From positions 67 through 64,066 of the forward strand of contig CAKSLR010000001.1 of the NCBI GenBank assembly GCA_934467435.1: a stretch of DNA of 64,000 nt, written 5' to 3'. This DNA comes from an uncultured Eubacteriales bacterium. GTDB taxonomy: Bacteria; Bacillota; Clostridia; Oscillospirales; CAG-272. Below, in pieces: positions 1-64,000 of this stretch. Made by a program: the position numbers and the translations under genes. The notes below the pieces were generated by a model, which saw only the letters and a program-made list of their open reading frames with translations, was not told the DNA's origin and searched no databases. Each line of letters starts with the position of its first letter. Positions within the stretch are counted from its first letter, which is position 1.

Positions 1-184
1 CAAACGCCGTGCCGAGAAAATAACCGATGAGCGGCATGAGCACCTGAAAGGCGCCGAACCAGGCACCGCAGAGCAGCAGGTGCCGCGCCTTGACGCGCCC
101 GACGGCAAGCCCTTTGCAGACCGAAACGGCAAAGGCATCCATCGATAGCCCGACGGCAAGCAAAAAGAGTTCCGCGATTCCCAT
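1..184 (-). CDS. mntP: Manganese efflux pump MntP, N-terminal part (gene continues beyond left edge)
   Basis: Not in the ORF track because it is truncated. The reverse complement of 1-184 reads MGIAELFLLAVGLSMDAFAVSVCKGLAVGRVKARHLLLCGAWFGAFQVLMPLIGYFLGTAF. LSMDAFAVS is the MntP/YebN family signature. GGAGG (complement of 195-199) lies 10 nt upstream of the ATG. Confidence 0.8.
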   Translation of the reverse strand, partial: MGIAELFLLAVGLSMDAFAVSVCKGLAVGRVKARHLLLCGAWFGAFQVLMPLIGYFLGTAF

Positions 185-224
185 AACAAAAAATCCTCCG
201 AAAAAAGAAAAAGTGACAAAAGAC

Positions 225-245
225 GACCCCTGCATGGCAGGGGTC
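225..245 (-). terminator. Intrinsic terminator hairpin downstream of the 265-960 gene
   Basis: GACCCCTGC-atg-GCAGGGGTC stem. It is flanked by an A-run on the plus strand, which is a T-run on the minus strand, and by gttttc on the other side. Confidence 0.5.
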
Positions 246-264
246 GTTTTCTGTGCAGCAGTGA

Positions 265-960
265 TTATCTGCCGAGGAAAGCATACAGAATGGTCATGAG
301 CGCGGCGGAGAAAGTACCGACCGCCACGAGGATGTAATACACCTTCATCTGCCATGCGTGCCGGTCAAAGAACCAGTAGATCACCGGGCTTGCCGCAAAT
401 GCGAGGATGGTAACGATCATGAGGAAAATGGCAAGGAAGTGCGAGAAGAAGAGCGCGTTGCAGAGGGCATACACGCCAAAAAGCAACGAAAACGCCATCA
501 GGATGTAGCAAAGGGCGCCGGTCAAACGGAAGCGACGCTCGGAGAACACCGATGCCACAAAGAAAAGCAGCGAGAAGAGGGCGATGACGCCGAACAGCAC
601 CCAGCCGCAGACGATGGAACCGTTTTCATACAGGTCAAGCCGGATGAGAAGCAGCGCAAGGGGGGTATAAGCACCGAAGATCGTGAAATAAACCGAGGCA
701 TCCGCAAACCGCTGCAGAACCGGCATCTTCGGAAACTGATAGCGTAGGTACGACAGGGCGAAGAACGCGCCGCACCCCAGCCCCAGTGCCAGGGGGGACC
801 AGACATATGCCGCCCCGAAACCCGCAAGACGGATGAGCAGCAGAACCATGGAAACCAGCGCCACACCGCCGCCCGCCAGACAGGTGATCTGATAAAACTT
901 CTTGTCGCCGGCAGCCACTTCTGCCGGTTTGGTCGGCTTCAGACTTTTGAGAAAGGACAT
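265..960 (-). CDS. Polytopic integral membrane protein, family not recognised
   Basis: ORF track gives 265..978. I prefer the ATG at 960 (MSFLKSL...), preceded by GGGGGTG. There are about 7 hydrophobic segments. I can name no catalytic motif. Confidence 0.6.
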   Translation of the reverse strand: MSFLKSLKPTKPAEVAAGDKKFYQITCLAGGGVALVSMVLLLIRLAGFGAAYVWSPLALGLGCGAFFALSYLRYQFPKMPVLQRFADASVYFTIFGAYTPLALLLIRLDLYENGSIVCGWVLFGVIALFSLLFFVASVFSERRFRLTGALCYILMAFSLLFGVYALCNALFFSHFLAIFLMIVTILAFAASPVIYWFFDRHAWQMKVYYILVAVGTFSAALMTILYAFLGR

Positions 961-1005
961 AAAAAAACACCCCCGCAATACGGTTAAAAATCATCAAGTA
1001 GTTCT

Positions 1006-1034
1006 ATTATACAACATAAAACCCAAAATGGCAA
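1006..1034 (-). promoter_or_regulatory. Sigma-A type promoter for the 265-960 gene
   Basis: On the minus strand: TTGCCA (1034-1029), 17-nt spacer, TATAAT (1011-1006). Confidence 0.55.
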
Positions 1035-1142
1035 GCGGTATGCGAAAAAAATTTGTGAATCTGTGCGAAAAATTTCCGCCGCGCCCGTTCCCGCCGGAAA
1101 AAAAACGGGCGCAAAAAATTCACAAACTTCCGATTTGGGGGG

Positions 1143-1171
1143 TTGACAAACGAAAAAAGACGTGCTATAAT
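1143..1171 (+). promoter_or_regulatory. Consensus sigma-A promoter for tRNA-Pro
   Basis: TTGACA (1143-1148), 17-nt spacer, TATAAT (1166-1171), about 30 nt upstream of the tRNA. Confidence 0.65.
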
Positions 1172-1200
1172 AAGGAACGCTTGACAGAAGCGAAGGTTTT

Positions 1201-1277
1201 CGGGGTGTGGCACAGCTTGGTAGTGCGCTTGGTTCGGGACCAAGAGGTCGCAAGTTCGAATCTTGTCACTCCGACCA
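1201..1277 (+). tRNA. tRNA-Pro (anticodon CGG)
   Basis: Cloverleaf read by hand. Acceptor CGGGGTG/CACTCCG, D-arm GCAC..GTGC, anticodon stem CTTGG/CCAAG with loop TTCGGGA, T-arm with TTCGAAT, and encoded CCA. Confidence 0.9.
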
Positions 1278-1283
1278 GTCTGA

Positions 1284-1316
1284 GTAGTCATAACGGCAGT
1301 TATGGCTACTTTTTCT
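1284..1316 (+). terminator. Intrinsic terminator after tRNA-Pro
   Basis: GTAGTCATAAC-ggca-GTTATGGCTAC (11 bp, one G-U pair) followed by TTTTTCTTT. Confidence 0.7.
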
Positions 1317-1373
1317 TTATTCTGCCGCATTCTGCCGGCGCAACACCGGATGAACGAAAGGACGGATCGATTC

Positions 1374-2291
1374 ATGAAAACGCTGTTATTTGACACCGAC
1401 ATCGGCGCGGACTGTGACGACGCCGCCGCGCTTGCCCTGCTCTTTCACCTGCAAAAGGCGGGGGCGTGCCGTCTGGCGGCGGTCACGGCATCCTCGGGGC
1501 GCGTAGGCGCCACTGCCACCATCCGGGCGCTTTCCGATCATTACGGCGTACCCGTTCCCATCGGTGCCATGCGAGCGCCCTACCCCGCTTGTGACGCATG
1601 GGACCACTACGCGCGCCGCACCATGGAACGCTACGGCACGCGCGACACCGATACCGACGCCGTATCCCTCATGCGGCAGGTACTGGCGGCGGCAAGCGAG
1701 CCCGTTACGCTGGTGGCGGTGGGTCCGCTGACCAACATGGCGCGGCTGCTTTCCTCCGCGCCGGACGGAATCTCGCCTCTCTCCGGGCGTGCGCTGGTGG
1801 AGCAGCACGCGGATTGCCTGTATTTTATGGGCGGCAGTTTTACGGAAAACTACAAAACCGTCGGCTGGGAGGAAACCGCCCCCCGCCCCTCCTGGAACAT
1901 TGTGCAGGACATTCCCGCCGCGCAGGCGGTTGCCGCCGGCTGCCCGGTGGAGATGGTGTACGTGCCCTACGAGGCGGGCTACTACCTCCCCACCCACATG
2001 GAGGAAGGCGACAGCCCCGTATGGTTTGCCATGGCCTGTTTTGCCGGGGATACTGCCCCCGCCTGTCCGCCCGCCGAATTTACCCGCCCCTCATGGGATC
2101 CGCTGACCGCCTATGCCGCAGTCGGGGATCTTTCCCCTTACTTTGACCTTTCCCCGCGCGGGCGTGTGGTCATTGACGAGGCGGGCGCCACCCGCTTTAC
2201 CCCCGGCGCGGGGCGGGATCGCTTTCTTGGCAACCGGGCGTGTTACACGGAGATTGCCCCGCGCCTGCGCGCGCTCATTGCGGGGCGCTGA
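1374..2291 (+). CDS. Nucleoside hydrolase (IUNH family-like)
   Basis: ORF track gives 1302..2291. The internal start MKTLLFDTDIGADCDDAAALALL matches the N-terminal DxDxxxDD Ca-binding motif of inosine/uridine-preferring nucleoside hydrolases. Confidence 0.7.
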   Translation: MKTLLFDTDIGADCDDAAALALLFHLQKAGACRLAAVTASSGRVGATATIRALSDHYGVPVPIGAMRAPYPACDAWDHYARRTMERYGTRDTDTDAVSLMRQVLAAASEPVTLVAVGPLTNMARLLSSAPDGISPLSGRALVEQHADCLYFMGGSFTENYKTVGWEETAPRPSWNIVQDIPAAQAVAAGCPVEMVYVPYEAGYYLPTHMEEGDSPVWFAMACFAGDTAPACPPAEFTRPSWDPLTAYAAVGDLSPYFDLSPRGRVVIDEAGATRFTPGAGRDRFLGNRACYTEIAPRLRALIAGR

Positions 2292-2349
2292 CCGGCACGC
2301 CCGCGGTCGATTTTTGTATTTTCTTGGGCAACTGCCCCTGATTTGCCAG

Positions 2350-2378
2350 TTTACAATCCCCGGGGCTTGTGGTATGAT
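2350..2378 (+). promoter_or_regulatory. Promoter of the TetR gene
   Basis: TTTACA (2350-2355), 17-nt spacer, TGg-TATGAT (2373-2378, extended -10). Confidence 0.55.
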
Positions 2379-2411
2379 AAGAGCGGAAACGAAAACAAGG
2401 AGGGGGATGCT

Positions 2412-2942
2412 TTGCCGAACAATTATACCAAAGATTCGATCAAAAAAGCCTTTATCGAACTGCTCAACGAGCGCCCTCTCAACAAGATCAGCGTCAGAAG
2501 CATTGTGGATATCTGCAACATCAGCCGCAACACGTTTTATTACCATTACCAGGACGTGCCGCAGCTGCTGGAGGAAATCATCATTGAGTCGGCGGACACA
2601 CTGATTGCGCGCTACCCCACCATCGACTCGATCGGCGCGTGTGTAGACGAGGCATTTGCCTTTGCCCAGAAAAACAAGCGCGCCATTTACCACATCTACC
2701 ACTCGGTGGACCGGGATGCCTATGAAGAATTTCTGATGAAAATGTGCGACCACGTGGCACACACGCACATTGACGCCCTGCTTGCCGGACGCGGGATTGC
2801 GCCGAACGACCGCGAGGCGCTGATTCACTGCATGAAATACGTTTGTTTCGGCGCCTGCATCGACTGGACCAAAACCGGTATGAAAAGCAATATTGTGGAA
2901 GAATACCACCGCATTGTCGATCTGTTCCTGCGTGCCTATTGA
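2412..2942 (+). CDS. TetR/AcrR-family transcriptional regulator
   Basis: N-terminal HTH region ...SIKKAFIELLNERPLNKISVRSIVDICNISRNTFYYHYQDV... The ORF-track ATG (2343) lies upstream of the promoter. An in-frame TTG at 2412 sits 7 nt after AAGGAGGGGG. Confidence 0.75.
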   Translation: MPNNYTKDSIKKAFIELLNERPLNKISVRSIVDICNISRNTFYYHYQDVPQLLEEIIIESADTLIARYPTIDSIGACVDEAFAFAQKNKRAIYHIYHSVDRDAYEEFLMKMCDHVAHTHIDALLAGRGIAPNDREALIHCMKYVCFGACIDWTKTGMKSNIVEEYHRIVDLFLRAY

Positions 2943-2978
2943 GGGTTTTCCCCGATTTTCTATGACAATTCCGCACCT

Positions 2979-2999
2979 GTTGTCACAAATTGTGACAAC
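2979..2999. promoter_or_regulatory. Perfect 10-1-10 palindrome: candidate TetR operator, or stem of a weak terminator
   Basis: GTTGTCACAA-A-TTGTGACAAC, followed 4 nt later by TTTTTTT. It lies between the TetR stop and the first gene of the acpS/KS operon. Confidence 0.4.
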
Positions 3000-3075
3000 G
3001 GGTGTTTTTTTGCCTATTCCCTTGGCGGCGGTTTTTTGGTAGGATAGCGGTGTATGGTGAGAAAGGAGTTTTTTT

Positions 3076-3678
3076 ATGTATTCTGTGGTTCCCATGAAAA
3101 TTGCCAAAATCGGTCATATCGTTTCGGCGGTTTTTCTGTTTGCCCTGGGGCTGAGCCTGATTCTCTACCCCGATTTTTCGGTTCCCGTGGTAGAGAAGGT
3201 TTGCGGGGTCTATCTGATTTTATTCGGTGCCATCAAAATGGTGGGGTACCTCTCGCGGGATATTTACCGGCTGGCGTTCCAGTATGATTCGGTATTCGGC
3301 ATCATTCTGGCCGGCATCGGCATTGCGTTTCTTGCCCGCCCCGAATCCACACTGACCTTTGTTTCCATTCTGCTCGGGCTGGCGGTGTTCAGCGACGGCG
3401 TGATCAAAGTGCAGGTGGCACACCACGCCCGTAAATTCGGCATTGAAGCGTGGTGGGCGATTTTTCTGCTTGCCGTGCTGGCAGGCATCGGCGGGCTGTG
3501 CATTGTGATTCACCCCATGGAGGGCGCACGGGCGCTTGGCATTGTGCTGGGCGTGGTGCTGATGGTGGACGGCGTGATGAGCGCCCTGACCGTTCTGACC
3601 TCTGTAAAAATCAAGGAATACAGTGACCCGCGCATTGAAGTGACCTATATCACGTCGGACGGGGACGAAAAGAAATGA
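3076..3678 (+). CDS. Small multi-pass membrane protein (DUF308/HdeD-like)
   Basis: Six hydrophobic helices with repeated G-rich helix pattern. The stop overlaps the acpS start (ATGA at 3675-3678). Confidence 0.5.
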   Translation: MYSVVPMKIAKIGHIVSAVFLFALGLSLILYPDFSVPVVEKVCGVYLILFGAIKMVGYLSRDIYRLAFQYDSVFGIILAGIGIAFLARPESTLTFVSILLGLAVFSDGVIKVQVAHHARKFGIEAWWAIFLLAVLAGIGGLCIVIHPMEGARALGIVLGVVLMVDGVMSALTVLTSVKIKEYSDPRIEVTYITSDGDEKK

Positions 3679-4022
3679 GCGTTACCGACATCGGCATTGA
3701 CCTGGTCTCGGTCGGCAGATTTGCCGGGCGGGGCAAAGGTGTGGAAAAATACTTTCTTTCCCCGGCGGAGGGTGCGGAATTTGCCGCACTGCCGCCCGCC
3801 CGCCGCCCGCTTTACCTTGCTACCCACTGGGCGTGCAAAGAGGCGATTTTCAAAGCAACGGGCGACCGCAACTATACCGCTTATACCCTTTCCCACCGGG
3901 AGGACGGCAAGCCCTTTCTCGTCGGGCGCCCCGATCTTCTCATCTCCATCAGCCATGACAACGATTTCGTTGTGGTAATCATAGAAAAGACAGAAAGAAA
4001 TGAGGATTCCGAACATGAATGA
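3675..4022 (+). CDS. acpS: Holo-ACP synthase (group I 4'-phosphopantetheinyl transferase)
   Basis: 115 aa. IGIDLVSVGRF..., WACKEAIFKATG, GKPFL...ISISHD match the AcpS pattern. Confidence 0.85.
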   Translation: MSVTDIGIDLVSVGRFAGRGKGVEKYFLSPAEGAEFAALPPARRPLYLATHWACKEAIFKATGDRNYTAYTLSHREDGKPFLVGRPDLLISISHDNDFVVVIIEKTERNEDSEHE

Positions 4023-4257
4023 AAATGAAGTAAAAGCAAAAATCAAAGAAATGCTCTGCGACCGCCTCGGCATTGATGCCGACGCGCTCGGCTATGATAC
4101 CGTGCTGTTTGGCGACGGCATCGGGCTGGATTCGATCGACTCGCTGGAGATCATCTCCGCCATTGACGAAGAATACGGCGTTTCGATGACCGGTGTGGGC
4201 AAAGAACACTTCCGCAACATTGATGCACTTGCCGCCTACGTGGTTGCCAACGCCTGA
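4015..4257 (+). CDS. Acyl carrier protein (phosphopantetheine-binding)
   Basis: 80 aa from the ATG at 4015 (GAGGA upstream; overlaps the acpS stop). GLDSIDSLEIISAIDEEYGV contains the DSL Ser attachment motif. Confidence 0.85.
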   Translation: MNENEVKAKIKEMLCDRLGIDADALGYDTVLFGDGIGLDSIDSLEIISAIDEEYGVSMTGVGKEHFRNIDALAAYVVANA

Positions 4258-4300
4258 GAACGCGGGAACCTGAGAACGGAAAAGAAAAGGAAAAACGGAT

Positions 4301-6673
4301 ATGACGAACGAAAGAAACCGCTGTGTCATCACGGGTCTTGGGGTGATTTCCGCCATCGGCAACGATGTGCCAACCTGCTGGGAGAGTATTCTTTCGGCAA
4401 AGAGCGGCATTGACCACACGACCACGCTGGATACGGAAGGCTGCTATGCCGACTATGCGGCAGAGGTCAAGGGGGTAAACGATGCCGATTCGCCCCTTGA
4501 CCGCGCTACCGTGCTTTGCCTGCGGGCAGCCAAAGAAGCCCTGACCGATGCGGCGCTTCCCGATTTTGCGGGCAGTGCACGCGCCTCGGTCATCATGGGG
4601 AGCTGCGTGGGCGGCGGCCGCAGCATGGCTGCCTACTACCGTGGGGAAAAGACCCGGCAAAACGTACGGAACATGCCCATTTCCGCCATTGCCAACCATG
4701 TGGCATCGCTCTGCCACGCGGGCGGGGTGGTAACGAATGTGGCAAACGCCTGCGCGGCGGGCACCATCAGCATCGCCTATGCCTCCGACCTGATCCGGGC
4801 GGGCAGGGCGGATGTGGTGGTTGCCGGCGGGGCGGATGCGTTTTCCGCCGTCCCCTACTCCGGGTTTCTTTCGCTGCACGCGCTGGATGAAGAATCCTGT
4901 TCGCCCTTCAACCGCTCCCATGGCATTACGCTGGGTGAGGGCGCCGGTGCGGTGATTGTGGAATCTTATGCCCACGCGAAGGCGCGGGGCGCGCACATTT
5001 ACTGCGAGGTACTGGGCTCCGGTATCAGCAGCGACGCCTTCCACATCACGGCGCCCCGCCCGGACGGGGAGGGGCAGATGAGCGCCATCCGCGATGCCAT
5101 TGCCCACTCCGGTCTTGCGGCACAGGATGTGGATTACGTCAACGCCCACGGCACCGGCACGGCGAAAAACGACGAGGCGGAGTTCCTTTCCCTGCACACC
5201 ATTTTTGACGGGGAGCGGGACGGACTTTGCGTCAGTTCGACCAAAGCCATGACGGGGCACTGCCTCGGCGCGGCGGGGGCAATCGAATCGGTCTTTGCCA
5301 TCAAGGCGCTGGCGGAGGGTGTGGTACCCCCGACGCTCGGCTACACCGAAGAGGACCTTGCGGTACTGAAGGAAAAGGCAGGGCCCCTGAATTTCTGCCC
5401 CAATCTGCCGCACAAAGAAAAACTGCACACCGTGATGGATAACTCCTTTGCCTTCGGCGGTACGAACGCCAGCCTGCTCTTTTCGGACAAGGCAGGCGAG
5501 ATTCCCGATGCACCCGCGCGGGAGGATATCGTACTGACGGGCATCGGCATTGTCTCTCCGCTCGGAAACGGCAAAAACCGCTATCTTGCCGCCTGCTGCG
5601 GGGGCGAGACGATCGGGGCGGAAGGACGCTCTTCGGTCAGTGCGGCGGATTATGACGCGCTCGGGCTGAAAATGGCGTTTTACCGCAAACTGGACCACCT
5701 CAGCCAGTTGCAGGCAGTCTCGGGGCTGGATGCCCTGCGGGACGGCGGCTACACCGTGACCCCGGAGAACGCCAAGGAAATCGGCATCATCATCGGCACC
5801 TCCGAGGGGGCGCTGGGTCCGAGCTGCGAATTCCAGGAAATGATTGACGAAAAGGGGAACGCGGGCGGCAGCGCCTTCCGGTTCCCGAACACCGTTTATA
5901 ACGCGGCGGGCGGCTATCTTTCCATCTGCTCCGGCATCCGCGGTTACAATGTGACCGTGACCAACGGCGCCCAGTCGGGTCTGCAGTCGGCGGCATACGC
6001 CATGCAGGTCATCCGCAACGGGTGGGAAAGCGCCATGCTTGCCACCGGTACGGACGAAAACAGCGATATTATGACCGAACTCTACCGCTGCCTCGGTCCG
6101 GTTGCCGACCGGCGGGTTGCCCCTTATGCGGGGGAGGATACCATGACCCTCTCGGACGGCAGCGTGTCTCTTCTCCTGGAGACAGCCTCCTCCGCTGCGG
6201 CGCGCGGCGCGCGCCGCTACGGCAGACTGACCGGCTACGGCATGGGGCACGGCGATGTTCCCTTCGGGGAAGTGCGCGGTTCGGCGCGCGGGCTGTCGGA
6301 CGCCATCGAAGCCGCCCTTGCCGATGCGGGCATCGGCGCGGGTGAGATCGATGCGGTCATCGGGTTTGCCAACGGTCTGAGCGAAGTCGACGAAACCGAG
6401 GACAAGGTTCTTTCCCGCTTTGTGGATTCGGCGCGGGTGCCGGTTCTCACGGTGAAAGAACGGATGGGCGAGGGCAGAGCGGCATCCGCCGCACTGGCGC
6501 TGGCGCACGGGGCGCTCCTGCTTGCGGGAGAGTTGCCGAACGAGGGCGACGCTTATCTGACAAAGAACGGCAAAAAAGAAAAAACCACGGTACGCGGGGA
6601 GGACATCCGGCGTGTACTGCTGCTCTCTTACGCGCCGGGCGGTTCTTATACCGCGCTGGTGCTGGAAAAATAA
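4301..6673 (+). CDS. Fused beta-ketoacyl-ACP synthase (FabF-like, Cys-His-His) plus C-terminal Cys-less KS-like (CLF-like) domain
   Basis: 790 aa. N-terminal half: VANAC(151)AAG, VNAH(283)GTGT, TKAMTGH(320)CLGAAG, FAFGGTNASL. C-terminal half (about aa 405-790) has the same fold signature (IVLTGIGIVSPLG, VTVTNGA(557)Q(558)SGLQSAAYAMQVIRNG, ATGTDE), but the Cys and both His positions are replaced. Confidence 0.85.
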   Translation: MTNERNRCVITGLGVISAIGNDVPTCWESILSAKSGIDHTTTLDTEGCYADYAAEVKGVNDADSPLDRATVLCLRAAKEALTDAALPDFAGSARASVIMGSCVGGGRSMAAYYRGEKTRQNVRNMPISAIANHVASLCHAGGVVTNVANACAAGTISIAYASDLIRAGRADVVVAGGADAFSAVPYSGFLSLHALDEESCSPFNRSHGITLGEGAGAVIVESYAHAKARGAHIYCEVLGSGISSDAFHITAPRPDGEGQMSAIRDAIAHSGLAAQDVDYVNAHGTGTAKNDEAEFLSLHTIFDGERDGLCVSSTKAMTGHCLGAAGAIESVFAIKALAEGVVPPTLGYTEEDLAVLKEKAGPLNFCPNLPHKEKLHTVMDNSFAFGGTNASLLFSDKAGEIPDAPAREDIVLTGIGIVSPLGNGKNRYLAACCGGETIGAEGRSSVSAADYDALGLKMAFYRKLDHLSQLQAVSGLDALRDGGYTVTPENAKEIGIIIGTSEGALGPSCEFQEMIDEKGNAGGSAFRFPNTVYNAAGGYLSICSGIRGYNVTVTNGAQSGLQSAAYAMQVIRNGWESAMLATGTDENSDIMTELYRCLGPVADRRVAPYAGEDTMTLSDGSVSLLLETASSAAARGARRYGRLTGYGMGHGDVPFGEVRGSARGLSDAIEAALADAGIGAGEIDAVIGFANGLSEVDETEDKVLSRFVDSARVPVLTVKERMGEGRAASAALALAHGALLLAGELPNEGDAYLTKNGKKEKTTVRGEDIRRVLLLSYAPGGSYTALVLEK

Positions 6674-6694
6674 CAGAAAAAAGGAAAACAACTG

Positions 6695-7426
6695 ATGAAA
6701 GTGGCACTGGTAACGGGAGCCTCACGCGGGATCGGACGGGCATGCGCCCTGCGCCTGGCGCAGGACGGTTTCTGCGTGGTGGTCAACTACGCGCACAGCG
6801 AAAAAGAGGCTGCCGCGGTTCTGGATGAGATCCGCGCCGGCGGCGGTGAGGGGATGCTGTATCGTGCGGATGTCTCCGACCTCGATCAGGTCAAGGGGAT
6901 GATGCGCGAGGTGTTCCGCGCTTACGGACAGATGGATGTGCTGGTCAACAACGCCGGCATGGTACGGGATGAATACCTGCTGATGCTGAACCCCGACACG
7001 CTGGACGCCTGCCTGGATCTGAACGTCAAGGGATATTTCTACTGCACGCAACAGGCGGTATTAAAAATGTTCCGCCGCAAGTGCGGGACGGTGATTCACA
7101 TGTCCTCGGTCAGCGGGGAACTTGCCCTGGCGGGGCAAAGCGTTTACAGCGCCACCAAAGGTGCGGTGAACGCCATGACCCGCACCATGGCAAAGGAACT
7201 GGCGCCCTACGGCATCCGCGTCAACGCGGTGGCACCCGGCTTTATTGAAACCGAGATGCTGGACGCGCTGCCTGAAGAAAAGAAAAAAGAATACTTAAAC
7301 GCCATTCCCATGCACCGGCTCGGAAAGGTGGAGGACGTGGCGGGGCTGGTTTCCTTCCTCGCCTCCGATGCCGCCGCTTACATGACGGGGCAGGTACTGA
7401 CGCTGGACGGAGGCATTTCGCTGTGA
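6695..7426 (+). CDS. fabG: 3-oxoacyl-ACP reductase (SDR)
   Basis: TGASRGIG cofactor motif, NNAG, and the S...YSATKGAV catalytic triad region. Confidence 0.85.
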   Translation: MKVALVTGASRGIGRACALRLAQDGFCVVVNYAHSEKEAAAVLDEIRAGGGEGMLYRADVSDLDQVKGMMREVFRAYGQMDVLVNNAGMVRDEYLLMLNPDTLDACLDLNVKGYFYCTQQAVLKMFRRKCGTVIHMSSVSGELALAGQSVYSATKGAVNAMTRTMAKELAPYGIRVNAVAPGFIETEMLDALPEEKKKEYLNAIPMHRLGKVEDVAGLVSFLASDAAAYMTGQVLTLDGGISL

Positions 7427-7875
7427 TGAACATTTACGAAGTCAACCGCCGTCTGAAGCAGCGGCCGCCCTTTCAGATGGTGGAAAAGGTGAGCGAACTG
7501 ACCCCCGGCGAATCTGCCGTGGGGCACAAGACCGTATCGGTCAATGACCCGTGGTTTGCAGGTCACTTTCCCGGTGAGCCGATTCTGCCCGGCGTTCTGA
7601 TTGTGGAAAGCTGCGCGCAGCTCTGCTCCCTGACGGTGGAAGCGGACGGCACGGCGGAGGACAAATTCTACGTCCTTCTGAAAATCGACAATTTCAAATT
7701 TCTGCGCCCCATTCTGCCGGGTGATGTCATGGACATCACGGTGAAAAAGAAGAGTGGCGCGGGACCCCTTATCACCTTTGATGCGGTGGTATCGGTCGGC
7801 GGCACCGTGCACGCGAAGGGCGGTATTTCCTTTACCGCCATGGAGAAGAGCCGTCTGGACGAAGGAGAACACTGA
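7423..7875 (+). CDS. fabZ: 3-hydroxyacyl-ACP dehydratase (hotdog fold)
   Basis: PPFQMVEKV..., FAGHFPGEPILPGVLIVESCAQL. 4-nt overlap with fabG. Confidence 0.85.
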   Translation: MMNIYEVNRRLKQRPPFQMVEKVSELTPGESAVGHKTVSVNDPWFAGHFPGEPILPGVLIVESCAQLCSLTVEADGTAEDKFYVLLKIDNFKFLRPILPGDVMDITVKKKSGAGPLITFDAVVSVGGTVHAKGGISFTAMEKSRLDEGEH

Positions 7876-7876
7876 G

Positions 7877-8785
7877 ATGGAAAAAACGGCATTTCTCTTT
7901 GCCGGTCAGGGCGCGCAGAGCGTCGGGATGGGCAAAGATTTTTATGAAGAAAACGAAGCGGCACGCGCGGTGTTTGCGATGGGGGAACGACTTGCCCCCG
8001 GCATCACGGCGCTCTGTTTTGCGGGCGACAGTACGGAACTGAACCGCACCGAAAACACGCAGCCCGCCCTGTTTCTGACCGACCTTGCCATTGCCGCCGC
8101 GCTGCGTGCGGCGGGGGTGAGTGCGGACGGTGCGGCGGGCTTTTCGCTGGGGGAGATTCCCGCGCTTGCCTTTGCCGAAGTCCTATCGGAAGAAGAAGCG
8201 TTCCGCTTTGTACTGCTGCGCGGAAAGAGCATGGCAGCGGCAGCCGCCCGCCACGCGGGCGGCATGGCGGCAGCCCTGAAACTGCCGCCCGAACAGGTAG
8301 AGGAAATCTGCCGCCGCTTCCGTGAGATCTGGCCGGTCAACTATAACTGCCCGGGGCAGGTCTCCTGCGCGGGGAGTGCAGCGGAGATTGACGATTTCTG
8401 CGCCGCCGTCAAAGCGGCGGGGGGCAGAGCCGTCAAACTGCCGGTGAGCGGCGCGTTCCACACCCCGTATATGGAAGAAGCGGCACCCGCGCTGCGGGAA
8501 TTTCTTGCCGGCGCGGCGCTCGCGGCGCCCGCCATCCCGGTTTACGCCAACCGCACGGGCGAGCCTTACCCTGCCGACCCTGCGGAAATCACCGCGCGGC
8601 TGTGCGAGCAGGTTTTCTCCCCTGTGCTGTTTGAAAAGACGCTGCACCGGATGTGGGAGGACGGGTACCGCCGGTTCATCGAAGTCGGTGCGGGCAGCAC
8701 GCTCAGCGGCTTTGTGCGCCGTACCCTGCCCGATGCCGTTACGGTAACGGTGAACAACGTTGCCGCCATGGCGGCGCTCAACTGA
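7877..8785 (+). CDS. fabD: Malonyl-CoA:ACP transacylase
   Basis: Internal start MEKTAFLFAGQGAQSVGMG. GFSLGE nucleophile motif and GAFHTPYM. The ORF-track start at 7754 overlaps fabZ and is rejected. Confidence 0.85.
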   Translation: MEKTAFLFAGQGAQSVGMGKDFYEENEAARAVFAMGERLAPGITALCFAGDSTELNRTENTQPALFLTDLAIAAALRAAGVSADGAAGFSLGEIPALAFAEVLSEEEAFRFVLLRGKSMAAAAARHAGGMAAALKLPPEQVEEICRRFREIWPVNYNCPGQVSCAGSAAEIDDFCAAVKAAGGRAVKLPVSGAFHTPYMEEAAPALREFLAGAALAAPAIPVYANRTGEPYPADPAEITARLCEQVFSPVLFEKTLHRMWEDGYRRFIEVGAGSTLSGFVRRTLPDAVTVTVNNVAAMAALN

Positions 8786-8798
8786 CGGAGGTTCGCCG

Positions 8799-9611
8799 AT
8801 GGAAAACAACCGCAAAAGAACGCTGGACGACGTCCGCCGTTCGGAGAACACCAAAACCTGCCCGCGCTGCAAAGAACCGGTGCGCGAGGCGGTGCTTGCC
8901 GATACCTATTACATCTGCCCCCTTTGCGGGGCGCATTTTCCGATTCCCGCCCGCCTGCGGGCGGAGTACCTCTCGGACACCGGGCGGTTTTCGGAGTTAT
9001 TCGGGGAGGAGATCTTCACCGACCCGCTTGCCTTCCCCGACTATGAGGAAAAATTCCGCTCCTCCATGCAGAAGAGCGGCGAAAACGAAGGGGTGCTTTG
9101 CGGCACCACACAGATCGACGGTCACCACGCCTGCCTGTTTGTGATGAACCCCGAGTTCATGCTCGGTTCGATGGGCACGGTGGTGGGCGACCGCATTACC
9201 GCCCTGTTTGAATACGCGACCGAGCACCGTCTGCCCGTGATCGGCTACACGGTATCGGGCGGCGCGCGGATGCAGGAAGGGATGCTTTCGCTCATGCAGA
9301 TGGCAAAGGTTTCCGCCGCCGTGAAAAAACACAGCGAAAGCGGGCTTTTGTACATTGTGGGCATTACCGACCCGACCATGGGCGGGGTGACCGCCAGTTT
9401 TGCCATGCTGGGAGACGTGATTTTTGCCGAACCCGGCGCCCGCATCGGCTTTGCCGGAAAACGGGTGGTGGAGCAGGTCACGGGTGAAAAACTGCCCGAC
9501 AGTTTTCAGACTGCCGAGTTCCAACTCGAAAACGGGTTTCTTGACGAGATTGTAGAGCGGAAGGAACAGCGCGCGCACCTTGGCGTGCTGCTTGCCATCC
9601 ACGAAAGATAA
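8799..9611 (+). CDS. accD: Acetyl-CoA carboxylase carboxyltransferase beta subunit
   Basis: N-terminal Zn ribbon CPRCKEP...CPLCGAHF. GGAGG at 8787-8791 precedes the ATG at 8799. Confidence 0.85.
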   Translation: MENNRKRTLDDVRRSENTKTCPRCKEPVREAVLADTYYICPLCGAHFPIPARLRAEYLSDTGRFSELFGEEIFTDPLAFPDYEEKFRSSMQKSGENEGVLCGTTQIDGHHACLFVMNPEFMLGSMGTVVGDRITALFEYATEHRLPVIGYTVSGGARMQEGMLSLMQMAKVSAAVKKHSESGLLYIVGITDPTMGGVTASFAMLGDVIFAEPGARIGFAGKRVVEQVTGEKLPDSFQTAEFQLENGFLDEIVERKEQRAHLGVLLAIHER

Positions 9612-9622
9612 AGGAGAGAGCG

Positions 9623-10483
9623 ATGACCGAAGAACTGACGGTATATGATAAAATCTGCCGCACCCGGCAGAACGGACGTGCCACGGCGGCGGATTATATG
9701 CTATCGGGCGCCATTTTCACCGATTTCTGCGAGTTGCACGGCGACCGCTGCTTTGGGGACGACCACGCCGTGATCGGCGGCATTGCCCTGCTGCACGACT
9801 TGCCGGTAACGGTGGTCGGCATTGAAAAGGGGCGGGATATCAGCGAGCGGCTGTACCGCAACTTCGGCTGTGTGCTGCCCGAAGGATACCGCAAGGCGCT
9901 GCGCCTGATCCGGGAGGCGGAAAAGTTCCACCGCCCCGTTATCTGCTTTGTGGATACGCAGGGCGCCAACTGCGGCAAGGGCGCGGAGGAGCGCGGCGCG
10001 GGCGAGGCGATTGCCGAAAACCTGTTTGAACTGAGCGACATCCGCACCCCCATCATCACAGTCATGATCGGGGAAGGCGGCAGCGGCGGGGCGCTTGCCC
10101 TGGCGGTTGCCGACCGTGTGTGGATGCTGCGCAACGCCTATTATTCGGTCATTTCGCCCGAGTCGTGCGCCAGCATTCTGTTCAAGGATCCCCACCGCGC
10201 GCCCGAGGCGGCAGAGCACCTGCACCTGACGGCGGACGATTTGCTGGATATGCAGATTGTGGAGAAGGTGATTGAGGAGCCGGATGACTTCCGCGACAGC
10301 GCCGCCCGCGCCAACTTCATGGCATCGCTTGGCGATGCGCTGTACGCCGAACTGCGTACCCTTGCCCGACGCAAGCCCGAAAAACTGGTTGCCGAACGCT
10401 ATGAAAAATACCGCAAGATCGGACGTTACGATTCCTACGGCACGCGGAGCGGACTTTGGAGGTGGCGGCTGGGTGGAAACTGA
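9623..10483 (+). CDS. accA: Acetyl-CoA carboxylase carboxyltransferase alpha subunit
   Basis: FCELHGDRCFGDDHAVIGGIA..., FVDTQGANCG, GEGGSGGALA. Confidence 0.85.
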   Translation: MTEELTVYDKICRTRQNGRATAADYMLSGAIFTDFCELHGDRCFGDDHAVIGGIALLHDLPVTVVGIEKGRDISERLYRNFGCVLPEGYRKALRLIREAEKFHRPVICFVDTQGANCGKGAEERGAGEAIAENLFELSDIRTPIITVMIGEGGSGGALALAVADRVWMLRNAYYSVISPESCASILFKDPHRAPEAAEHLHLTADDLLDMQIVEKVIEEPDDFRDSAARANFMASLGDALYAELRTLARRKPEKLVAERYEKYRKIGRYDSYGTRSGLWRWRLGGN

Positions 10484-11240
10484 CGCACCGAAGAAAAAAG
10501 TTCTGGTTCTGAACGGCAGCCCGCACAAAGAAAAGAGCAGCACCATGGTTGTCACCCGTGCGTTTCTCAATGGGTTGACGAGAAAGGGAACCTACGAGGC
10601 GGAGACCATCTCCGTTGCCGCCCTGAAGGTGACCCCCTGCATGGGCTGCCTTTCATGCTGGGGACGCACCGAGGGCGAATGTGTCATCCGCGGGGATGAC
10701 GTTGCCGCCGTCAAGGAAAAAATCCTTGCGGCGGATCTTTTGCTGCTCAGTTTTCCCCTTTACTTTTTCGGGGTGCCGGGGCAGATGAAACTGCTCGGCG
10801 ACCGCCTGCTTTCGATGATGAAGACCTACCGCGGGCAAAAGGTACCTCCGGACGGTTCGCCCGCGCACGGGATGCGCGATCCGCGACCCGCGCAGAAAAT
10901 TCTTCTGATTTCGGGCTGCGCCTATGTGGAGACCGGGGAGGTTTACCAACCGACCCTCAAGCAATGCGACCTGATTTGCGGAAAGGGGGGCTATACTGCC
11001 GTGCTCTGCCCGCAACTGAAAACCATGCTGGATAACGGCGGCACGCGGGTGGAGCGGACGCTTGCCCGCTTCCGTGCGGCGGGAGAAGAATTTGAGAGAA
11101 GCGGAGCGCTTTCCGATGCGACCCTTGCTGCACTGACCCGTCCGCCGTTTTCCGATACGGTTTACAAGACCATCCTTGCCGAGGTGTGGCGCAAGGAGCG
11201 AGAGGAAGGAGAAAAAGCCCGTGGTACATCTTGCGATTGA
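10473..11240 (+). CDS. Flavodoxin-fold NAD(P)H/FMN oxidoreductase with compact 4-Cys motif (iron-sulfur flavoprotein, Isf-like)
   Basis: KKVLVLNGSPHKEKSSTM (FMN_red-type N-terminus). CMGCLSCWGRTEGEC is C-x2-C-x2-C-x7-C (nt 10638-10682). The GTG at 10473 sits 9 nt after GGAGG and overlaps the accA stop. Its own stop overlaps the plsX start. Confidence 0.65.
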   Translation: METDAPKKKVLVLNGSPHKEKSSTMVVTRAFLNGLTRKGTYEAETISVAALKVTPCMGCLSCWGRTEGECVIRGDDVAAVKEKILAADLLLLSFPLYFFGVPGQMKLLGDRLLSMMKTYRGQKVPPDGSPAHGMRDPRPAQKILLISGCAYVETGEVYQPTLKQCDLICGKGGYTAVLCPQLKTMLDNGGTRVERTLARFRAAGEEFERSGALSDATLAALTRPPFSDTVYKTILAEVWRKEREEGEKARGTSCD

Positions 11241-12192
11241 TCTTCTCGGTGCCGATACGCCGGAGGAGGAACTTTGCCGCGGGGCGGTGACTGCCCTGCG
11301 GAAAAACCCCGACCTTTACCTGCACCTGTTCGGCCATGCCGCGCGGTTGCAGCCATTGTTAGCCGAAAGTAAAATTTCGGTTGACCATTATGAAATTGTG
11401 GACTGCCCCGGTACGGTGACAAACGAGGACGCCTCTCTGACTGCCTACGAAAAAAAAGATGCCTCTATCGTGCGCGCCATGCAACTTGCCAAGGATCGGG
11501 CGGATGTGTGCGGGGTCATTACCTGCGGTTCTACCGGCGCGGTGCTGGTATCCGCGATCATGATTCTCGGTAAAATCCGCGGCATGCGCCCGGTGCTGGC
11601 AGTAGAACTGCAAAGCGAGGACGGCAAGCCGCTGCTGCTGCTGGACTGCGGCGCAAACATCGACAGCCGCGCGGAACTGTTGCTTTCATTTGCCCGGCTG
11701 GGGAACGCTTATATGAAGAGCAAAGGGCAGGACGCGCCGCGGATTGCCCTGCTTTCCAACGGTAGGGAGGATACAAAAGGCTGTGAAACCGTCAAGGAAG
11801 CAAATGCGCTGCTGCGCGCGACGGAAGGGTTGCACTTTATCGGCAATATTGAGGCGACCGATGCCCTGCGTGGGGAAACGGATGTCATCGTTTGCGACGG
11901 GTTCCACGGGAATATTCTGCTGAAAAGCATCGAAGGTACGGCAAAGTCCGTGCTCCGTCAACTGCAGAAGGCAAACATGGGTGACGGCGCACAGGCGGCG
12001 CTGGATGAAGTCTATCGCCGATATGATTTCAACGCGATGGGCGGGGCAGTTCTGCTCGGCGTCAACAAACTGGTGATGAAGGGACACGGCGCGGCAAAGG
12101 GGGATGCGATTGCAAACATGATCGCCCAGGCATACCCGCTTGCCGATCACGGTCTTGCCGACCGCATCCGGCAGATTTACGCCGGGGCGTAA
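11221..12192 (+). CDS. plsX: Phosphate acyltransferase PlsX
   Basis: AIDLLGAD, GSTGA and DCGAN motifs. GTG start at 11221 after GAAGGAG. Confidence 0.85.
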   Translation: MVHLAIDLLGADTPEEELCRGAVTALRKNPDLYLHLFGHAARLQPLLAESKISVDHYEIVDCPGTVTNEDASLTAYEKKDASIVRAMQLAKDRADVCGVITCGSTGAVLVSAIMILGKIRGMRPVLAVELQSEDGKPLLLLDCGANIDSRAELLLSFARLGNAYMKSKGQDAPRIALLSNGREDTKGCETVKEANALLRATEGLHFIGNIEATDALRGETDVIVCDGFHGNILLKSIEGTAKSVLRQLQKANMGDGAQAALDEVYRRYDFNAMGGAVLLGVNKLVMKGHGAAKGDAIANMIAQAYPLADHGLADRIRQIYAGA

Positions 12193-12489
12193 TCCCGCAA
12201 AAGATGGCTGTCGCTGAAACTGCCGTCTTCGGTAAAGACGGCTGCCACGCAGAGCACAACCACCTCTCGCAGATGGATGCTGCTCTGCAAAACACGGCTA
12301 CCGCCTATGGAGGTTGGCTACCCTGATGAAGCGCCACTCCTCCTGTTGGAAGGCTGCTATCCTACTAAAACACGACCACCTCTCACCGGAAGTCACGCAG
12401 AGAGTGGATGCCCTGCGGGAACTGCCGTATCCCGAGCATACCGCGGTTGCTGTTCTGCGAATGACGACTGCGCTTGCTCAACGCAAAAA

Positions 12490-12516
12490 GGAATGTGCCC
12501 ACGCACATTCCTTTTT
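12490..12516. terminator. Bidirectional intrinsic terminator (end of the plsX transcript)
   Basis: GGAATGTGC-ccac-GCACATTCC, flanked by AAAAA upstream and TTTTT downstream. Confidence 0.75.
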
Positions 12517-12575
12517 GATTGTGTCAAGAAAGCCACCCGCTGAACGGGTAGTTTCAAAAAGGCTTTTGCCGCTAA

Positions 12576-12606
12576 ACAAAAAGCCCCCGCGATTTCTCGC
12601 GGGGGC
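12576..12606 (-). terminator. Intrinsic terminator of the 12654-13880 gene
   Basis: GCCCCCGCGA-tttc-TCGCGGGGGC, followed on the minus strand by TTTTTGTTT. Confidence 0.75.
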
Positions 12607-12653
12607 GTTCGCCGCAGGAGCGCCAAAGGCTACCTTCCTATCCGGCGAAAATA

Positions 12654-13880
12654 TTACTCTTCATCATCCTTCTTACGACGGAAGGCGAAGAACCCGGCTG
12701 CGCCGACCGCAGCCAACATCGCGAGCGAAGAACCGACCGCGATGGAAGAACCGCAACCGCCGCCACTACTGCCCGATGCTGCCGTGGTCGTGGTACCGCC
12801 GTTATTACCGGTTGCCTGCGTGCCGCCGTTGTTGGTCGTTACCTTGCCGCCATCATCCTTTTTGGTGGTGAAGACACGGTCGATCGTTACCTTTTTGGTG
12901 GTGGTACGGGAGGTAGGTTTTGCGGAGGTGGTACGCTCAACGGACGCGTCCGCAGCGCCGTACTCTGCGAGTTTGTTGTTCGGGATAATCGAATCATTCT
13001 TTACAACTTCCTCAGAGAGCGTAAAGGTATCATAGTAAGCAAGGGACGCACCCGCCGTCGGTTCGTTCATCGTTTCCCGGTAACCGCCGTTATAGTAACG
13101 GTTGTACTGCAGCGCGCTGTTGGTTACGGGGTTATAGGAATAACGGTCGTTCATCTGGAAGTCAAAGCGGATCGCCTGACCGTCCTTCAGCGTGATGCCC
13201 TGACCATCGGCGGAAATACCGAACTCAACGGCATAACCGGTGTCCAACTGTTGGAAACCCCAGCCCTGCTTCGAGAGATCCGTGTTTGCGCTCCAACCGA
13301 AGATGTTGGTGGTATCGGTAATCAGTTTACCGCCGTTCACGAACATACGACCCTTATCTTCATCATACTCATAGGTCTTATTCTCTTCCAGTACATAGCA
13401 GGAAGGCTGACCGTTGAACCCTTCGATACGGTACTGCAGACCGCGGTTCAGCACACCGTCACCCTTCAGGCCGGCAATGCCCCATTCCTGCTTACCGGTG
13501 TTGGTAAAGTCAATGAACATTTCCACCGAGTCAGACTCCCAGGGGTTCTTACCGGCGCCGTTCACTTCTACGTCATTTACGATGACATAGCAGTAAATCA
13601 TATTCGTCGCCTTCGACCATACAAAGCGGGCAATCCCGTGCGTATAAACGTCTTTCGGCGCATTCTTCGGGCTCATACCGATCACGAGCGGCTCTGCGGT
13701 CGTATAAGCTTCATCCATCTTACCGTCCACCTGAATCGGGTGGGCAGCATCTACCATTTTCACCTTACCAATATTCCGGGTGCCTTCGGCAGTATCGCCG
13801 TCCGCTGCCAGCAATGTACCCGTCAACACGGTTGCCAGAACCAGCACAAACGCCAAAACGCCAAATAGTGTTTTCTTCAT
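12654..13880 (-). CDS. Secreted CBM9/DOMON-like carbohydrate-binding protein with Thr/Gly-rich stalk and C-terminal membrane anchor
   Basis: Start MKKTLFGVLAFVLVLATVLTG (signal peptide) at 13880. IQVDGKMDEAY..., WESDSVEMFIDF, GYAVEFGIS and IRFDFQMNDR fit the CBM9-like pattern. The C-terminus reads ...SGSSGGGCGSS-IAVGSSLAMLAAVGAAGFFAF-RRKKDDEE. Confidence 0.7.
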   Translation of the reverse strand: MKKTLFGVLAFVLVLATVLTGTLLAADGDTAEGTRNIGKVKMVDAAHPIQVDGKMDEAYTTAEPLVIGMSPKNAPKDVYTHGIARFVWSKATNMIYCYVIVNDVEVNGAGKNPWESDSVEMFIDFTNTGKQEWGIAGLKGDGVLNRGLQYRIEGFNGQPSCYVLEENKTYEYDEDKGRMFVNGGKLITDTTNIFGWSANTDLSKQGWGFQQLDTGYAVEFGISADGQGITLKDGQAIRFDFQMNDRYSYNPVTNSALQYNRYYNGGYRETMNEPTAGASLAYYDTFTLSEEVVKNDSIIPNNKLAEYGAADASVERTTSAKPTSRTTTKKVTIDRVFTTKKDDGGKVTTNNGGTQATGNNGGTTTTAASGSSGGGCGSSIAVGSSLAMLAAVGAAGFFAFRRKKDDEE

Positions 13881-14017
13881 TGTTCGAATCCTTTCACCTT
13901 GTGGTTTGTTTTCGGCAAAATCACGGTAAAACGCAGTGAGTTGGGCAGAAAGCACAAACGGAAGATGCGCTTTTTGTGCAACTTTACTATTTTTCACCCA
14001 TTTACCTTTCTATCGTA

Positions 14018-14046
14018 ATTATACTATTTTCCTGTGGAATTGTAAA
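14018..14046 (-). promoter_or_regulatory. Promoter of the CBM9-like gene
   Basis: On the minus strand: TTTACA (14046-14041), 17-nt spacer, TATAAT (14023-14018). This implies a 5' UTR of about 130 nt. Confidence 0.55.
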
Positions 14047-14312
14047 GTATCAATTTTTATATACTGACGATATAAAGAAGTATATAGCGAGGCGATTTTT
14101 TCACCAAAACGCCCTGATTCTGACCGTGCGGGGTGGCTTTTTTCTTTTTCAAGAGCAAAAGAGAGTCAATTTTTCTGTTTTTTTGGTCATGTTGCCGATG
14201 TTTGTGCAATGTGTACAAATTCAAGCGGAACTTTTTGGCACCTTCACCGAATCTCGCCGTTTCCGTTTGATCCGATCGCCGGGGCGGAACCGTATATAAC
14301 ATAGGAAGAAAA

Positions 14313-16826
14313 CTATTTTCCCTGCTCCCGCCAGAACCGGCGGAACAGAACGCCGAGCGCGGACGGATCCCCCACGAATTTGAGATGGTGCCAGTGGTTC
14401 GGAATCATACCCCGCCAAAGGGGGTCGGCAAAACGGTCGTCAATCAGCAGAAGAGTGCCGCGGTCTTCTTCCCCGCGGATGACCCGCCCCGCCGCCTGCA
14501 GCACGCGGTTCATGCCGGGGTAGATGTAGGCATACTGCTTGCCTTCTTCATAAATTTCCTGGTAGTAATCGCAGATCGCCTCGCGCTCGGGGGATAGTTG
14601 AGGCAGGCTGACCCCGACAACGGCGGCACCGATCAGGCGGCTGCCGGCGAGGTCGATGCCCTCGGCAAACACGCCGCCCGTCACGCAGAAGCCGACCAGC
14701 GTTTCGCCGGGGTCCGGCGCAAAGCGGGAAAGAAATTCCTCCCGCGCCCGCTGGGGCGCACCGCGCTTTTGCACGGCAATTTTCACAGCGGGATACGCAC
14801 GGTGGAAGGCAATGCAGATTTCCTCAAGGTAGGCAAACGAAGGGCAGAACACAAAATAGTTCCCCACATGGGCGCTGACCATTTCGTAAATTGCCGCGGC
14901 AATGGCGGGGGCGCTTTCGGTGCGCGCGGTAAAGCGGGTACTGATCTGATCCATGACCGCCACCGAAAGATGTTCTTCTTCAAAGGGGGAATCGAGGAGC
15001 AGTTCCTCATCCTCCGCCCGCCCGCCGAGCACCGTACGGTAAAAGGGCAATGGGGCAAGCGTTGCCGAAAAGAGGACGGCGCTCTTTCCGAGATCCAGAC
15101 GGGCGCTGAGCACCTCGGCAGGGTCAAGGCAGACCGTGCGCACACGGTACTGCGCATCCTCCCGCAGGTAAAAGGTGACAAAACGATCGGAATACAGTTC
15201 CGCACGGGTGGCAAAATTCCGGAGCGGATAGCAGAATGCGCGCAGTTTTTCCCGCAGGGAGAGCGGCGTGCGGCGATCCTGCGCGGCGCGCAGTCCTTCC
15301 TCCGCCAGGGCGGCAACGGCAAAAAACAACTCTTCCGGCGCCGCTTTCTGCCGTGTGAAGGCGTGCGTCACGCCATCGGCATCCTCATAGGGGCGCTCGC
15401 CCGAGAGCGCCGCTTTGACCGTGCGCAGAAACAGGCGGCGCACCTCCTCCGCGCGGGAAAGGAGGGGGGAGGCAGACGCCTCCTCCCGCAGTGTGGCGAC
15501 CAGGGCGCCGAGGGTGCGGGAATCGAGTTCCCCGCTGTACATTTCCCGCGCCCGTTCGAGAAGATCGTGCGCCTCATCGATCAGGAAGCAGTAGTTCCCG
15601 TCCTCCGAGAAGTAGCGGCGCAGGTACATTCGGGTATCGAACAGATAATTATAATCCCCGACGATCACATCGCAAAACCGGCTGTAGCGCAGGGAAAGTT
15701 CGTAGGGACAGACGCCGAAGCGGGCGGCAACCGCCCGCACCTCCGCCTCCCCCGCCACGGGCGTGGGGGAAGAAAGCAGCGCAAGCGCCGCGCTCTCCAG
15801 ACGCTCCCCGCCCGCACGGGCAAAGCGGCAGGGGGCAAGCGAATCGCGGCAGAGCATTTTTTCGGTACAGATGCGCTCTTTTGCCGTAAGCACGATGGCG
15901 CGCAGTTTGCCGCCCGCGGCGGCAAAGCGCCCGAGGGCATCCGCCGCTGCGCGGGCGGTGGTGGTTTTGGGGGTGAGGTAAAACACGCGGTCACACAGCC
16001 GCTCCCCGAGGGCACGCAGGGCGGGATACAGCACCCCCGCCGTTTTGCCGGTGCCGGTGGGGGCGCAGGCATACAGACGGCGGTGATGGCGGATGGTGCG
16101 GTAGGTTGCCTGAATCAGATCCTCCTGCCCCATGCGCGGGCGGGGATAGGGAAAGCGCAGGGTACGCAGGGTGGGCAGCCGTTCCGCCACCCGGGCAACC
16201 TCGGCTACCGCCGCGTGGGAGAGCGTTGCCCGCACACGGGCAAAAAAGGTGTCGGCTGCCGCACGGGTCACCGTTTCCTCAAACGTTCCCTCCCGCCCGT
16301 CACGGGGAGAGCGGAGCAGCGCCCGCACGTGAACGGCGGGCGCCGTCTCCGTCGAAAAATACAGGCAGGCAAGCAAAAACAGTTCCCCGCGCACATGGCG
16401 CAGAGTCTCTTTGTCGGGGGATGCCGGGTCCCCGTTCACCGTGCGAACCACCGTCAGCGTAGCGGAAAGCCCCGCCATAGCACCGCCGTGCGGCAGAAGG
16501 ACACCGTCCGCCGATCCGAAGAGGCAGAAGCGCCTCTCCCCTTCCTCAAATTCCAGCGAGAAGGAACGCGCCTCCCCGATACCGCCCGGCAGCGCGCCGG
16601 ACGATGGCAGCGGAGGAGTGCCTTCTTCCCCCTCCCGCGGAATTTCGCTTGCCAGCCGGCAAAGGGAGAGCGAAACCAACTCCCCGAGAGAGACGCGGAT
16701 GCACCCCTCATTCTCGTCATAATACAAAATTGCACGCCCCCTTCGGAATCTGCGATCCAAAATTGTAAACAATTTGAAAACGCCCTTGTCAAAACGCAAA
16801 AGATGTGTTATAATACCCCTCGTCAT
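14313..16826 (-). CDS. XPD/Rad3/DinG-family Fe-S DNA helicase with uncharacterised N-terminal domain of about 230 aa
   Basis: Walker A CAPTGTGKT, IDEAHDL box, and four Cys between them (ICTEKMLCRDSLAPCRF...GVCPYE). The start is uncertain: ATG at 16826 or TTG at 16727. The ORF-track start 16904 runs through tRNA-Val. Confidence 0.75.
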   Translation of the reverse strand: MTRGIITHLLRFDKGVFKLFTILDRRFRRGRAILYYDENEGCIRVSLGELVSLSLCRLASEIPREGEEGTPPLPSSGALPGGIGEARSFSLEFEEGERRFCLFGSADGVLLPHGGAMAGLSATLTVVRTVNGDPASPDKETLRHVRGELFLLACLYFSTETAPAVHVRALLRSPRDGREGTFEETVTRAAADTFFARVRATLSHAAVAEVARVAERLPTLRTLRFPYPRPRMGQEDLIQATYRTIRHHRRLYACAPTGTGKTAGVLYPALRALGERLCDRVFYLTPKTTTARAAADALGRFAAAGGKLRAIVLTAKERICTEKMLCRDSLAPCRFARAGGERLESAALALLSSPTPVAGEAEVRAVAARFGVCPYELSLRYSRFCDVIVGDYNYLFDTRMYLRRYFSEDGNYCFLIDEAHDLLERAREMYSGELDSRTLGALVATLREEASASPLLSRAEEVRRLFLRTVKAALSGERPYEDADGVTHAFTRQKAAPEELFFAVAALAEEGLRAAQDRRTPLSLREKLRAFCYPLRNFATRAELYSDRFVTFYLREDAQYRVRTVCLDPAEVLSARLDLGKSAVLFSATLAPLPFYRTVLGGRAEDEELLLDSPFEEEHLSVAVMDQISTRFTARTESAPAIAAAIYEMVSAHVGNYFVFCPSFAYLEEICIAFHRAYPAVKIAVQKRGAPQRAREEFLSRFAPDPGETLVGFCVTGGVFAEGIDLAGSRLIGAAVVGVSLPQLSPEREAICDYYQEIYEEGKQYAYIYPGMNRVLQAAGRVIRGEEDRGTLLLIDDRFADPLWRGMIPNHWHHLKFVGDPSALGVLFRRFWREQGK
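16786..16814 (+). promoter_or_regulatory. Promoter of tRNA-Val
   Basis: TTGTCA (16786-16791), 17-nt spacer, TATAAT (16809-16814). Confidence 0.6.
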
Positions 16827-16903
16827 GGAGGCATAGCTCAGTTGGTTAGAGTACTTGCTTGACATGCAAGGGGTCACTGGTTCGAGTCCAGTTGTCTCCA
16901 CCA
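16827..16903 (+). tRNA. tRNA-Val (anticodon GAC)
   Basis: Acceptor GGAGGCA/TGTCTCC, D-loop AGCTCAGTTGGTTAGAGT, anticodon stem CTTGC/GCAAG with loop TTGACAT, T-loop GGTTCGAGTCC, and encoded CCA. Confidence 0.9.
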
Positions 16904-17059
16904 CAGCCTCAAAGGCGTTTTGCCTTTGGGGCTCCTTGCTTTTTTCAGCGCTTTTTTGCGTTTTTTGTCGGATTTTCTCTCAGTATAACACAAAATTTCT
17001 CCTCCCGCAAGGGGGGGCCTTGCTTTTTTGCTGTTTTTTACAGATTGGAGCCTGTTTTC

Positions 17060-18028
17060 ATGAAGCACAAATCCCTCTCGCCTGTTGCCGCCCTGCTTTG
17101 CATGTTGCTGACCGCTATGATCTGGGGGTTCGCCTTTTCCGCGCAAAAGGAGGCGGGCGATGCCATCGGCAGTCTGAGCGTGACCTGCCTGCGTTCGGTG
17201 ATTGCGGCGGCGGCGCTGTTTTTTCTCATTCTGATTTTTGACCGGGTGCGGGGGGACGGACGGCGTCTGCTTTCCCGCCGGGGTGTGGACATCACGCGGA
17301 CGGAATGGCTCGGCGGTGTTCTCTGCGGGCTGGCGCTTGCCACCGCCACGCTGCTGCAGCAATACGGCATGCAGGAAAACGGCAGCGCCGGCAAGACCGC
17401 GTTCCTTACGGCGCTGTATGTGGCGCTCGTGCCTCTGTTCGGCATCTTTCTCGGCAAAAAGACCGCGCCGCTCGTGCTGTGCGGGGTGGTCGGCTCGGTG
17501 CTGGGGGCCTTTGTGCTTTCGTTCGACCTGTCGGGCGGGGCATCGTTTTCCTTTGCGCGGGGGGATCTTCTCTGTTTTCTCAGCGCGGTGATGTTTGCCG
17601 TGCATATTCTGATTGTAGACCGGTTTTCCCCGCACACAGACGGCATTCGCATCTCTTTTGTTCAGTTTCTCACCGGTGCGGTTCTGACCCTCCCGTTGAT
17701 GCTGCTTTTTGAGCGCGGCACCGTGACGGCGGATGCCATGGGGCGGGCGATTCTGCCGCTGCTTTACCTTGGCGTGATGTCCAGCGGCGTGGCATACACC
17801 CTGCAGATCGTAGGGCAGAGCCGGGTGCACCCCGCGGTGGCAAGCACGCTGCTTTGCACCGAGTCTATTTTCGGGCTGCTCGGCGGCATGCTCTTCTTCG
17901 GCGAGACGCTTTCCGCGCGCGAATGGGTGGGTTGCGCGCTGCTCTTTGTTTCCGTCCTGCTCAGTCAGACGGGCAGTTTTTTCCGCCGTCCCCAACCCCC
18001 GAAACAAGAAAAGGAGGCTGATTTATGA
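17060..18028 (+). CDS. DMT-superfamily (EamA-type) transporter
   Basis: Internal start MKHKSLSPVAALLCMLLTAMIWGFAFSAQK. Ten hydrophobic helices in two EamA-like halves. Confidence 0.8.
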   Translation: MKHKSLSPVAALLCMLLTAMIWGFAFSAQKEAGDAIGSLSVTCLRSVIAAAALFFLILIFDRVRGDGRRLLSRRGVDITRTEWLGGVLCGLALATATLLQQYGMQENGSAGKTAFLTALYVALVPLFGIFLGKKTAPLVLCGVVGSVLGAFVLSFDLSGGASFSFARGDLLCFLSAVMFAVHILIVDRFSPHTDGIRISFVQFLTGAVLTLPLMLLFERGTVTADAMGRAILPLLYLGVMSSGVAYTLQIVGQSRVHPAVASTLLCTESIFGLLGGMLFFGETLSAREWVGCALLFVSVLLSQTGSFFRRPQPPKQEKEADL

Positions 18029-18918
18029 AAGAATGGATCTATCGCCACGGTATCCTGTTTGCCGCCCTGCTGTTCTTCCCTTTCTTTGCGCTGTTTTTGT
18101 TTTTCCTCTACCGCCGGATGCTGGACCCCTTTACCGTTACGCTGCTTTCGCTTTGGCTGCTTTGGCTGGTGATGCTGCCCGGGCGGCGGGCGGGACAGGT
18201 GCTTTACCGGGATGCGTACCTGGCACTGTACCGGGACTGCGACCCGTTTACCTATGTGGAAAAGATGCAGTTTCTTTCGGAAAAGCGCTCCCTGCCCGCC
18301 GCACGCCGCCTGATGCTTTCGACCAACCTGGCGGTGGGCACCGATGCCTGCGGCAAGACCGAGGATGCCCTGCGCCGGTGCCGGGAATGCCTTGACACTG
18401 CGGAAAGGGAGAACCCCGCCGTGCGGTATGTCATTTACCTGACCTACGCCTGCATCACCGCACACAGCGAAGCACACCGGGACGAGTTGCCCCACATGAT
18501 CGCGCAGTTGGAAGCGGGGCTTTCCCAGATCGGGCAGGGGGCGGCGGAGCGGATGCAGTTCCGCGAAAGCATTGCCACCATCCGGGATGCCCACCGCCTT
18601 TGGACGGGGGAATATGACGGGCTGCGGAAGCGGTTTCTTGACCGTTTGAACGCCATTTGCGATACCCCCGCGCAAAACTACCCGAAAATGCTTGCCTGCA
18701 TCTGGCTCTCGCGCCTGTACGACCGCCTCGGCGAGTACGAAAAGGCGGGCGCCATGTACCGCTATGTGGAGGAAAACGGCTACCGCCTTGCCATCGCGCG
18801 GGAGGCAAAGATTTCCGGGGAGCGCTGCCGCCGCCTGGCGGAAGAAGAAAAGTGCGCCGCCCCTGCCGCAGGCGAGCCGGAGGCTGCCGCGCCGGAGGAA
18901 CCCCCGGCAATATTCTGA
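18025..18918 (+). CDS. Hypothetical membrane-anchored protein
   Basis: ATGA overlap with the DMT gene. Two N-terminal TM helices are followed by a helical soluble part. No family recognised. Confidence 0.5.
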   Translation: MKEWIYRHGILFAALLFFPFFALFLFFLYRRMLDPFTVTLLSLWLLWLVMLPGRRAGQVLYRDAYLALYRDCDPFTYVEKMQFLSEKRSLPAARRLMLSTNLAVGTDACGKTEDALRRCRECLDTAERENPAVRYVIYLTYACITAHSEAHRDELPHMIAQLEAGLSQIGQGAAERMQFRESIATIRDAHRLWTGEYDGLRKRFLDRLNAICDTPAQNYPKMLACIWLSRLYDRLGEYEKAGAMYRYVEENGYRLAIAREAKISGERCRRLAEEEKCAAPAAGEPEAAAPEEPPAIF

Positions 18919-19043
18919 CGCTGTGCCGAAAAAAAATCGGGCACGGAAAAAAGGGTGTAAAACCGCGAAAAAAGCGCCCGCGCCGCATGAAAAAGCGGGT
19001 TTTGGTCTGCCGTCCGAAAAGAAAGAAAATCGGGGTCGGGGGC

Positions 19044-19072
19044 TTGACATTTTTTCGCGAACCATATATAAT
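19044..19072 (+). promoter_or_regulatory. Consensus promoter of the 19120 lipoprotein gene
   Basis: TTGACA (19044-19049), 17-nt spacer, TATAAT (19067-19072). Confidence 0.6.
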
Positions 19073-19119
19073 AATAGTACCCCCGGAGGGGGAGTTTTGA
19101 GAAAAAAGGAGTACACACA

Positions 19120-19557
19120 ATGAAAAGAACCATTTCTCTCTCGCTCGCACTGGTAATGGTCGTGGTAATGGCGCTTTCGCTCGCTTCCTGCTCGAACTAC
19201 GGGAAGATTGAAAAGAACTTTACCGCTGCCGAATACACGGTTGTGGACACGACGGACGAGGACGGAAAGGAGAAGCTCTCCTTTGTCGCTCACCTGAACG
19301 ATGAAGGCAAGATCTCCTGCACCACGCACATTCTGAAGAAGGGGCTGAACTACGCAGTGATTCTGGAGTTCGGTGCCAACGAGGATGCGCAGAAGGCGCT
19401 GGAAAACTACATGAAGGATGATGACGTCAAGGCGTTCGTCAAGGATCTGGATTCCACCAAACTGGTGAACGGCAACTGCGTTCTGATTCCCGTAACGATC
19501 AATCTCGTTTCGATCAGCAAAAATATCAACGAGATGATCGATCTGTTCAATAAGTAA
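19120..19557 (+). CDS. Small lipoprotein, unknown function
   Basis: Signal peptide with lipobox LASC (MKRTISLSLALVMVVVMALSLASCSN). AAGGAG RBS. Confidence 0.6.
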   Translation: MKRTISLSLALVMVVVMALSLASCSNYGKIEKNFTAAEYTVVDTTDEDGKEKLSFVAHLNDEGKISCTTHILKKGLNYAVILEFGANEDAQKALENYMKDDDVKAFVKDLDSTKLVNGNCVLIPVTINLVSISKNINEMIDLFNK

Positions 19558-19564
19558 AAAAACT

Positions 19565-19590
19565 GCCCCGGCTTCGCCGGGGCGTTTTTT
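19565..19590. terminator. Bidirectional intrinsic terminator
   Basis: GCCCCGGC-ttc-GCCGGGGC, flanked by an A-run and TTTTTT. Confidence 0.75.
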
Positions 19591-19789
19591 CTTGCCGCCT
19601 GCGCGGCTTTTTCTTTTTTTGCAGGAGAAGGCGGCAGAAATCCCATCGGTTTGTGCGCGTGCAAAGAGGCAAGGATGGCCGCCGCGCGTTTGCTGCACAA
19701 AAACGGTTGCACGCATTTGCCGCGCGGGGAGAGACGTTGCCGTACGTCTGCCGGACAGGACACCCGCGCGTTTTCGGGAGAAGGAACGG

Positions 19790-22700
19790 TTACGGGTGCA
19801 GGGTGGCGCGGCAGACGCTTTGCATCTCACACGTCTCGCACGCCCTTACCTTGCCGATGGTCGCGGGGCGGGCATCCGCCACGCCGCCGGCAAGTTCCCC
19901 ACCGATGCGGCAGATCACCTCCTCCAGCCGGTGCACGAGTTGCCCCATTTCGGCAAGCGAGGCAAGCGATGGCTCGCTGTTCTTCTTGAACGTGCCGTCC
20001 TTTTTGACCTCGACCGGAATATAGCGTCCCGCCAGCGTTTTTTCCATGGCGCGCAGCACCGTCTCATCCCGCAGCAGCAATCCGCTGCGCGGGATTTTTT
20101 TGGCTGCCTCGTCAAATGCCTCTTCCCGTCCGATCGGGCGGTCTTCGGTCACGTCTGCCGCCCGCGCGCCGGTATAAAGCACACCGGCGGGCAGAAGTTC
20201 CCCGCCCTCACCGGCAAGGGAACGGCAAAAGGACGGATTCTCACTCTTCCAGAGCGAGAAGAGATAGACCAGCAACTGTGTGTTCAGCCCGCGTTCGATA
20301 TCGTCAAGGGAAAACTGCTTGGCGCCCGATTTGTAGTCCACCACGCGCAGGTAGGTCTTATCGCCGTTTTTCCAGGTATCCACGCGGTCGATTCTGCCAC
20401 GCAGCAGAATCCGGGTGCCGCCCGGCAGCACAAACGGCAGCGTGCCGGGGGCATCCTCCCCTTCCTCCCCGATGCCCATTTCAAAAAAGCGGGGCACAAA
20501 ATCGCTTTGAGAAAACTCGGCATATAACTCAGAAAGGACCAGCGCCGCCGAGCGGCGCAGGGTCGTCAGCAGGTGCAAAAGGCGCGGCGTGCGCTGCTCC
20601 TTTTTCGGGCAGATTTCCCGGATGTAATCGGAAAGAATCTCCTCCACGATCGGGGGAATTTCCTCCCGGGAGAGGTCGCGGATCTGCCGCCCCTCTTTTT
20701 CCAGGCGGCCGAAAAACCGCTCCAGCACCGTATGCAGCAGGTTACCGACATCGGCATAATCAAACTCAATCTCCCGGTTGGGGTCCAGGCGCAACTGATA
20801 CCGGCAGAAATACGAAAACGGACACTTTACGTAACTGTCCATGCGGGACTGGGTCAGAGGAATGACCTTGCCGAACAGCATGGCAGCGGTATCGGGCAGC
20901 AGGCGGCAGACGGGGTCGGAGACCGGCGTGGCGAGCGCCGCGCAGGCACGCCCGCCATCGGCATCGGAGGCAAGGACACGGCGAAGCGCCTCCCCTTCCG
21001 GCGTACCGCGGTAGAGGGCAAGATATTCGGCAGCGGGGCGTCGCCGCCAGAGGTGGGAAAGGCGCGGGGCGTCCCGATCTTCCATCACGCGCGTATCGGT
21101 CAGCGCAAGAATCCGGGAAAGCGGCGCTGCCGCCTCCAGTGGTGCGCCGGTGGGAGACGCGGTGGCATAGAGCAGGGTCACACTCTCCTTCGCCGCACAG
21201 AAGGCGCGGGTAAAGCAAAACCACTCCCGCGCGCAGCGGCGAAGAAGGTCGGGGCGGATAGAAAGCCCGATTTCCTCGAGTACCCGGCGGTCGCGGTCGC
21301 TGAACACGCCCTCCTCGGTCACACTGGCGGGGAATTCGCCGTCATTGACCCCGAGAAGATACACGTGTTTCGCGTTCCCGAGGCGAAGCAGGTCGGCAGA
21401 GCCGACCGTCACTTCATCCTGCGATGTGGGAATGCGGGAAAGCGTGACCTGCGAAAGCAGCAGGCGGAAGAGATCGACAAACGCATCGGCATCGACCGAC
21501 ACGCCCGCCAACGTATCGCAAAGGGTATCGAGCGCCGAGAGAATCACGCCGAAAAGGCGCCCGATTTCCTCCGCCTCCGCGCGCAGACCCGCGGCGCGGG
21601 CGTTCGCCGCTTCGGCACGCAGCTGCTCCTCGACCGAGAGAGACAAAAGAAAATCGTAAAGAGCGCGGCAATGCTCGGGCACCGGACAGCAGCGGCACGA
21701 GGCGGCAAGCGGGGAAAGCTGCGCCACCAGATGCTGCCGCACGCGCTCAACGGTCGAAACGATCTCACGCCCGCGTGCCGTCCACTGATCGGTGTAACCG
21801 TCCGGGTTCATATTCCAGCCGTCCGGGTCGGTAAAACGGGCGCCGTCGATCTTCCAACGGGTCACGTAGAGTTCAAACATATCCGCATCGTTCTCCGCCA
21901 CGCCGCTCATGCCGCATTTGAGGTAGGACAGCACATCCCGCTGCCGGTACGGACCGGTACAGACGGCATATGCCGTAAGGATCAGTTTGACGGCGCGGTA
22001 CGAAGTAATATCGGTATGTTTTGCCATAAAGCAGGGAATTTCCGCGTCTTCCAGCGCGGTATCCAGAACCCCGACGTAAGACTCCGCACGGCGGCAGATC
22101 ACGGCAAAATCACGGTAGTGCGCGCCCTCTTCCGTCACGCGGCGGGCAATATCACAGGCAATCCAGGCAGCGGAGGCGTAGGCGTTTTCGCACGCCACCA
22201 CGCGCAGAGAATCCTCGGCGGCAAGGCGCGCGCCCCCCTCCGGCTGCCCTGTGCCAAACAGAAGCGGGGCAAGCGCGCGGACAAGCGGCGTGCCGCGGCG
22301 CCCCGCCCCGCACGAGGTGCGCCGGAACGGCACCCCCGCCTTTTCGGCAAGGCGGGAAAGGCGCCGGGCGGTATCCGCCACCTCCAGCATCGGGGAAGCC
22401 TCCTCCTGTCCGTCGGGCAGGGTAAGCGTCAGCGTCAGGTCGGTCTTTTGCGCAAGCGCGGCAAGCACCCGCCACTCCTGCTCGGTAAAACTGATAAACC
22501 CATCGACGTACACCGCCGTGCCGGCGAACAGATCCTTCCCGGAAAGCAGGTCGGCAAGGCGGTCAAGATCCTCGCCCACATCGTTATAGGTTTCCCGCAG
22601 AAGCCCGTGGTACATGGCACCGAGAAGGGACAAATCCTCCAGTTTTTCGCGCAGGCGGTTCCCTTCTTCCAGTTTTTTTGCGGCAGCCTCCAGTTTGGCG

Positions 22701-23110
22701 GGGGTCAGGGTCATGGCGGAAAGTTCCCCCATTGCCGCCGCCATATTCCGCACATAACCGAGGTCGATTTTGCCGGCATTCCCCTCGCTTTGCTTTTCGT
22801 GCAGCAGGGGCAGCAGTTCCCCGACCGCGCGCCACATGACCAGGGCGCGGGCGGGGGCATCGGCATAGCGGTAAGAAAGCCCGCCCACCTGCCGGAACAC
22901 CGTATTGGCGAGGCGGGTGAAATTGGTGACTTCAAAATACAGGGGGGCGGCGGGCGGCAGGACATCCGCCATTGCCTGTTCGGAAAGCACCGTTTGCTGC
23001 TCCGGCACCAGCAGCACGGCGCGACGGCACGCCGCCACGTCCGCGCGGATGCGGTCGGCAAGGCGGGTGGTCTTTCCGCTGCCGAAATCCCCGGTCAGCA
23101 GTTCGATCAT
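19790..23110 (-). CDS. addB: ATP-dependent helicase/nuclease subunit B (AddB/RexB)
   Basis: Start MIELLTGDFGSGKTT (Walker A) at 23110 after GGAGGAGG. C-terminal nuclease/Fe-S region GRIDRVD...VVDYKSG and CETCEMQSVC. The ORF-track N-terminal extension to 23440 is rejected. Confidence 0.85.
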   Translation of the reverse strand: MIELLTGDFGSGKTTRLADRIRADVAACRRAVLLVPEQQTVLSEQAMADVLPPAAPLYFEVTNFTRLANTVFRQVGGLSYRYADAPARALVMWRAVGELLPLLHEKQSEGNAGKIDLGYVRNMAAAMGELSAMTLTPAKLEAAAKKLEEGNRLREKLEDLSLLGAMYHGLLRETYNDVGEDLDRLADLLSGKDLFAGTAVYVDGFISFTEQEWRVLAALAQKTDLTLTLTLPDGQEEASPMLEVADTARRLSRLAEKAGVPFRRTSCGAGRRGTPLVRALAPLLFGTGQPEGGARLAAEDSLRVVACENAYASAAWIACDIARRVTEEGAHYRDFAVICRRAESYVGVLDTALEDAEIPCFMAKHTDITSYRAVKLILTAYAVCTGPYRQRDVLSYLKCGMSGVAENDADMFELYVTRWKIDGARFTDPDGWNMNPDGYTDQWTARGREIVSTVERVRQHLVAQLSPLAASCRCCPVPEHCRALYDFLLSLSVEEQLRAEAANARAAGLRAEAEEIGRLFGVILSALDTLCDTLAGVSVDADAFVDLFRLLLSQVTLSRIPTSQDEVTVGSADLLRLGNAKHVYLLGVNDGEFPASVTEEGVFSDRDRRVLEEIGLSIRPDLLRRCAREWFCFTRAFCAAKESVTLLYATASPTGAPLEAAAPLSRILALTDTRVMEDRDAPRLSHLWRRRPAAEYLALYRGTPEGEALRRVLASDADGGRACAALATPVSDPVCRLLPDTAAMLFGKVIPLTQSRMDSYVKCPFSYFCRYQLRLDPNREIEFDYADVGNLLHTVLERFFGRLEKEGRQIRDLSREEIPPIVEEILSDYIREICPKKEQRTPRLLHLLTTLRRSAALVLSELYAEFSQSDFVPRFFEMGIGEEGEDAPGTLPFVLPGGTRILLRGRIDRVDTWKNGDKTYLRVVDYKSGAKQFSLDDIERGLNTQLLVYLFSLWKSENPSFCRSLAGEGGELLPAGVLYTGARAADVTEDRPIGREEAFDEAAKKIPRSGLLLRDETVLRAMEKTLAGRYIPVEVKKDGTFKKNSEPSLASLAEMGQLVHRLEEVICRIGGELAGGVADARPATIGKVRACETCEMQSVCRATLHP

Positions 23111-23676
23111 ACGTCCTCCTCCCGCAGGGCGTAGCCCCTGCCGCGCACTGCCACAATCCGCCGTCTGCCGTCCCCTTCTACTTTCCGACGCAGGCTGTGC
23201 AGGGTAACGGCAAGAATCCCGGGATCCACCGTCCCGGCGCACGTTCCCCAGCCTGCCGCAAGCAAATCTTCCCGCGCGACGGCACCGCCGTGCGCCGCCC
23301 ACAGGGCGGAAAAGAGGGCGTATTCCTTTTCGCTGAGGGGAATCTGCCTGCCGCCGAGCAGGGCGGCGCGGGCGGTGGGGTCGGGGCGCAGCCCCCGCTG
23401 CCCCTCCCCGCCGCGTACGGCAACGAGCAGCGAGCGGCAAAGCAGTGGGCGGTGCAGCGTGCTTCCGGTGTCGGAAAGCGCCCTGCCGTAGGCAATCCGC
23501 CGCCCCGCGAAGGATGGCGGCGGGAACGCATCGGCATCATACAGGCAGACATCCGCCGGGGGCAGATCGTCCGGCGATGCCGCCACGCAAACGGAAAAAC
23601 CTGCATCCTCCAGCCACAGGGTCAGCAACCGGGCGCAGGCAGGCTCCCGCGATAAAACGCAAATGCGGTCCGTCAT
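23107..23676 (-). CDS. OmpR/PhoB-type winged-helix DNA-binding protein with short, degenerate receiver-like N-terminus
   Basis: C-terminal LSEKEYALFSALW...VAREDLL...VTLHSLRRKVE...IVAVRGRGYAL is the trans_reg_C pattern. The N-terminal region of about 60 aa lacks the acidic pocket (VLSRE instead of DD/DE). ATGA overlap with addB. Confidence 0.65.
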   Translation of the reverse strand: MTDRICVLSREPACARLLTLWLEDAGFSVCVAASPDDLPPADVCLYDADAFPPPSFAGRRIAYGRALSDTGSTLHRPLLCRSLLVAVRGGEGQRGLRPDPTARAALLGGRQIPLSEKEYALFSALWAAHGGAVAREDLLAAGWGTCAGTVDPGILAVTLHSLRRKVEGDGRRRIVAVRGRGYALREEDV

Positions 23677-23709
23677 GTTCTCTCCCCCCTTCGGTTCGGT
23701 TTTTGCGGT

Positions 23710-26601
23710 TCAGGTTTTGCTTTTTCCCGATGCGGTTTTTGTCTTTCGGGGCGACTTGCGTTCCCCGTGTGTTTCCTCCAGTTTGGCGCGCAGGTAACGC
23801 CCGGTGTAGGACGCTTCCACCTGTGCCACCTCCTCCGGCGTGCCGGCGGCAACCAGGGTACCGCCGCGGTCGCCCCCTTCGGGGCCGAGGTCGATGAGGT
23901 AATCGGCACACTTGATAAAGTCCAGGTTATGCTCGATCACCACAATGGAATTGCCCGCCGCGGCGAGTGCGTCCAGCACTGCAATCAGGTGCGAAACGTC
24001 CTCGGTGTGCAGCCCTGTGGTCGGCTCGTCCAACACATACAGTGTGCGCCCCGTCGGGCGTTTGGCAAGTTCGCTTGCCAGTTTGACGCGCTGCGCCTCT
24101 CCCCCCGACAGGGTGGTGGAGGACTGTCCGATCTTGACATAGCCGAGCCCCACATCGCACATGGTTTTCAGTTTGCGGGTGATGGCGGGAATGCCGTCAA
24201 AGAAGGTCAGCCCTTCCTCTGCGGTCATTTCCAGCACTTCGTAGATATTTTTGCCCTTATAGCGGACCTCCAGCGTTTCGCGGTTATACCGCATACCGCC
24301 GCAGGCATCGCACTTCACATACACATCGGGCAGAAAGTGCATTTCAATGCACTTGACGCCGTCGCCCTCACAACTCTCGCACCTGCCGCCGCGGACGTTG
24401 AACGAGAACCGCCCCGCGCCGTACCCTCTCGCCTTTGCCTCGGGCGTTTTGGCAAACAGATTCCGGATTTCCCCGAACAGCCCGGTATAGGTGGCGGGGT
24501 TGGAGCGCGGCGTGCGCCCGATGGGGCTTTGGTCGATGGCAATGATTTTATCAAGTTCCTCTACCCCTTCGATGCGGTCATGCGCGCCGGGGTGCAGGTT
24601 GGCACGGTTCAGGCGCCGCGCCAGGGCGCGGTAAAGGATGCCGTTGACGAGCGACGACTTGCCCGACCCCGACACGCCCGTGACGCACACAAAGCAGCCG
24701 AGCGGAATCTCCACCGTCAGATTTTTGAGGTTATTCTGCCGTGCGCCGACCACGCGCAGCCACTTGCCGTTCCCCGGGCGGCGGACTTTCGGTACGGGGA
24801 TGAAGCGGCGCCCGGCAAGATAGTCACCCGTGATCGAGCCGACCGTTGCCGCCACCTCGGCAGGGGTGCCGGCGGCAACAATCTCGCCCCCGTGTACCCC
24901 GGCGCCGGGACCGACATCGACCAGATAATCGGCAGCACGCATGGTATCTTCATCATGTTCGACCACAATCACGGTATTGCCGAGGTCGCGCAGTTTTTTG
25001 AGGGTGGCAATGAGTTTGTCGTTATCCCGCTGGTGCAGACCGATGCTCGGTTCATCCAGAATATACATCACCCCGACCAGCGAAGAGCCGATCTGCGTGG
25101 CAAGGCGGATGCGCTGTGCCTCCCCGCCCGAAAGCGTGCCTGCCTTGCGGGCAAGGGTCAGGTACTCCAGCCCCACGCTGCAAAGAAAGCCGAGGCGGGC
25201 GCGGATTTCCTTGAGAATCTCGTGCGCGATCTTCTCCTCGGTCGGGGAGAAAGAAAGCCCCTCGACAAAGTGAAGCAGATCGGCAACCGAAAGGTGGCAG
25301 ATTTCATCGATATTCAGCCCACCAACCGTGACGGCCAGCACCTCGTCCGACAGGCGCCGCCCCTTACACTTCGGGCAGGGGGCATCCTCGACAAAGGCAT
25401 CGTAATACGACCCCATATCGGGGTTTTGCTGCATCCGCCGCTCGATGATGGGAATGATGCCGTCAAAGGTCACGATCTGCGCAACCGACTCCTTGCCGAA
25501 ATAGCGGGTCACGGCATAGGTTTTCTGCCCCGTGCCGTAAAGCAGCGCGTGCATGGCGGGATCCGAAAAGGCGGAAAGCGGTGTGTCGATATCATAGCCG
25601 AGTTCCCTCACAGCGGCGATGATGAGCGGTCCGTTCCAGGATTTTTCGTCAATGGTCTTGAAACCGTTGCAGACGATCGCCCCCTGCCGCAGCGAAAGGG
25701 AAAGATCGGGCATGATCTTTTCGGGGGAAATCACGCGCAAATCCCCCAGTCCCGCGCAGGCGGGGCAGGCGCCGGTCGGGCTGTTGAACGAGAACATCCG
25801 CGGTTCCAGTTCCCCGAAACTGATATGGTGCTCTTCGCAGGCGTATTTCTGCGAGAACGAAAGTTCGGTTTCCTCCCCCTCCCGCGGCACCAGGCGGATT
25901 TTCACCCGCCCGTCCGAGAGGCGGAGCGCCGACTCAATCGAATCGGAAAGGCGCGGGCGGAGGTCCGGGCGCATCACCAGGCGATCCAGCACAATATCAA
26001 TCTCATGCCGGACGTTCTTATCGAGGTGAATTTCTTCTTCCAGTTCCCGCATCTCGCCGTCAATGCGGGCGCGGACGTAACCGCCGCGGCGCGCATCGGC
26101 AAGCACTTTTTCGTGCATCCCTTTCTCCCCGCGCACCACGGGGGAAAGGACGAGAAAGCGCGTGCCCTCGGGCAGTTCCATCACGCGGTTGATGATGCTC
26201 TCGGTCGTCTGCTGGCGGATTTCCTTGCCGCAGACCGGGCAATGGGGCACGCCGAGGCGGGCATAGAGCAGGCGCAGATAATCGTAGATTTCCGTTACGG
26301 TGCCGACGGTGGAACGCGGGTTTTTGGAGGTGGTTTTCTGGTCGATGGAAATGGCAGGGGAAAGCCCTTCGACCGAATCGACATCCGGCTTGTCCATCTG
26401 CCCGAGGAACATCCGGGCATAGGACGAGAGCGACTCCACAAACCGGCGGTGCCCCTCGGCATACAGCGTGTCAAACGCGAGCGAGGATTTGCCCGAGCCG
26501 GAGAGCCCCGTGAGCACCACCAGCCGATCCCGCGGGATATCGAGGGAAATATTTTTGAGGTTGTGCACCCGCGCACCGCGGATGGAGATCATTTTCGTCA
26601 T
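23710..26601 (-). CDS. uvrA: Excinuclease ABC subunit A
   Basis: [47 protein letters not shown], two ABC ATPase modules and zinc-finger Cys clusters. Confidence 0.95.
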
Positions 26602-28577
26602 GTTGCCTTTACCTGTAATTCCTTGATTTTATCACGCAGGAATGCCGCCCGCTCAAACTCCAGTTGTGCCGCGGCGGTCTTCATCTCGCGGCGCAGAGAA
26701 TCGAGCAGTTCCTCGCGCGCGGCGGCGGTGAGTTTTTCGCCCGCGCGGGGGAGGCGCGCTTTCTTTTCTTCTTTTTTGCCGATGGAAATCAGTTCCATCA
26801 CGTTCTTGCGCACCGTCATGGGGGTAATGCCGTGCGCCTCGTTATACGCCGACTGAATTTTCCGGCGGCGCTCGGTTTCGTCGATTGCCGTTTTCATGGA
26901 GGGGGTGATGCGGTCGGCGTACATAATCACATGCCCGTCCGCATTGCGGGCGGCACGCCCGATGGTCTGAATCAGCGCCGTATCCGAGCGCAGCAACCCG
27001 TCTTTATCGGCATCCAGAACGGCAACGAGCGCCACCTCGGGAATATCCAGCCCCTCGCGCAACAGGTTCACGCCCACCAGCACATCGTAGTTGCCGAGGC
27101 GCAGATCGCGGATGATCTCCTGCCGCTCCATGGTTTCGACCTTGTGGTGGATATATTTGACGCGGATTTCCTGTTCCCCGAGATAATCGGTTAAATCCTC
27201 CGCCATTTTGGTGGTCAGGGTGGTAACCAGTACCCTTCCCTTCTTTTTCACCGTTTCGCGAATCTCGCCGATCAGATCATCCACCTGCCCTTCGATCGGG
27301 CGGACGCGGATCTCGGGGTCGAGCAGCCCGGTCGGGCGGATGAGCTGCTCCACCGTCTGCTCGGAATGTTCTTTTTCATAGGCGGCGGGGGTGGCGCTGA
27401 CAAAGCAGACCTGGTGAATGTGCGCTTCAAACTCATCAAAGTGCAGCGGGCGGTTGTCGTAGGCGGAGGGGAGGCGAAAGCCGTAATCCACCAGATTCTT
27501 TTTCCGCGCGGTGTCCCCGCCGCTCATGCCGCGCACCTGCGGCACGGTAACGTGCGATTCGTCGATGAACATGATATAGTCGGAGGGAAAATAATCGAGC
27601 AGCGTATAGGGCGTCGAGCCGGCGGGACGGCGGGAGAGGATGCGGGAATAATTCTCCACCCCCGAGCAGAAACCGACCTCGCGCAGCATGGCAAGGTCAT
27701 ATTTGGTACGCTCCTCAATGCGCTGCGCCTCCAGCAGTTTGTTCTGCGAACGGAAGTACGCTACGCGCTCTTTCATTTCTTCTTCGATCTCGCCGAGCGC
27801 CGCCTCCCGCTTTTCATCCGACACGGCATAGTGCGTAGCGGGGAAGATGGAGGCGCAGTCGAGCCGCGCGAGCACCTCGCCCGTCACGGTGTGAATTTCG
27901 GTCAGGCGTTCGATCTCATCGCCGAAAAACTCCACGCGGATGGCATGGTCGCCCGACGAAGCGGGCAGAATCTCCACGGTATCGCCCCGCACGCGGAATT
28001 TATCGCGCACGAAGTTGATGTCGTTGCGCTCATAATGGTTGGAGACGAGGCGGCAGATCAGCCGATCCCGCGAGAGCGGCATGCCGGGGCGCAGGGTGAT
28101 GACCAGCGATTCGTATTCCCCGGGGTCGCCCAGACTGTAAATGCAGGAGACCGAGGCGACGATGATGACATCCCGCCGCTCAAAAAGGGCAGAGGTGGCG
28201 CTGTGGCGGAGTTTATCGATCTCGTCGTTGATCATCGCGTCCTTTTCGATATACATATCCTTGCCGGGGATATACGCCTCGGGCTGGTAGTAATCGTAAT
28301 AGGAGACGAAGTATTCCACCGCGCTGTCGGGAAAAAACGACCGCATCTCGGAACAGACCTGCGCGGCAAGGGTCTTGTTGGGTTCGAGAATCAGGGTCGG
28401 GCGGTTGACAGCGGCAATGACGTTTGCCATGGTAAAGGTTTTACCCGAGCCGGTGACGCCGAGCAGCGTCTGCCCGCGATCCCCGCGCAAAAAACCGTCG
28501 GTGAGTGCCGCAATCGCCTGCGGCTGGTCCCCCGTGGGGGTAAAATCGCTCTTCAGCACAAAGCGGCTGTCTTTCAT
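26598..28577 (-). CDS. uvrB: Excinuclease ABC subunit B
   Basis: Start [22 protein letters not shown] at 28577, 9 nt after [14 protein letters not shown]-terminal UVR motif ...[14 protein letters not shown]. 4-nt overlap with uvrA. Confidence 0.95.
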
Positions 28578-28602
28578 GTTCGGCATCCTCCGTTTGCCGC
28601 AC

Positions 28603-29322
28603 TCACGCGCGCGGCCAGATATCGAGAACGGCAAGTTCCGTCGGGTTCCAGAGGCGCGGCAGGCAGGACGTACACAACCCGCGCGAAACGAGCATCCGCC
28701 CGTCATAGAACCCCGCGGTATAGCGGGGGAACAGCCCCTGCCCCGGCGCAAACAGCCCGCGCCCGAACGGGCGCCACTGCCCGCCGTGGGCATGCCCCGC
28801 CACGATATAGGAAATCGGCAACTCCCGCAGATAGGGCTCATAATACTCGGGGTGGTGGCATAGCAGAATCCGGCATCCCTTTGCCCGGGCGAACGCCGAA
28901 AGGAACGCGCGGTCGGGCGGCGGGGTGGGACCGAGGCGGGACTGGTGCACCCCGTGGCGGTAGCCGGTGCAAAGCCCGCCGAGCCACACGCCGTGGGTGA
29001 ACACGCAGTTATCGCAAAGCAGCACCGCGCCGGTGTTGCTGACGGTTTCCGCCAGTTCCGACCCATTCATCCAGGTATCGTGGTTTCCGGGGGAACAGAA
29101 GGTGGGATAAAGCGCGGCGCAGGCGGAAAGAAACGAAAGGGCGCGGGTATAGCGCCCCGGTGCATCAAAAAAATCCCCCGGCAGAAGCACAAGGTCGGGC
29201 GCCTCTGCCTCCAGGGCGCGCAAAACGGGCGCGTAGGCGCCGTTATGCAGATCGGCAACCACCGCGAGGCGCAGCGGGCGCTGCACGGCGGCGTGACGGG
29301 AAGTATAGTGGGTAACGATCAT
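28603..29322 (-). CDS. Metallophosphoesterase (calcineurin-like)
   Basis: [21 protein letters not shown] and VAGHAHGGQ motifs. Confidence 0.8.
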
Positions 29323-30092
29323 GCGTCATCTTCCTCCGCTAACAGAGATGCCCCGCTTTGCAGGCGGTAAGTGCCGCCGTCCCCGGCACCGGGGAAGGCA
29401 GCCGAGCGCAGCAGGATGGGTGTGTAACTGCCCCCCGCCACCAGAATATGTTCGAGCAGCGTGACCCCGACCGCGGCAAACGCCTGCCGCAGTTGCAGGG
29501 TGGTCTGCACATCCTCCGCAGACGGAATGGCAATCCCCTGCGGGTGGTTGTGGGCAAGAACCGCCATGGCGGCTTTGGTGCGGAAGGCGTGTTCAATCAG
29601 CAGCCGCGGCGTAATGGCGACCGAGTTGACCGACCCCTCATAAATTTTCACGCAGTCCAGCCGCCGGTAAGCGTTATCGAGCAGGAGCAGATAGACCGTT
29701 TCCTGCCGCACGCCGGAAAACAGATCCACAAAGAAGTCGCCCACCGTCTTCAGACGATGAAACTCCTGTCGTTTTTCCTGTTTTTCTTCCTCCCGTGCGC
29801 GGGCAGCGGTCGGCAGCAGCAGACAAAGCAAGGTGGCGGCGTGCATGCCCATGCCGTCCACTGCGGCAAGTTCCTCTGCCGATGCGTGAAACACACCCGA
29901 GAGCGAGCCGAAACGCAAAAGAAGGCGGTGCGCCAGTTCATTGGTATCCCGCTGCGGGATGGCAAAGAAGAGGAGGAGTTCTAAAATCTCATGCGGCGCG
30001 AAGCCGGAAAGCCCATCCCGCAAAAAACGCTCCTTGACCCGTATGCGGTGTTCTTTGTGCAGTTGCATTTTATCAAACGCTTTGTCAGCCAT
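29319..30092 (-). CDS. radC: RadC-family JAB-domain protein
   Basis: Start MADKAFDKMQLHKEHRIRVKERF at 30092. HhH region GSLSGVFHASAEELAAVDGMG. JAMM motif LAHNHPQG...PSAEDV. Confidence 0.85.
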   Translation of the reverse strand: MADKAFDKMQLHKEHRIRVKERFLRDGLSGFAPHEILELLLFFAIPQRDTNELAHRLLLRFGSLSGVFHASAEELAAVDGMGMHAATLLCLLLPTAARAREEEKQEKRQEFHRLKTVGDFFVDLFSGVRQETVYLLLLDNAYRRLDCVKIYEGSVNSVAITPRLLIEHAFRTKAAMAVLAHNHPQGIAIPSAEDVQTTLQLRQAFAAVGVTLLEHILVAGGSYTPILLRSAAFPGAGDGGTYRLQSGASLLAEEDDA

Positions 30093-30534
30093 ACGTACTC
30101 CAATAGGAAATAAGATCGGAAAGGGGGTCAACCCCGAAAAAGACCAGAAGCAGGTTGCGTACCACAAAGAAGGAAAGCAGCAGCACGGCATAGCCGATTG
30201 CCACGCGGGGAGAGGGTGCGCCCCCCCGCCGGACGGCAAGAAGGAAGGAAACCTGATAATACCCGAGCGAGAAAATGCCGCAGAGTACGCCGGGGTTGGC
30301 GGCAAGGGAGGAAAGGATATCCCCCCGCCAAAGAAACTCCAGCGCCCGCGTTGCCCCGCAGCCGGGGCAATAGAGGTGCGCCATGCGGGAAAAAGCGCAG
30401 AAAAACGGAACGCCGCGCGCCCGGAGGTAAAGATAAAGAAGCACCCCAACCCCGCAAAGCAGCACGCCGCCGTCAAAGAAAAGGAGGTGCCGCCACGCCG
30501 CGCGGCGCGGCGCGGCATATTTTGTTGCCATCAT
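30085..30534 (-). CDS. DUF2752-family membrane protein
   Basis: CPGCGATRA motif followed by hydrophobic helices. ATG at 30534 or 30531 after GGGAGGA. 8-nt overlap with radC. Confidence 0.7.
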   Translation of the reverse strand: MMATKYAAPRRAAWRHLLFFDGGVLLCGVGVLLYLYLRARGVPFFCAFSRMAHLYCPGCGATRALEFLWRGDILSSLAANPGVLCGIFSLGYYQVSFLLAVRRGGAPSPRVAIGYAVLLLSFFVVRNLLLVFFGVDPLSDLISYWSTYG

Positions 30535-30609
30535 CCTGTCCTCCCGCAAGAAATCCCCTGCATACGACCGAAACCAACTGTTTTTTCAAGAAGCAAAACC
30601 ACCGGTAAT

Positions 30610-30690
30610 GGCATTTTTGCGAGGCCGTCCATACCGCAGCCGTGCACCGCACGGAAAGGGCGCCAGCCCGTGCGGTTTGCCATGCAAACC
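30610..30690 (-). repeat. Copy A of the 81-nt conserved leader/operator element
   Basis: 79/81 identical to 30751-30831. Contains GGTTTGC-cat-GCAAACC and the CCGTGC / GCACGG / CCGTGCGG alternative-pairing triplet. Confidence 0.85.
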
Positions 30691-30750
30691 TGCTCTGCCG
30701 CATTCCGGTGTTGCGGGATTCTACCACGAGCAAAAATGCTTGCTTGCAAG

Positions 30751-30831
30751 GGCATTTTTGCGAGGCCGTCAATACCGCAGCCGTGCACAGCACGGAAAGG
30801 GCGCCAGCCCGTGCGGTTTGCCATGCAAACC
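30751..30831 (-). repeat. Copy B of the 81-nt conserved leader/operator element
   Basis: Direct repeat of copy A with a 141-nt period. It starts about 5 nt downstream of the predicted minus-strand transcription start. Confidence 0.85.
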
Positions 30832-30842
30832 GCCCTGCGGTT

Positions 30843-30871
30843 ATTATACCACAAAACCGCTTTCTTGTAAA
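30843..30871 (-). promoter_or_regulatory. Consensus promoter reading into repeat copy B and the DUF2752-radC-uvrBA-addB gene string
   Basis: On the minus strand: TTTACA (30871-30866), 17-nt spacer, TGg-TATAAT (30848-30843). A degenerate duplicate (TGg-TAGAAT, 30723-30718) precedes copy A. Confidence 0.6.
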
Positions 30872-30955
30872 CCGCCAACCCCCATCCCGCCGCAAAAAAA
30901 CGTAAAATTTCGTTCCCCCCAAACGTAAAATTTTATTCCGCTTTTTTCCATATGC

Positions 30956-30984
30956 TTGACAGAACGAAGAAAATGTGGTAGCAT
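30956..30984 (+). promoter_or_regulatory. Promoter of the P-type ATPase gene
   Basis: TTGACA (30956-30961), 17-nt spacer, TGg-TAGCAT (30979-30984). Confidence 0.55.
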
Positions 30985-31015
30985 GATAAGGATGAACCGA
31001 AGAAAGGAAACGGAT

Positions 31016-33652
31016 ATGGAGAAAAAAGCCTATCTGACCGAAAAAGAAGAAGTACTCTCCGCTGTCGCCACCGACGGGCATGCGGGGCTTTCCGCCGCCG
31101 AGGCGAAAACGCGGGGCGAGACGTATGGAAAAAACAAACTGACCGAGGGCAAACGCACCTCGCTTTTTGCGCGGATTCTTGCGCAGATCGCCGACCCCAT
31201 GGTGCTGGTGCTGATCGGCGCGGCGGTCATTTCCGCCGTTACCTCCGCCCTGCAGGGGGAATCATTTGCCGATGTGTTCATCATCCTTGCGGTGGTGGTC
31301 ATCAACACGGCACTCGGCGTCTTGCAGGAAAGCAAAGCGGAAAAAGCAATTGATGCGCTGAAAGCCATGTCGGCGGCGAACTCGAAGGTCGTGCGCGACG
31401 GGCAGCTGCAACTGGTGCCGAGCGAAGAACTGGTGCCGGGCGACATTGTGGTGCTGGAGGCGGGCGATGCCGTACCTGCGGACGGACGGTGGATCGAAAC
31501 GGCAAGCCTCTCGGTGGAAGAGGCGGCGCTGACGGGCGAATCGCTGCCCGCCGAAAAAACCGATGCCGCCCTTGCCCCCGCCGAGGGGGGCGATGTGCCG
31601 CTCGGCGACCGCCGCAACATGGGATATATGGGCAGCGCCGTGGTCTACGGGCGCGGCAGAATGGTGGTGACCGCCACCGGTATGAAGACCGAAATGGGCA
31701 AGATTGCCACCGCGATTTCGGATGCCGCCGACGGCGAGACCCCCTTGCAGAAGAAACTGAACCAGTTAAGTAAAATTCTGACCTTTGCCGTGCTCGGCAT
31801 CTGTGTTTTCATGTTCGCCTTTGCCCTGCTGCGGGGCGGGCAGTTTGATGCCGGAACCATTCTCTCCACCTTCATGCTGGCGGTGAGCCTTGCCGTTGCC
31901 GCCATTCCCGAGGGGCTTTCGGCGGTGGTGACCATTGTGCTTTCGATGGGGGTTACCAAAATGTCGGCGCAGAAGGCGATCATCCGCCGTCTGACGGCGG
32001 TGGAGACGCTCGGCTGCACGCAGATCATCTGCTCCGACAAGACCGGCACGCTGACGCAGAACAAAATGACCGTGGTGGAACACACGGGAGAGGACGAACA
32101 CCTGCTCGGGCGCGGCATGGCGCTCTGCTCGGATGCCGAGTGGCGCGCGGAGGGAGCCATCGGCGAACCGACCGAGTGCGCCCTGGTCAACTACGCGGCA
32201 TCCATCGGCGAACGGAAAGACCTCCTGGTAAAAGAGGCGCCGCGCGTAGGGGAGGCGCCCTTTGACTCCCTGCGCAAGATGATGAGCACCCTGCACCGCA
32301 CGGACGGCAGAATCGTGCAGTTTACGAAAGGGGCGCCGGACGAGATTCTCCGCCGCGCCGACACGATTTGGGAAGGCGGCAGAATCGTACCGCTGACCGA
32401 AGAACGGCGGAACGCCGTTCTCAAGCAGAACACCGCTTACGCCTCCCGCGCGCTGCGGGTGCTTGCCCTGGCGCAGCGGACGTATGACACGATGCCGACC
32501 GACCTTTCGCCTGCGGCGCTGGAAGAACACCTGACCTTTATCGGCATGGTGGGCATGATTGACCCCGTGCGCCCCGAGGTACAGGCGGCGGTTGCCGAAT
32601 GTATGGCGGCGGGCATCCGCCCCGTGATGATTACGGGCGACCACAAGGATACCGCCGTTGCCATCGGCAAGACCCTCGGCATTCTTTCGGACGCGGGCGG
32701 CGCGATTACCGGGGCGGAACTGGATCGCCTCAGCGACGAGGAGTTTGACCGCGTGGTAGACCGGTATTCGGTTTACGCGCGGGTGCAGCCCGAGCACAAG
32801 GTGCGCATTGTCCGCGCCTGGCAGGCACGCGGGTGCGTGGTTGCCATGACGGGGGACGGCGTGAACGACTCCCCTGCCATCAAGAACGCGGATATCGGCA
32901 TCGGCATGGGCATTACCGGCACCGATGTGACGAAAAACGTTGCCGACATGATTCTTGCCGACGATAACTTTGCCACCATCGTCAGTGCTGTGGCGGAAGG
33001 GCGCCGCATTTACGACAACATCTGCAAGTGTATGCAGTTTCTGCTTGCCTCCAACCTGAGCGAGGTCATCAGCATTTTTGTTGCCACCCTGCTCGGCTTT
33101 ACCATTCTGCGGGCGCCGCACATTCTGTTTATCAATATGCTGACCGATTCCCTGCCCGCCCTTGCCCTCGGTGCGGAGAAGGCAGAGCCGGACGTGATGC
33201 AGCGCAAGCCCCGCCGCAGCGACGAGGGGATTTTTGCGGGAGGCATGGGCTTTCACATCGCGGCGGAGGGGATTCTCATTTCGCTCATCACGCTGGCTGC
33301 CTATTTTGTCGGGCATTTCCTGGAGAGCGGAAGGTGGGAGATCACCGAAAGCCCGGACGGCGTGACGATGGCGTTTCTTGCCCTCTCGATGGCGGAGATT
33401 TTCCACGCCTACAATATGCGTTCGCGCCATTCGCTCTTCCGGCTGCGCACGCACAACCCGCTGCTGCTGGTAACCATGCTTGCCGCCCTTGCCCTGACCA
33501 CGGCGGTGATCTACATTCCCGCCCTCTCCGCGCTCTTCGGCTTCACCGCCATCCGCGCGAAGGAATATTTCACGGCGCTGGCGCTTGCCTTCCTGATTGT
33601 GCCGCTCGTGGAACTCTATAAGTTTCTCTCAAGCCGCAAAAAGAAGGCGTAA
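31016..33652 (+). CDS. Cation-translocating P-type ATPase (type II, Ca2+-ATPase-like)
   Basis: Start MEKKAYLTEKEEVL. ICSDKTGTLTQNKM phosphorylation site, MITGDHKDTA and TGDGVNDSPAIKNADIGIGMG. Confidence 0.9.
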   Translation: MEKKAYLTEKEEVLSAVATDGHAGLSAAEAKTRGETYGKNKLTEGKRTSLFARILAQIADPMVLVLIGAAVISAVTSALQGESFADVFIILAVVVINTALGVLQESKAEKAIDALKAMSAANSKVVRDGQLQLVPSEELVPGDIVVLEAGDAVPADGRWIETASLSVEEAALTGESLPAEKTDAALAPAEGGDVPLGDRRNMGYMGSAVVYGRGRMVVTATGMKTEMGKIATAISDAADGETPLQKKLNQLSKILTFAVLGICVFMFAFALLRGGQFDAGTILSTFMLAVSLAVAAIPEGLSAVVTIVLSMGVTKMSAQKAIIRRLTAVETLGCTQIICSDKTGTLTQNKMTVVEHTGEDEHLLGRGMALCSDAEWRAEGAIGEPTECALVNYAASIGERKDLLVKEAPRVGEAPFDSLRKMMSTLHRTDGRIVQFTKGAPDEILRRADTIWEGGRIVPLTEERRNAVLKQNTAYASRALRVLALAQRTYDTMPTDLSPAALEEHLTFIGMVGMIDPVRPEVQAAVAECMAAGIRPVMITGDHKDTAVAIGKTLGILSDAGGAITGAELDRLSDEEFDRVVDRYSVYARVQPEHKVRIVRAWQARGCVVAMTGDGVNDSPAIKNADIGIGMGITGTDVTKNVADMILADDNFATIVSAVAEGRRIYDNICKCMQFLLASNLSEVISIFVATLLGFTILRAPHILFINMLTDSLPALALGAEKAEPDVMQRKPRRSDEGIFAGGMGFHIAAEGILISLITLAAYFVGHFLESGRWEITESPDGVTMAFLALSMAEIFHAYNMRSRHSLFRLRTHNPLLLVTMLAALALTTAVIYIPALSALFGFTAIRAKEYFTALALAFLIVPLVELYKFLSSRKKKA

Positions 33653-33678
33653 CCCCCGCCGGGAAGTGCGCCGAAAAG

Positions 33679-33702
33679 AAAAAAGCCCTGCGGGGCTTTT
33701 TT
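33679..33702. terminator. Bidirectional terminator between the ATPase gene and alr
   Basis: AAAAAGCCC-tgcg-GGGCTTTTTT. Confidence 0.5.
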
Positions 33703-33716
33703 CTTTTCGGCAGGCG

Positions 33717-34979
33717 CTATTCTTGGTCGAAGATGTAACGGCGCTCCGCGCGCCGGGAGGCACGGCAAAGCAACTCATAAGGGATGGTGCGGGCGCGGGC
33801 GGCGAGGGCGGACAGCCGCCTGCCGCTCTCATCCCATACCGTGACCGGGTCGCCCGGCGCGGCAGAAAGGGTGCCGAGGCGAAGAAGGCACGCATCCATG
33901 CAGACCTTGCCAATGATGCGGGCGTTGCCGCCCCCGACGCCGAGCATCGCGCCGGTGGCGGCGCGGGGCAGACCGTCCGCATAGCCGACCGCGGCGACCC
34001 CCACGCGCGTATCCCGCCGTGCGCGATACGCGCCGCCGTACCCGGCGCACGCACCGCGCGGCAGAAGGAACACGCGCGTCAGGGTACTCTCCATCCGCAT
34101 GACCGCCCGCATCCGCGGGGCAAGCGCCGGGGGAAACGGGAGCGTGGGGGCGGGCGGGATTCCATAGAGCGCAATGCCAAAACGCACGCCGTCCATCCCC
34201 ATACTGCCGAACCGCAGCACGCCCGCGCTTGCCGCCAGGTGGGAAAAGCGGCAGAGCCCCGCGCGGCGGAATTCCGCCGCCGCGCGGGAAAAGCAGGTGA
34301 CCTGTTCCCCGGTCAGGGGAGAGGCGGGGTCATCCGCCGCCGCCAGGTGGGAATACAGCCCATAAGGGTACCACCCCTCCTGCCGCACGAGCGCCCGGCA
34401 GGTATCAAGCGCCGCCCGCTCTCCCCCGGTGATGGGGAACCCGAGGCGGTGCATACCGCTATCCAGTTTGATATGACAGGCGACCCGCCCTGCGGGAATG
34501 CCCGCATACGGGGGGCGGGAACGTGCCGCCCCCGCCCGCGGCGGGGCAGGCAGCGCGCGGGTGATGGCAAGTACATCCGCCGCACTGCCGACGGTAGCCG
34601 AAATCCGTTCCCGCAGCAGAAGCGGCGCCGCGCCGCGCGGTGCGGGAGAAAGGAGCAGAATATCCGCCCCCGGCACGGTGCGGCGGAGGGAAAGCGCCTC
34701 CCCCAGGGTGGCAACGGCAAAGAAATCCGCCCCCACGGCGGCAAGCGCGGCGGCGCATGCCGCCGCGCCATGCCCGTAGGCATCCGCTTTCACCACGCAG
34801 ATGGGGCGGGGCGACTCGCCCCGCGTGCGGAGATCGGCACAAAGTGCAAGAAAATTCCCCTGCAGGGCAGAAAGGTCCACCGTGATACGGCAGGGGGAGA
34901 GCGGAATGCCCGCCGTTTCCGTCTCCCACTCCGGCGATGCGCCGGATGCCGGGAGAAAACATTCGTCGGCGCCGCTCAA
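33717..34979 (-). CDS. alr: Alanine racemase
   Basis: VVKADAYGHG PLP-lysine motif, plus GADFFAVATLGEA. The likely start is the TTG at 34979, which overlaps the upstream stop (TTGA). The ORF-track ATG at 35027 overlaps the upstream gene by 52 nt. Confidence 0.85.
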   Translation of the reverse strand: MSGADECFLPASGASPEWETETAGIPLSPCRITVDLSALQGNFLALCADLRTRGESPRPICVVKADAYGHGAAACAAALAAVGADFFAVATLGEALSLRRTVPGADILLLSPAPRGAAPLLLRERISATVGSAADVLAITRALPAPPRAGAARSRPPYAGIPAGRVACHIKLDSGMHRLGFPITGGERAALDTCRALVRQEGWYPYGLYSHLAAADDPASPLTGEQVTCFSRAAAEFRRAGLCRFSHLAASAGVLRFGSMGMDGVRFGIALYGIPPAPTLPFPPALAPRMRAVMRMESTLTRVFLLPRGACAGYGGAYRARRDTRVGVAAVGYADGLPRAATGAMLGVGGGNARIIGKVCMDACLLRLGTLSAAPGDPVTVWDESGRRLSALAARARTIPYELLCRASRRAERRYIFDQE

Positions 34980-35503
34980 CCTTCCGCCTCCGGCAGCAGG
35001 GTAATGACCGTTTCCCCGGTGCGGCAAACGAGTTTTTCAGGCACGCCGCCCGCCGACATCCGCACGGTGTACTCTGCCGTCCCGTCACGGAAAGTCAGGG
35101 TTGCCGCCCCCGATGCGTCCGTCTCGGTATGCGCCCCGCCCGGGTCGGCTAGAAAGAAGCAAAACACGGCAAAATGCGGCATATCCTCCGATGCGGGGCA
35201 AAGCACCCCGTCAAGAGAAAGCGTTGCCCCCGTCGCATTGCAGGCAGCCCGCACCCCGCGCAGCGTGTCAGGCGCGGTATAGGTCACCGCCAGGGCGCGC
35301 GTGCCGTCCGCCTCGGTGCGGACTTCCAGAATCCCCGCGTAGGCGGTGCCGTCCTCCTCCCATGTAGCGGAAAGGCGATGATCCGCTGCCGCAAAGCGGC
35401 GGTAGGCGGTAAGCGCCGCGGTTTCCCCCGCCCCACAGCCGCAAAACGGCAGTACCATGCCGAGAAGCAGCCAGAATGTGACCCATTTTCTTTTCATGTT
35501 CAT
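34976..35503 (-). CDS. Small secreted protein or lipoprotein, unknown function
   Basis: N-terminal MNMKRKWVTFWLLLGMVLPFCGCGAGE (signal peptide with Cys). Confidence 0.5.
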   Translation of the reverse strand: MNMKRKWVTFWLLLGMVLPFCGCGAGETAALTAYRRFAAADHRLSATWEEDGTAYAGILEVRTEADGTRALAVTYTAPDTLRGVRAACNATGATLSLDGVLCPASEDMPHFAVFCFFLADPGGAHTETDASGAATLTFRDGTAEYTVRMSAGGVPEKLVCRTGETVITLLPEAEG

Positions 35504-35691
35504 TCCCCCGCAAAACCGTCTTTTACCCTAAGATATATGCATCGGGGCAGAAAAATATGAGCAAAGACCGGGCGAGGATTGCGGCGTTCCGACTGCGGGC
35601 GCGGGGCGCCGGCGAGGGTCTCTTCTGCACAGGGGCGGCTGCCGCAGCAGAACCAAAACACGGGGCGGGACGGTGATATTCGAAGAAAACC

Positions 35692-35720
35692 TTGACTTTT
35701 CCTTTCGTTCGTGCTATACT
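35692..35720 (+). promoter_or_regulatory. Promoter of the DUF4430 lipoprotein gene
   Basis: TTGACT (35692-35697), 17-nt spacer, TATACT (35715-35720). Confidence 0.55.
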
Positions 35721-35754
35721 ACCCTCCGACAAAAGAAAAAAGGAGACGACTAAA

Positions 35755-36207
35755 ATGACCAAACTTCAACAAAACGGGCGCCGCATCGGCGCTGCTACGC
35801 TGCTGCTCTTCCTGCTGCTTTCCAGTATGCTTTGCAGCTGTGCCACCAACCCCCCCGCCCCCAACCCGACCCCCTCGACCGGCGGTACCAAAACCGAACT
35901 GACCCTCGGCACCGGGGCAACGACCGTCACGGTAACGGTGGTGGACGACAAGGAGAATCAGACGATTTACACCCTGCACACCGACAAAACCACCCTGCGG
36001 GAAGTGATGGACGAGCACAAACTGATCTCGGGCACCGATTCCCAGTACGGGCTGATGGTAGACACCGTTTGCGGCGTGCGCGCCGATTACAGCGCCAACC
36101 AGAGTTGGTGGAAGATTCTGATCGGGGAAGAAATGGCACCGACCGGGGTTGATGAGATCAAGCTGACCAACGGCGCATCCTATTCCTTCGTTTACACCAT
36201 CGGCTAA
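35755..36207 (+). CDS. DUF4430-like lipoprotein
   Basis: Start MTKLQQNGRRIGAATLLLFLLLSSMLCSC after AAAGGAG. C-terminal ...TLREVMDEHKLISGTDSQYGLMVDTVCGVRADYSANQSWWKILIGEEMAPTGVDEIKLTNGASYSFVY resembles DUF4430. Confidence 0.6.
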   Translation: MTKLQQNGRRIGAATLLLFLLLSSMLCSCATNPPAPNPTPSTGGTKTELTLGTGATTVTVTVVDDKENQTIYTLHTDKTTLREVMDEHKLISGTDSQYGLMVDTVCGVRADYSANQSWWKILIGEEMAPTGVDEIKLTNGASYSFVYTIG

Positions 36208-36216
36208 AGAAAAAAA

Positions 36217-36242
36217 GCACACCCACGGGGTGTGCTTTTTTT
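36217..36242 (+). terminator. Intrinsic terminator
   Basis: GCACACCC-acg-GGGTGTGC followed by TTTTTTT. Confidence 0.75.
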
Positions 36243-36300
36243 CGGGGGTTTTGCGGTTTTCCCTTTTGGTGTGGTTCCGGGTTCCTGCGGGAGCCTTTTT

Positions 36301-39300
36301 TTAATCCCATTGATCCGCAAAGAACGGAGTTCCGTCATCGGTCTCGACATCCTTCCCGTAAATGCGGCGGATGGCGCCGCGACGGAAGAAATCTTCGGCA
36401 AGTCCGTAATCGGGATAGGTATTGCCCGAAAATTCCACGTCCTCGCAAACCGTAAGATAGACCGTATATTTCGGGTGGGTGGCATCCTCCGGCGTAGCGC
36501 CCTCCGCAATGCCGCCGAACCGCCCGAAGCGGTTATCCTTTACCGTGACCCCCCGCACGCTGTTCAGCGCCAGGGCGTAGGTGTTATTGCGGGAAACCAT
36601 GACATTACCGATGATGCGGATGCCGGAATGAAACACCTGCCGCCCCTCCCGCGGCTGCGTGCAAAGCCCTGCCACCGAGATGGTTGCCTGCTGCACATCC
36701 TCGCCCGTGCGGAGATAGCAGCCGGTGTTTTCCATGTAGTTCTCGGAGATTTCCAGATTTTCAAACATCCCGGATTCGCCCCAATCGGTGCCCTGGTGGG
36801 CAAGTATGGCAGCCATGCCGAGATTGACGAACGAGCAGTGCGTCACCACCCCGTCCGACGCTTTCAGCACCAGCCCGCGCGCGCGGGCGTTGCGGACCAG
36901 GCAATTTTCAAACCGGTAGCCGGACGAGGAGCGGTTGCGGTTATCCACGCACACCTTCGGGTCAGTGGTGACGGTGGAAGAAAGATCGATGCCGACAAGA
37001 AGAGTGGGGTCAAACGCCTCGCGCGGCACGGTGACCTCATACACCGTATCGGTACCGCCGTAGACATTTTTTTCGGTGCGGAGAGGAACGGATGCGCTTT
37101 GCACGCGCCCGTCGCATACCACCATGCCGTCTGCCGTGTAGGCATAGAGCCGGTCGCCCACGCGGAAGGGGGCGCAGACGCTGCCCGCTACGCTGCCGTT
37201 GCGCTGCATGACGGCGGAAAGGTTGTTTTTGTAGCGCAGGACGACAGACCCGCCCTGTTCCTCATACCCGCAAAGGCGGCCATGGGCGGAGGTCTGGTTG
37301 GTGCCGTCGTCACACATCCCTTCAAAAAGGCAGGAGATGGCTTGCAGCCCCCTGGTGCTGTGGTTCGAGTGCGTGGCATCGACCGACGAGCAGAGCGGCG
37401 GCGTGCCGCGGCAGTTCCCGTCCGCATCCAGATACACGCCGAACGAAACGCCGTATTTCTCTTCCAGCGCGCGGTAACGGTCATACATTTCCCGGGAAAT
37501 CCGCGGGGCAAAGCCGGGGGTATCCCACAGGCGCAGGAGGGTGCAGCCCTCCCCCTCCACGTATCGGTCATTGTAGCAGAATCCGGCAGCGCCCAGCACC
37601 GTGACATCCTCCAGCCGGGGGGAGACGGCATCGGTCACCCACAGGACGGCACCGCCGACCCCGCGGCAGACAATGCTGTCGCCCACCGAAATCATCCGGT
37701 AAAGGGAGGCGTGATAGAAAAGGGTCAGAATGCCGGTTTCTTCGTCATACGAAATCACCTTGCCCCCCATATCGGCATACGGTTCGGCGTGCCCCGGGCG
37801 GTAGCCGTAGGTGGTGGAAGTCAAGCCGGTGAAGGAATAATACCTGCCGTCCAGCCAGTTTTCTATCATGCCGGCGCCGGCGATGGCCTGAATCTGCCCG
37901 TTTTCTTTGCCGATAACAACCATCTGCCCCGTGGAATTTTCCGTATGGTCGAGCATCCCGCCCTTCAGGGTAAAGCCGTCGGCGCCCTGCACATGAATGG
38001 TGGCGGTTTGATAGGAGGATTTTTGCCAATAGGTGCCGTAGGCGTAGACAACGGTGTTCTTTTTTGTCCCTGTGCCGAAAGTCACGGTGGCATCCAGCGC
38101 GTAGGCGCCGGGGAGGAGATAGACCGCATCCCGCTCCCGGCTCTCCTGTTCGAGAAATTCCCGCAGGCTGCGGCAGGCGCCCTCCCGTTCCCGCACGGCT
38201 CTGCGCACGGGCATGGTCAGGAAAAGTTCCTTATCCACCTTCGGCAGGAGGTCTTCATTGGCGCCGACACCGGGATAGGTACCGACGGCAGTGACCGTAT
38301 CTCCGCTGAGGTTTTGGTTGAACCCCAGATCGCGGGCGGCGGCGACGGTATTCTGATTGGCAAGGAGATAGTTGTTCTTCGCATAATACAGATTCCCTGC
38401 CAGCGTATTTTCGACAAAATAAGCGCTGTGGCAATCTTCGATCTTCGCATCGGTTGCCGTATTGCGTATGCAGGAGATATTTTTGGCGCAAGACAGGCGC
38501 AGGGTGGCGCCGGTACCCGCCATCAGGCGGTTACCCGCCAAAAGGAGGTTGGTTGCCCCCTGCGCCGTGAGCGCGCCGCGGAGCGTGGAGGCGCTCAGGC
38601 GGGAATCCCCCGCCGCAAGAACCACCGACCCGGCGGGAGAGGAAAAATAGCACCGATCGACATAAAAATCACTGCCGGAGGCGGAAAATGCGCACGCGCC
38701 GGCGCCGAACGCCGAGGCATACACGGTGGCGCCGGTCACTGCCTCGGCGGCAAATGCGGTACCGGTTGCCACAGCGCGGCAACCGGAAAGCGTCAGGTCC
38801 GTGCAGCCGGCGTGAAACGAAAATCCGTTGGTGCCGATGGCTTCCACCCCTTCCAGCACCAGCCCGTCGGAAGACGAAACTTCCATCGCGCTCCCGCTGC
38901 CCGCAGTGTTGACCCAGGTCAGGTCGGAAAGCGTGATATTCCGGGCGGCACGCACGGAAAGGGGGAAGTTCGCGAGAATCACCGCGCCGCCGAACGAGTA
39001 GGTACGACCGGAGACGCTTTCGATGGTGTAGCCGTCACCGCTGACGCGATAAACTTTGTTTTCCAGCGAACCGCTGCGCACCAGAGCGCGCAACTCGGAC
39101 GTCGTGATCTCTACGGTTCCGGCGGCGGTGCGACCGAGCAGGGGGAACCGATCGGCGGCGAGGTCGGTGCCGATCCCTTCGGTCGGGGTGTAGCCGCCGT
39201 TATCGCGGTTGCCGAGGGAAACCGGGGTATAAGTGCCTGCATAGGACGGCAGAACGGGAACATCCGGCTGCGGCTCTTCCGGTTTTTCATCGGGGTTTGG

Positions 39301-39444
39301 TTCCGGCTTGGCGGTGCCGCCGGTACTACCCGTTTTGTCCGGTGGCACAGGCGTGGGGGTCGGCGCACAGGCGACAAGGGAAAAGGAGAGGAAACAGAGC
39401 GAGAGCAGCCCTGCCAGAAGGCGGCAAATTTGCTTTTTTCTCAT
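36301..39444 (-). CDS. Large lipoprotein with right-handed parallel beta-helix (PbH1) repeats
   Basis: Start MRKKQICRLLAGLLSLCFLSFSLVAC (lipobox LVAC) at 39444. Pro/Glu-rich linker, then repeated ...NITLSDLTWVN..., ...LEISENYMENTG..., ...IRIIGNVMVSRNN..., ...VTVKDNRF. Confidence 0.75.
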   Translation of the reverse strand: MRKKQICRLLAGLLSLCFLSFSLVACAPTPTPVPPDKTGSTGGTAKPEPNPDEKPEEPQPDVPVLPSYAGTYTPVSLGNRDNGGYTPTEGIGTDLAADRFPLLGRTAAGTVEITTSELRALVRSGSLENKVYRVSGDGYTIESVSGRTYSFGGAVILANFPLSVRAARNITLSDLTWVNTAGSGSAMEVSSSDGLVLEGVEAIGTNGFSFHAGCTDLTLSGCRAVATGTAFAAEAVTGATVYASAFGAGACAFSASGSDFYVDRCYFSSPAGSVVLAAGDSRLSASTLRGALTAQGATNLLLAGNRLMAGTGATLRLSCAKNISCIRNTATDAKIEDCHSAYFVENTLAGNLYYAKNNYLLANQNTVAAARDLGFNQNLSGDTVTAVGTYPGVGANEDLLPKVDKELFLTMPVRRAVREREGACRSLREFLEQESRERDAVYLLPGAYALDATVTFGTGTKKNTVVYAYGTYWQKSSYQTATIHVQGADGFTLKGGMLDHTENSTGQMVVIGKENGQIQAIAGAGMIENWLDGRYYSFTGLTSTTYGYRPGHAEPYADMGGKVISYDEETGILTLFYHASLYRMISVGDSIVCRGVGGAVLWVTDAVSPRLEDVTVLGAAGFCYNDRYVEGEGCTLLRLWDTPGFAPRISREMYDRYRALEEKYGVSFGVYLDADGNCRGTPPLCSSVDATHSNHSTRGLQAISCLFEGMCDDGTNQTSAHGRLCGYEEQGGSVVLRYKNNLSAVMQRNGSVAGSVCAPFRVGDRLYAYTADGMVVCDGRVQSASVPLRTEKNVYGGTDTVYEVTVPREAFDPTLLVGIDLSSTVTTDPKVCVDNRNRSSSGYRFENCLVRNARARGLVLKASDGVVTHCSFVNLGMAAILAHQGTDWGESGMFENLEISENYMENTGCYLRTGEDVQQATISVAGLCTQPREGRQVFHSGIRIIGNVMVSRNNTYALALNSVRGVTVKDNRFGRFGGIAEGATPEDATHPKYTVYLTVCEDVEFSGNTYPDYGLAEDFFRRGAIRRIYGKDVETDDGTPFFADQWD

Positions 39445-39458
39445 GGTTGATTCCTTTC

Positions 39459-39482
39459 TTACGGGCATCTTTACGGGCATCT
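39459..39482. repeat. 12-nt tandem repeat x2 in the leader of the beta-helix lipoprotein gene
   Basis: ttacgggcatct repeated twice, 15 nt upstream of the start codon. Confidence 0.8.
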
Positions 39483-39503
39483 TTGCTGACGCTTTGCGGG
39501 CAG

Positions 39504-39573
39504 CGCCGCCGCGCAAAATGAGAGCGCGTTGCGGGATACGCCGCCGCGCGGAATGAGAGCGCGTTGCGGGATA
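39504..39573. repeat. 35-nt tandem repeat x2, plus partial copies on both sides
   Basis: cgccgccgcgcaaaatgagagcgcgttgcgggata / cgccgccgcgcggaatgagagcgcgttgcgggata (33/35 identical). The next partial copy forms the hairpin CGCCGCC-ggg-CGGCGGCG + TTTTTTT (39574-39598). Confidence 0.85.
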
Positions 39574-39611
39574 CGCCGCCGGGCGGCGGCGTTTTTTTCG
39601 GCGGCCGCGGT

Positions 39612-39650
39612 GGCAGAAAGAGCGCCCCTTCCACGAAGGGAAGGGGCGCT
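39612..39650 (-). terminator. Hairpin downstream of the small ORF at 39669-39815
   Basis: AGCGCCCCTTCC-acgaag-GGAAGGGGCGCT (12 bp), followed on the minus strand by CTTTCTGCC, a weak U-tract. Confidence 0.5.
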
Positions 39651-39668
39651 CGAGGGAAACCGAACCAA

Positions 39669-39815
39669 TCAGATATCGCGGATATCGGTAATGGTCAGAT
39701 CCGTATTGTCAATGTAATCCTTGCCGGTTTCGTTCTCATACTCATCGGATGCCATGATGACATCGGTGGCAGCGAAAGAAAGCAGCTCGGCTTCGGGGCG
39801 ATTATATTTTTTCAT
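39669..39815 (-). CDS. Unannotated small acidic ORF (48 aa), paralogue of 42447-42596
   Basis: Below the ORF-track size cutoff. MKKYNRPEAELLSFAATDVIMASDEYENETGKDYIDNTDLTITDIRDI. GGAGG (complement of 39824-39828) lies 8 nt upstream. It starts 17 nt after the stop of the 774-aa gene. Confidence 0.5.
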   Translation of the reverse strand: MKKYNRPEAELLSFAATDVIMASDEYENETGKDYIDNTDLTITDIRDI

Positions 39816-39832
39816 GTCTTTTGCCTCCTATC

Positions 39833-42157
39833 TTACGCGTTGTAGGCAGCGATTGCCTTGGAGAGTTCCATCATCGCGCAGACGAGTTCCGGCAGACCCT
39901 TTTCGTCGGAATCCATCATTCTGGCGGCAAAGGACTCTACGCTGTAGGTCATGTGGTAGCCATAGTAACGGACACGACCGTTCTGTACGCACAGACGCAT
40001 ATGATGTACTTCGGACAACTCACGCAGACCGATGTTTTCGATCAGGAAACTGTTCTTGCTATCCATCTTCAGACCGACACGATCGGCGTTCATGGTATCC
40101 TGATCGGTGCCGTGCTGCAGATAGATGGGGCAAGCTTTCTCGGTATCGGAAATATCGGCATAGATGCGGATGGAGATCTTGCTGTCCACGATCAGCGAGA
40201 AGGAGCGGAGCTCGGAAGCAGAGATCAACGTACCGATCTTTTCACCGTCAAACTTTGCGTAGTACAGAATCGACAGGTCAACCAGCCCCTTGAACGCATT
40301 ATCGAGTTTCGCATTGGCGAGATTCCCGGTATTGTAGTTGAAGTAAACCTGTGCGGCGGCACCGTAGTTCAGAATGCCGGCGAGCATTTCCTGCTCTTTG
40401 ATATCGGTGGTGGCGTTGAACTGGTTGTAAACCTTCTCCATCACGCTCATCTCGGTGACGGCAGACTGCACCAGCACTTCATCGCCCTTCTTTGCGTACA
40501 CCTGTACATACAGGGTATCGGCAATTTCCTTCGGGGAGAAGCCGTCATACACGCAGGAGTAAGAGAAATCACGGTTCAGGGTCATCGGCAGCGTAGCCAC
40601 GGCGTTGGCAGCCGTCTTTTCGCCGCTGACATTCTTATCCCAAACATACACACCGACTTCGGTGGAATCGAGATAAACGTCTTTGTTTGCGTAAGCAATG
40701 AAACTCAGACCGATGGTGTTATCGGCAACCACCTTTGCGTCTGCCACTTCCATGAAGTACTTCGCATCCGGCTTGCCGGAGGTGAAAGAAGTGATGTCAT
40801 AGAGCGAAACGACAGGGGTTGCGCACATAACCTTTACTTCGGACGGCACAGCGCTTGCCACAAAGTGCAACACATCGCCTTTCACAAGTTCCACGCCGGT
40901 CGGCATTCCGGAAGCGCTGACCACGCCGTTGGCATCCGAGGAAACGGTGACTTCTTTCAGAAGCGTGCCGTTCTTATAAACAGTCATCTTTGCGCTGGCG
41001 TTCTTTGCCGCTCTCAGGTTGTTATCCGAGAGACGCAGGTTGGTCAGCGAAAGGTCAGCCTTGGCATGAGCAATCGAGGTGTACTGGTAGGTCGGTGCGA
41101 ATTTACCGGCATCTTCGGTACCGAAGTTATAACCGCCGAGAATGGTATCGCTACCATACAGGTAAATGCCGTTGTACTTGCCGCCTTCCAGGAGTTCGCG
41201 GTCGCGACCTGCCCAAGCCTCGGTCAACTGTCTGCGCTGCCAGGGATATTCAATGAACTTACCGGCAGTCAGATCATAGTCGCCGAGTTTCCAGGTAGCG
41301 GAAGTCTGCTTGACCGTAGAATAGCCATTGACGTTACGCGCCACCGGCCAGTCATTGCTCATGGTATTGAAGGTTTCTGCCATGCGGGTCGGAACGGGAA
41401 CATAGCCATCTGCCCAGGTGATCTCCGGCGAAGCGGAAACACCGGCAGTCGTCTCACGACCGAACACGTACTGAATCTTATCGCCGATATTGACCTGCAC
41501 CTTATCCAGCGCCGTGCCTACCTGTTTCTTGAAATGTTCATTGTCCGTGACAACGGCGAACTTATCGCCATCCGTCATCGTAGCGCCCTTCGTCGGCCAG
41601 ATCATGGAACCGTTGATGAAAATGCCGAGACGAACGGCAGCCACTTCGCCGTCAGCCAGCAGGTCGCCGTCGCCGCTGCGAAGAACGGCGGCCATCGCTT
41701 TGAAGCCGATCTTTACGGTGCCTTCATAAGGCGCCTCATAAGTATAGACAAAACCGGAGGTGGAACCGTAGCCGGAACCGTCCGTCTTCTGTACATAATA
41801 CCGGGTATCAACATTCGGAATGTTCGAACGGGAAGCCAAAATAACCGTACCGTTATTGAGGTAAATAAAACTACCGTCGACCTGCCCCCAAGTGTTGCCG
41901 TTTTTCAGAATGGAGTACACCCTGTCAAAGTCATTCAGGGCGATGAGTTTGCCCTCGGCAAATTTACTCATGGTCCAGTTTCCGTTAAAGCCCGTGAAGG
42001 ACTGCCCCTCCACAAACGTAGGGTAGTTATCTCCCCCCAGCTCCAGAACGGTAGAAAAGCCCTTTGAATCAGCAGCCGTCAAGGAAATCAGCATAGCGGG
42101 AACCACCGCTGCTACCATGCAGACAGCCATGATCAAACTGAGAATGCGTTTTTTCAT
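39833..42157 (-). CDS. Large secreted protein, unknown function, low-GC gene
   Basis: Signal peptide MKKRILSLIMAVCMVAAVVPAMLISLTAADS. 774 aa, rich in N/K/Y/T/D. Consensus promoter and own terminator context. No family recognised. Confidence 0.7.
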   Translation of the reverse strand: MKKRILSLIMAVCMVAAVVPAMLISLTAADSKGFSTVLELGGDNYPTFVEGQSFTGFNGNWTMSKFAEGKLIALNDFDRVYSILKNGNTWGQVDGSFIYLNNGTVILASRSNIPNVDTRYYVQKTDGSGYGSTSGFVYTYEAPYEGTVKIGFKAMAAVLRSGDGDLLADGEVAAVRLGIFINGSMIWPTKGATMTDGDKFAVVTDNEHFKKQVGTALDKVQVNIGDKIQYVFGRETTAGVSASPEITWADGYVPVPTRMAETFNTMSNDWPVARNVNGYSTVKQTSATWKLGDYDLTAGKFIEYPWQRRQLTEAWAGRDRELLEGGKYNGIYLYGSDTILGGYNFGTEDAGKFAPTYQYTSIAHAKADLSLTNLRLSDNNLRAAKNASAKMTVYKNGTLLKEVTVSSDANGVVSASGMPTGVELVKGDVLHFVASAVPSEVKVMCATPVVSLYDITSFTSGKPDAKYFMEVADAKVVADNTIGLSFIAYANKDVYLDSTEVGVYVWDKNVSGEKTAANAVATLPMTLNRDFSYSCVYDGFSPKEIADTLYVQVYAKKGDEVLVQSAVTEMSVMEKVYNQFNATTDIKEQEMLAGILNYGAAAQVYFNYNTGNLANAKLDNAFKGLVDLSILYYAKFDGEKIGTLISASELRSFSLIVDSKISIRIYADISDTEKACPIYLQHGTDQDTMNADRVGLKMDSKNSFLIENIGLRELSEVHHMRLCVQNGRVRYYGYHMTYSVESFAARMMDSDEKGLPELVCAMMELSKAIAAYNA

Positions 42158-42215
42158 GTTTTTTTCCTTTCGTTACAATGGTTTGTATGAGTGCCCTAAA
42201 CCTCTACACACGTAT

Positions 42216-42244
42216 ATCATACCACAACCTTTTCGATTTGTCAA
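42216..42244 (-). promoter_or_regulatory. Consensus promoter of the 774-aa secreted protein gene
   Basis: On the minus strand: TTGACA (42244-42239), 17-nt spacer, TGg-TATGAT (42221-42216). Confidence 0.6.
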
Positions 42245-42382
42245 CAAATTGTTGGATTCTCGGCAGGGCGCGGACTGCCAAACTTCGGAGCCTTTTTTTG
42301 TACAGTTTGCACAAATGCAGAATGGCGCTTTTTCCCCGCAGAGCGCGGGAGCGCGCCGGCACGCTTTCTTTTTCCGCCCCGC

Positions 42383-42411
42383 TTGACAAAACCGCGGAGA
42401 TATGGTAAAAT
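42383..42411 (+). promoter_or_regulatory. Consensus promoter of the small ORF at 42447
   Basis: TTGACA (42383-42388), 17-nt spacer, TGg-TAAAAT (42406-42411). Confidence 0.55.
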
Positions 42412-42446
42412 GAGCGTAACGATTTTCCCCTGTGAGGTGAAAAAAG

Positions 42447-42596
42447 ATGGAAAAGCGCCCGTTTGATGCACCGCACGCGACCCTTGTGCTGTTTGGTACG
42501 CAGCCCTTTCTTCTGGCAAGTGACGAAAAAGAAGATGACGGTAAGAAGGACTGGGGCAACGACGGCATTGAACTGCCGCCCGTACCGCTGCGTTGA
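42447..42596 (+). CDS. Unannotated small acidic ORF (49 aa), paralogue of 39669-39815
   Basis: MEKRPFDAPHATLVLFGTQPFLLASDEKEDDGKKDWGNDGIELPPVPLR. GAGGTG lies 7 nt upstream. It has its own promoter and is followed by a 19-bp hairpin. It shares L-x2-F-x7-ASDE-x-E-x3-GK-x4-N with the other small ORF. Confidence 0.5.
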   Translation: MEKRPFDAPHATLVLFGTQPFLLASDEKEDDGKKDWGNDGIELPPVPLR

Positions 42597-42603
42597 AAAA
42601 AGA

Positions 42604-42646
42604 AACACACCGTGCCGCCGGGCAAGCCCCGGCGGCACGGTGTGTT
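42604..42646. terminator. 19-bp hairpin between the small ORF and malQ. It acts as a terminator at least for malQ.
   Basis: AACACACCGTGCCGCCGGG-caagc-CCCGGCGGCACGGTGTGTT. On the minus strand it is followed by TCTTTTTTC. Confidence 0.75.
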
Positions 42647-44078
42647 ATCTGCCGTAAAGATCGGCAAGCGCGGCAAAGCGGGCGGTATCCACGCGGGAGA
42701 GTTGCTCCTCCGTCACGCGGTAGGTCCAGTTCCCCGCCGCCGTGCCGGGGCGGTTGATGCGGGTATCCTCCCCGAAGCCGAGCAGATCCTGCAGGGGAAG
42801 GATGAGCAGATCGGCGTGTGAGGCGTACATTGTCCGGATCACGCAGGGGAGCGCCCCGTCAATTTCCGTGCCCGGGTAGCCGCAATAAGCAAAGACGCGG
42901 CGGCGGGTTGCCTCCGGCAGGGCGAAAAGATACCCGAGCAGCGTATTATTATCGTGCGTGCCGGTATATGCCACCGCGTGGGCGGGGTAGCGGTAGGGGA
43001 GGTGCGGGCTGTCCTTCTCCAAAAAGGCGAACTGCAGCACCCGCATACCGGGGAGCCCGCTGTAGGAAAGGAGTTCCTCCACATCCGGCGTATCGCCGCC
43101 AAGATCCTCGGCAACCAGCAGCTTTTCCCCTGCCGTGCGCCGTAGGACATCCATCAGTTCCCTGCCCGGTCCCCGCACCCATTTCCCCCCGCGTGCGTCG
43201 GTGGCGTCGGCGGGGATGCTGTAATAGGAGGCGAAGGCGCGGAAGTGGTCGATGCGCAGCCCGTCAAAGGAAGCCAGTTCGTGCCGGATGCGGTCGGTAA
43301 AAAAGGAGAATCCGTCCTCCCGCATGGCATCCCAGCGGTAGAGGGGGTTGCCCCAGAGTTGCCCCGTTTCGGAAAAGCAATCGGGCGGTACGCCGGCAAC
43401 AGCGGCGGGGGTGCCGTCCTCCCGGAGTTGGAAGATGCCCGGGTTTTCGTAGACATCGGCAGACTCGGCATCGACATAGATCGGAATATCGCCGAGCAGC
43501 CGCACGCCGTTTGCGGCGGCATAGGCATGCAGCGCATCAAACTGGCGGCAGAACTGATACTGCGTGAAGGCGAGGGCGAAATAATACGCACCGTCATACC
43601 GGTCGGTCACAAAGGCACGGGCGGGGCGGTCGTCGTTCGCACGCCGGAGCGCCATATAGCGGCAGAACGCCGCGGTGCGGGGGCGGGCGGCAAGAAATTC
43701 TTCCACCGCGGCGCGGTCCCCGAAACGGGCGGCGGCACGGGAGAGGAGCGCAAAGCGCTCCTCTCCCGTGCGGTCGTACTCGCAGGCAAAGGGATTCTGC
43801 CCGCGGGCGGCATCCAGTTCCGCCCGGGTGAGCAGCCCTTCCTCTGCGAGGGTCGGCAGATCGATGAAGGCGTAATTGTAACTGAACGCCGAAAACGACT
43901 TATAGGGAGAGTTGCCCTCCCCGGGCAGGCAGAAGGGCAGCACCTGCCACCAACGGAACCCGCCCGCCCGCAAAAAATCCACAAACCTGCGTGCCTCGCG
44001 CCCGAAGGAACCGACGCTGTAAGCGCCCGGCAGCGAGAACACCGGCAAAAGAACGCCGCTTGCACGTGAAAGTTTCAA
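42645..44078 (-). CDS. malQ: 4-alpha-glucanotransferase (amylomaltase, GH77)
   Basis: SGVLLPVFSLPG...GSFG...FVDFL...WQVLPF N-terminus, and GH77-like length (477 aa). Confidence 0.85.
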   Translation of the reverse strand: MKLSRASGVLLPVFSLPGAYSVGSFGREARRFVDFLRAGGFRWWQVLPFCLPGEGNSPYKSFSAFSYNYAFIDLPTLAEEGLLTRAELDAARGQNPFACEYDRTGEERFALLSRAAARFGDRAAVEEFLAARPRTAAFCRYMALRRANDDRPARAFVTDRYDGAYYFALAFTQYQFCRQFDALHAYAAANGVRLLGDIPIYVDAESADVYENPGIFQLREDGTPAAVAGVPPDCFSETGQLWGNPLYRWDAMREDGFSFFTDRIRHELASFDGLRIDHFRAFASYYSIPADATDARGGKWVRGPGRELMDVLRRTAGEKLLVAEDLGGDTPDVEELLSYSGLPGMRVLQFAFLEKDSPHLPYRYPAHAVAYTGTHDNNTLLGYLFALPEATRRRVFAYCGYPGTEIDGALPCVIRTMYASHADLLILPLQDLLGFGEDTRINRPGTAAGNWTYRVTEEQLSRVDTARFAALADLYGR

Positions 44079-44102
44079 AAGAACACCTGCCTTTTTTGCA
44101 AT

Positions 44103-45056
44103 TCATTCATTCAGATAAAGCGATTCATACACCCCGCCGGGGATAAATTCCCGCAGAAGCGAAGTCTCCGGCACCAGATCCGCGGGGATGGGGGCAAAGC
44201 GGGAGAGCGCGGCGCGCACCACCTCGATATAGTCCCCCTGCGGGGCATCGGGGGCGGAGAGCAGCGCCTCGTCAAAGGGGCGCAGCACGCCGATTTCATA
44301 ATCGTGAAAGGTGTTGATGGCGCAGTCGGCACGGTGCTTATAGGGATAGAGATTCCGGTTCTCCCCCGCCAGCACATTCTGCCAGACCTCGTAGGTACGG
44401 CGGGCGGGAAAGGCACGGTAGAGGTGATCGCGGCAGAGACGGCGCAGGAACCGGATCTTGCGCCCCGAGAGAACGCGCGTGCCGTCCTCCTCCGCAATGT
44501 TGGTGGAAACGCTGACAAACAGGCGCAAAAGCCCCCCGTCCGACATTCCCACATCCATTTTCGGGTTCAGGGCGTGCAGCCCCTCAAAAATCACAACCCC
44601 CGCCTGCGGCAGGCGAAGCGGCGTGCCGCCCCCGCAGCGGGCGGCACGTTTGAAATCATAACGCGGCACGGGATATTCTTCCCCCGAAAGCAGGGTTTCC
44701 ATGCAGGCATGAATCTCATCGGTGTGAAGGGCATCGACCGACTCAAAATCCGGTGTGCCGTCCGGAAGGCGCGGATAAGCCGGGTCGGCGGCGGGGGAAC
44801 GGTAAAAATCGTCAAGCGATACCACGGCGGCAAAATGCCCCGCCGCCCGCAACCGGTCGGCAAGAAAATTGGCGGTGGTGGTTTTACCGGAACTGCTCGG
44901 CCCTGCCAGCAGAACCACCTGCCGCCCGCTGCCGGACAGCAGGTGCGCGGCAACCGCGTCCACCTGCCGGTGATAGCGGTTCTCCGCCGCGGCGATGGCG
45001 GCGGGCAGATCCGAAAGGCGCGCGCGCAGCGCGGCGCAGGAAAGATCGGTGGTCAT
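44103..45056 (-). CDS. P-loop nucleoside/uridine-kinase-family protein
   Basis: LLAGPSSSGKTTTANFL Walker A. SLDDFY and FEGLHALNP resemble the PRK/Udk family. Confidence 0.6.
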   Translation of the reverse strand: MTTDLSCAALRARLSDLPAAIAAAENRYHRQVDAVAAHLLSGSGRQVVLLAGPSSSGKTTTANFLADRLRAAGHFAAVVSLDDFYRSPAADPAYPRLPDGTPDFESVDALHTDEIHACMETLLSGEEYPVPRYDFKRAARCGGGTPLRLPQAGVVIFEGLHALNPKMDVGMSDGGLLRLFVSVSTNIAEEDGTRVLSGRKIRFLRRLCRDHLYRAFPARRTYEVWQNVLAGENRNLYPYKHRADCAINTFHDYEIGVLRPFDEALLSAPDAPQGDYIEVVRAALSRFAPIPADLVPETSLLREFIPGGVYESLYLNE

Positions 45057-45140
45057 GAAACGTCCTCCTTATGGCTTTTTAACAGGATACCCCGCCTTTT
45101 TCATTCTGTGACAGGCGGGGCGGTTTTTTTATTTTGTTTT

Positions 45141-45998
45141 TCAGGGCTGTTTTTGCAGCCGCGCCGAAACGGCGGCGGAAAACGCCGCGGCGGCGGGAGA
45201 GAGAGACGGGCGGGCGAAGAAGCGGGCGGGGTACCCGATGCCCTCCGCCGCCAGGCGGCAAAGGCGCACGCCGGCGCACTCCGCCGTGCGGTGCGAAATG
45301 CCGGAAAGAAAGGCAATGCCCTCCCCCGCCGCCACATAGGCAAGCAGACAGGAAACATCGCCGCACACCACCGAAACGGGGAGCGCCACACCGGCATCCG
45401 AAAGGCAACGGCGGGCAACCTCCTGCGCGGGAGAGGCGCCGTCCAGCGCCACCAGCCGCTCACCGCCGAGGGCGGAGAGCGGCACGCGATCCCATTCGGT
45501 CAGGCGGTGGGAGTCCGAGGTCAGAAGCAGCACTTCGGCAGACAGCACCTCAAAAAGGGGCGAAAGCCCCGGCACCGCCTCCGCCGCCGACACGCCAAGG
45601 TCGTAGGTCACGCCGGGCAGGGGGGTGCGGTGGACGTGAAAGGTCACGCCGGGATTTTCGGTGCGAAAATCGGTGAGAAGGCGCAGGAGCGCATCAAAAT
45701 GCTCTTCGGCGAGGAGATAGACCTCCCCCGCAAGCCCCTCGCCCTCCCCACGCACTTTTTTCGCGGCGTCCCCGAGCAGATCCAGCGCACGCTGCACCTC
45801 CCGGCAGAAGCGGCGCCCCGCCTCACTCAGGATGACGCGGTTGCCGCTGCGGACAAAAAGCTGCACCCCGAGTTCCTTTTCGAGTTGCGAGATGGTTTTG
45901 GAAATGGCGGACTGGGGAATGTTATGATACTTTGCCGCGCGGGTAAAATTTTCGGTGCGCGCGGCGGTGCAAAGGTAGCGGAGTTGCAGAAGTTCCAT
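45141..45998 (-). CDS. LysR-family transcriptional regulator
   Basis: MELLQLRYLCTAARTENFTRAAKYHNIPQSAISKTISQLEKELGVQLF (HTH_1), plus a substrate-binding domain. Confidence 0.85.
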   Translation of the reverse strand: MELLQLRYLCTAARTENFTRAAKYHNIPQSAISKTISQLEKELGVQLFVRSGNRVILSEAGRRFCREVQRALDLLGDAAKKVRGEGEGLAGEVYLLAEEHFDALLRLLTDFRTENPGVTFHVHRTPLPGVTYDLGVSAAEAVPGLSPLFEVLSAEVLLLTSDSHRLTEWDRVPLSALGGERLVALDGASPAQEVARRCLSDAGVALPVSVVCGDVSCLLAYVAAGEGIAFLSGISHRTAECAGVRLCRLAAEGIGYPARFFARPSLSPAAAAFSAAVSARLQKQP

Positions 45999-46013
45999 GT
46001 GGTATCCTTTCGG

Positions 46014-48149
46014 TCAGTCATCAAGACGGTGGTAGGTCAGCACGGGCAGAACGCACCCCTCCGCCGTATCCACGCTCCGCGCGCGGCGGCAGACAAAGGT
46101 CACGACATCGCCCGCCCGGACATCCAGCGTCAGTCCTTCGGTCGCGCGGCACATCTCATCCAGCGTCGTATCGCGCCGCACGGTGAAAAAGCCGTCCTCC
46201 CCCGCCGGGAACACGGTTTTGCCGTTGACGCGGACGGCAAACAGATAGTCGTTCTGCGGGGCAAAAAGATCGGTAAACGAAACCGTGAGGCTGCCGCTTT
46301 CGGGGGCAAGGAAGGCATAGCCCACATCCCATTCGGCGGTGGGGCCGAACACATAGTTCCGCGCCGTGTAAATGCCGCCGTGGCCGCCCCAGATATTCCT
46401 GCCGTCATAGAGCCAGCCGAAGTTTTTATCTATCTTTTCAAAAGGCGTAAACGACCCGTCCTCCTGCGAGATATAGCCGCAGCGGAAAGGACCGGGGTAG
46501 GCGACAAAGGCATAAGAGCCTGCCGTGCCCGATACAATCGGCGCGGAATCGAGAAAGGCGTAGGAAAGGCGCAGCGTACCGCGCAGAGAAAGCGTTTTTT
46601 CTCCCTCCGTGGTCCCGAGCCGAACCGAAAGCACCGTATCGGTGCGCAGCCCGAGCAGCCGGTATCCTTCGCTGCGCACGCCCTCCCCCGTGCAGGTCAC
46701 GGTGGGAAGCAGGCGCTTGGAAAGCCCGAGGGGAGACACGCGCGGCACGAGCGCCGCCGCGCGGTCGCGGTCGGTCATCTTCACTTCCCCTTCCGCCGCG
46801 GCGGTGCCGTCATAATTCAGAAACGAGAGTGCGGGGGTGGTATCGCCCCCGCGGATGCCGAGGGCAAGGAGCAGGTTCCGCGCCGTCTCGCACGCCCGTT
46901 CGTTCTGCGCCGCGGCGGTACAGGTACCGTCCGCGCGGTAAAGTTCGGATACGGTTGCGGGGGTGTGATAGCCGAAAAAGAGGCGGAAAGCGCGCGCGTC
47001 ATAGCGCGAAAAATACTGCTGCACCGAGGCGGCATCGGCAAAGGCGTTGACCGCATCCGAAAGCAGGAACACGTCCGCATCCTCCCCGCTGTTTGCCAGT
47101 GCGTACGCACCGGCGCGCACCCCGTTCATGGCGAGCGTGGTGCTGCCGTACCCGGTTTCTGCCCGCGGGAGCACGATGCCGGTGAAGGAAGAGGGATAAT
47201 CCGCATCCCCCTGCGAGAAGGAGAACGCGGCATCCAGCGTAGCCTTGGCTTCCCGGAAGGCGGCGAGGAACGCCGCCTCGGACAGGGCGCCGTCCATTCC
47301 CGCATCGGGCGCATAAAACCAGCCGGTACGGGCGTGCACGTAGTGCCCCGACGCAAATTCCCCACGCAGGGTATCGGCAACCGAGGCAAAGAGCGCCGCG
47401 ACAATTTCCGCCGCCCCGCCGCCGGGGGCATAATCAAAGATGGAGGTGTTCTCCATTGCCATGTTGACAACCAACACCTTTTCCCCGGTCTGCTCTACCC
47501 ACTGATAGGCAAGCGGCGCGGAGAAGGAGGCGTATTTCCCCGCCCCGCTCTGGGTCAGTTCTTCGGTGCGGCAGACGGGCATCATGTAATTTTTGGAATA
47601 CTCGCCCCCATCGGTCAGGGTAGCGGGCACAAAGTCATCGGCATTGGCGGCGGTGGGGCGGGGCGAGCCGCTGGCAGCGGGGAAAATGCCGTAGACATTC
47701 CCGCGGGAAGCGCGGAGCGTGGCGCTGTCCGGTGTGGCACTGCCGCGCACCTCGCTGCCGCCGAGCAGAAGAAAGACGGCAAGGCGCGCAGGGGAAACCC
47801 GGACGGGGAGCGATCCCTCGCTCCCGTCCGGCAGGCGGTAGTGCACCGTGGCACTGCCGATGCCGACCGCCCGCAGGCAGAAGGCGGCATCGCTCTCCCC
47901 GGTCAGGGTCAGCACCTCCCCCTCCCCTGCGACATCGGAGAGTGAGAGGAACGTGCCGTCGAGCGAAAGATCATCGTCATAAAACAGGCTGCGGACACCG
48001 TCCTCCGGCGCGGGTGCAGGGGCGGGCGCCTCACCGGCGGGTTTTTCCAGAAACGCGCGGATCGCGGAAAGTTGCGCGCAGCCGGAGAGCGACAGGGCGC
48101 AGCACAGGCAAAGTAAGAGCGCCGGCATCCGGCGGAGCAGAAATCGCAT
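46014..48149 (-). CDS. Large lipoprotein, unknown function
   Basis: Start MRFLLRRMPALLLCLCCALSLSGC (lipobox LSGC) at 48149 after AAAGGAG. An Ig-like segment (LRAVGIGSATVHYRLPDG) is followed by about 550 aa with no family I recognise. Confidence 0.6.
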   Translation of the reverse strand: MRFLLRRMPALLLCLCCALSLSGCAQLSAIRAFLEKPAGEAPAPAPAPEDGVRSLFYDDDLSLDGTFLSLSDVAGEGEVLTLTGESDAAFCLRAVGIGSATVHYRLPDGSEGSLPVRVSPARLAVFLLLGGSEVRGSATPDSATLRASRGNVYGIFPAASGSPRPTAANADDFVPATLTDGGEYSKNYMMPVCRTEELTQSGAGKYASFSAPLAYQWVEQTGEKVLVVNMAMENTSIFDYAPGGGAAEIVAALFASVADTLRGEFASGHYVHARTGWFYAPDAGMDGALSEAAFLAAFREAKATLDAAFSFSQGDADYPSSFTGIVLPRAETGYGSTTLAMNGVRAGAYALANSGEDADVFLLSDAVNAFADAASVQQYFSRYDARAFRLFFGYHTPATVSELYRADGTCTAAAQNERACETARNLLLALGIRGGDTTPALSFLNYDGTAAAEGEVKMTDRDRAAALVPRVSPLGLSKRLLPTVTCTGEGVRSEGYRLLGLRTDTVLSVRLGTTEGEKTLSLRGTLRLSYAFLDSAPIVSGTAGSYAFVAYPGPFRCGYISQEDGSFTPFEKIDKNFGWLYDGRNIWGGHGGIYTARNYVFGPTAEWDVGYAFLAPESGSLTVSFTDLFAPQNDYLFAVRVNGKTVFPAGEDGFFTVRRDTTLDEMCRATEGLTLDVRAGDVVTFVCRRARSVDTAEGCVLPVLTYHRLDD

Positions 48150-48230
48150 AAAGGCTCCTTTCCCCCAAACAGGCGAGAAAAAGAATGGCGGGGGCAGCCC
48201 TTCCGTGCGGAAGGGCTGCCGCACACGTTC

Positions 48231-48259
48231 ATTATACGGCATTTTGTGCCGGATTGCAA
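48231..48259 (-). promoter_or_regulatory. Promoter of the 46014-48149 lipoprotein gene, followed by a 12-bp 5'-terminal hairpin
   Basis: On the minus strand: TTGCAA (48259-48254), 17-nt spacer, TATAAT (48236-48231). The hairpin GGCAGCCCTTCC-gcac-GGAAGGGCTGCC occupies 48193-48220, at about +4 of the transcript. Confidence 0.55.
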
Positions 48260-48330
48260 GAAAAAGATAAAAAAGATACAAATTTCCTGCCTTTTTTCCG
48301 CCCGGATACAGCAAAATGGAGAAAAAACGC

Positions 48331-48366
48331 AAAAAAAGCGGAGGCTGCCACAGGGGCAGCCTCCGC
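48331..48366 (-). terminator. Intrinsic terminator of the solute-binding protein gene
   Basis: GCGGAGGCTGCC-loop-GGCAGCCTCCGC, followed on the minus strand by TTTTTTT. Confidence 0.8.
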
Positions 48367-48392
48367 GCTTTGCCGAATATCCGGCAGGAATT

Positions 48393-49913
48393 TTAATAAT
48401 TGGTCAGTTCTTCGTATCTCTCGGCAAGTGCCTGCAGACGCTTCTGCATGGTGTCGGAGATACCCGCCCACATATCGGCAGCGCTGCCGCCGTCGTTGAT
48501 GGCGGTACGGGTGAAGTAGGCAAGACCGACGTTCGTGCCGTTGTACGCCACGCGCAACTCATCCGAAGCGGACGAGTGAATCATGGACAGGTCATAGGTA
48601 CGACCCTTGTAGATGTAGTCGATCATCGGAATCGACGCCTCATCACGGGTGTTACCGTGGGTCAGAATGACATCGTAGTAAGCCGGAACGACCGTACGGT
48701 GCGTTTCCGCTGCCAAAGCCTCGGTCAGGGCGCCGATCATGGTCTTACGGGTCTCATCGTTCGAGCCGACAGGCGCGTAGATGACCGAAGAAGAGTCGTT
48801 CACGCCGGCAAGATAGGTCTTCTGGTTCTTCGAACTCTTCGGGTAAGGAAGAATACCGAAATCAATCTCGGCTTCGTGCAGCGTTTCCCCATCCAGAGAA
48901 CCGAGCAGCGTGGTCAGGAACAGACCGCCGCCTGCGGCGAACTTCTTATCGTTATCCGAATAGGTCGTGAGCGCACCGCTCGACTTCCAGATCGAAGAAA
49001 TTGCGTCAATGGTAGCCACCGTGGTGCTGGTCATGGTCATCAGTTCGGGCGTAGTTTCGCCGTCATTGATGACCTGCTGAATCCCGGCGGCTCTGCTTGC
49101 CAGATCCAGCGGGTGAACGGTGGTGGAAAGCAGACCGAAGGTATCCTCGGCATCCACCTTGTTCGGCTCGCCGGAGGTGGGGTTATCCCGCCAGAAATCC
49201 TTAACGATCTTATACATATTATCGAGCGTCCAGTCACCGCCCTCGACGACGTCGTAGAGCGTGTTGTACCTGGCGTCGATGCTCTTTGCCACGTTGTTAT
49301 CGTCTGCCATGTCCTTATTGAACACGAGGCAACCGGTATGGTACAGGGCGGACATATTGATATCCGACACGCCGACAAACTGACGGCCGTAGAGCGTAAA
49401 AGCAATGTTCGACTGGGGGTTCCACCAATCGTTCTTCCCGATGCTGTCCTTGACATAGGGCACCTCGGAACGCAGGTCATAAAGCATACCGGTCATGATA
49501 ATCGGACCGACGAGCCAGACCTGACCGAGCGCCACGTGGAAGTCCACGTTGCCGTCATTGATCGCACGCTTGACCGCGTTGGTATGATCCTCCGCCACCT
49601 GACCTTCGGTGTAAGAGGACGTGATCTTCACATTGAAGAGGTTGTTCATGCGGTTGTTACGCTGCAGAATTGCATCATCACGCTGGTCGGGCTTCTCTTC
49701 TTCCTTATAAATCTCACCCAGGTAAGAAGGAAGCATCGAGACAACGAACTCTTCGCCGTTGAAGTTATGTTCGCCAACGCTGTCCAGACGCGGGGTCGTA
49801 TCACCGGGGTTCGGGTTGTCGGGATTGCCGCCGTTATTATTATTATTGTTCGGACAGGCAGCAAAGGGCAACGTCATGCAAAGTACAAGCAAAAGTGCAA
49901 ATACCCGTTTCAT
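48393..49913 (-). CDS. Extracellular solute-binding lipoprotein (sugar-type ABC SBP), with no adjacent permease or ATPase genes
   Basis: Start MKRVFALLLVLCMTLPFAAC (lipobox) at 49913 after GGAGG. Asn/Gly/Pro linker. About 500 aa, as for family-1 SBPs. Confidence 0.7.
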   Translation of the reverse strand: MKRVFALLLVLCMTLPFAACPNNNNNNGGNPDNPNPGDTTPRLDSVGEHNFNGEEFVVSMLPSYLGEIYKEEEKPDQRDDAILQRNNRMNNLFNVKITSSYTEGQVAEDHTNAVKRAINDGNVDFHVALGQVWLVGPIIMTGMLYDLRSEVPYVKDSIGKNDWWNPQSNIAFTLYGRQFVGVSDINMSALYHTGCLVFNKDMADDNNVAKSIDARYNTLYDVVEGGDWTLDNMYKIVKDFWRDNPTSGEPNKVDAEDTFGLLSTTVHPLDLASRAAGIQQVINDGETTPELMTMTSTTVATIDAISSIWKSSGALTTYSDNDKKFAAGGGLFLTTLLGSLDGETLHEAEIDFGILPYPKSSKNQKTYLAGVNDSSSVIYAPVGSNDETRKTMIGALTEALAAETHRTVVPAYYDVILTHGNTRDEASIPMIDYIYKGRTYDLSMIHSSASDELRVAYNGTNVGLAYFTRTAINDGGSAADMWAGISDTMQKRLQALAERYEELTNY

Positions 49914-49954
49914 AGAGCAGAATTTTTCCTCCATACTATTTTTTCAGTATTCCC

Positions 49955-49983
49955 ATTATAGCACGCCGGATGTCAACTGTAAA
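49955..49983 (-). promoter_or_regulatory. Promoter of the SBP gene
   Basis: On the minus strand: TTTACA (49983-49978), 17-nt spacer, TATAAT (49960-49955). Confidence 0.55.
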
Positions 49984-50044
49984 GAGGACGGACGGAAAAT
50001 CGGCGCCTTGCACAATTTTCTGGGTGTGTTTTTTGGCAATATGC

Positions 50045-50788
50045 CTATATTTTTTGACCGATATTTTCCTTTTTCCCAAAGGTTGCCGCTTCGACAAACG
50101 CCACAATGGGCGCGGGGTCGGCAAGCGAGTGGGGGTGGTGGTCACATTCCGGCTTGACGATAACGGTCACGGGTGCCCCCGCCGCACGGTAAGCGGCAAC
50201 CAGGCAGGCGCCGTTTTCTTCATACGGCACGGTTTTATCGGCGCCGCCCGCCACCAGCAGCACGGGCAGGCGGGTGGCAATGAGTTCGGGCAGGCGGTCG
50301 ATCGGTGCGCCGCGGAACGCCAGCACATCCGCCACCGTGCGCAGGGAAAAGACCCGCGCTTTGCAGTCTTCCCACTCCGCGGGCGAGCCGCAGCCCAGCC
50401 CCAGCCCCGCCGGCCAGCTTTTGAGGTCCAGCACCGGCGCATCCAGATACAGGCAGGTGCAATCGGCGGGGTAGGCGATGGCATAATTGCAGGCATACAA
50501 CCCGCCGCGGGAAAAGCCGAAGAGGGCGGCGCGGGGGGATAGGTGATAGGTTTCCGTCAGGTAGTCGTGAAAGCGGTGGAATGCCGCGATGGCGGCGGGG
50601 GAACCGTATTCATTGGAAACGCAGTAATAGGCGATGTGGAAGCCGCGTGCGAGCAGCGCCAGATCTGCCTGATTGAAGGCATAAAGAAACTCGGTGCGCC
50701 ACACCCAGGGGTTGCCGGGGGCGGGACTCTCCGGCACAATCAGGGTGGCGGCTCTGCCGTCCAGGGTAAATTCAATCGTTTGGCTCAC
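50045..50788 (-). CDS. Alpha/beta-hydrolase (esterase)
   Basis: GFSRGG nucleophile elbow (G-x-S-x-G). C-terminal ...GGADKTVP...DHHPHS acid/His region. Confidence 0.7.
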   Translation of the reverse strand: MSQTIEFTLDGRAATLIVPESPAPGNPWVWRTEFLYAFNQADLALLARGFHIAYYCVSNEYGSPAAIAAFHRFHDYLTETYHLSPRAALFGFSRGGLYACNYAIAYPADCTCLYLDAPVLDLKSWPAGLGLGCGSPAEWEDCKARVFSLRTVADVLAFRGAPIDRLPELIATRLPVLLVAGGADKTVPYEENGACLVAAYRAAGAPVTVIVKPECDHHPHSLADPAPIVAFVEAATFGKKENIGQKI

Positions 50789-50923
50789 TGGGAAAACTCC
50801 TTTGTTTTTTTCCTCATTATAGCACGGCGGGCGGGGGAAGTCAAGGCGGTTTTAACGATTTATTCACATTTCGGGAGCGGGGGTTTGCTATAATGAAAAG
50901 AACGAAAAAAGCGGGAGGCAACC

Positions 50924-51664
50924 ATGGAAGAGGGGGCATACGGTGCGGATTTTGCCGCGCAGTTTGACGCATTGTTCAGGGCGAACGGGCTGGGGGACTT
51001 TGCCACCCCCGAAAACGCCGCTGCGTTTGCCGCACTTGCGGCGCACATGCGGGAGGAAAACGCCCGCTTCAACCTGACCGCCATTACCGAGGAGCGGCAG
51101 GTGCTGTTCCGCCACATTCTGGACAGTGCCGCTTTCGCGCGGTTTCTGCCGCAGGGAGCGCGGGTACTGGACGTGGGCTGTGGGGCGGGGTTCCCTACCC
51201 TGCCGCTTGCCGTCTGCCGCCCCGATCTTTCCCTTACGGCGCTGGACGCTACCCGCAAGCGGGTAGAGTACGTGGCGGGGTGTGCGGCGCTGCTCGGGCT
51301 GAAGAACGTGCAGACGGTCTGCGCGCGGGCGGAGGAAGCCGCGCGCACCGGACTTCGCGGCGCGTTTGATGCGGTGACCGCCCGTGCGGTAGCGGCGCTG
51401 CCGGTGCTGGCGGAACTTTGCCTGCCCTTTGTACGGGTGGGGGGATTGTTTTTGCCGATGAAGGCACGCGGGGCGGCGGAGGAAGCCGCCGCCGCGCTCC
51501 ATGCGGTCGGGTGCCTTGGCGCCGAGGCGGCGGGGAGTGAGACTTTCACCCTCTCGGACGGCGCGGAAGTGCTGACGCGCACGGCGCTCTTTTACCGCAA
51601 AAAGAAGGAGACCGACGCCGCCTATCCCCGTGCCTATGCGCGGATTCTGAAAAAGCCGCTCTGA
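50924..51664 (+). CDS. rsmG: 16S rRNA (guanine527-N7)-methyltransferase
   Basis: FNLTAITEERQVLFRHILDS and VLDVGCGAGFPTLPLA SAM motif. Confidence 0.85.
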   Translation: MEEGAYGADFAAQFDALFRANGLGDFATPENAAAFAALAAHMREENARFNLTAITEERQVLFRHILDSAAFARFLPQGARVLDVGCGAGFPTLPLAVCRPDLSLTALDATRKRVEYVAGCAALLGLKNVQTVCARAEEAARTGLRGAFDAVTARAVAALPVLAELCLPFVRVGGLFLPMKARGAAEEAAAALHAVGCLGAEAAGSETFTLSDGAEVLTRTALFYRKKKETDAAYPRAYARILKKPL

Positions 51665-51869
51665 CGCCGGCGGCGCCCCCGCAGGTTACGGGGGCGCCGC
51701 ACCGTTTTCCGCGCCGGGCGGAACACCGAACCGGATTCCGGCAAGCGGCGTGCCGGAAACCGGCATACCCGCACAACGGCAAAACCGACGCCGGGGTGCC
51801 GTGCGGGCGCCCGGTTGCCGGGTACGCCCGCCATGCGGGTGCCGCGACCGAAAAAAGAAAGGAAACGCC

Positions 51870-54059
51870 ATGAAACGAACGAACAAACTGCCCGAGTTGC
51901 TTGCCCCTGCCGGCTCGCCCGATGCGCTGCGGGCGGCAATAGAAGGCGGGGCGGATGCCGTCTACCTCGGCGGCAACGGGTTTAACGCGCGGGCGGGCGC
52001 GGTGAATTTCGGAGAAGAGCAGATGGCGGACGCCGCCGCGCTTTGCCGGATGTACGGCGTTTCGCTTTACGTGACGCTCAACACCCTGCTCTATGACCGC
52101 GAATGCGAGGCGTTTTTGCGTTACGCCGCCACCCTGTATGAAATGGGGGTTGACGCGGTGATTGTTGCCGATTTCGGCGCCATGCGCCTGCTGCGCACCT
52201 ACCTGCCGGGGTTGCCGGTGCATGCCAGCACGCAGGCATCCGTACACTCGCTTGCGGGGGCGGAAGCCGCCGCCCGCATGGGCTGCCGGCGGGTGGTGCT
52301 GGCGCGGGAGTTGCCGCTTGCCGAAATTGCCGCCGTCACGGCGGCGGCACCGATCGAAACCGAGGTGTTTCTGCACGGGGCGCTGTGCGTTTCCCACTCG
52401 GGGCAATGTCTGTTTTCCTCTCTGGTCGGGGGGCGTTCCGCCAACCGCGGGGAATGCGCCCAGCCCTGCCGCCTGCCCTATAACGGCACCTACCCCATCA
52501 GCCTGCGGGATCTTTCGCTTGCCCCGCACGTGCCTGCGCTGATCGGGGCGGGCGTTGCCTCGCTGAAAATCGAGGGGCGGATGAAAAGCCCCGCCTACGT
52601 CTACGGGGTCACGTCCATCTACCGCCGGCTGCTGGACGAGGGGCGCGCCGCCACGGCGGAGGAAAACCGCCGCCTTGCCGCTCTGTTTTCGCGCGGCGGC
52701 TTTACCGACGGTTATTTTTGCGGCAAGTGCGAGCGCCCGATGACGGGCGTGCGGTCGGAGGAGGACAAGAGCGCCAGCCGCGCCCTGCCCCCGCCGCCGG
52801 TCGGCGTGCGGAAACTCCCTGCCCGCGGCGGCGTCCTTCTGTGGAAGGGGAAAGCGGCTTCCTTCTCCATCTACCTCGAGGACGGGCGGGAGGCGACCTA
52901 CCATGGCGCCGTTCCCGTGCCGGCACGCTCGGCACCCCTGACCGTGGACGGCGTGCGGGAGCGGCTCTCGCGCACCGGCGGCACGCCGGTGCTGCTGCCG
53001 CCCATGGCGATTGCCGTTTCGCTGGACGAAGGGCTGAACCTTTCGCCGGGGGAACTGAACGCGCTGCGGCGCGGGGCGATGGACGCGCTGTTTGCGCCCC
53101 CCGTACGGCATGCCCCTCCCCTGCCCGAAAAAAAGGATCTTCTGCCGCCCGGGGGCGGGAACGCCCCGGTTTGCACGGTGCTTTGCCTGCGGGCAGAGCA
53201 GGCGGACGCGCTGCGCGCGGCATGGCGGGCGGCGGCGCCAAACGGAACGGACACCGGAAGCGACGAAGAACCGCAGGGGCGCGAAAACACGGCGCGCCAG
53301 GAAAAGAACGTGCTGCCGGAGAGTGCCGGCGCGACCGCACAGGCAGGTGCAACTGCCGCACGGCAGACGCCGCCCCCCGGCGCCCCGCTCCTCTTTTTGC
53401 CGCTCTTCGGTTATGAAGAGGCACACGAACTGCCCGATGGCGTTTACCTGCCGCCGGTGATCTGCGAGCGGGAGAAAGAGGACGTCCGCGCCGCGCTGCG
53501 CCGCGCCCGTGCGGCGGGCATTGCGTATGCCCTGTGCGGCAACATCGGCACGATTGGGCCCGTACGGGAGATGGGCTTTACGGTGATCGGCGATTTCCGT
53601 CTGAACATCACCAACCGCGCCGCGGCCGCCGAGATGCGCGAGGCGGGCGTTGCCCACGCGATTCTTTCCCCCGAACTGACGTTGCCACAGGCGCGCGACA
53701 TCGGCGGCGGGGTGTTGGTGTACGGCAGAATTCCCCTGATGCTGACCGAGCGCTGCTTTGTGCGCGAGAATTTCGGCTGCGGGGCGTGCGGGCACGCCGC
53801 CCTAAGGGATCGGCGGGGCGTTTCGTTTCCCATCGTGCGGGAATACCCGCACCGCGGCATGATTCTGAACAGTCTGCCGACCTACATGGGCGACCGTGCG
53901 GCGCAGCTTGCCGACTACCGCATTACGGCAACGCATTTTCTTTTTACCGTGGAAAGCGGGGCGGAGTGCGCCGCCGTATGGCGCGCCTTCCGGCGGGGAG
54001 AGGCGCTCCCCTGCCCCTGCCGCCGTGTGGCGGTGAAATCATTCCGACGTGACGGGTGA
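51870..54059 (+). CDS. U32-family peptidase-like protein (two-domain long form)
   Basis: Start MKRTNKLPELLAPAGSPDALRAAIEGGADAVYLGG. E-x-F-x2-G-[SA]-[LIVM]-C-x4-G-x-C-like region EVFLHGALCVSHSGQC. Confidence 0.8.
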   Translation: MKRTNKLPELLAPAGSPDALRAAIEGGADAVYLGGNGFNARAGAVNFGEEQMADAAALCRMYGVSLYVTLNTLLYDRECEAFLRYAATLYEMGVDAVIVADFGAMRLLRTYLPGLPVHASTQASVHSLAGAEAAARMGCRRVVLARELPLAEIAAVTAAAPIETEVFLHGALCVSHSGQCLFSSLVGGRSANRGECAQPCRLPYNGTYPISLRDLSLAPHVPALIGAGVASLKIEGRMKSPAYVYGVTSIYRRLLDEGRAATAEENRRLAALFSRGGFTDGYFCGKCERPMTGVRSEEDKSASRALPPPPVGVRKLPARGGVLLWKGKAASFSIYLEDGREATYHGAVPVPARSAPLTVDGVRERLSRTGGTPVLLPPMAIAVSLDEGLNLSPGELNALRRGAMDALFAPPVRHAPPLPEKKDLLPPGGGNAPVCTVLCLRAEQADALRAAWRAAAPNGTDTGSDEEPQGRENTARQEKNVLPESAGATAQAGATAARQTPPPGAPLLFLPLFGYEEAHELPDGVYLPPVICEREKEDVRAALRRARAAGIAYALCGNIGTIGPVREMGFTVIGDFRLNITNRAAAAEMREAGVAHAILSPELTLPQARDIGGGVLVYGRIPLMLTERCFVRENFGCGACGHAALRDRRGVSFPIVREYPHRGMILNSLPTYMGDRAAQLADYRITATHFLFTVESGAECAAVWRAFRRGEALPCPCRRVAVKSFRRDG

Positions 54060-54160
54060 CAAACACGCCGCCCGCGCCGAAAAACGTACCCCAAGCGGAA
54101 ACGCGGAACATCCCGGGAGGCGTCCCTTCTCCGACCGGCGCCGCATCCGGGTCATAAAAA

Positions 54161-54185
54161 AGCGGCACACCGTGCCGCTTTTTTT
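54161..54185 (+). terminator. Intrinsic terminator after the U32 gene
   Basis: AGCGGCAC-acc-GTGCCGCT followed by TTTTTT. Confidence 0.7.
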
Positions 54186-54232
54186 GTGTTTTCCCGTTGG
54201 TTTGCCAACCCGTGAAAAGCAGGTGACGAACC

Positions 54233-54264
54233 AAAAAGTCCGCCGCTGCCATGGGCAGCGGCGG
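54233..54264 (-). terminator. Intrinsic terminator of hpt
   Basis: CCGCCGCTGCC-atg-GGCAGCGGCGG, followed on the minus strand by ACTTTTTGG. Confidence 0.75.
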
Positions 54265-54271
54265 GGCGACT

Positions 54272-54811
54272 TCAATTCTTCTCGTAAACTTCCCGCCGTA
54301 GGACATAAATGGCGGGGAGGGTACGGTACTTTTCCGCGTAGTCCAGCCCATAGCCGACGACAAACTCGTTCGGCACCCGGAAGCCGCAGTAAGAGACTTC
54401 CACGGGGGTGACCCGCCGCTCGGGCTTATCGAGCAGCGTGCAGATGCGGACCGAGGCAGGATTCCGCGATTCGATGAGCGATTTGAGGTAGGAAAGCGTG
54501 GTGCCGCTATCGACCATATCCTCCACGATAATCACGTGCCGTCCGGCAATCGGGCGGTCAATATCCTTAATCATGCGGACGCGGCCGGTGGTCTGCGTAT
54601 CCCCGCCGTAACTGGAGACCGACATGAACTCCAGTTCCGCCGGAATGGTGAGGCTTTTGGTCAGATCGGCAAAGAAGTAGATGCTGCCCTTCAGGATGCA
54701 GACAAACAGGGGGTCAAGCCCAGCATAATCCCGGTCAAGTTCTGCCGCCAGTTGGGCAACGCGCGCGGCAATCTCCTCCCGGCTGATAAGGACTTTTTCG
54801 TATTCTTGCAT
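54272..54811 (-). CDS. hpt: Hypoxanthine phosphoribosyltransferase
   Basis: VCILKGSIYFFADL and the VIIVEDMVDSGTTL PRPP-binding motif. Confidence 0.9.
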   Translation of the reverse strand: MQEYEKVLISREEIAARVAQLAAELDRDYAGLDPLFVCILKGSIYFFADLTKSLTIPAELEFMSVSSYGGDTQTTGRVRMIKDIDRPIAGRHVIIVEDMVDSGTTLSYLKSLIESRNPASVRICTLLDKPERRVTPVEVSYCGFRVPNEFVVGYGLDYAEKYRTLPAIYVLRREVYEKN

Positions 54812-54838
54812 GGTGTTCTCCTTTTTTGGGGGATGTCC

Positions 54839-55903
54839 TTACAGCCCGAGGCGGTCCACGGTCTTGTAAAGCGACTCGATATACGCGCGGCGGCGGGCGC
54901 AGGTGTTCTGCATCTCGCTGATCTGTTCGCGCGTGAACTTGTCAAGGTCGCCTTCCTTCAGTTTGTTCTTATACATCCGGTCAAGAATCAGCGCGTAGTG
55001 GATGTCAACGGCGCAGATTTCGTTATTGCAGTCGCAGATGACCTCGTTCGAATGCCCCTTGAACAGCTCGTCCACCGCAAATTCACCCATGCGGGAGGCA
55101 AGCAGACGGTCACGCAGGCTGGGTACGCCGCCGCGGATGACGTGGGCAAGGCGGGCAAAGCGCGACTCCACGCCCGTTTCCTCTTCGATGCGGGCGGTCA
55201 GCTTCTCCGAGAAATCATGCCCGAGCCCCTCGGACACCACAATGATGAAGTTCCGCTTGCCGAGGGCGCGGGAGTGCTTCATTTTGGCAATCAGCGCATT
55301 TTCATCAAACGGAATCTCGGGTACCACAACGGCGGTGGCGCCGACGGCAATGCCGGTTTGCAGCGCGATATCGCCGCAGTCACGCCCCATGACCTCCACC
55401 ACGCTGCAACGGGCATGGGACTCACAGGTATCGCGCAGGCGGTCGATCATTTCGATGCAGGTATTCATCGCCGTATCGAAGCCGATGGTATAATCGGTGG
55501 CGGTAATGTCGTTATCAATGGTGCCGGGCAGCCCGATGCAGGAAACGCCGCGGGCGGTCAGGTCGGTGGCGCCGCGGAAGGTACCGTCGCCGCCGATGGC
55601 AACGATACCGTCGATATTATGCTTGCGGCAGGTCGCCATGGCAGCCTGCATGCCCTCTTCGGTCTTGAACATGGGGCTGCGCGCCGTATAAAGGAACGTG
55701 CCGCCATGGTTGACGATATTGGAAACATCGCGGATGCCGAGCGGGCGGATATCGTCGTGGATCAGCCCTTCATAGCCCGATACAATGCCGACCACCTCTA
55801 CACCGTTGGCAATGGCGGAGCGGGTCACGGCACGGATGGCGGCGTTCATGCCGGGCGCATCTCCGCCCGAGGTCAGTACACCGATTCTTCTGAAATTCTT
55901 CAT
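54839..55903 (-). CDS. pfkA: ATP-dependent 6-phosphofructokinase
   Basis: IGVLTSGGDAPGMNAAIR, GGDGT and PGTIDNDI. The ATG at 55903 is better spaced from GGGGGA than the one at 55912. Confidence 0.9.
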   Translation of the reverse strand: MKNFRRIGVLTSGGDAPGMNAAIRAVTRSAIANGVEVVGIVSGYEGLIHDDIRPLGIRDVSNIVNHGGTFLYTARSPMFKTEEGMQAAMATCRKHNIDGIVAIGGDGTFRGATDLTARGVSCIGLPGTIDNDITATDYTIGFDTAMNTCIEMIDRLRDTCESHARCSVVEVMGRDCGDIALQTGIAVGATAVVVPEIPFDENALIAKMKHSRALGKRNFIIVVSEGLGHDFSEKLTARIEEETGVESRFARLAHVIRGGVPSLRDRLLASRMGEFAVDELFKGHSNEVICDCNNEICAVDIHYALILDRMYKNKLKEGDLDKFTREQISEMQNTCARRRAYIESLYKTVDRLGL

Positions 55904-55929
55904 GGAAAACATCCCCCTTTACAGGATAA

Positions 55930-56568
55930 TTATAATGACAGAAATGAGGCGTCCTCCGCCCGGCAGAGAACCATGGCAATTCCGGTCTCCCCGGAATAGG
56001 CAACAAGGACGCGGGCGCCGGCATAATCCGCATAGCGGACGGCGGCGCGGGGTGAGGTACGGTAAAGCGGCTCGGTCTTTCCCTCAAACCGCACACCGCC
56101 CTCCCGCAGGGAAAAGACAAATGCACGCGCACCGTGCCGTGCAGGCAGGGCGCGGGTCAGGGTCACTTCATAAAACGCATAGGGAAGCCGGAGCAGGTAA
56201 CGCAGATACAGATACAGCGAAAGCGAGAAAAGCACTCCCGCCGCCGCGGTAGCCGCCGTGATGCCGAAAAGGAACGAAACCAGCGCCGGAGAAAAGGAAA
56301 ACAGCCAAGGCAGAAGAAGCGAGGCAAGCGCAAGGAGCGCCGACGCGCCGCCGAACGCCCCCGCCATATGCCGCAGCAGACGGCGGTGACAGCGGATATC
56401 CACTGCCCCGTCAAGCAGTTCTTTTTTTACCGCCGCATCGAGATGCGGCAGCGGTACGGCTTCCGGGGTTGCCACGGGTGTGCCGGCCGTCTTTCCCCGC
56501 CCGGCGGGCGAGGGGCGGTCTGCCGCGCTCACGGCTGCACCGCGCGCTCCCGCGCGCGGCGGGGGCAA
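55930..56568 (-). CDS. Hypothetical membrane protein
   Basis: Two central hydrophobic helices. The start is uncertain: the ORF-track start overlaps cinA by 40 nt, and the GTG at 56475 is an alternative. Confidence 0.4.
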   Translation of the reverse strand: MPPPRAGARGAAVSAADRPSPAGRGKTAGTPVATPEAVPLPHLDAAVKKELLDGAVDIRCHRRLLRHMAGAFGGASALLALASLLLPWLFSFSPALVSFLFGITAATAAAGVLFSLSLYLYLRYLLRLPYAFYEVTLTRALPARHGARAFVFSLREGGVRFEGKTEPLYRTSPRAAVRYADYAGARVLVAYSGETGIAMVLCRAEDASFLSL

Positions 56569-57038
56569 TCGGAGAGCCGCTCCATCATGGCAAGCACGGC
56601 GGCACGGCGCACCGCCGTACGGTCGCCGGGGAAGGTATAGACTGCGGTTTCGGTCACCCCATCCATCGTCACGCCGATAAACACCCGCCCGACGGGAATT
56701 TCCTCACTGCCGCCGCCGGGGCCGGCAAGCCCCGTGACCGAAACGCCGATGCGGGCGCCGGTGGCACGGCAGACGCCCTCCGCCATGGCGGCGGCAACCG
56801 GGGCAGAAACGGCGGTATATGCCGCCAGTGCCGGCGCAGGAACGCCGAGCAGCTTTTCTTTGACGCCGTTGGTATAAGACACCACACCGCCGAGAAATAC
56901 CTCGCTTGCCCCCGGAACATCCACAAGGGTCTTGGAAAACCAGCCGCCCGTGCAGGATTCGGCAGCCGAGAGCGTCAGTCCCGCTTCCGCAAACGCCGAA
57001 AGCAGTTCCGCCGCGGCGGCAAAAAGTTCGTCCTTCAT
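56529..57038 (-). CDS. CinA-family nicotinamide-nucleotide amidohydrolase domain protein (PncC-like)
   Basis: Start MKDELFAAAAELL. LSAAESCTGGW, GVVSYTN and VTGLAGPGGG. Confidence 0.8.
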   Translation of the reverse strand: MKDELFAAAAELLSAFAEAGLTLSAAESCTGGWFSKTLVDVPGASEVFLGGVVSYTNGVKEKLLGVPAPALAAYTAVSAPVAAAMAEGVCRATGARIGVSVTGLAGPGGGSEEIPVGRVFIGVTMDGVTETAVYTFPGDRTAVRRAAVLAMMERLSDCPRRARERAVQP

Positions 57039-57226
57039 CTCTCCCTCTCCTCTCCCTGCCGCGGGGGCAGGCAAGATTCCTTTCCGGAGGACACTCCACT
57101 CCCGCCATTATACAACAAAGCGGGGGCTTTTACAATATCTTTCCCGGAAATTTTTTCGCCCGCGCAAAAGGCAGGGCGCGAGACTTGATTTTTTTGGCAC
57201 CGTGTGCTACAATACGGGGGAAGTGC

Positions 57227-57252
57227 GAAAAAAGCGCGGGGCACACCGCGCT
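57227..57252 (-). terminator. Intrinsic terminator of the 57277-58116 gene
   Basis: AGCGCGG-tgtgcc-CCGCGCT, followed on the minus strand by TTTTTTCGC. Confidence 0.7.
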
Positions 57253-57276
57253 GATTCCGTCAACCGAAGTCGTCCG

Positions 57277-58116
57277 TCAACCGAAGTCGTCCGCCACCCG
57301 CTTCTCCTCCGCCTTGGCATCGTGCCGCCGCTTGCATTTTTTCAGGAGGCAGACAATGCCGCAGGGAACAAAATAGGGCAGCGAAAGATAGACCGCGAGC
57401 ACCCCGATGGTGTAAAGCACGGGCGAAAAATGGTAAACCGCACCGACAAAGGGCATCACATCCCCCAACCGGTAGGGGTGAGAAATAAACATCATATTGC
57501 AGTTGGCAATATCGTCAAACAACCCGTAAATGAGGTTGACCGCGAGCGCCAGCCCGCATGCCGGAACGCTGAAAAGCAGGTACTGCACATACCCGCGGCG
57601 GTTGTAGTGAAAATACCCGTTCAGCAGATACGAAAGCCCCACGTACATCATGACCGTATGGAATGCCATGCTGTAGCAGGAAAGAAAATGGAACATAGGG
57701 TAGGTGGCAACCGAGGTCATGGGCAGAATGAGGAAGGCGAACCCGCCGACAATGCCGCCGCCGACGATAAAGCCCTTGCCCATCTCGTGCACCTTTTTGT
57801 TGCCGCAGGCAATCATCCAGTAGGCGTAGATGGAAAGCGAACAGTAGGTCAGGGGCAGCCAGTGATTCGGCGTCATGCCGCCGTGCACCCAGTTGAAGAG
57901 GATTTTGCAGCACTCAAGCAGGGTGACGGGAATGGCGATGTCCAGCACGATTTTATCCAGCTGCTCTTCTTTCATCCCGCGGGACAGGTGCAGGCAGACG
58001 GCAAGAATGGCAAAGCAGACTGCCGTGACGATCAGATGGGTGGGAGAAAACATGCCGCACGCCGTGACGCCGGCTGCCGCCATATCCCCTTCCCAGATCA
58101 GGAAATGAGAAAACAT
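57277..58116 (-). CDS. Multi-pass membrane protein (YwaF/TMEM164-like)
   Basis: Start MFSHFLIW at 58116 after AAGGAGG. About 8 hydrophobic helices. The ORF-track N-terminal extension is rejected. Confidence 0.55.
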   Translation of the reverse strand: MFSHFLIWEGDMAAAGVTACGMFSPTHLIVTAVCFAILAVCLHLSRGMKEEQLDKIVLDIAIPVTLLECCKILFNWVHGGMTPNHWLPLTYCSLSIYAYWMIACGNKKVHEMGKGFIVGGGIVGGFAFLILPMTSVATYPMFHFLSCYSMAFHTVMMYVGLSYLLNGYFHYNRRGYVQYLLFSVPACGLALAVNLIYGLFDDIANCNMMFISHPYRLGDVMPFVGAVYHFSPVLYTIGVLAVYLSLPYFVPCGIVCLLKKCKRRHDAKAEEKRVADDFG

Positions 58117-58231
58117 CTGCAAATTCCTCCTTGTGTGCGAAAAAACACGATTACATTCATTGTAACAGAAACGACGAAAAAAAGCAACAGTTTTTCTGTA
58201 AATAAAAAACGAAAACGAAAGGAAAGCGGGC

Positions 58232-58792
58232 ATGAAAAACGAGCATTTGCAGGAGAAGGCGTGCATTCTGGACGCGCCCGCCATGGGGCGGGCGCTGACC
58301 CGCATTGCCCACGAAATTCTGGAAAAGAACAAGGGAACGGAGGGACTGGTGCTGATCGGCATCCGCCGCCGCGGCGTGCCGCTTGCCGAGCGGATTGCCG
58401 CGCGCATCCGGGAGATTGAGGGGGTCGAGGTGCCGGTCGGCGCGCTGGATATTACCTTTTACCGCGACGACCTCAGCCACATTGCCCCGGCGCCGGTGCT
58501 CCGCCGTGCCGAGGCGGGGGTGCCGATTACCGATTGCCATGTGGTGCTGGTGGACGATGTGATTTACACCGGGCGTACGGTACGCGCCGCCATCGAGGGG
58601 CTGTTTGACCTCGGCAGACCCGCGAACGTCCGCCTTGCCGTGCTGATTGACCGTGGGCAGCGCGAACTGCCCATCCGCCCTGATTTTGTCGGCAAAAATA
58701 TTCCGACGGCGAAAGACGAAGTGGTGCGCGTCCGCGTGACCGAGACCGACGGCGAGGACAGTGTTGCCATTCTTGCCCCCGCCGAAACGTGA
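58232..58792 (+). CDS. pyrR: Pyrimidine operon regulator / uracil phosphoribosyltransferase PyrR
   Basis: [35 protein letters not shown] and the [21 protein letters not shown] motif. Confidence 0.9.
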
Positions 58793-58878
58793 CGCCGGAG
58801 CATGCCGGTTGAAAGCAGTTCCGGGCGCGAATCCGTCTGACCGGAAGAAAAAACCTTTGCAAAAAAGCGCCGCGTCGC

Positions 58879-58919
58879 AAAAAAGCAGCCGCCGAACGGG
58901 GTTCGGCGGCTGCTTTTTT
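58879..58919. terminator. Bidirectional terminator (pyrR and the 58919-59338 gene)
   Basis: GCAGCCGCCGAAC-ggg-GTTCGGCGGCTGC (13 bp), flanked by AAAAAA and TTTTTT. Confidence 0.85.
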
Positions 58920-59338
58920 CAGCGAAGGAAGAACCGGAGAGCGGGCTCTACATTCCCATTCTGCCCGAGTGCCTTCTTAATCATTTCCATATACTGCCTC
59001 ATGAACTCTTCCATCTCCGCGTCGCTCATACCGGGCGCCGTGAGGGTCGTGTAAATGAGGTACGCGACAATCGCCAGACCGATGATGCCGCAAACCAGCC
59101 CCGCGATGCTCATGCCGTCCAGCTGCCCGAGCCGCGAGCGGCTGATGAAGGCAAACACAATGGCAAGCACGGCGCAAACGCCGGCAACGGGAAAGAGGCA
59201 GCAGCAGACAAGGGAGAGAATACCGAGAACAAGAGAAGCGACCGAAAACGCGGCGCTCTTCTTCTCTTCGTTGCCGAGATTCAGATCCGGCACGTCGTTT
59301 GAGGGGACTTCCCCCTCCTGCGGGTCATTCTGATTCAT
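58919..59338 (-). CDS. Small membrane protein (DUF4190-like)
   Basis: Start MNQNDPQEGE at 59338 after GGAGGAAAC. Two Cys-rich TM helices. The rest of ORF-track 58919..60088 is antisense to the HAD gene and is rejected. Confidence 0.55.
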   Translation of the reverse strand: MNQNDPQEGEVPSNDVPDLNLGNEEKKSAAFSVASLVLGILSLVCCCLFPVAGVCAVLAIVFAFISRSRLGQLDGMSIAGLVCGIIGLAIVAYLIYTTLTAPGMSDAEMEEFMRQYMEMIKKALGQNGNVEPALRFFLR

Positions 59339-59494
59339 GAAAGTTTCCTCCGAACCTATATAAGTTACCATTATTATAGCAGGGAGACAGAAAAAAATCA
59401 ATCGTTTTTTGAAAAAAAGCGTGCAATCTTTGCGCGGATGTGATACAATAGGAGGGTGTTTTCCGTGCCACGACGGCGGAGAGGAGTTTTTTCG

Positions 59495-60289
59495 ATGAAC
59501 GAGATGGGGGATCTTTGTGCCCTGCGGGCAAAAAAGGCGTTTTTGTGCGATATGGACGGGGTGATCTATCACGGCAGCAAACTGATTCCGCATGTGGCGG
59601 AATTTGTTTCGTGGCTGGAGCGGGAGAAAAAGGACTACCTGTTTCTCACGAACGGCTCGGGAAAATCGCCGCGCGAACTTTCGGAGAAACTGGAGCGCAT
59701 GGGGCTTTCGGTTTCCGAGGATCATTTTTACACCAGCGCGCTGGCAACCGCCTCGTTCCTTGCAGGGCAATGCCCCGGCGGCACGGCTTACGTGATCGGG
59801 GAGCCGGGGCTGGTGAACGCCATGTACGAGGCGGGCTTTTCGATGAACAGCCACGACCCCGACTATGTGGTATTCGGCAAGACCACCTCGCTCGGCTACG
59901 GGGAGATTGAGCGGGCGGTGAAGCTCATTCAGCGCGGCGCCAAACTGATCGGTACCAACCCCGACCTGACCGACCCGGCAGAGGACGGATTTGTACCCGC
60001 CTGCCGGGCGCTGATTGCGCCGATTGAACTTTCCACCGGTAAGCGCGCCTACTACATCGGCAAACCGAACCCGCTGATGATGCGCCATGCGCTGAAAACG
60101 CTGGGCTGCCGCCGGGAGGAAGCGGTCATCATCGGCGACCGCATGGATACCGACATCATTGCCGGCATTGAAAGCGAACTGGATACCGTGCTGGTGCTCT
60201 CGGGCGTCAGCACGCGCGAAACGGTGCGGGATTTTGCTTACCGCCCGAAATACATACTGGAGGATGTGGGCGCCATCGCCCTCTCATAA
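59495..60289 (+). CDS. HAD-superfamily subfamily IIA phosphatase (NagD-like)
   Basis: FLCDMDGVIYHG (DxDG), FLTNGS and IGDRMDTDI. Confidence 0.8.
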   Translation: MNEMGDLCALRAKKAFLCDMDGVIYHGSKLIPHVAEFVSWLEREKKDYLFLTNGSGKSPRELSEKLERMGLSVSEDHFYTSALATASFLAGQCPGGTAYVIGEPGLVNAMYEAGFSMNSHDPDYVVFGKTTSLGYGEIERAVKLIQRGAKLIGTNPDLTDPAEDGFVPACRALIAPIELSTGKRAYYIGKPNPLMMRHALKTLGCRREEAVIIGDRMDTDIIAGIESELDTVLVLSGVSTRETVRDFAYRPKYILEDVGAIALS

Positions 60290-60296
60290 AACCGAC

Positions 60297-61709
60297 ATGA
60301 AATCTACCCTGACCAAAACCGGGCGCGCCGCGTTTTACCGCGAGGCGCTTGCCCTTGCCCTGCCCATTGCCTTTCAGAACCTGCTGACCTCCTGCGCCAC
60401 CCTGATCGATACCGCCATGGTCACGGGGCTGGGCAATGCTGCCGTTTCCGCCATGGGGGTTGCCGCGCGCTTCAGTTTTCTTCTGAACGTGGTCTGCTTC
60501 GGCTTTGCCTCGGGTTGCTCGGCGCTGCTTTCGCAGTACTGGGGGGCGCGGGATGTGCCGAACGTCCGCCGCACCATGGGCTTTGCCCTCTCGCTTTCTC
60601 TTTCGTTCGGGGCGCTTTACGCCGTGGCGCTTGCCCTCTTCCCCACGTGGCTTGCCTCGGTTTTCACAGGGGAAGAACGCATCGTCAACATGGCTGCCGA
60701 ATACCTTCTGACCTTCGCGGCGGCGGTGCTGCCGCTGGTATTCTCCCAGGTGCTTTGCATCTCGTTGCGGGCGGTGGAAAACATCCGCCTGCCGCTTCTG
60801 TCTTCCGCCGTATCGGTCGTGGTCAATACCTCGCTCAACTATTGCCTGATTGAAGGGCGTTTCGGCTTTCCTGCCCTCGGGCTGCGCGGGGCTGCCCTTG
60901 CTTCCGCCGTTGGCTGTGCCGTGCAGACGGTTTTCCTTTTGGTAGCGGTGGAAGTGACGAACAACCCCTTCCGCGGGGCGTTTCGCGACCTCTTCCGCTT
61001 TGACCGTCCTTTCTGCCGCAAGTATTTTCACATTGCGGTACCCGCGCTGCTCAACGAAACACTCTGGGCGGTGGGCACCAACGTCTATACCATGGTGTTT
61101 GCCCGCCAGGGAGTGGAAAACCACGCGGGTTATACGTTGTATGAGAACATCCAGCAACTCTTCTTCGTCTTTTTCGTCGGCATCTGCGGTGCCTGCTCGG
61201 TCATGGTAGGCATGCGCGTGGGCAGGGGCGACCACGAGGATGCCTATGCCGCCGCGCGGCGGTTTGCCATCATGACCCCGCTTGCCGGGGTGGTGCTCGG
61301 CGGGGCGCTGATTCTTCTGCGGGAACCGCTGCTTTCCCTCTTCCCGATCGAAACGGCGGCAGCCGAGGCGGTTGCCTCTGCCTGCCTTGCCTTTTACGGG
61401 TGCTGGATTGCCATCCGCATGATTCCCTACACCATGATCTGCGGCATTTTTCGCGCCGGGGGCGACACCCGTGCCGGCTGCCTGTTTGACCTGTCCGGGC
61501 TGTATGCGTGCGGAATTCCCGCCGTGCTGGTGGTGGGACTGCTCATCCGCCCCGCCTCGTTTGTGGTTCTTGTTGCCACCATGTTTGTCTTTGAGGACAT
61601 CCCGAAGGGGATCCTCTGCGTGCGGCACTTCCGCTCGCGCCGCTGGATCAAACAGATTACTGTGGTGCCCGAAGTCCCCACCGAAGCAGAGGTTCGGGCG
61701 TGCGACTGA
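60297..61709 (+). CDS. MATE-family efflux transporter
   Basis: Start MKSTLTKTGRAAFYREALALALPIAFQNLL. 12 TM helices in two homologous halves. Confidence 0.85.
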   Translation: MKSTLTKTGRAAFYREALALALPIAFQNLLTSCATLIDTAMVTGLGNAAVSAMGVAARFSFLLNVVCFGFASGCSALLSQYWGARDVPNVRRTMGFALSLSLSFGALYAVALALFPTWLASVFTGEERIVNMAAEYLLTFAAAVLPLVFSQVLCISLRAVENIRLPLLSSAVSVVVNTSLNYCLIEGRFGFPALGLRGAALASAVGCAVQTVFLLVAVEVTNNPFRGAFRDLFRFDRPFCRKYFHIAVPALLNETLWAVGTNVYTMVFARQGVENHAGYTLYENIQQLFFVFFVGICGACSVMVGMRVGRGDHEDAYAAARRFAIMTPLAGVVLGGALILLREPLLSLFPIETAAAEAVASACLAFYGCWIAIRMIPYTMICGIFRAGGDTRAGCLFDLSGLYACGIPAVLVVGLLIRPASFVVLVATMFVFEDIPKGILCVRHFRSRRWIKQITVVPEVPTEAEVRACD

Positions 61710-61712
61710 CCC

Positions 61713-61753
61713 TGCGTGCGGCTGCCAAAACGGCAGCCGCACGCATCTTTTTT
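61713..61753 (+). terminator. Intrinsic terminator of the MATE gene
   Basis: TGCGTGCGGCTGCC-aaaac-GGCAGCCGCACGCA (14 bp) followed by TCTTTTTTG. Confidence 0.85.
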
Positions 61754-61806
61754 GCCATGGCTGCCGCAAAACAGCAAAATTTGTGCAAAAAATCGGTTTT
61801 TCCCTC

Positions 61807-61835
61807 TTGACAAACGTTCCGCGACGTGCTATAAT
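61807..61835 (+). promoter_or_regulatory. Consensus promoter of the T-box leader
   Basis: TTGACA (61807-61812), 17-nt spacer, TATAAT (61830-61835). Confidence 0.65.
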
Positions 61836-61841
61836 GCAAAA

Positions 61842-62085
61842 AACCGTAGAAGCAGAAAAAAGACGGCGAGCCTTTGCCAAGCGAGCGTGGGGCGGTGGGA
61901 GCCACGTGAAGGGTACCGGGGAATATGGGCTGCGGAGGTCGGCGTTCAATGCGCCGCGGGGGCTCCCGTCACAGGGCAAGGGATATGTCGGTATTCCGGA
62001 AAGAGGGTCGCCATGACCGAAACAAGGTGGCACCGCGGCAGAGTTTTTTGTCGCCCTTGATATCAAAGATCAAGGGCGCTTTTTG
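61842..62085 (+). promoter_or_regulatory. T-box riboswitch leader, probable Trp specifier (UGG)
   Basis: Stem I elements AGCGAG (AG bay) and GGTGGGA (distal loop). Specifier loop ...GGGGAAUAUGGG immediately before the closing helix CUGC/GCAG. T-box core AACAAGGTGGCACCGCGG (62021-62038). Terminator CGCCCTTGAT-atcaaag-ATCAAGGGCG + TTTTT (62052-62084). Confidence 0.8.
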
Positions 62086-62113
62086 TTTTGCGCCCGAAAA
62101 GGAGGAATTTTTC

Positions 62114-63088
62114 ATGAAACGTGTCCTTTCCCTGCTCACACTTGTCGCGCTGCTCGTTCTCGGTGCCTCGTTTGCCGGCTGCGCCGAGGAGCGCCCGCTC
62201 ATCGGTATCCTGCGGTTCGGTCCGCACGCCTCGCTCACCCACTGTTACGATGGGGTGATTGCGGGGCTTGAGGAGGGCGGCGTGGATCTTTCCGCCTATG
62301 AAATTCTCTCGCTCGACAGCAATTTTGACACCAACGTGGCGCAAAGCCAGGCAAAGAGCCTGGTCAACCGCGGGGCAAAGGTGGTGATTGCCATTGCCAC
62401 GCCCGCGGCGCTTGCCGCGGCAAACGCCGCAGCGGAGCGTGACGTGCCGGTGGTCTATTGCGCCGTGACCGACACGGCGGTGATGGCAAATTACGAAAAC
62501 GTAACCGGTTCTTCGGATATCCCCGATTTTGCAGGGCAACTCACACTCATCACCCGCTTTCTTGAAAAAGAAGAGATCACCGTCGGAGTGCTCCGCTCCG
62601 CCGAGGAATCCGGCTCCGCCTTTCAGGTAGCGGCGCTGCGGGATGCCGCCGAGGCATACGGCGGGCGCGTGAAGATTGTCGATACCCTCGTCAGCGACAT
62701 CACCACCATTGACGCGCGCCTTGCGTCTCTCATCGAAGGGGAGCGGGTGGACTGCCTGCTCAACCTGCTGGATAACACCATCGTCGGCAAACTCTCCTCC
62801 CACATTCTGCCCGCGGCGAACGCGGCGGGCATTCCCGTGTTCGGTTCGGAGATCGAGCAGGTGAAGGCGGGCTGCGTGGCAAGCGCCACGCTCGACTACC
62901 GCGAGGTGGGTCGGCTTGCCGGCATCTCGGCATCTGCCGTGCTCCGCGGCGTACCGGCCGGGGAACTGCCCGTGCGGACGGTGACGAACGCCTCCTACAC
63001 CTACAACGCCGCGGCGTGCCGGGCGCTCGGACTGACGGTGCCGGGGGATCTGCCTCTGCTGCCGGCGGACGAGGAGGGGGCGGCATGA
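62114..63088 (+). CDS. ABC transporter substrate-binding lipoprotein (COG2984 / ABC_sub_bind family, Trp/Tyr-type)
   Basis: Start MKRVLSLLTLVALLVLGASFAGC (lipobox) after GGAGG. IGILRFGPHASL...VIAIATPAA...VVYCAVTD pattern of the PF04392-type SBPs. Confidence 0.75.
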   Translation: MKRVLSLLTLVALLVLGASFAGCAEERPLIGILRFGPHASLTHCYDGVIAGLEEGGVDLSAYEILSLDSNFDTNVAQSQAKSLVNRGAKVVIAIATPAALAAANAAAERDVPVVYCAVTDTAVMANYENVTGSSDIPDFAGQLTLITRFLEKEEITVGVLRSAEESGSAFQVAALRDAAEAYGGRVKIVDTLVSDITTIDARLASLIEGERVDCLLNLLDNTIVGKLSSHILPAANAAGIPVFGSEIEQVKAGCVASATLDYREVGRLAGISASAVLRGVPAGELPVRTVTNASYTYNAAACRALGLTVPGDLPLLPADEEGAA

Positions 63089-64000
63089 CGCTTTTTCTTC
63101 ACACCACCGCAGACGGACTGCAAATGGGGCTTTGCTTTGCCGTTCTCGCGCTCGGCGTTTATCTTTCCTACGCCATTCTCGATTTTCCCGATCTGACGGT
63201 TGACGGTAGTTTTCCGCTCGGCGGGGTGGTTGGCAGCGTGCTGCTTCTGCGGGCAGGGTTGCACCCGGCGGCGGTGCTCCCCTTTGCGTTCCTTGCGGGG
63301 GCGACGGCAGGCGCCGTCACGGGGCTGCTGCATGTGCGGGGGCGCATCTCCCCGCTGCTCTCCGGCATCATTACCATGACGGGGCTGCTTTCGGTCAATC
63401 TGGCGCTGACCGCCCTGCTCTCGGATACCGGCACGCCCACCACGATCTTTTCTTACCGCGGTGCCGGCATTGCCGGCATCTTTCACCTGCCGCCGCTCTC
63501 GCTCGTACCGGCGGCGTACCGGGATGCGGCGGTGTTCGGCCTTCTCTTGCTTTCGGTTCTTCTTTGTAAGGGACTGCTTGACGCATTTCTTGCCACGCGC
63601 CTCGGGTTCCTTCTGCGGGCGGCGGGGGAAAACGAACAGGTCGTACGGGCGCTCGGGCGGGATCCGGGGCATATGAAAATTCTCGGGCTCTCGCTTGCCA
63701 ACGGGCTTTCGGCGCTCTCGGGGGCGCTTTACGCCCAACTTTCCATGCAGTACGATAACAACGTGGGCAGCGGCAAGGTGGTGCTCGGTCTTGCCTCGGT
63801 CATCATCGGCTGTGCCCTGCTCGGCAGGATGGGGCGGCTGCGCGGCACCACGGCGGTTATCTTCGGTGCGGCGGTTTATTCACTCTGCCTGAATTACCTG
63901 GTTCTGATTGACAAAAACGGCATTTACCTCAAACTGCTGAACGCCCTGCTCTTTACGCTGATTCTGCTGACGGGCGACCGACTGCGCGCCCGCCGCGCGG
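63085..64000 (+). CDS. ABC transporter permease (COG4120-type), truncated by the right edge of the window
   Basis: Not in the ORF track because there is no stop in the window. The ATG at 63085 overlaps the SBP stop (ATGA). MTLFLHTTADGLQMGLCFAVLALGVYLSYAILDFPDLTVDGSFPLGG..., multi-pass hydrophobic. Confidence 0.75.
   Translation, partial: MTLFLHTTADGLQMGLCFAVLALGVYLSYAILDFPDLTVDGSFPLGGVVGSVLLLRAGLHPAAVLPFAFLAGATAGAVTGLLHVRGRISPLLSGIITMTGLLSVNLALTALLSDTGTPTTIFSYRGAGIAGIFHLPPLSLVPAAYRDAAVFGLLLLSVLLCKGLLDAFLATRLGFLLRAAGENEQVVRALGRDPGHMKILGLSLANGLSALSGALYAQLSMQYDNNVGSGKVVLGLASVIIGCALLGRMGRLRGTTAVIFGAAVYSLCLNYLVLIDKNGIYLKLLNALLFTLILLTGDRLRARRA

Follow-up and report, generated by a model that had tools for sequence, protein, structure and literature searches.

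In the 64,000-nt stretch of DNA analysed here (the window), an operon on the minus strand encodes a DUF2752 protein, RadC, a Metallophos protein, UvrB, UvrA, a Trans_reg_C wHTH protein and AddB, and a P-type ATPase gene on the plus strand is divergent from it. Upstream of the operon lies a direct repeat (30607-30690 and 30748-30831) of 84 nt with 96% identity and a spacing of 141 nt; the 81-nt core of the two copies is 97.5% identical. The second 141-nt period is as a whole a diverged copy of promoter and unit: its promoter and spacer part differs at 10 of 40 positions and has 20 gap columns, its unit part differs at 4 of 86 positions and has no gaps (Fisher p = 0.0015). The original prediction had described this region as a tandemly duplicated promoter and leader module in front of the DUF2752-radC-uvrBA-addB genes, and this description was found to be correct for the repeat, the promoter, its degenerate copy and the gene context. 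The promoter TTTACA-17-TGgTATAAT in front of copy B (30871-30843, minus strand) matches the consensus at 11 of 12 positions and has the TG, and the degenerate -10 box in front of copy A is found at 30726-30718. Three promoter-like sites are present in the array region, compared with 0.6 expected from shuffles. The palindrome GGTTTGC-N3-GCAAACC occurs once per copy and exactly twice in 64 kb, where 0.24 occurrences are expected, and the A/U hairpin assigned to each unit lies at 30730-30761 (GCAAAAATGC...GCATTTTTGC), with a degenerate counterpart at 30593-30620. As had also been stated, no LexA box GAAC-N4-GTTC (at most one mismatch) is present within 30535-31016; the whole window holds 19 such sites versus 25.7 expected. 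The parts of the array, named after the fold described below, are as follows.

30866..30871, minus strand: -35 hexamer TTTACA of the first (full) promoter of the array, 11/12 match with a 17-nt spacer; in the first modules of other arrays the -35 is located 16-17 nt away.
30843..30851, minus strand: extended -10 box TGGTATAAT, which bounds every module of the family on the left.
A30836, minus strand: predicted start, the A of a conserved C-A-G, placed by the 7-nt rule.
30774..30841, minus strand: cloverleaf core of module B, MFE fold of -42 kcal/mol with z = -4.7, and covariation in the family.
Stems of module B, minus strand: P1 30835-30841 paired with 30774-30780; P2 30813-30833; P3 30799-30810; P4 30781-30795.
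30762..30773, minus strand: conserved linker ATTGACGGCCTC, GACGG being invariant in the family alignment; within the nhmmer block.
30730..30761, minus strand: A-tract/U-tract hairpin GCAAAAATGCC-CTTG-CAAG-CAAG-GCATTTTTGC, terminator-like and symmetric on both strands.
30718..30726, minus strand: second -10 copy TGGTAGAAT, weakened and without a usable -35; a weakened gene-proximal -10 is also seen in L098, L099 and L105.
30705..30717, minus strand: most of a 15-nt insertion specific to the species, which in the alignment separates the second -10 copy from P1 of module A; its register is ambiguous and it may extend 1-2 nt into the P1 arm.
30631..30704, minus strand: cloverleaf core of module A, which folds and scores 75.6 bits.
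Stems of module A, minus strand: P1 30695-30704 paired with 30631-30639, with one G.G mismatch; P2 core 30674-30690; P3 30658-30669; P4 30640-30654.
30593..30632, minus strand: linker ATGGACGGCCTC and degenerate terminal hairpin GCAAAAATGCC..GGTGGTTTTGC, with a weak block match at 30587-30634.
30581-30592, minus strand: TTCTTGAAAAAA, a decayed remnant of a third -10 copy.
30532..30545, minus strand: RBS GGGAGGA and ATG of the DUF2752 gene, the first gene of the operon.
30818..30847, plus strand: candidate antisense promoter-like site TTGCCA-18-TATTAT, 10/12 match, composed of the apex of P2, whose TTGC is conserved throughout the family, and of the near-palindromic -10 box.

Among strains of the same species the copy number of the module ranges from 1 to at least 5. 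One copy is present in L001, L002, L084, L085, L089, L090, L093, L094, L095 and L097, two in the window and L088, three in L096, at least three in L087 and at least five in L086, the arrays of L086 and L087 containing N gaps. In the single-copy strains the terminal -10 is lost and the hairpin is degenerate. The 15-nt insertion is found in all multi-copy strains. The period of 141 nt in the window coincides with the largest k-mer of MEGAHIT, and this, together with the N gaps inside the L086 and L087 arrays, could suggest that the duplication is an assembly artefact. Such an origin is extremely improbable, as the 57-nt spacer is real, absent from the single-copy strains and the same in assemblies produced independently by different assemblers (window, L088, L096, L086 and L087), the two units differ by SNPs, and the other arrays of the family have periods of 96-136 nt.

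The family was traced with a spurious ORF that gene callers put across the array; arrays of this kind give rise to spurious ORFs in public protein databases. This probe retrieved arrays in L098 and L099, at 14 real loci of a metagenome scan and in L116. The unit's family is thereby found at about 17 further metagenomic loci, in hosts of 42-62% GC and in front of unrelated genes (response regulators, PBPs, PduL, QueA, RecD2 and an SbcD-like protein), and an exhaustive search yielded only 37 protein-level representatives. The order within a module is TGGTATAAT, a four-way cloverleaf made of the closing stem P1 and three short-looped hairpins, ATTGACGGCCTCGC, an A-tract/U-tract hairpin and the next TGGTATAAT; TATAAT invariably flanks the module on the left, and 13 nt separate a 3' subterminal hairpin from its right end. 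The block of linker, hairpin and -10 box, 57 nt long, has 83-96% identity between the window and L098-L116. Taken together, we conclude with high confidence that 30580-30871 (minus strand) of the window carries two head-to-tail copies of a promoter-bearing, structured intergenic repeat, whose family is apparently uncatalogued and occurs in a restricted set of gut Clostridia.

Searches in catalogues and among relatives returned little. Rfam cmscan of the whole window at gathering thresholds gave two tRNAs only, 30400-31100 at E<=10 gave two chance matches, and nothing was found at the arrays of 13 other family loci. Neither chance match is to the radC RNA motif. Exact-core scans with window-specific patterns gave 0 matches in genomes, metagenomes and viral contigs, collections in which the species is not represented. 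None of 80 related DUF2752 loci from species-representative genomes carries the element by blastn/nhmmer or by covariance model, and the nearest relatives of the locus have an unstructured leader of ~35 nt in its place. A literature search found analogues and no description of the family; its coverage was incomplete and an earlier description is possible.

The conserved feature of the modules is a fold. The minimum free energy structure consists of a closed P1 and three hairpins in 21 of 26 cores, with z-scores of -3 to -7.5, and the strict architecture is adopted by 15 of 21 native cores (71%) versus 34 of 3150 dinucleotide shuffles (1.1%). Aligning whole modules with MAFFT and folding them with RNAalifold brought out no more than P4 and the A/U hairpin, since the variable stems misalign, and the figures on stem covariation rest on realignment with a covariance model. 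In that alignment 93.2% of the cells are paired, compared with 77% in shuffles and 32-56% with slid partners. Double-sided, compensatory changes were observed in 28 of 39 pairs, including all 7 pairs of P1, so that the stems of the cloverleaf vary in sequence while the pairing is kept; the covariation score of 0.341 (versus 0.120) was reached by none of 500 shuffles. The A-tract/U-tract hairpin also shows compensatory pairs (A-U/G-C, C-G/U-A and U-A/G-C). Within the species of the window, a P1 pair changes from C-G to A-U in L084/L085, and the three non-compensated stem SNPs all lead to G.U on the minus-strand RNA. In the family, G.U pairs are few and show no strand bias (12 versus 16 of 529), which is atypical of an evolved RNA and favours neither strand as the transcribed one. 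The inner part of P1 is conserved and the outer part is not, P2 has 3-5 pair types per position with only the TTGC..GCAA apex conserved, and the junctions of 0-5 nt are variable and the loops 3-6 nt long.

These results bear directly on the function initially proposed for the palindrome, that of an operator for a LexA-like or wHTH protein, or else part of a riboswitch or attenuator for the DNA-repair genes. Its location at +6 to +22 of a strong promoter speaks for this reading. Nevertheless, the palindrome turned out to be hairpin P2 of the cloverleaf, and as the stem sequence of P2 differs between modules it is not the operator of one repressor; the comparison of covariation with palindrome conservation, proposed along with the prediction, thus gave covarying stems and a palindrome sequence retained only at its apex. 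The absence of a LexA box and of any Rfam match also speaks against this reading. Unit A taken alone does have a near-isoenergetic alternative fold, but this fold is not conserved and hangs on one polymorphic loop base. When the 3' arm of P4 is forced to stay open, 14 of 15 modules lose 6-13 kcal/mol, and the arm finds no alternative partner that is consistent among the modules, so mutually exclusive pairing is not a feature of the family. In favour of the reading, DNA-repair-type genes follow 3 of 14 family loci (the window, L105 with an SbcD-like gene and L116 with RecD2), a count made post hoc. Against it, the genes downstream are unrelated, the junctions are short and variable, unlike those of a ligand pocket, and relatives of the operon lack the element. 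Dispersal over unrelated intergenic regions had been named beforehand as the observation that would speak against a dedicated switch, and homologous modules do occur in such regions at the level of the family. The operator or riboswitch reading is thus already largely refuted by the family distribution and is highly improbable; the duplicated sequence is not a damage-sensing switch, and in the mechanism favoured below the element does not sense DNA damage.

The reading that we tentatively favour, at a little under even probability, is that the module is a portable promoter with a structured leader and a leaky terminator and that it supplies the promoter of this operon. Each module would be a self-contained transcription cassette. 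RNA polymerase would use the extended -10 box, aided in the first module by the -35, and would start ~7 nt downstream at the conserved C-A-G (A30836 in the window). The 5' end of the RNA would then consist of the three very stable short-looped hairpins P2-P4, and P2, which would begin ~3 nt from the 5' end, would be placed as in a 5' stabiliser or insulator. The A-tract, hairpin and U-tract that follow may act as a leaky, bidirectional terminator, and in canonical members the -10 box immediately after the hairpin would drive the next module or the downstream gene. The analysis shows the anatomy of the sequence, a conserved and covarying fold, differences in copy number, the distribution of the family and the lack of relation among the downstream genes; that the modules initiate, terminate and stabilise transcripts, where these start and what copy number does to them is inferred. 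The last -10 copy often directly precedes a short UTR, an RBS and an ATG, and gene-proximal copies carry weakening mutations (TTTAAT, TTAAAT and TAGAAT), as expected if promoter strength is under selection. Truncated terminal modules often retain P2 at the predicted 5' end of the mRNA (L102, L107, L109 and L115), and the G.U outcome of all three non-compensated stem SNPs on the minus-strand RNA also counts in favour of this reading. With a weak second -10 (TAGAAT) and a decayed third one, the operon of the window would obtain its mRNA mainly from the first promoter, the DUF2752-radC-uvrBA-addB message being a read-through product with a structured leader of ~300 nt. A change in the number of modules, from 1 to at least 5 among strains, would alter the output of the operon.

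Several observations stand against the transcription cassette, the scarce G.U pairs without strand bias among them. The A/U hairpin is not a canonical intrinsic terminator, as its U-run lies inside the stem and the terminator scan did not flag it, and it is entirely absent from some modules (L116 modules 2 and 3). The identity of 83-96% in the 57-nt block exceeds what a promoter and a terminator need. Finally, P1 draws its 5' strand from about -5 to +2 relative to the promoter of the same module, with pairing that extends even into the AAT of the -10 box, yet this strand covaries. P1 cannot form in the module's own transcript for this reason, and this part of the conserved structure is without explanation in the cassette model.

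The same observation speaks for a reading in which the module acts primarily as DNA, namely a cassette that folds as single strand into cloverleaf and hairpin and is moved or duplicated by structure-specific recombination or transposition, for which IS200/IS605-derived PATE/REP, integron attC and small-circle intermediates are possible analogies. The module would insert next to, or carry, a TATAAT box, and its promoter activity would be incidental, tolerated or exploited by the host. P1, including bases upstream of the predicted start, forms only in DNA or in read-through RNA, and the stems are near-purely Watson-Crick on both strands. The 83-96% identical block at non-homologous loci in hosts of 42-62% GC, the rapid change of copy number within the species and the optional hairpin block point the same way. 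So does the make-up of the arrays, which combine differing modules in a single orientation and have a fixed beginning, at the -10 box, but no fixed end point, and in which the modules are mosaic, with L098 module 4 and L105 module 2 having P1-5', P2 and P3 in common and P4 different. On the other hand, no transposase, integrase, RAYT, RT or TnpA gene was found near the arrays among Pfam gene calls or the inspected ORFs of L107, L111 and L113. There are neither target-site duplications nor terminal inverted repeats, the conserved part of P1 is the inner one, and the freely varying stem sequence is unlike the ends recognised by a single transposase. The density appears low: contigs of 10-64 kb carry a single array each, 592 kb of other Clostridia carry none, and plasmid, phage and viral-contig collections gave no match. 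A primarily DNA-level module is therefore a possible but unlikely alternative. A bolder speculation, which we consider rather unlikely, makes the modules a new kind of minimal genetic element: a self-transcribing cloverleaf cassette, its closing stem built from -5..+2 of its own promoter and folding only in single-stranded DNA or read-through RNA and never in its own transcript, would either be recognised by a recombination or copying machinery or distinguish self-initiated from read-through transcripts. In the former version, a putative structure-specific apparatus would add, remove and shuffle cassettes at promoters.

Multi-copy sRNA loci are known, and the module might likewise be the gene of a trans-acting sRNA of ~115 nt, the arrays being loci of the LhrC1-5 or Qrr type placed incidentally before genes. 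Such an RNA would comprise three 5' hairpins, ~20 nt of single strand (the P1 3' strand and AUUGACGGCCUC) and a terminator hairpin. In favour of this, every module comes with a -10 box and a terminator-like hairpin of its own, the conserved single-stranded linker contains an anti-Shine-Dalgarno-like CCUC, and the arrays L104 and L108 have no co-oriented gene after them. In most loci, however, the last -10 copy is placed as the promoter of the next gene, and the arrays terminate in truncated modules incapable of making the sRNA. The loss of the terminal -10 and the degenerate hairpin of the single-copy strains imply that the RNA continues into the operon, target complementarity was not found, and the difficulty with P1 holds here as well. 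An sRNA gene is accordingly quite unlikely.

Some narrower candidates were rejected. An RNA from the reverse strand lacks a usable promoter upstream of the cloverleaf, the antisense promoter-like site facing away from it and into the terminator-like hairpin. A cruciform-dependent promoter would join TTGACG, 44 nt from TATAAT, by a spacer of 12 rather than 17 after extrusion of the hairpin. A small peptide beginning at the ATG in AAAATG (frame MPLQASIFASWYN) has no RBS, and the pattern of conservation is that of base pairing. A CRISPR array is contradicted by 'spacers' that are conserved cloverleaf folds recurring between loci and by a repeat block of 57 nt with a -10 box; cas genes were not found in the array flanks. 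A tRNA or tRNA-like element does not fit loops of 3-6 nt, and the Rfam tRNA model matches only the two real tRNAs of the window and one in L098.

Among known systems, the BOX elements of Streptococcus pneumoniae (boxA-boxB(n)-boxC) are similar in being modular, structured intergenic repeats with one tandemly copy-variable module, which fold independently of their flanks and share transcripts with adjacent genes. Long BOX arrays also attract spurious ORF calls (PMC3049150), just as the present ones do. BOX has no sequence similarity to the present family and is dispersed at more than 100 copies per genome in either orientation, often between convergent genes, whereas the present family is apparently low-copy, nearly always upstream of and co-oriented with a gene, has a consensus -10 box in every module, and has as its variable part a covarying four-way junction rather than a conserved boxB. 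The Correia elements (CREE/NEMIS) found in Neisseria belong to the MITEs, have terminal inverted repeats of 26 bp and duplicate a TA target. Like putative mobile promoters, they are small non-coding repeats that bring functional promoters to unrelated genes and form stable RNA structures; the present family differs by head-to-tail arrays, variable stem sequences and the lack of terminal inverted repeats and target-site duplication. When examined as MITEs, the left and right module ends are not inverted repeats and the P1 flanks show no consistent duplication. Correia elements, ERIC and REPIN have been cited as promoter carriers in connection with the concept of putative mobile promoters (PMC3575422, PMC3049150). 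The definition of Matus-Garcia and Nijveen, applied within genomes, asks for stretches of 50 nt or more that are at least 80% identical and lie in front of non-homologous genes (PMC3575422). The 57-nt block, 83-96% identical in front of unrelated genes, agrees with this definition across metagenomic contigs.

REP/BIME/REPIN and the IS200/IS605-derived PATEs resemble the family in clustered, short, near-perfect intergenic palindromes, structure-based single-strand recognition and mosaic organisation. In the present family no RAYT/TnpA gene was seen in the flanks of the arrays, the apparent copy number per genome is low, and the palindromes stand in fixed order inside a closing stem and are tied to a promoter box. 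Tandem sRNA genes (Listeria LhrC1-5) and tandem riboswitches are head-to-tail units with their own promoter-like and terminator-like signals, as are the present modules, and have conserved seeds or ligand pockets. The present 5' domain is conserved in shape only, its closing stem overlaps the promoter, and the arrays end in truncated units and feed diverse genes. In ToxI of type III toxin-antitoxin systems, too, a promoter is accompanied by direct repeats in tandem and a terminator-like hairpin, with a gene downstream. ToxI repeats are ~36 nt long, mutually identical and always before a ToxN-type toxin gene, in contrast to the period of 96-141 nt, the -10 box in each unit and the unrelated downstream genes found here; no ToxN/AbiQ-family toxin was found downstream of the arrays, where DUF2752, QueA, response regulators, PBPs and others are encoded.

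This analysis removes a tempting mis-annotation, as no novel DNA-damage riboswitch or operator precedes uvrBA. In its place stands a family of structured, promoter-bearing modular repeats, absent from Rfam 15 and strongly supported by covariation, whose covariance model is now usable on complete genomes. Standard models give no account of a covarying stem that overlaps the discriminator and start site of a promoter. For the uncultured gut bacterium itself, the presence of 1 to at least 5 modules upstream of an operon for nucleotide-excision and recombination repair is a plausible natural polymorphism that may tune expression.

Ahead of the DUF2752 gene, an 84-nt direct repeat is present in two copies of 96% identity, 141 nt apart from start to start, and a minus-strand promoter, TTTACA-17-TGgTATAAT, which agrees with the consensus at 11 of 12 positions, stands ahead of both; in these points the original prediction was borne out. 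The array region holds three promoter-like sites against 0.6 expected, and the 17-nt palindrome occurs in the 64-kb window in these two places only (0.24 expected). The genes downstream are, in order, DUF2752, RadC, metallophosphoesterase, UvrB, UvrA, a Trans_reg_C-only wHTH protein and AddB, and the divergent neighbour is a P-type cation ATPase gene with a separate promoter, TTGACA-17-TAGCAT.

Features of the array and its surroundings in the window
30871-30843, minus strand: promoter ahead of both copies
30748-30831, minus strand: unit B, the first, promoter-proximal copy
30718-30726, minus strand: weakened -10 copy
30607-30690, minus strand: unit A, the gene-proximal copy
30818-30847, plus strand: antisense promoter-like site TTGCCA-18-TATTAT (10 of 12), built from the apex of hairpin P2 and the near-palindromic -10 box
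30898-30916 and 30921-30939, plus strand: direct 19-mers AAACGTAAAATTTCGTTCC and AAACGTAAAATTTTATTCC, at a spacing of 23 nt, located between the promoters of the divergent ATPase gene and of the array, polymorphic across strains
23107-23676, minus strand: gene of a 189-aa protein with a C-terminal OmpR-type wHTH (Trans_reg_C) alone and no receiver domain, between uvrA and addB, overlapping the long ORF that contains addB
1201-1274 and 16827-16900, plus strand: tRNA genes, the sole Rfam matches of the window

Alignment of the two 141-nt periods revealed that the 57-nt "spacer" between the units is a degenerate promoter copy, as had been proposed for the site before unit A, with CTTGCA as -35, a 4-nt insertion, TGGTAGAAT as -10 and a 15-nt insertion. 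The duplication covers a complete promoter-plus-unit period, the second copy of which has diverged. The divergence is uneven (Fisher p=0.0015): the promoter/spacer part shows 10 mismatches in 40 positions plus 20 gap columns, the unit part, free of gaps, 4 in 86. A transcription factor, such as the operon's OmpR-type wHTH protein, may bind the 19-mers.

Strain loci were gathered by looking up exact matches to the DUF2752 protein and to the variants in its cluster, and their copy numbers derive from short-read assemblies. One copy is found in L001, L002, L084, L085, L089, L090, L093, L094, L095 and L097, two in the window and L088, three in L096, and at least three and at least five in L087 and L086, respectively, both lower bounds, with scaffold gaps inside the array (runs of N at L087:1632-1731 and L086:1542-1642). 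The 141-nt period equals the largest MEGAHIT k-mer. An assembly artefact of k-mer length was judged very unlikely, as the spacer is real sequence recovered by different assemblers, almost identical across all multi-copy strains; since, moreover, other family arrays differ in period, the match is taken as coincidence. Outside the species, which the collection of species-representative genomes lacks, identity of DUF2752 homologues falls from 99% to ~50%. In the nearest relatives (L004, L005, L009) the DUF2752 gene lies ~35 nt behind a TGnTATAAT promoter without a structured leader, which makes the element a lineage-specific feature of this locus.

The distribution of the element was approached through an error of annotation. 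Gene callers place spurious ORFs over the array (84 aa in L001, 162 aa in L096), and the 162-aa translation, employed as a protein probe, retrieved 14 domain-less, internally repetitive proteins. The block repeated in them, IDGLAKMPLQASIFASWYN, corresponds on back-translation to ATTGACGGCCTCGCAAAAATGCC-CTTGCAAGCAAGCATTTTTGC-T(T)CGTGGTATAAT. The DNA of these proteins carries arrays of the same architecture at unrelated sites: between a PrmA-like gene and queA (contig L098), downstream of rny (L099) and upstream of a recD2/yrrC-type helicase gene (L116). Such array-derived proteins serve as probes yet pollute protein databases; in public gene calls they were met at L001:9750-10004 and L096:1016-1504 and as proteins P0059-P0072 and P0110-P0138, with the motif MPLQASIFASWYN. 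The DNA pattern CATTTTNGCTTCGTGGTATAAT gave 16 metagenome contigs, 14 of them clear family members, and no matches in viral contigs. In L101 and L110 the pattern seems to have matched by chance, or else to mark a remote and reduced version of the block; the two contigs share an identical 22-mer, CATTTTTGCTTCGTGGTATAAT (L101:1633-1654, L110:3398-3419), ahead of htpG in a ~40% GC organism, preceded by another hairpin, TTTTTGTCACC...GGTGACAAAAA, and without the cloverleaf.

The family is rare in the material covered. The conserved block is confined to arrays in the 845 kb of DNA surveyed; a covariance model found exactly two matches in the window (140 and 76 bits) and none in 592 kb from 80 other Clostridia/Lachnospiraceae species; an exhaustive HMMER search with the spurious array ORF yielded just 37 representatives among 1.84 billion proteins; and the plasmid and phage collections searched gave no family matches. 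The GC content of the host contigs varies between 42 and 62%, and the block is nonetheless 83-96% identical to the window copy, which implies that it spread horizontally or that its sequence is very strongly constrained. Next to the arrays inspected there is no gene for a transposase, integrase or RT. Downstream genes include OmpR-type response regulators, class A PBPs, an SbcD-like phosphoesterase, PduL, QueA, RecD2, a WG-repeat protein and unknowns. A leader dedicated to repair genes, as originally proposed, is hard to reconcile with the same architecture before unrelated genes at unrelated loci. Repair-type genes follow 3 of ~14 family loci, namely radC-uvrBA-addB (window), SbcD-like (L105:625-) and RecD2/YrrC (L116:721-2943), a count that, made post hoc, is at best weakly significant.

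Comparison of the arrays gave the anatomy of the module.

Parts of the module, in order
Left end: TGGTATAAT, a 0-3 nt gap, then the 5' strand of closing stem P1
P2 hairpin: 8-10 bp, 3-6-nt loop, apex TTGC..GCAA
P3: 3-8 bp, core GGC..GCC
P4: 5-9 bp, 3-5-nt loop
Linker: 3' strand of P1, then (A)TTGACGG(C/T)(C/T)TCGC
Right end: A-tract, hairpin, U-tract, TTCG, next TGGTATAAT

First modules mostly possess a proper -35 at 16-17 nt (TTTACA, TTGAAA, TTGAAT, TTGATT or TCGACA), and a short UTR, RBS and ATG often come immediately behind the final -10 box, the one after the last block. The last module ends mid-hairpin in the window species and is cut at arbitrary points in other arrays (after P1-5', after P2, mid-P3, after P1-3'). 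Gene-proximal -10 copies are frequently weakened to TTTAAT, TTAAAT or TAGAAT (L098:10545-10553, L099:10244-10252, L105:583-591, and the window); TGGTTAAAT, TGGTTTAAT and TGGTAGAAT stand nearest the gene or nearest a degenerate last module, and internal copies retain TGGTATAAT. Two modules at L116:250-430, with a period of ~96 nt, are devoid of the A/U hairpin (...TTGAGGTCACCG-TGGTATAAT), which makes the hairpin block an optional component. With the TTGC..GCAA apex conserved family-wide, most modules carry an upstream-pointing antisense promoter-like arrangement; divergent intergenic regions are the location of many family arrays.

The cloverleaf is conserved in structure, not in sequence. Folded singly and free of alignment, 21 of 26 cores form the same closed junction with z of -3 to -7.5, and under a strict fold definition it was obtained for 15/21 non-redundant cores versus 34/3150 dinucleotide shuffles. 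A covariance model was built from alignment A5 and an explicit structure, and 31 matches were realigned; standard pairs occupy 93.2% of cells (shuffles 77.3%, slid partners 32-56%), double-sided changes occur at 28 of 39 pairs, and the covariation score of 0.341 versus 0.120 was attained by none of 500 shuffles. This alignment is fitted to its model, and the alignment-free folds agree with it. The A/U hairpin covaries too (A-U/G-C, C-G/U-A and U-A/G-C exchanges). SNPs among strains lie in loops or junctions or keep pairing: one P1 pair is C-G in most strains, A-U in L084/L085 with both sides changed and U.G in L095/L097, and in L093/L094 a C-to-U substitution within the terminal hairpin likewise gives G.U.

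The duplicated promoter-plus-leader module of the original prediction was thereby retained, and its reading as a DNA-repair operator or riboswitch was abandoned. The P2 stem, the palindrome taken for a repressor operator, varies in sequence among modules; the mutually exclusive pairing of an attenuator costs 6-13 kcal/mol more and is without conservation, and a near-isoenergetic alternative fold of unit A hinges on a single polymorphic loop base; a riboswitch is at odds with short, variable junctions and unrelated downstream genes. Rfam, radC motif included, gave zero family matches at the window array even at E<=10 or at the arrays of 13 other family loci, and no LexA-type box was found in the window intergenic region, in line with the original reading. 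LexA operator, MITE, CRISPR array, ToxI-type repeat and tRNA were all rejected, as the family lacks the features that define them.

The family is a structured promoter-bearing intergenic repeat. Judged by analogy, pneumococcal BOX elements are its nearest counterparts, being modular and structured, with variable boxB copy number and spurious ORFs called across them (PMC3049150). Correia elements and other promoter-carrying repeats are also close, and the concept of the "putative mobile promoter" (PMC3575422) applies, across metagenomic contigs, to the family. Distinctive together are the head-to-tail arrays, the -10 box at each module boundary, the highly conserved linker/hairpin block and a covarying four-way junction with a closing stem overlapping the promoter; this combination appears undescribed in the literature searched.

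The simplest reading of the module would be a portable transcription cassette, and as a whole this mechanism is the most likely one on sequence grounds. An extended -10 promoter would start transcription at a conserved C-A-G ~7 nt downstream (A30836 in the window), the RNA would open with three hairpins of high stability, and ahead of the next promoter a terminator-like hairpin would act leakily and in both directions. A stem-loop at the 5' terminus is known to stabilise mRNAs in Firmicutes. Of the window's array promoters, the first is near-consensus, the second weakened and without -35, and the third decayed; therefore the operon mRNA should bear ~300 nt of structured leader, its level tuned by module number.

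P1 does not fit easily into the cassette reading. Its 5' strand begins 0-3 nt past TATAAT and so covers ~-5 to +2 of the promoter of the same module. P1 therefore cannot arise in the module's own transcript; it requires either read-through RNA initiated at a promoter further upstream or DNA. Even the ATT behind its 3' strand is able to base-pair with the AAT within the -10 box. Covariation extends over 7/7 P1 positions, bases upstream of the predicted start included, and the compensatory change in P1 within the species is found in single-copy strains. G.U pairs are rare and strand-symmetric (12 vs 16 of 529), a pattern which suits DNA-level constraint or templated quasi-palindrome correction at least as well as RNA. 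A DNA-level mobile or recombining cassette is accordingly a serious rival, favoured by these two observations and by the mosaic modules with a fixed left boundary and variable right ends. The overlap of P1 with the promoter, which the cassette reading does not explain, could lift the family beyond a structured promoter-bearing intergenic repeat.
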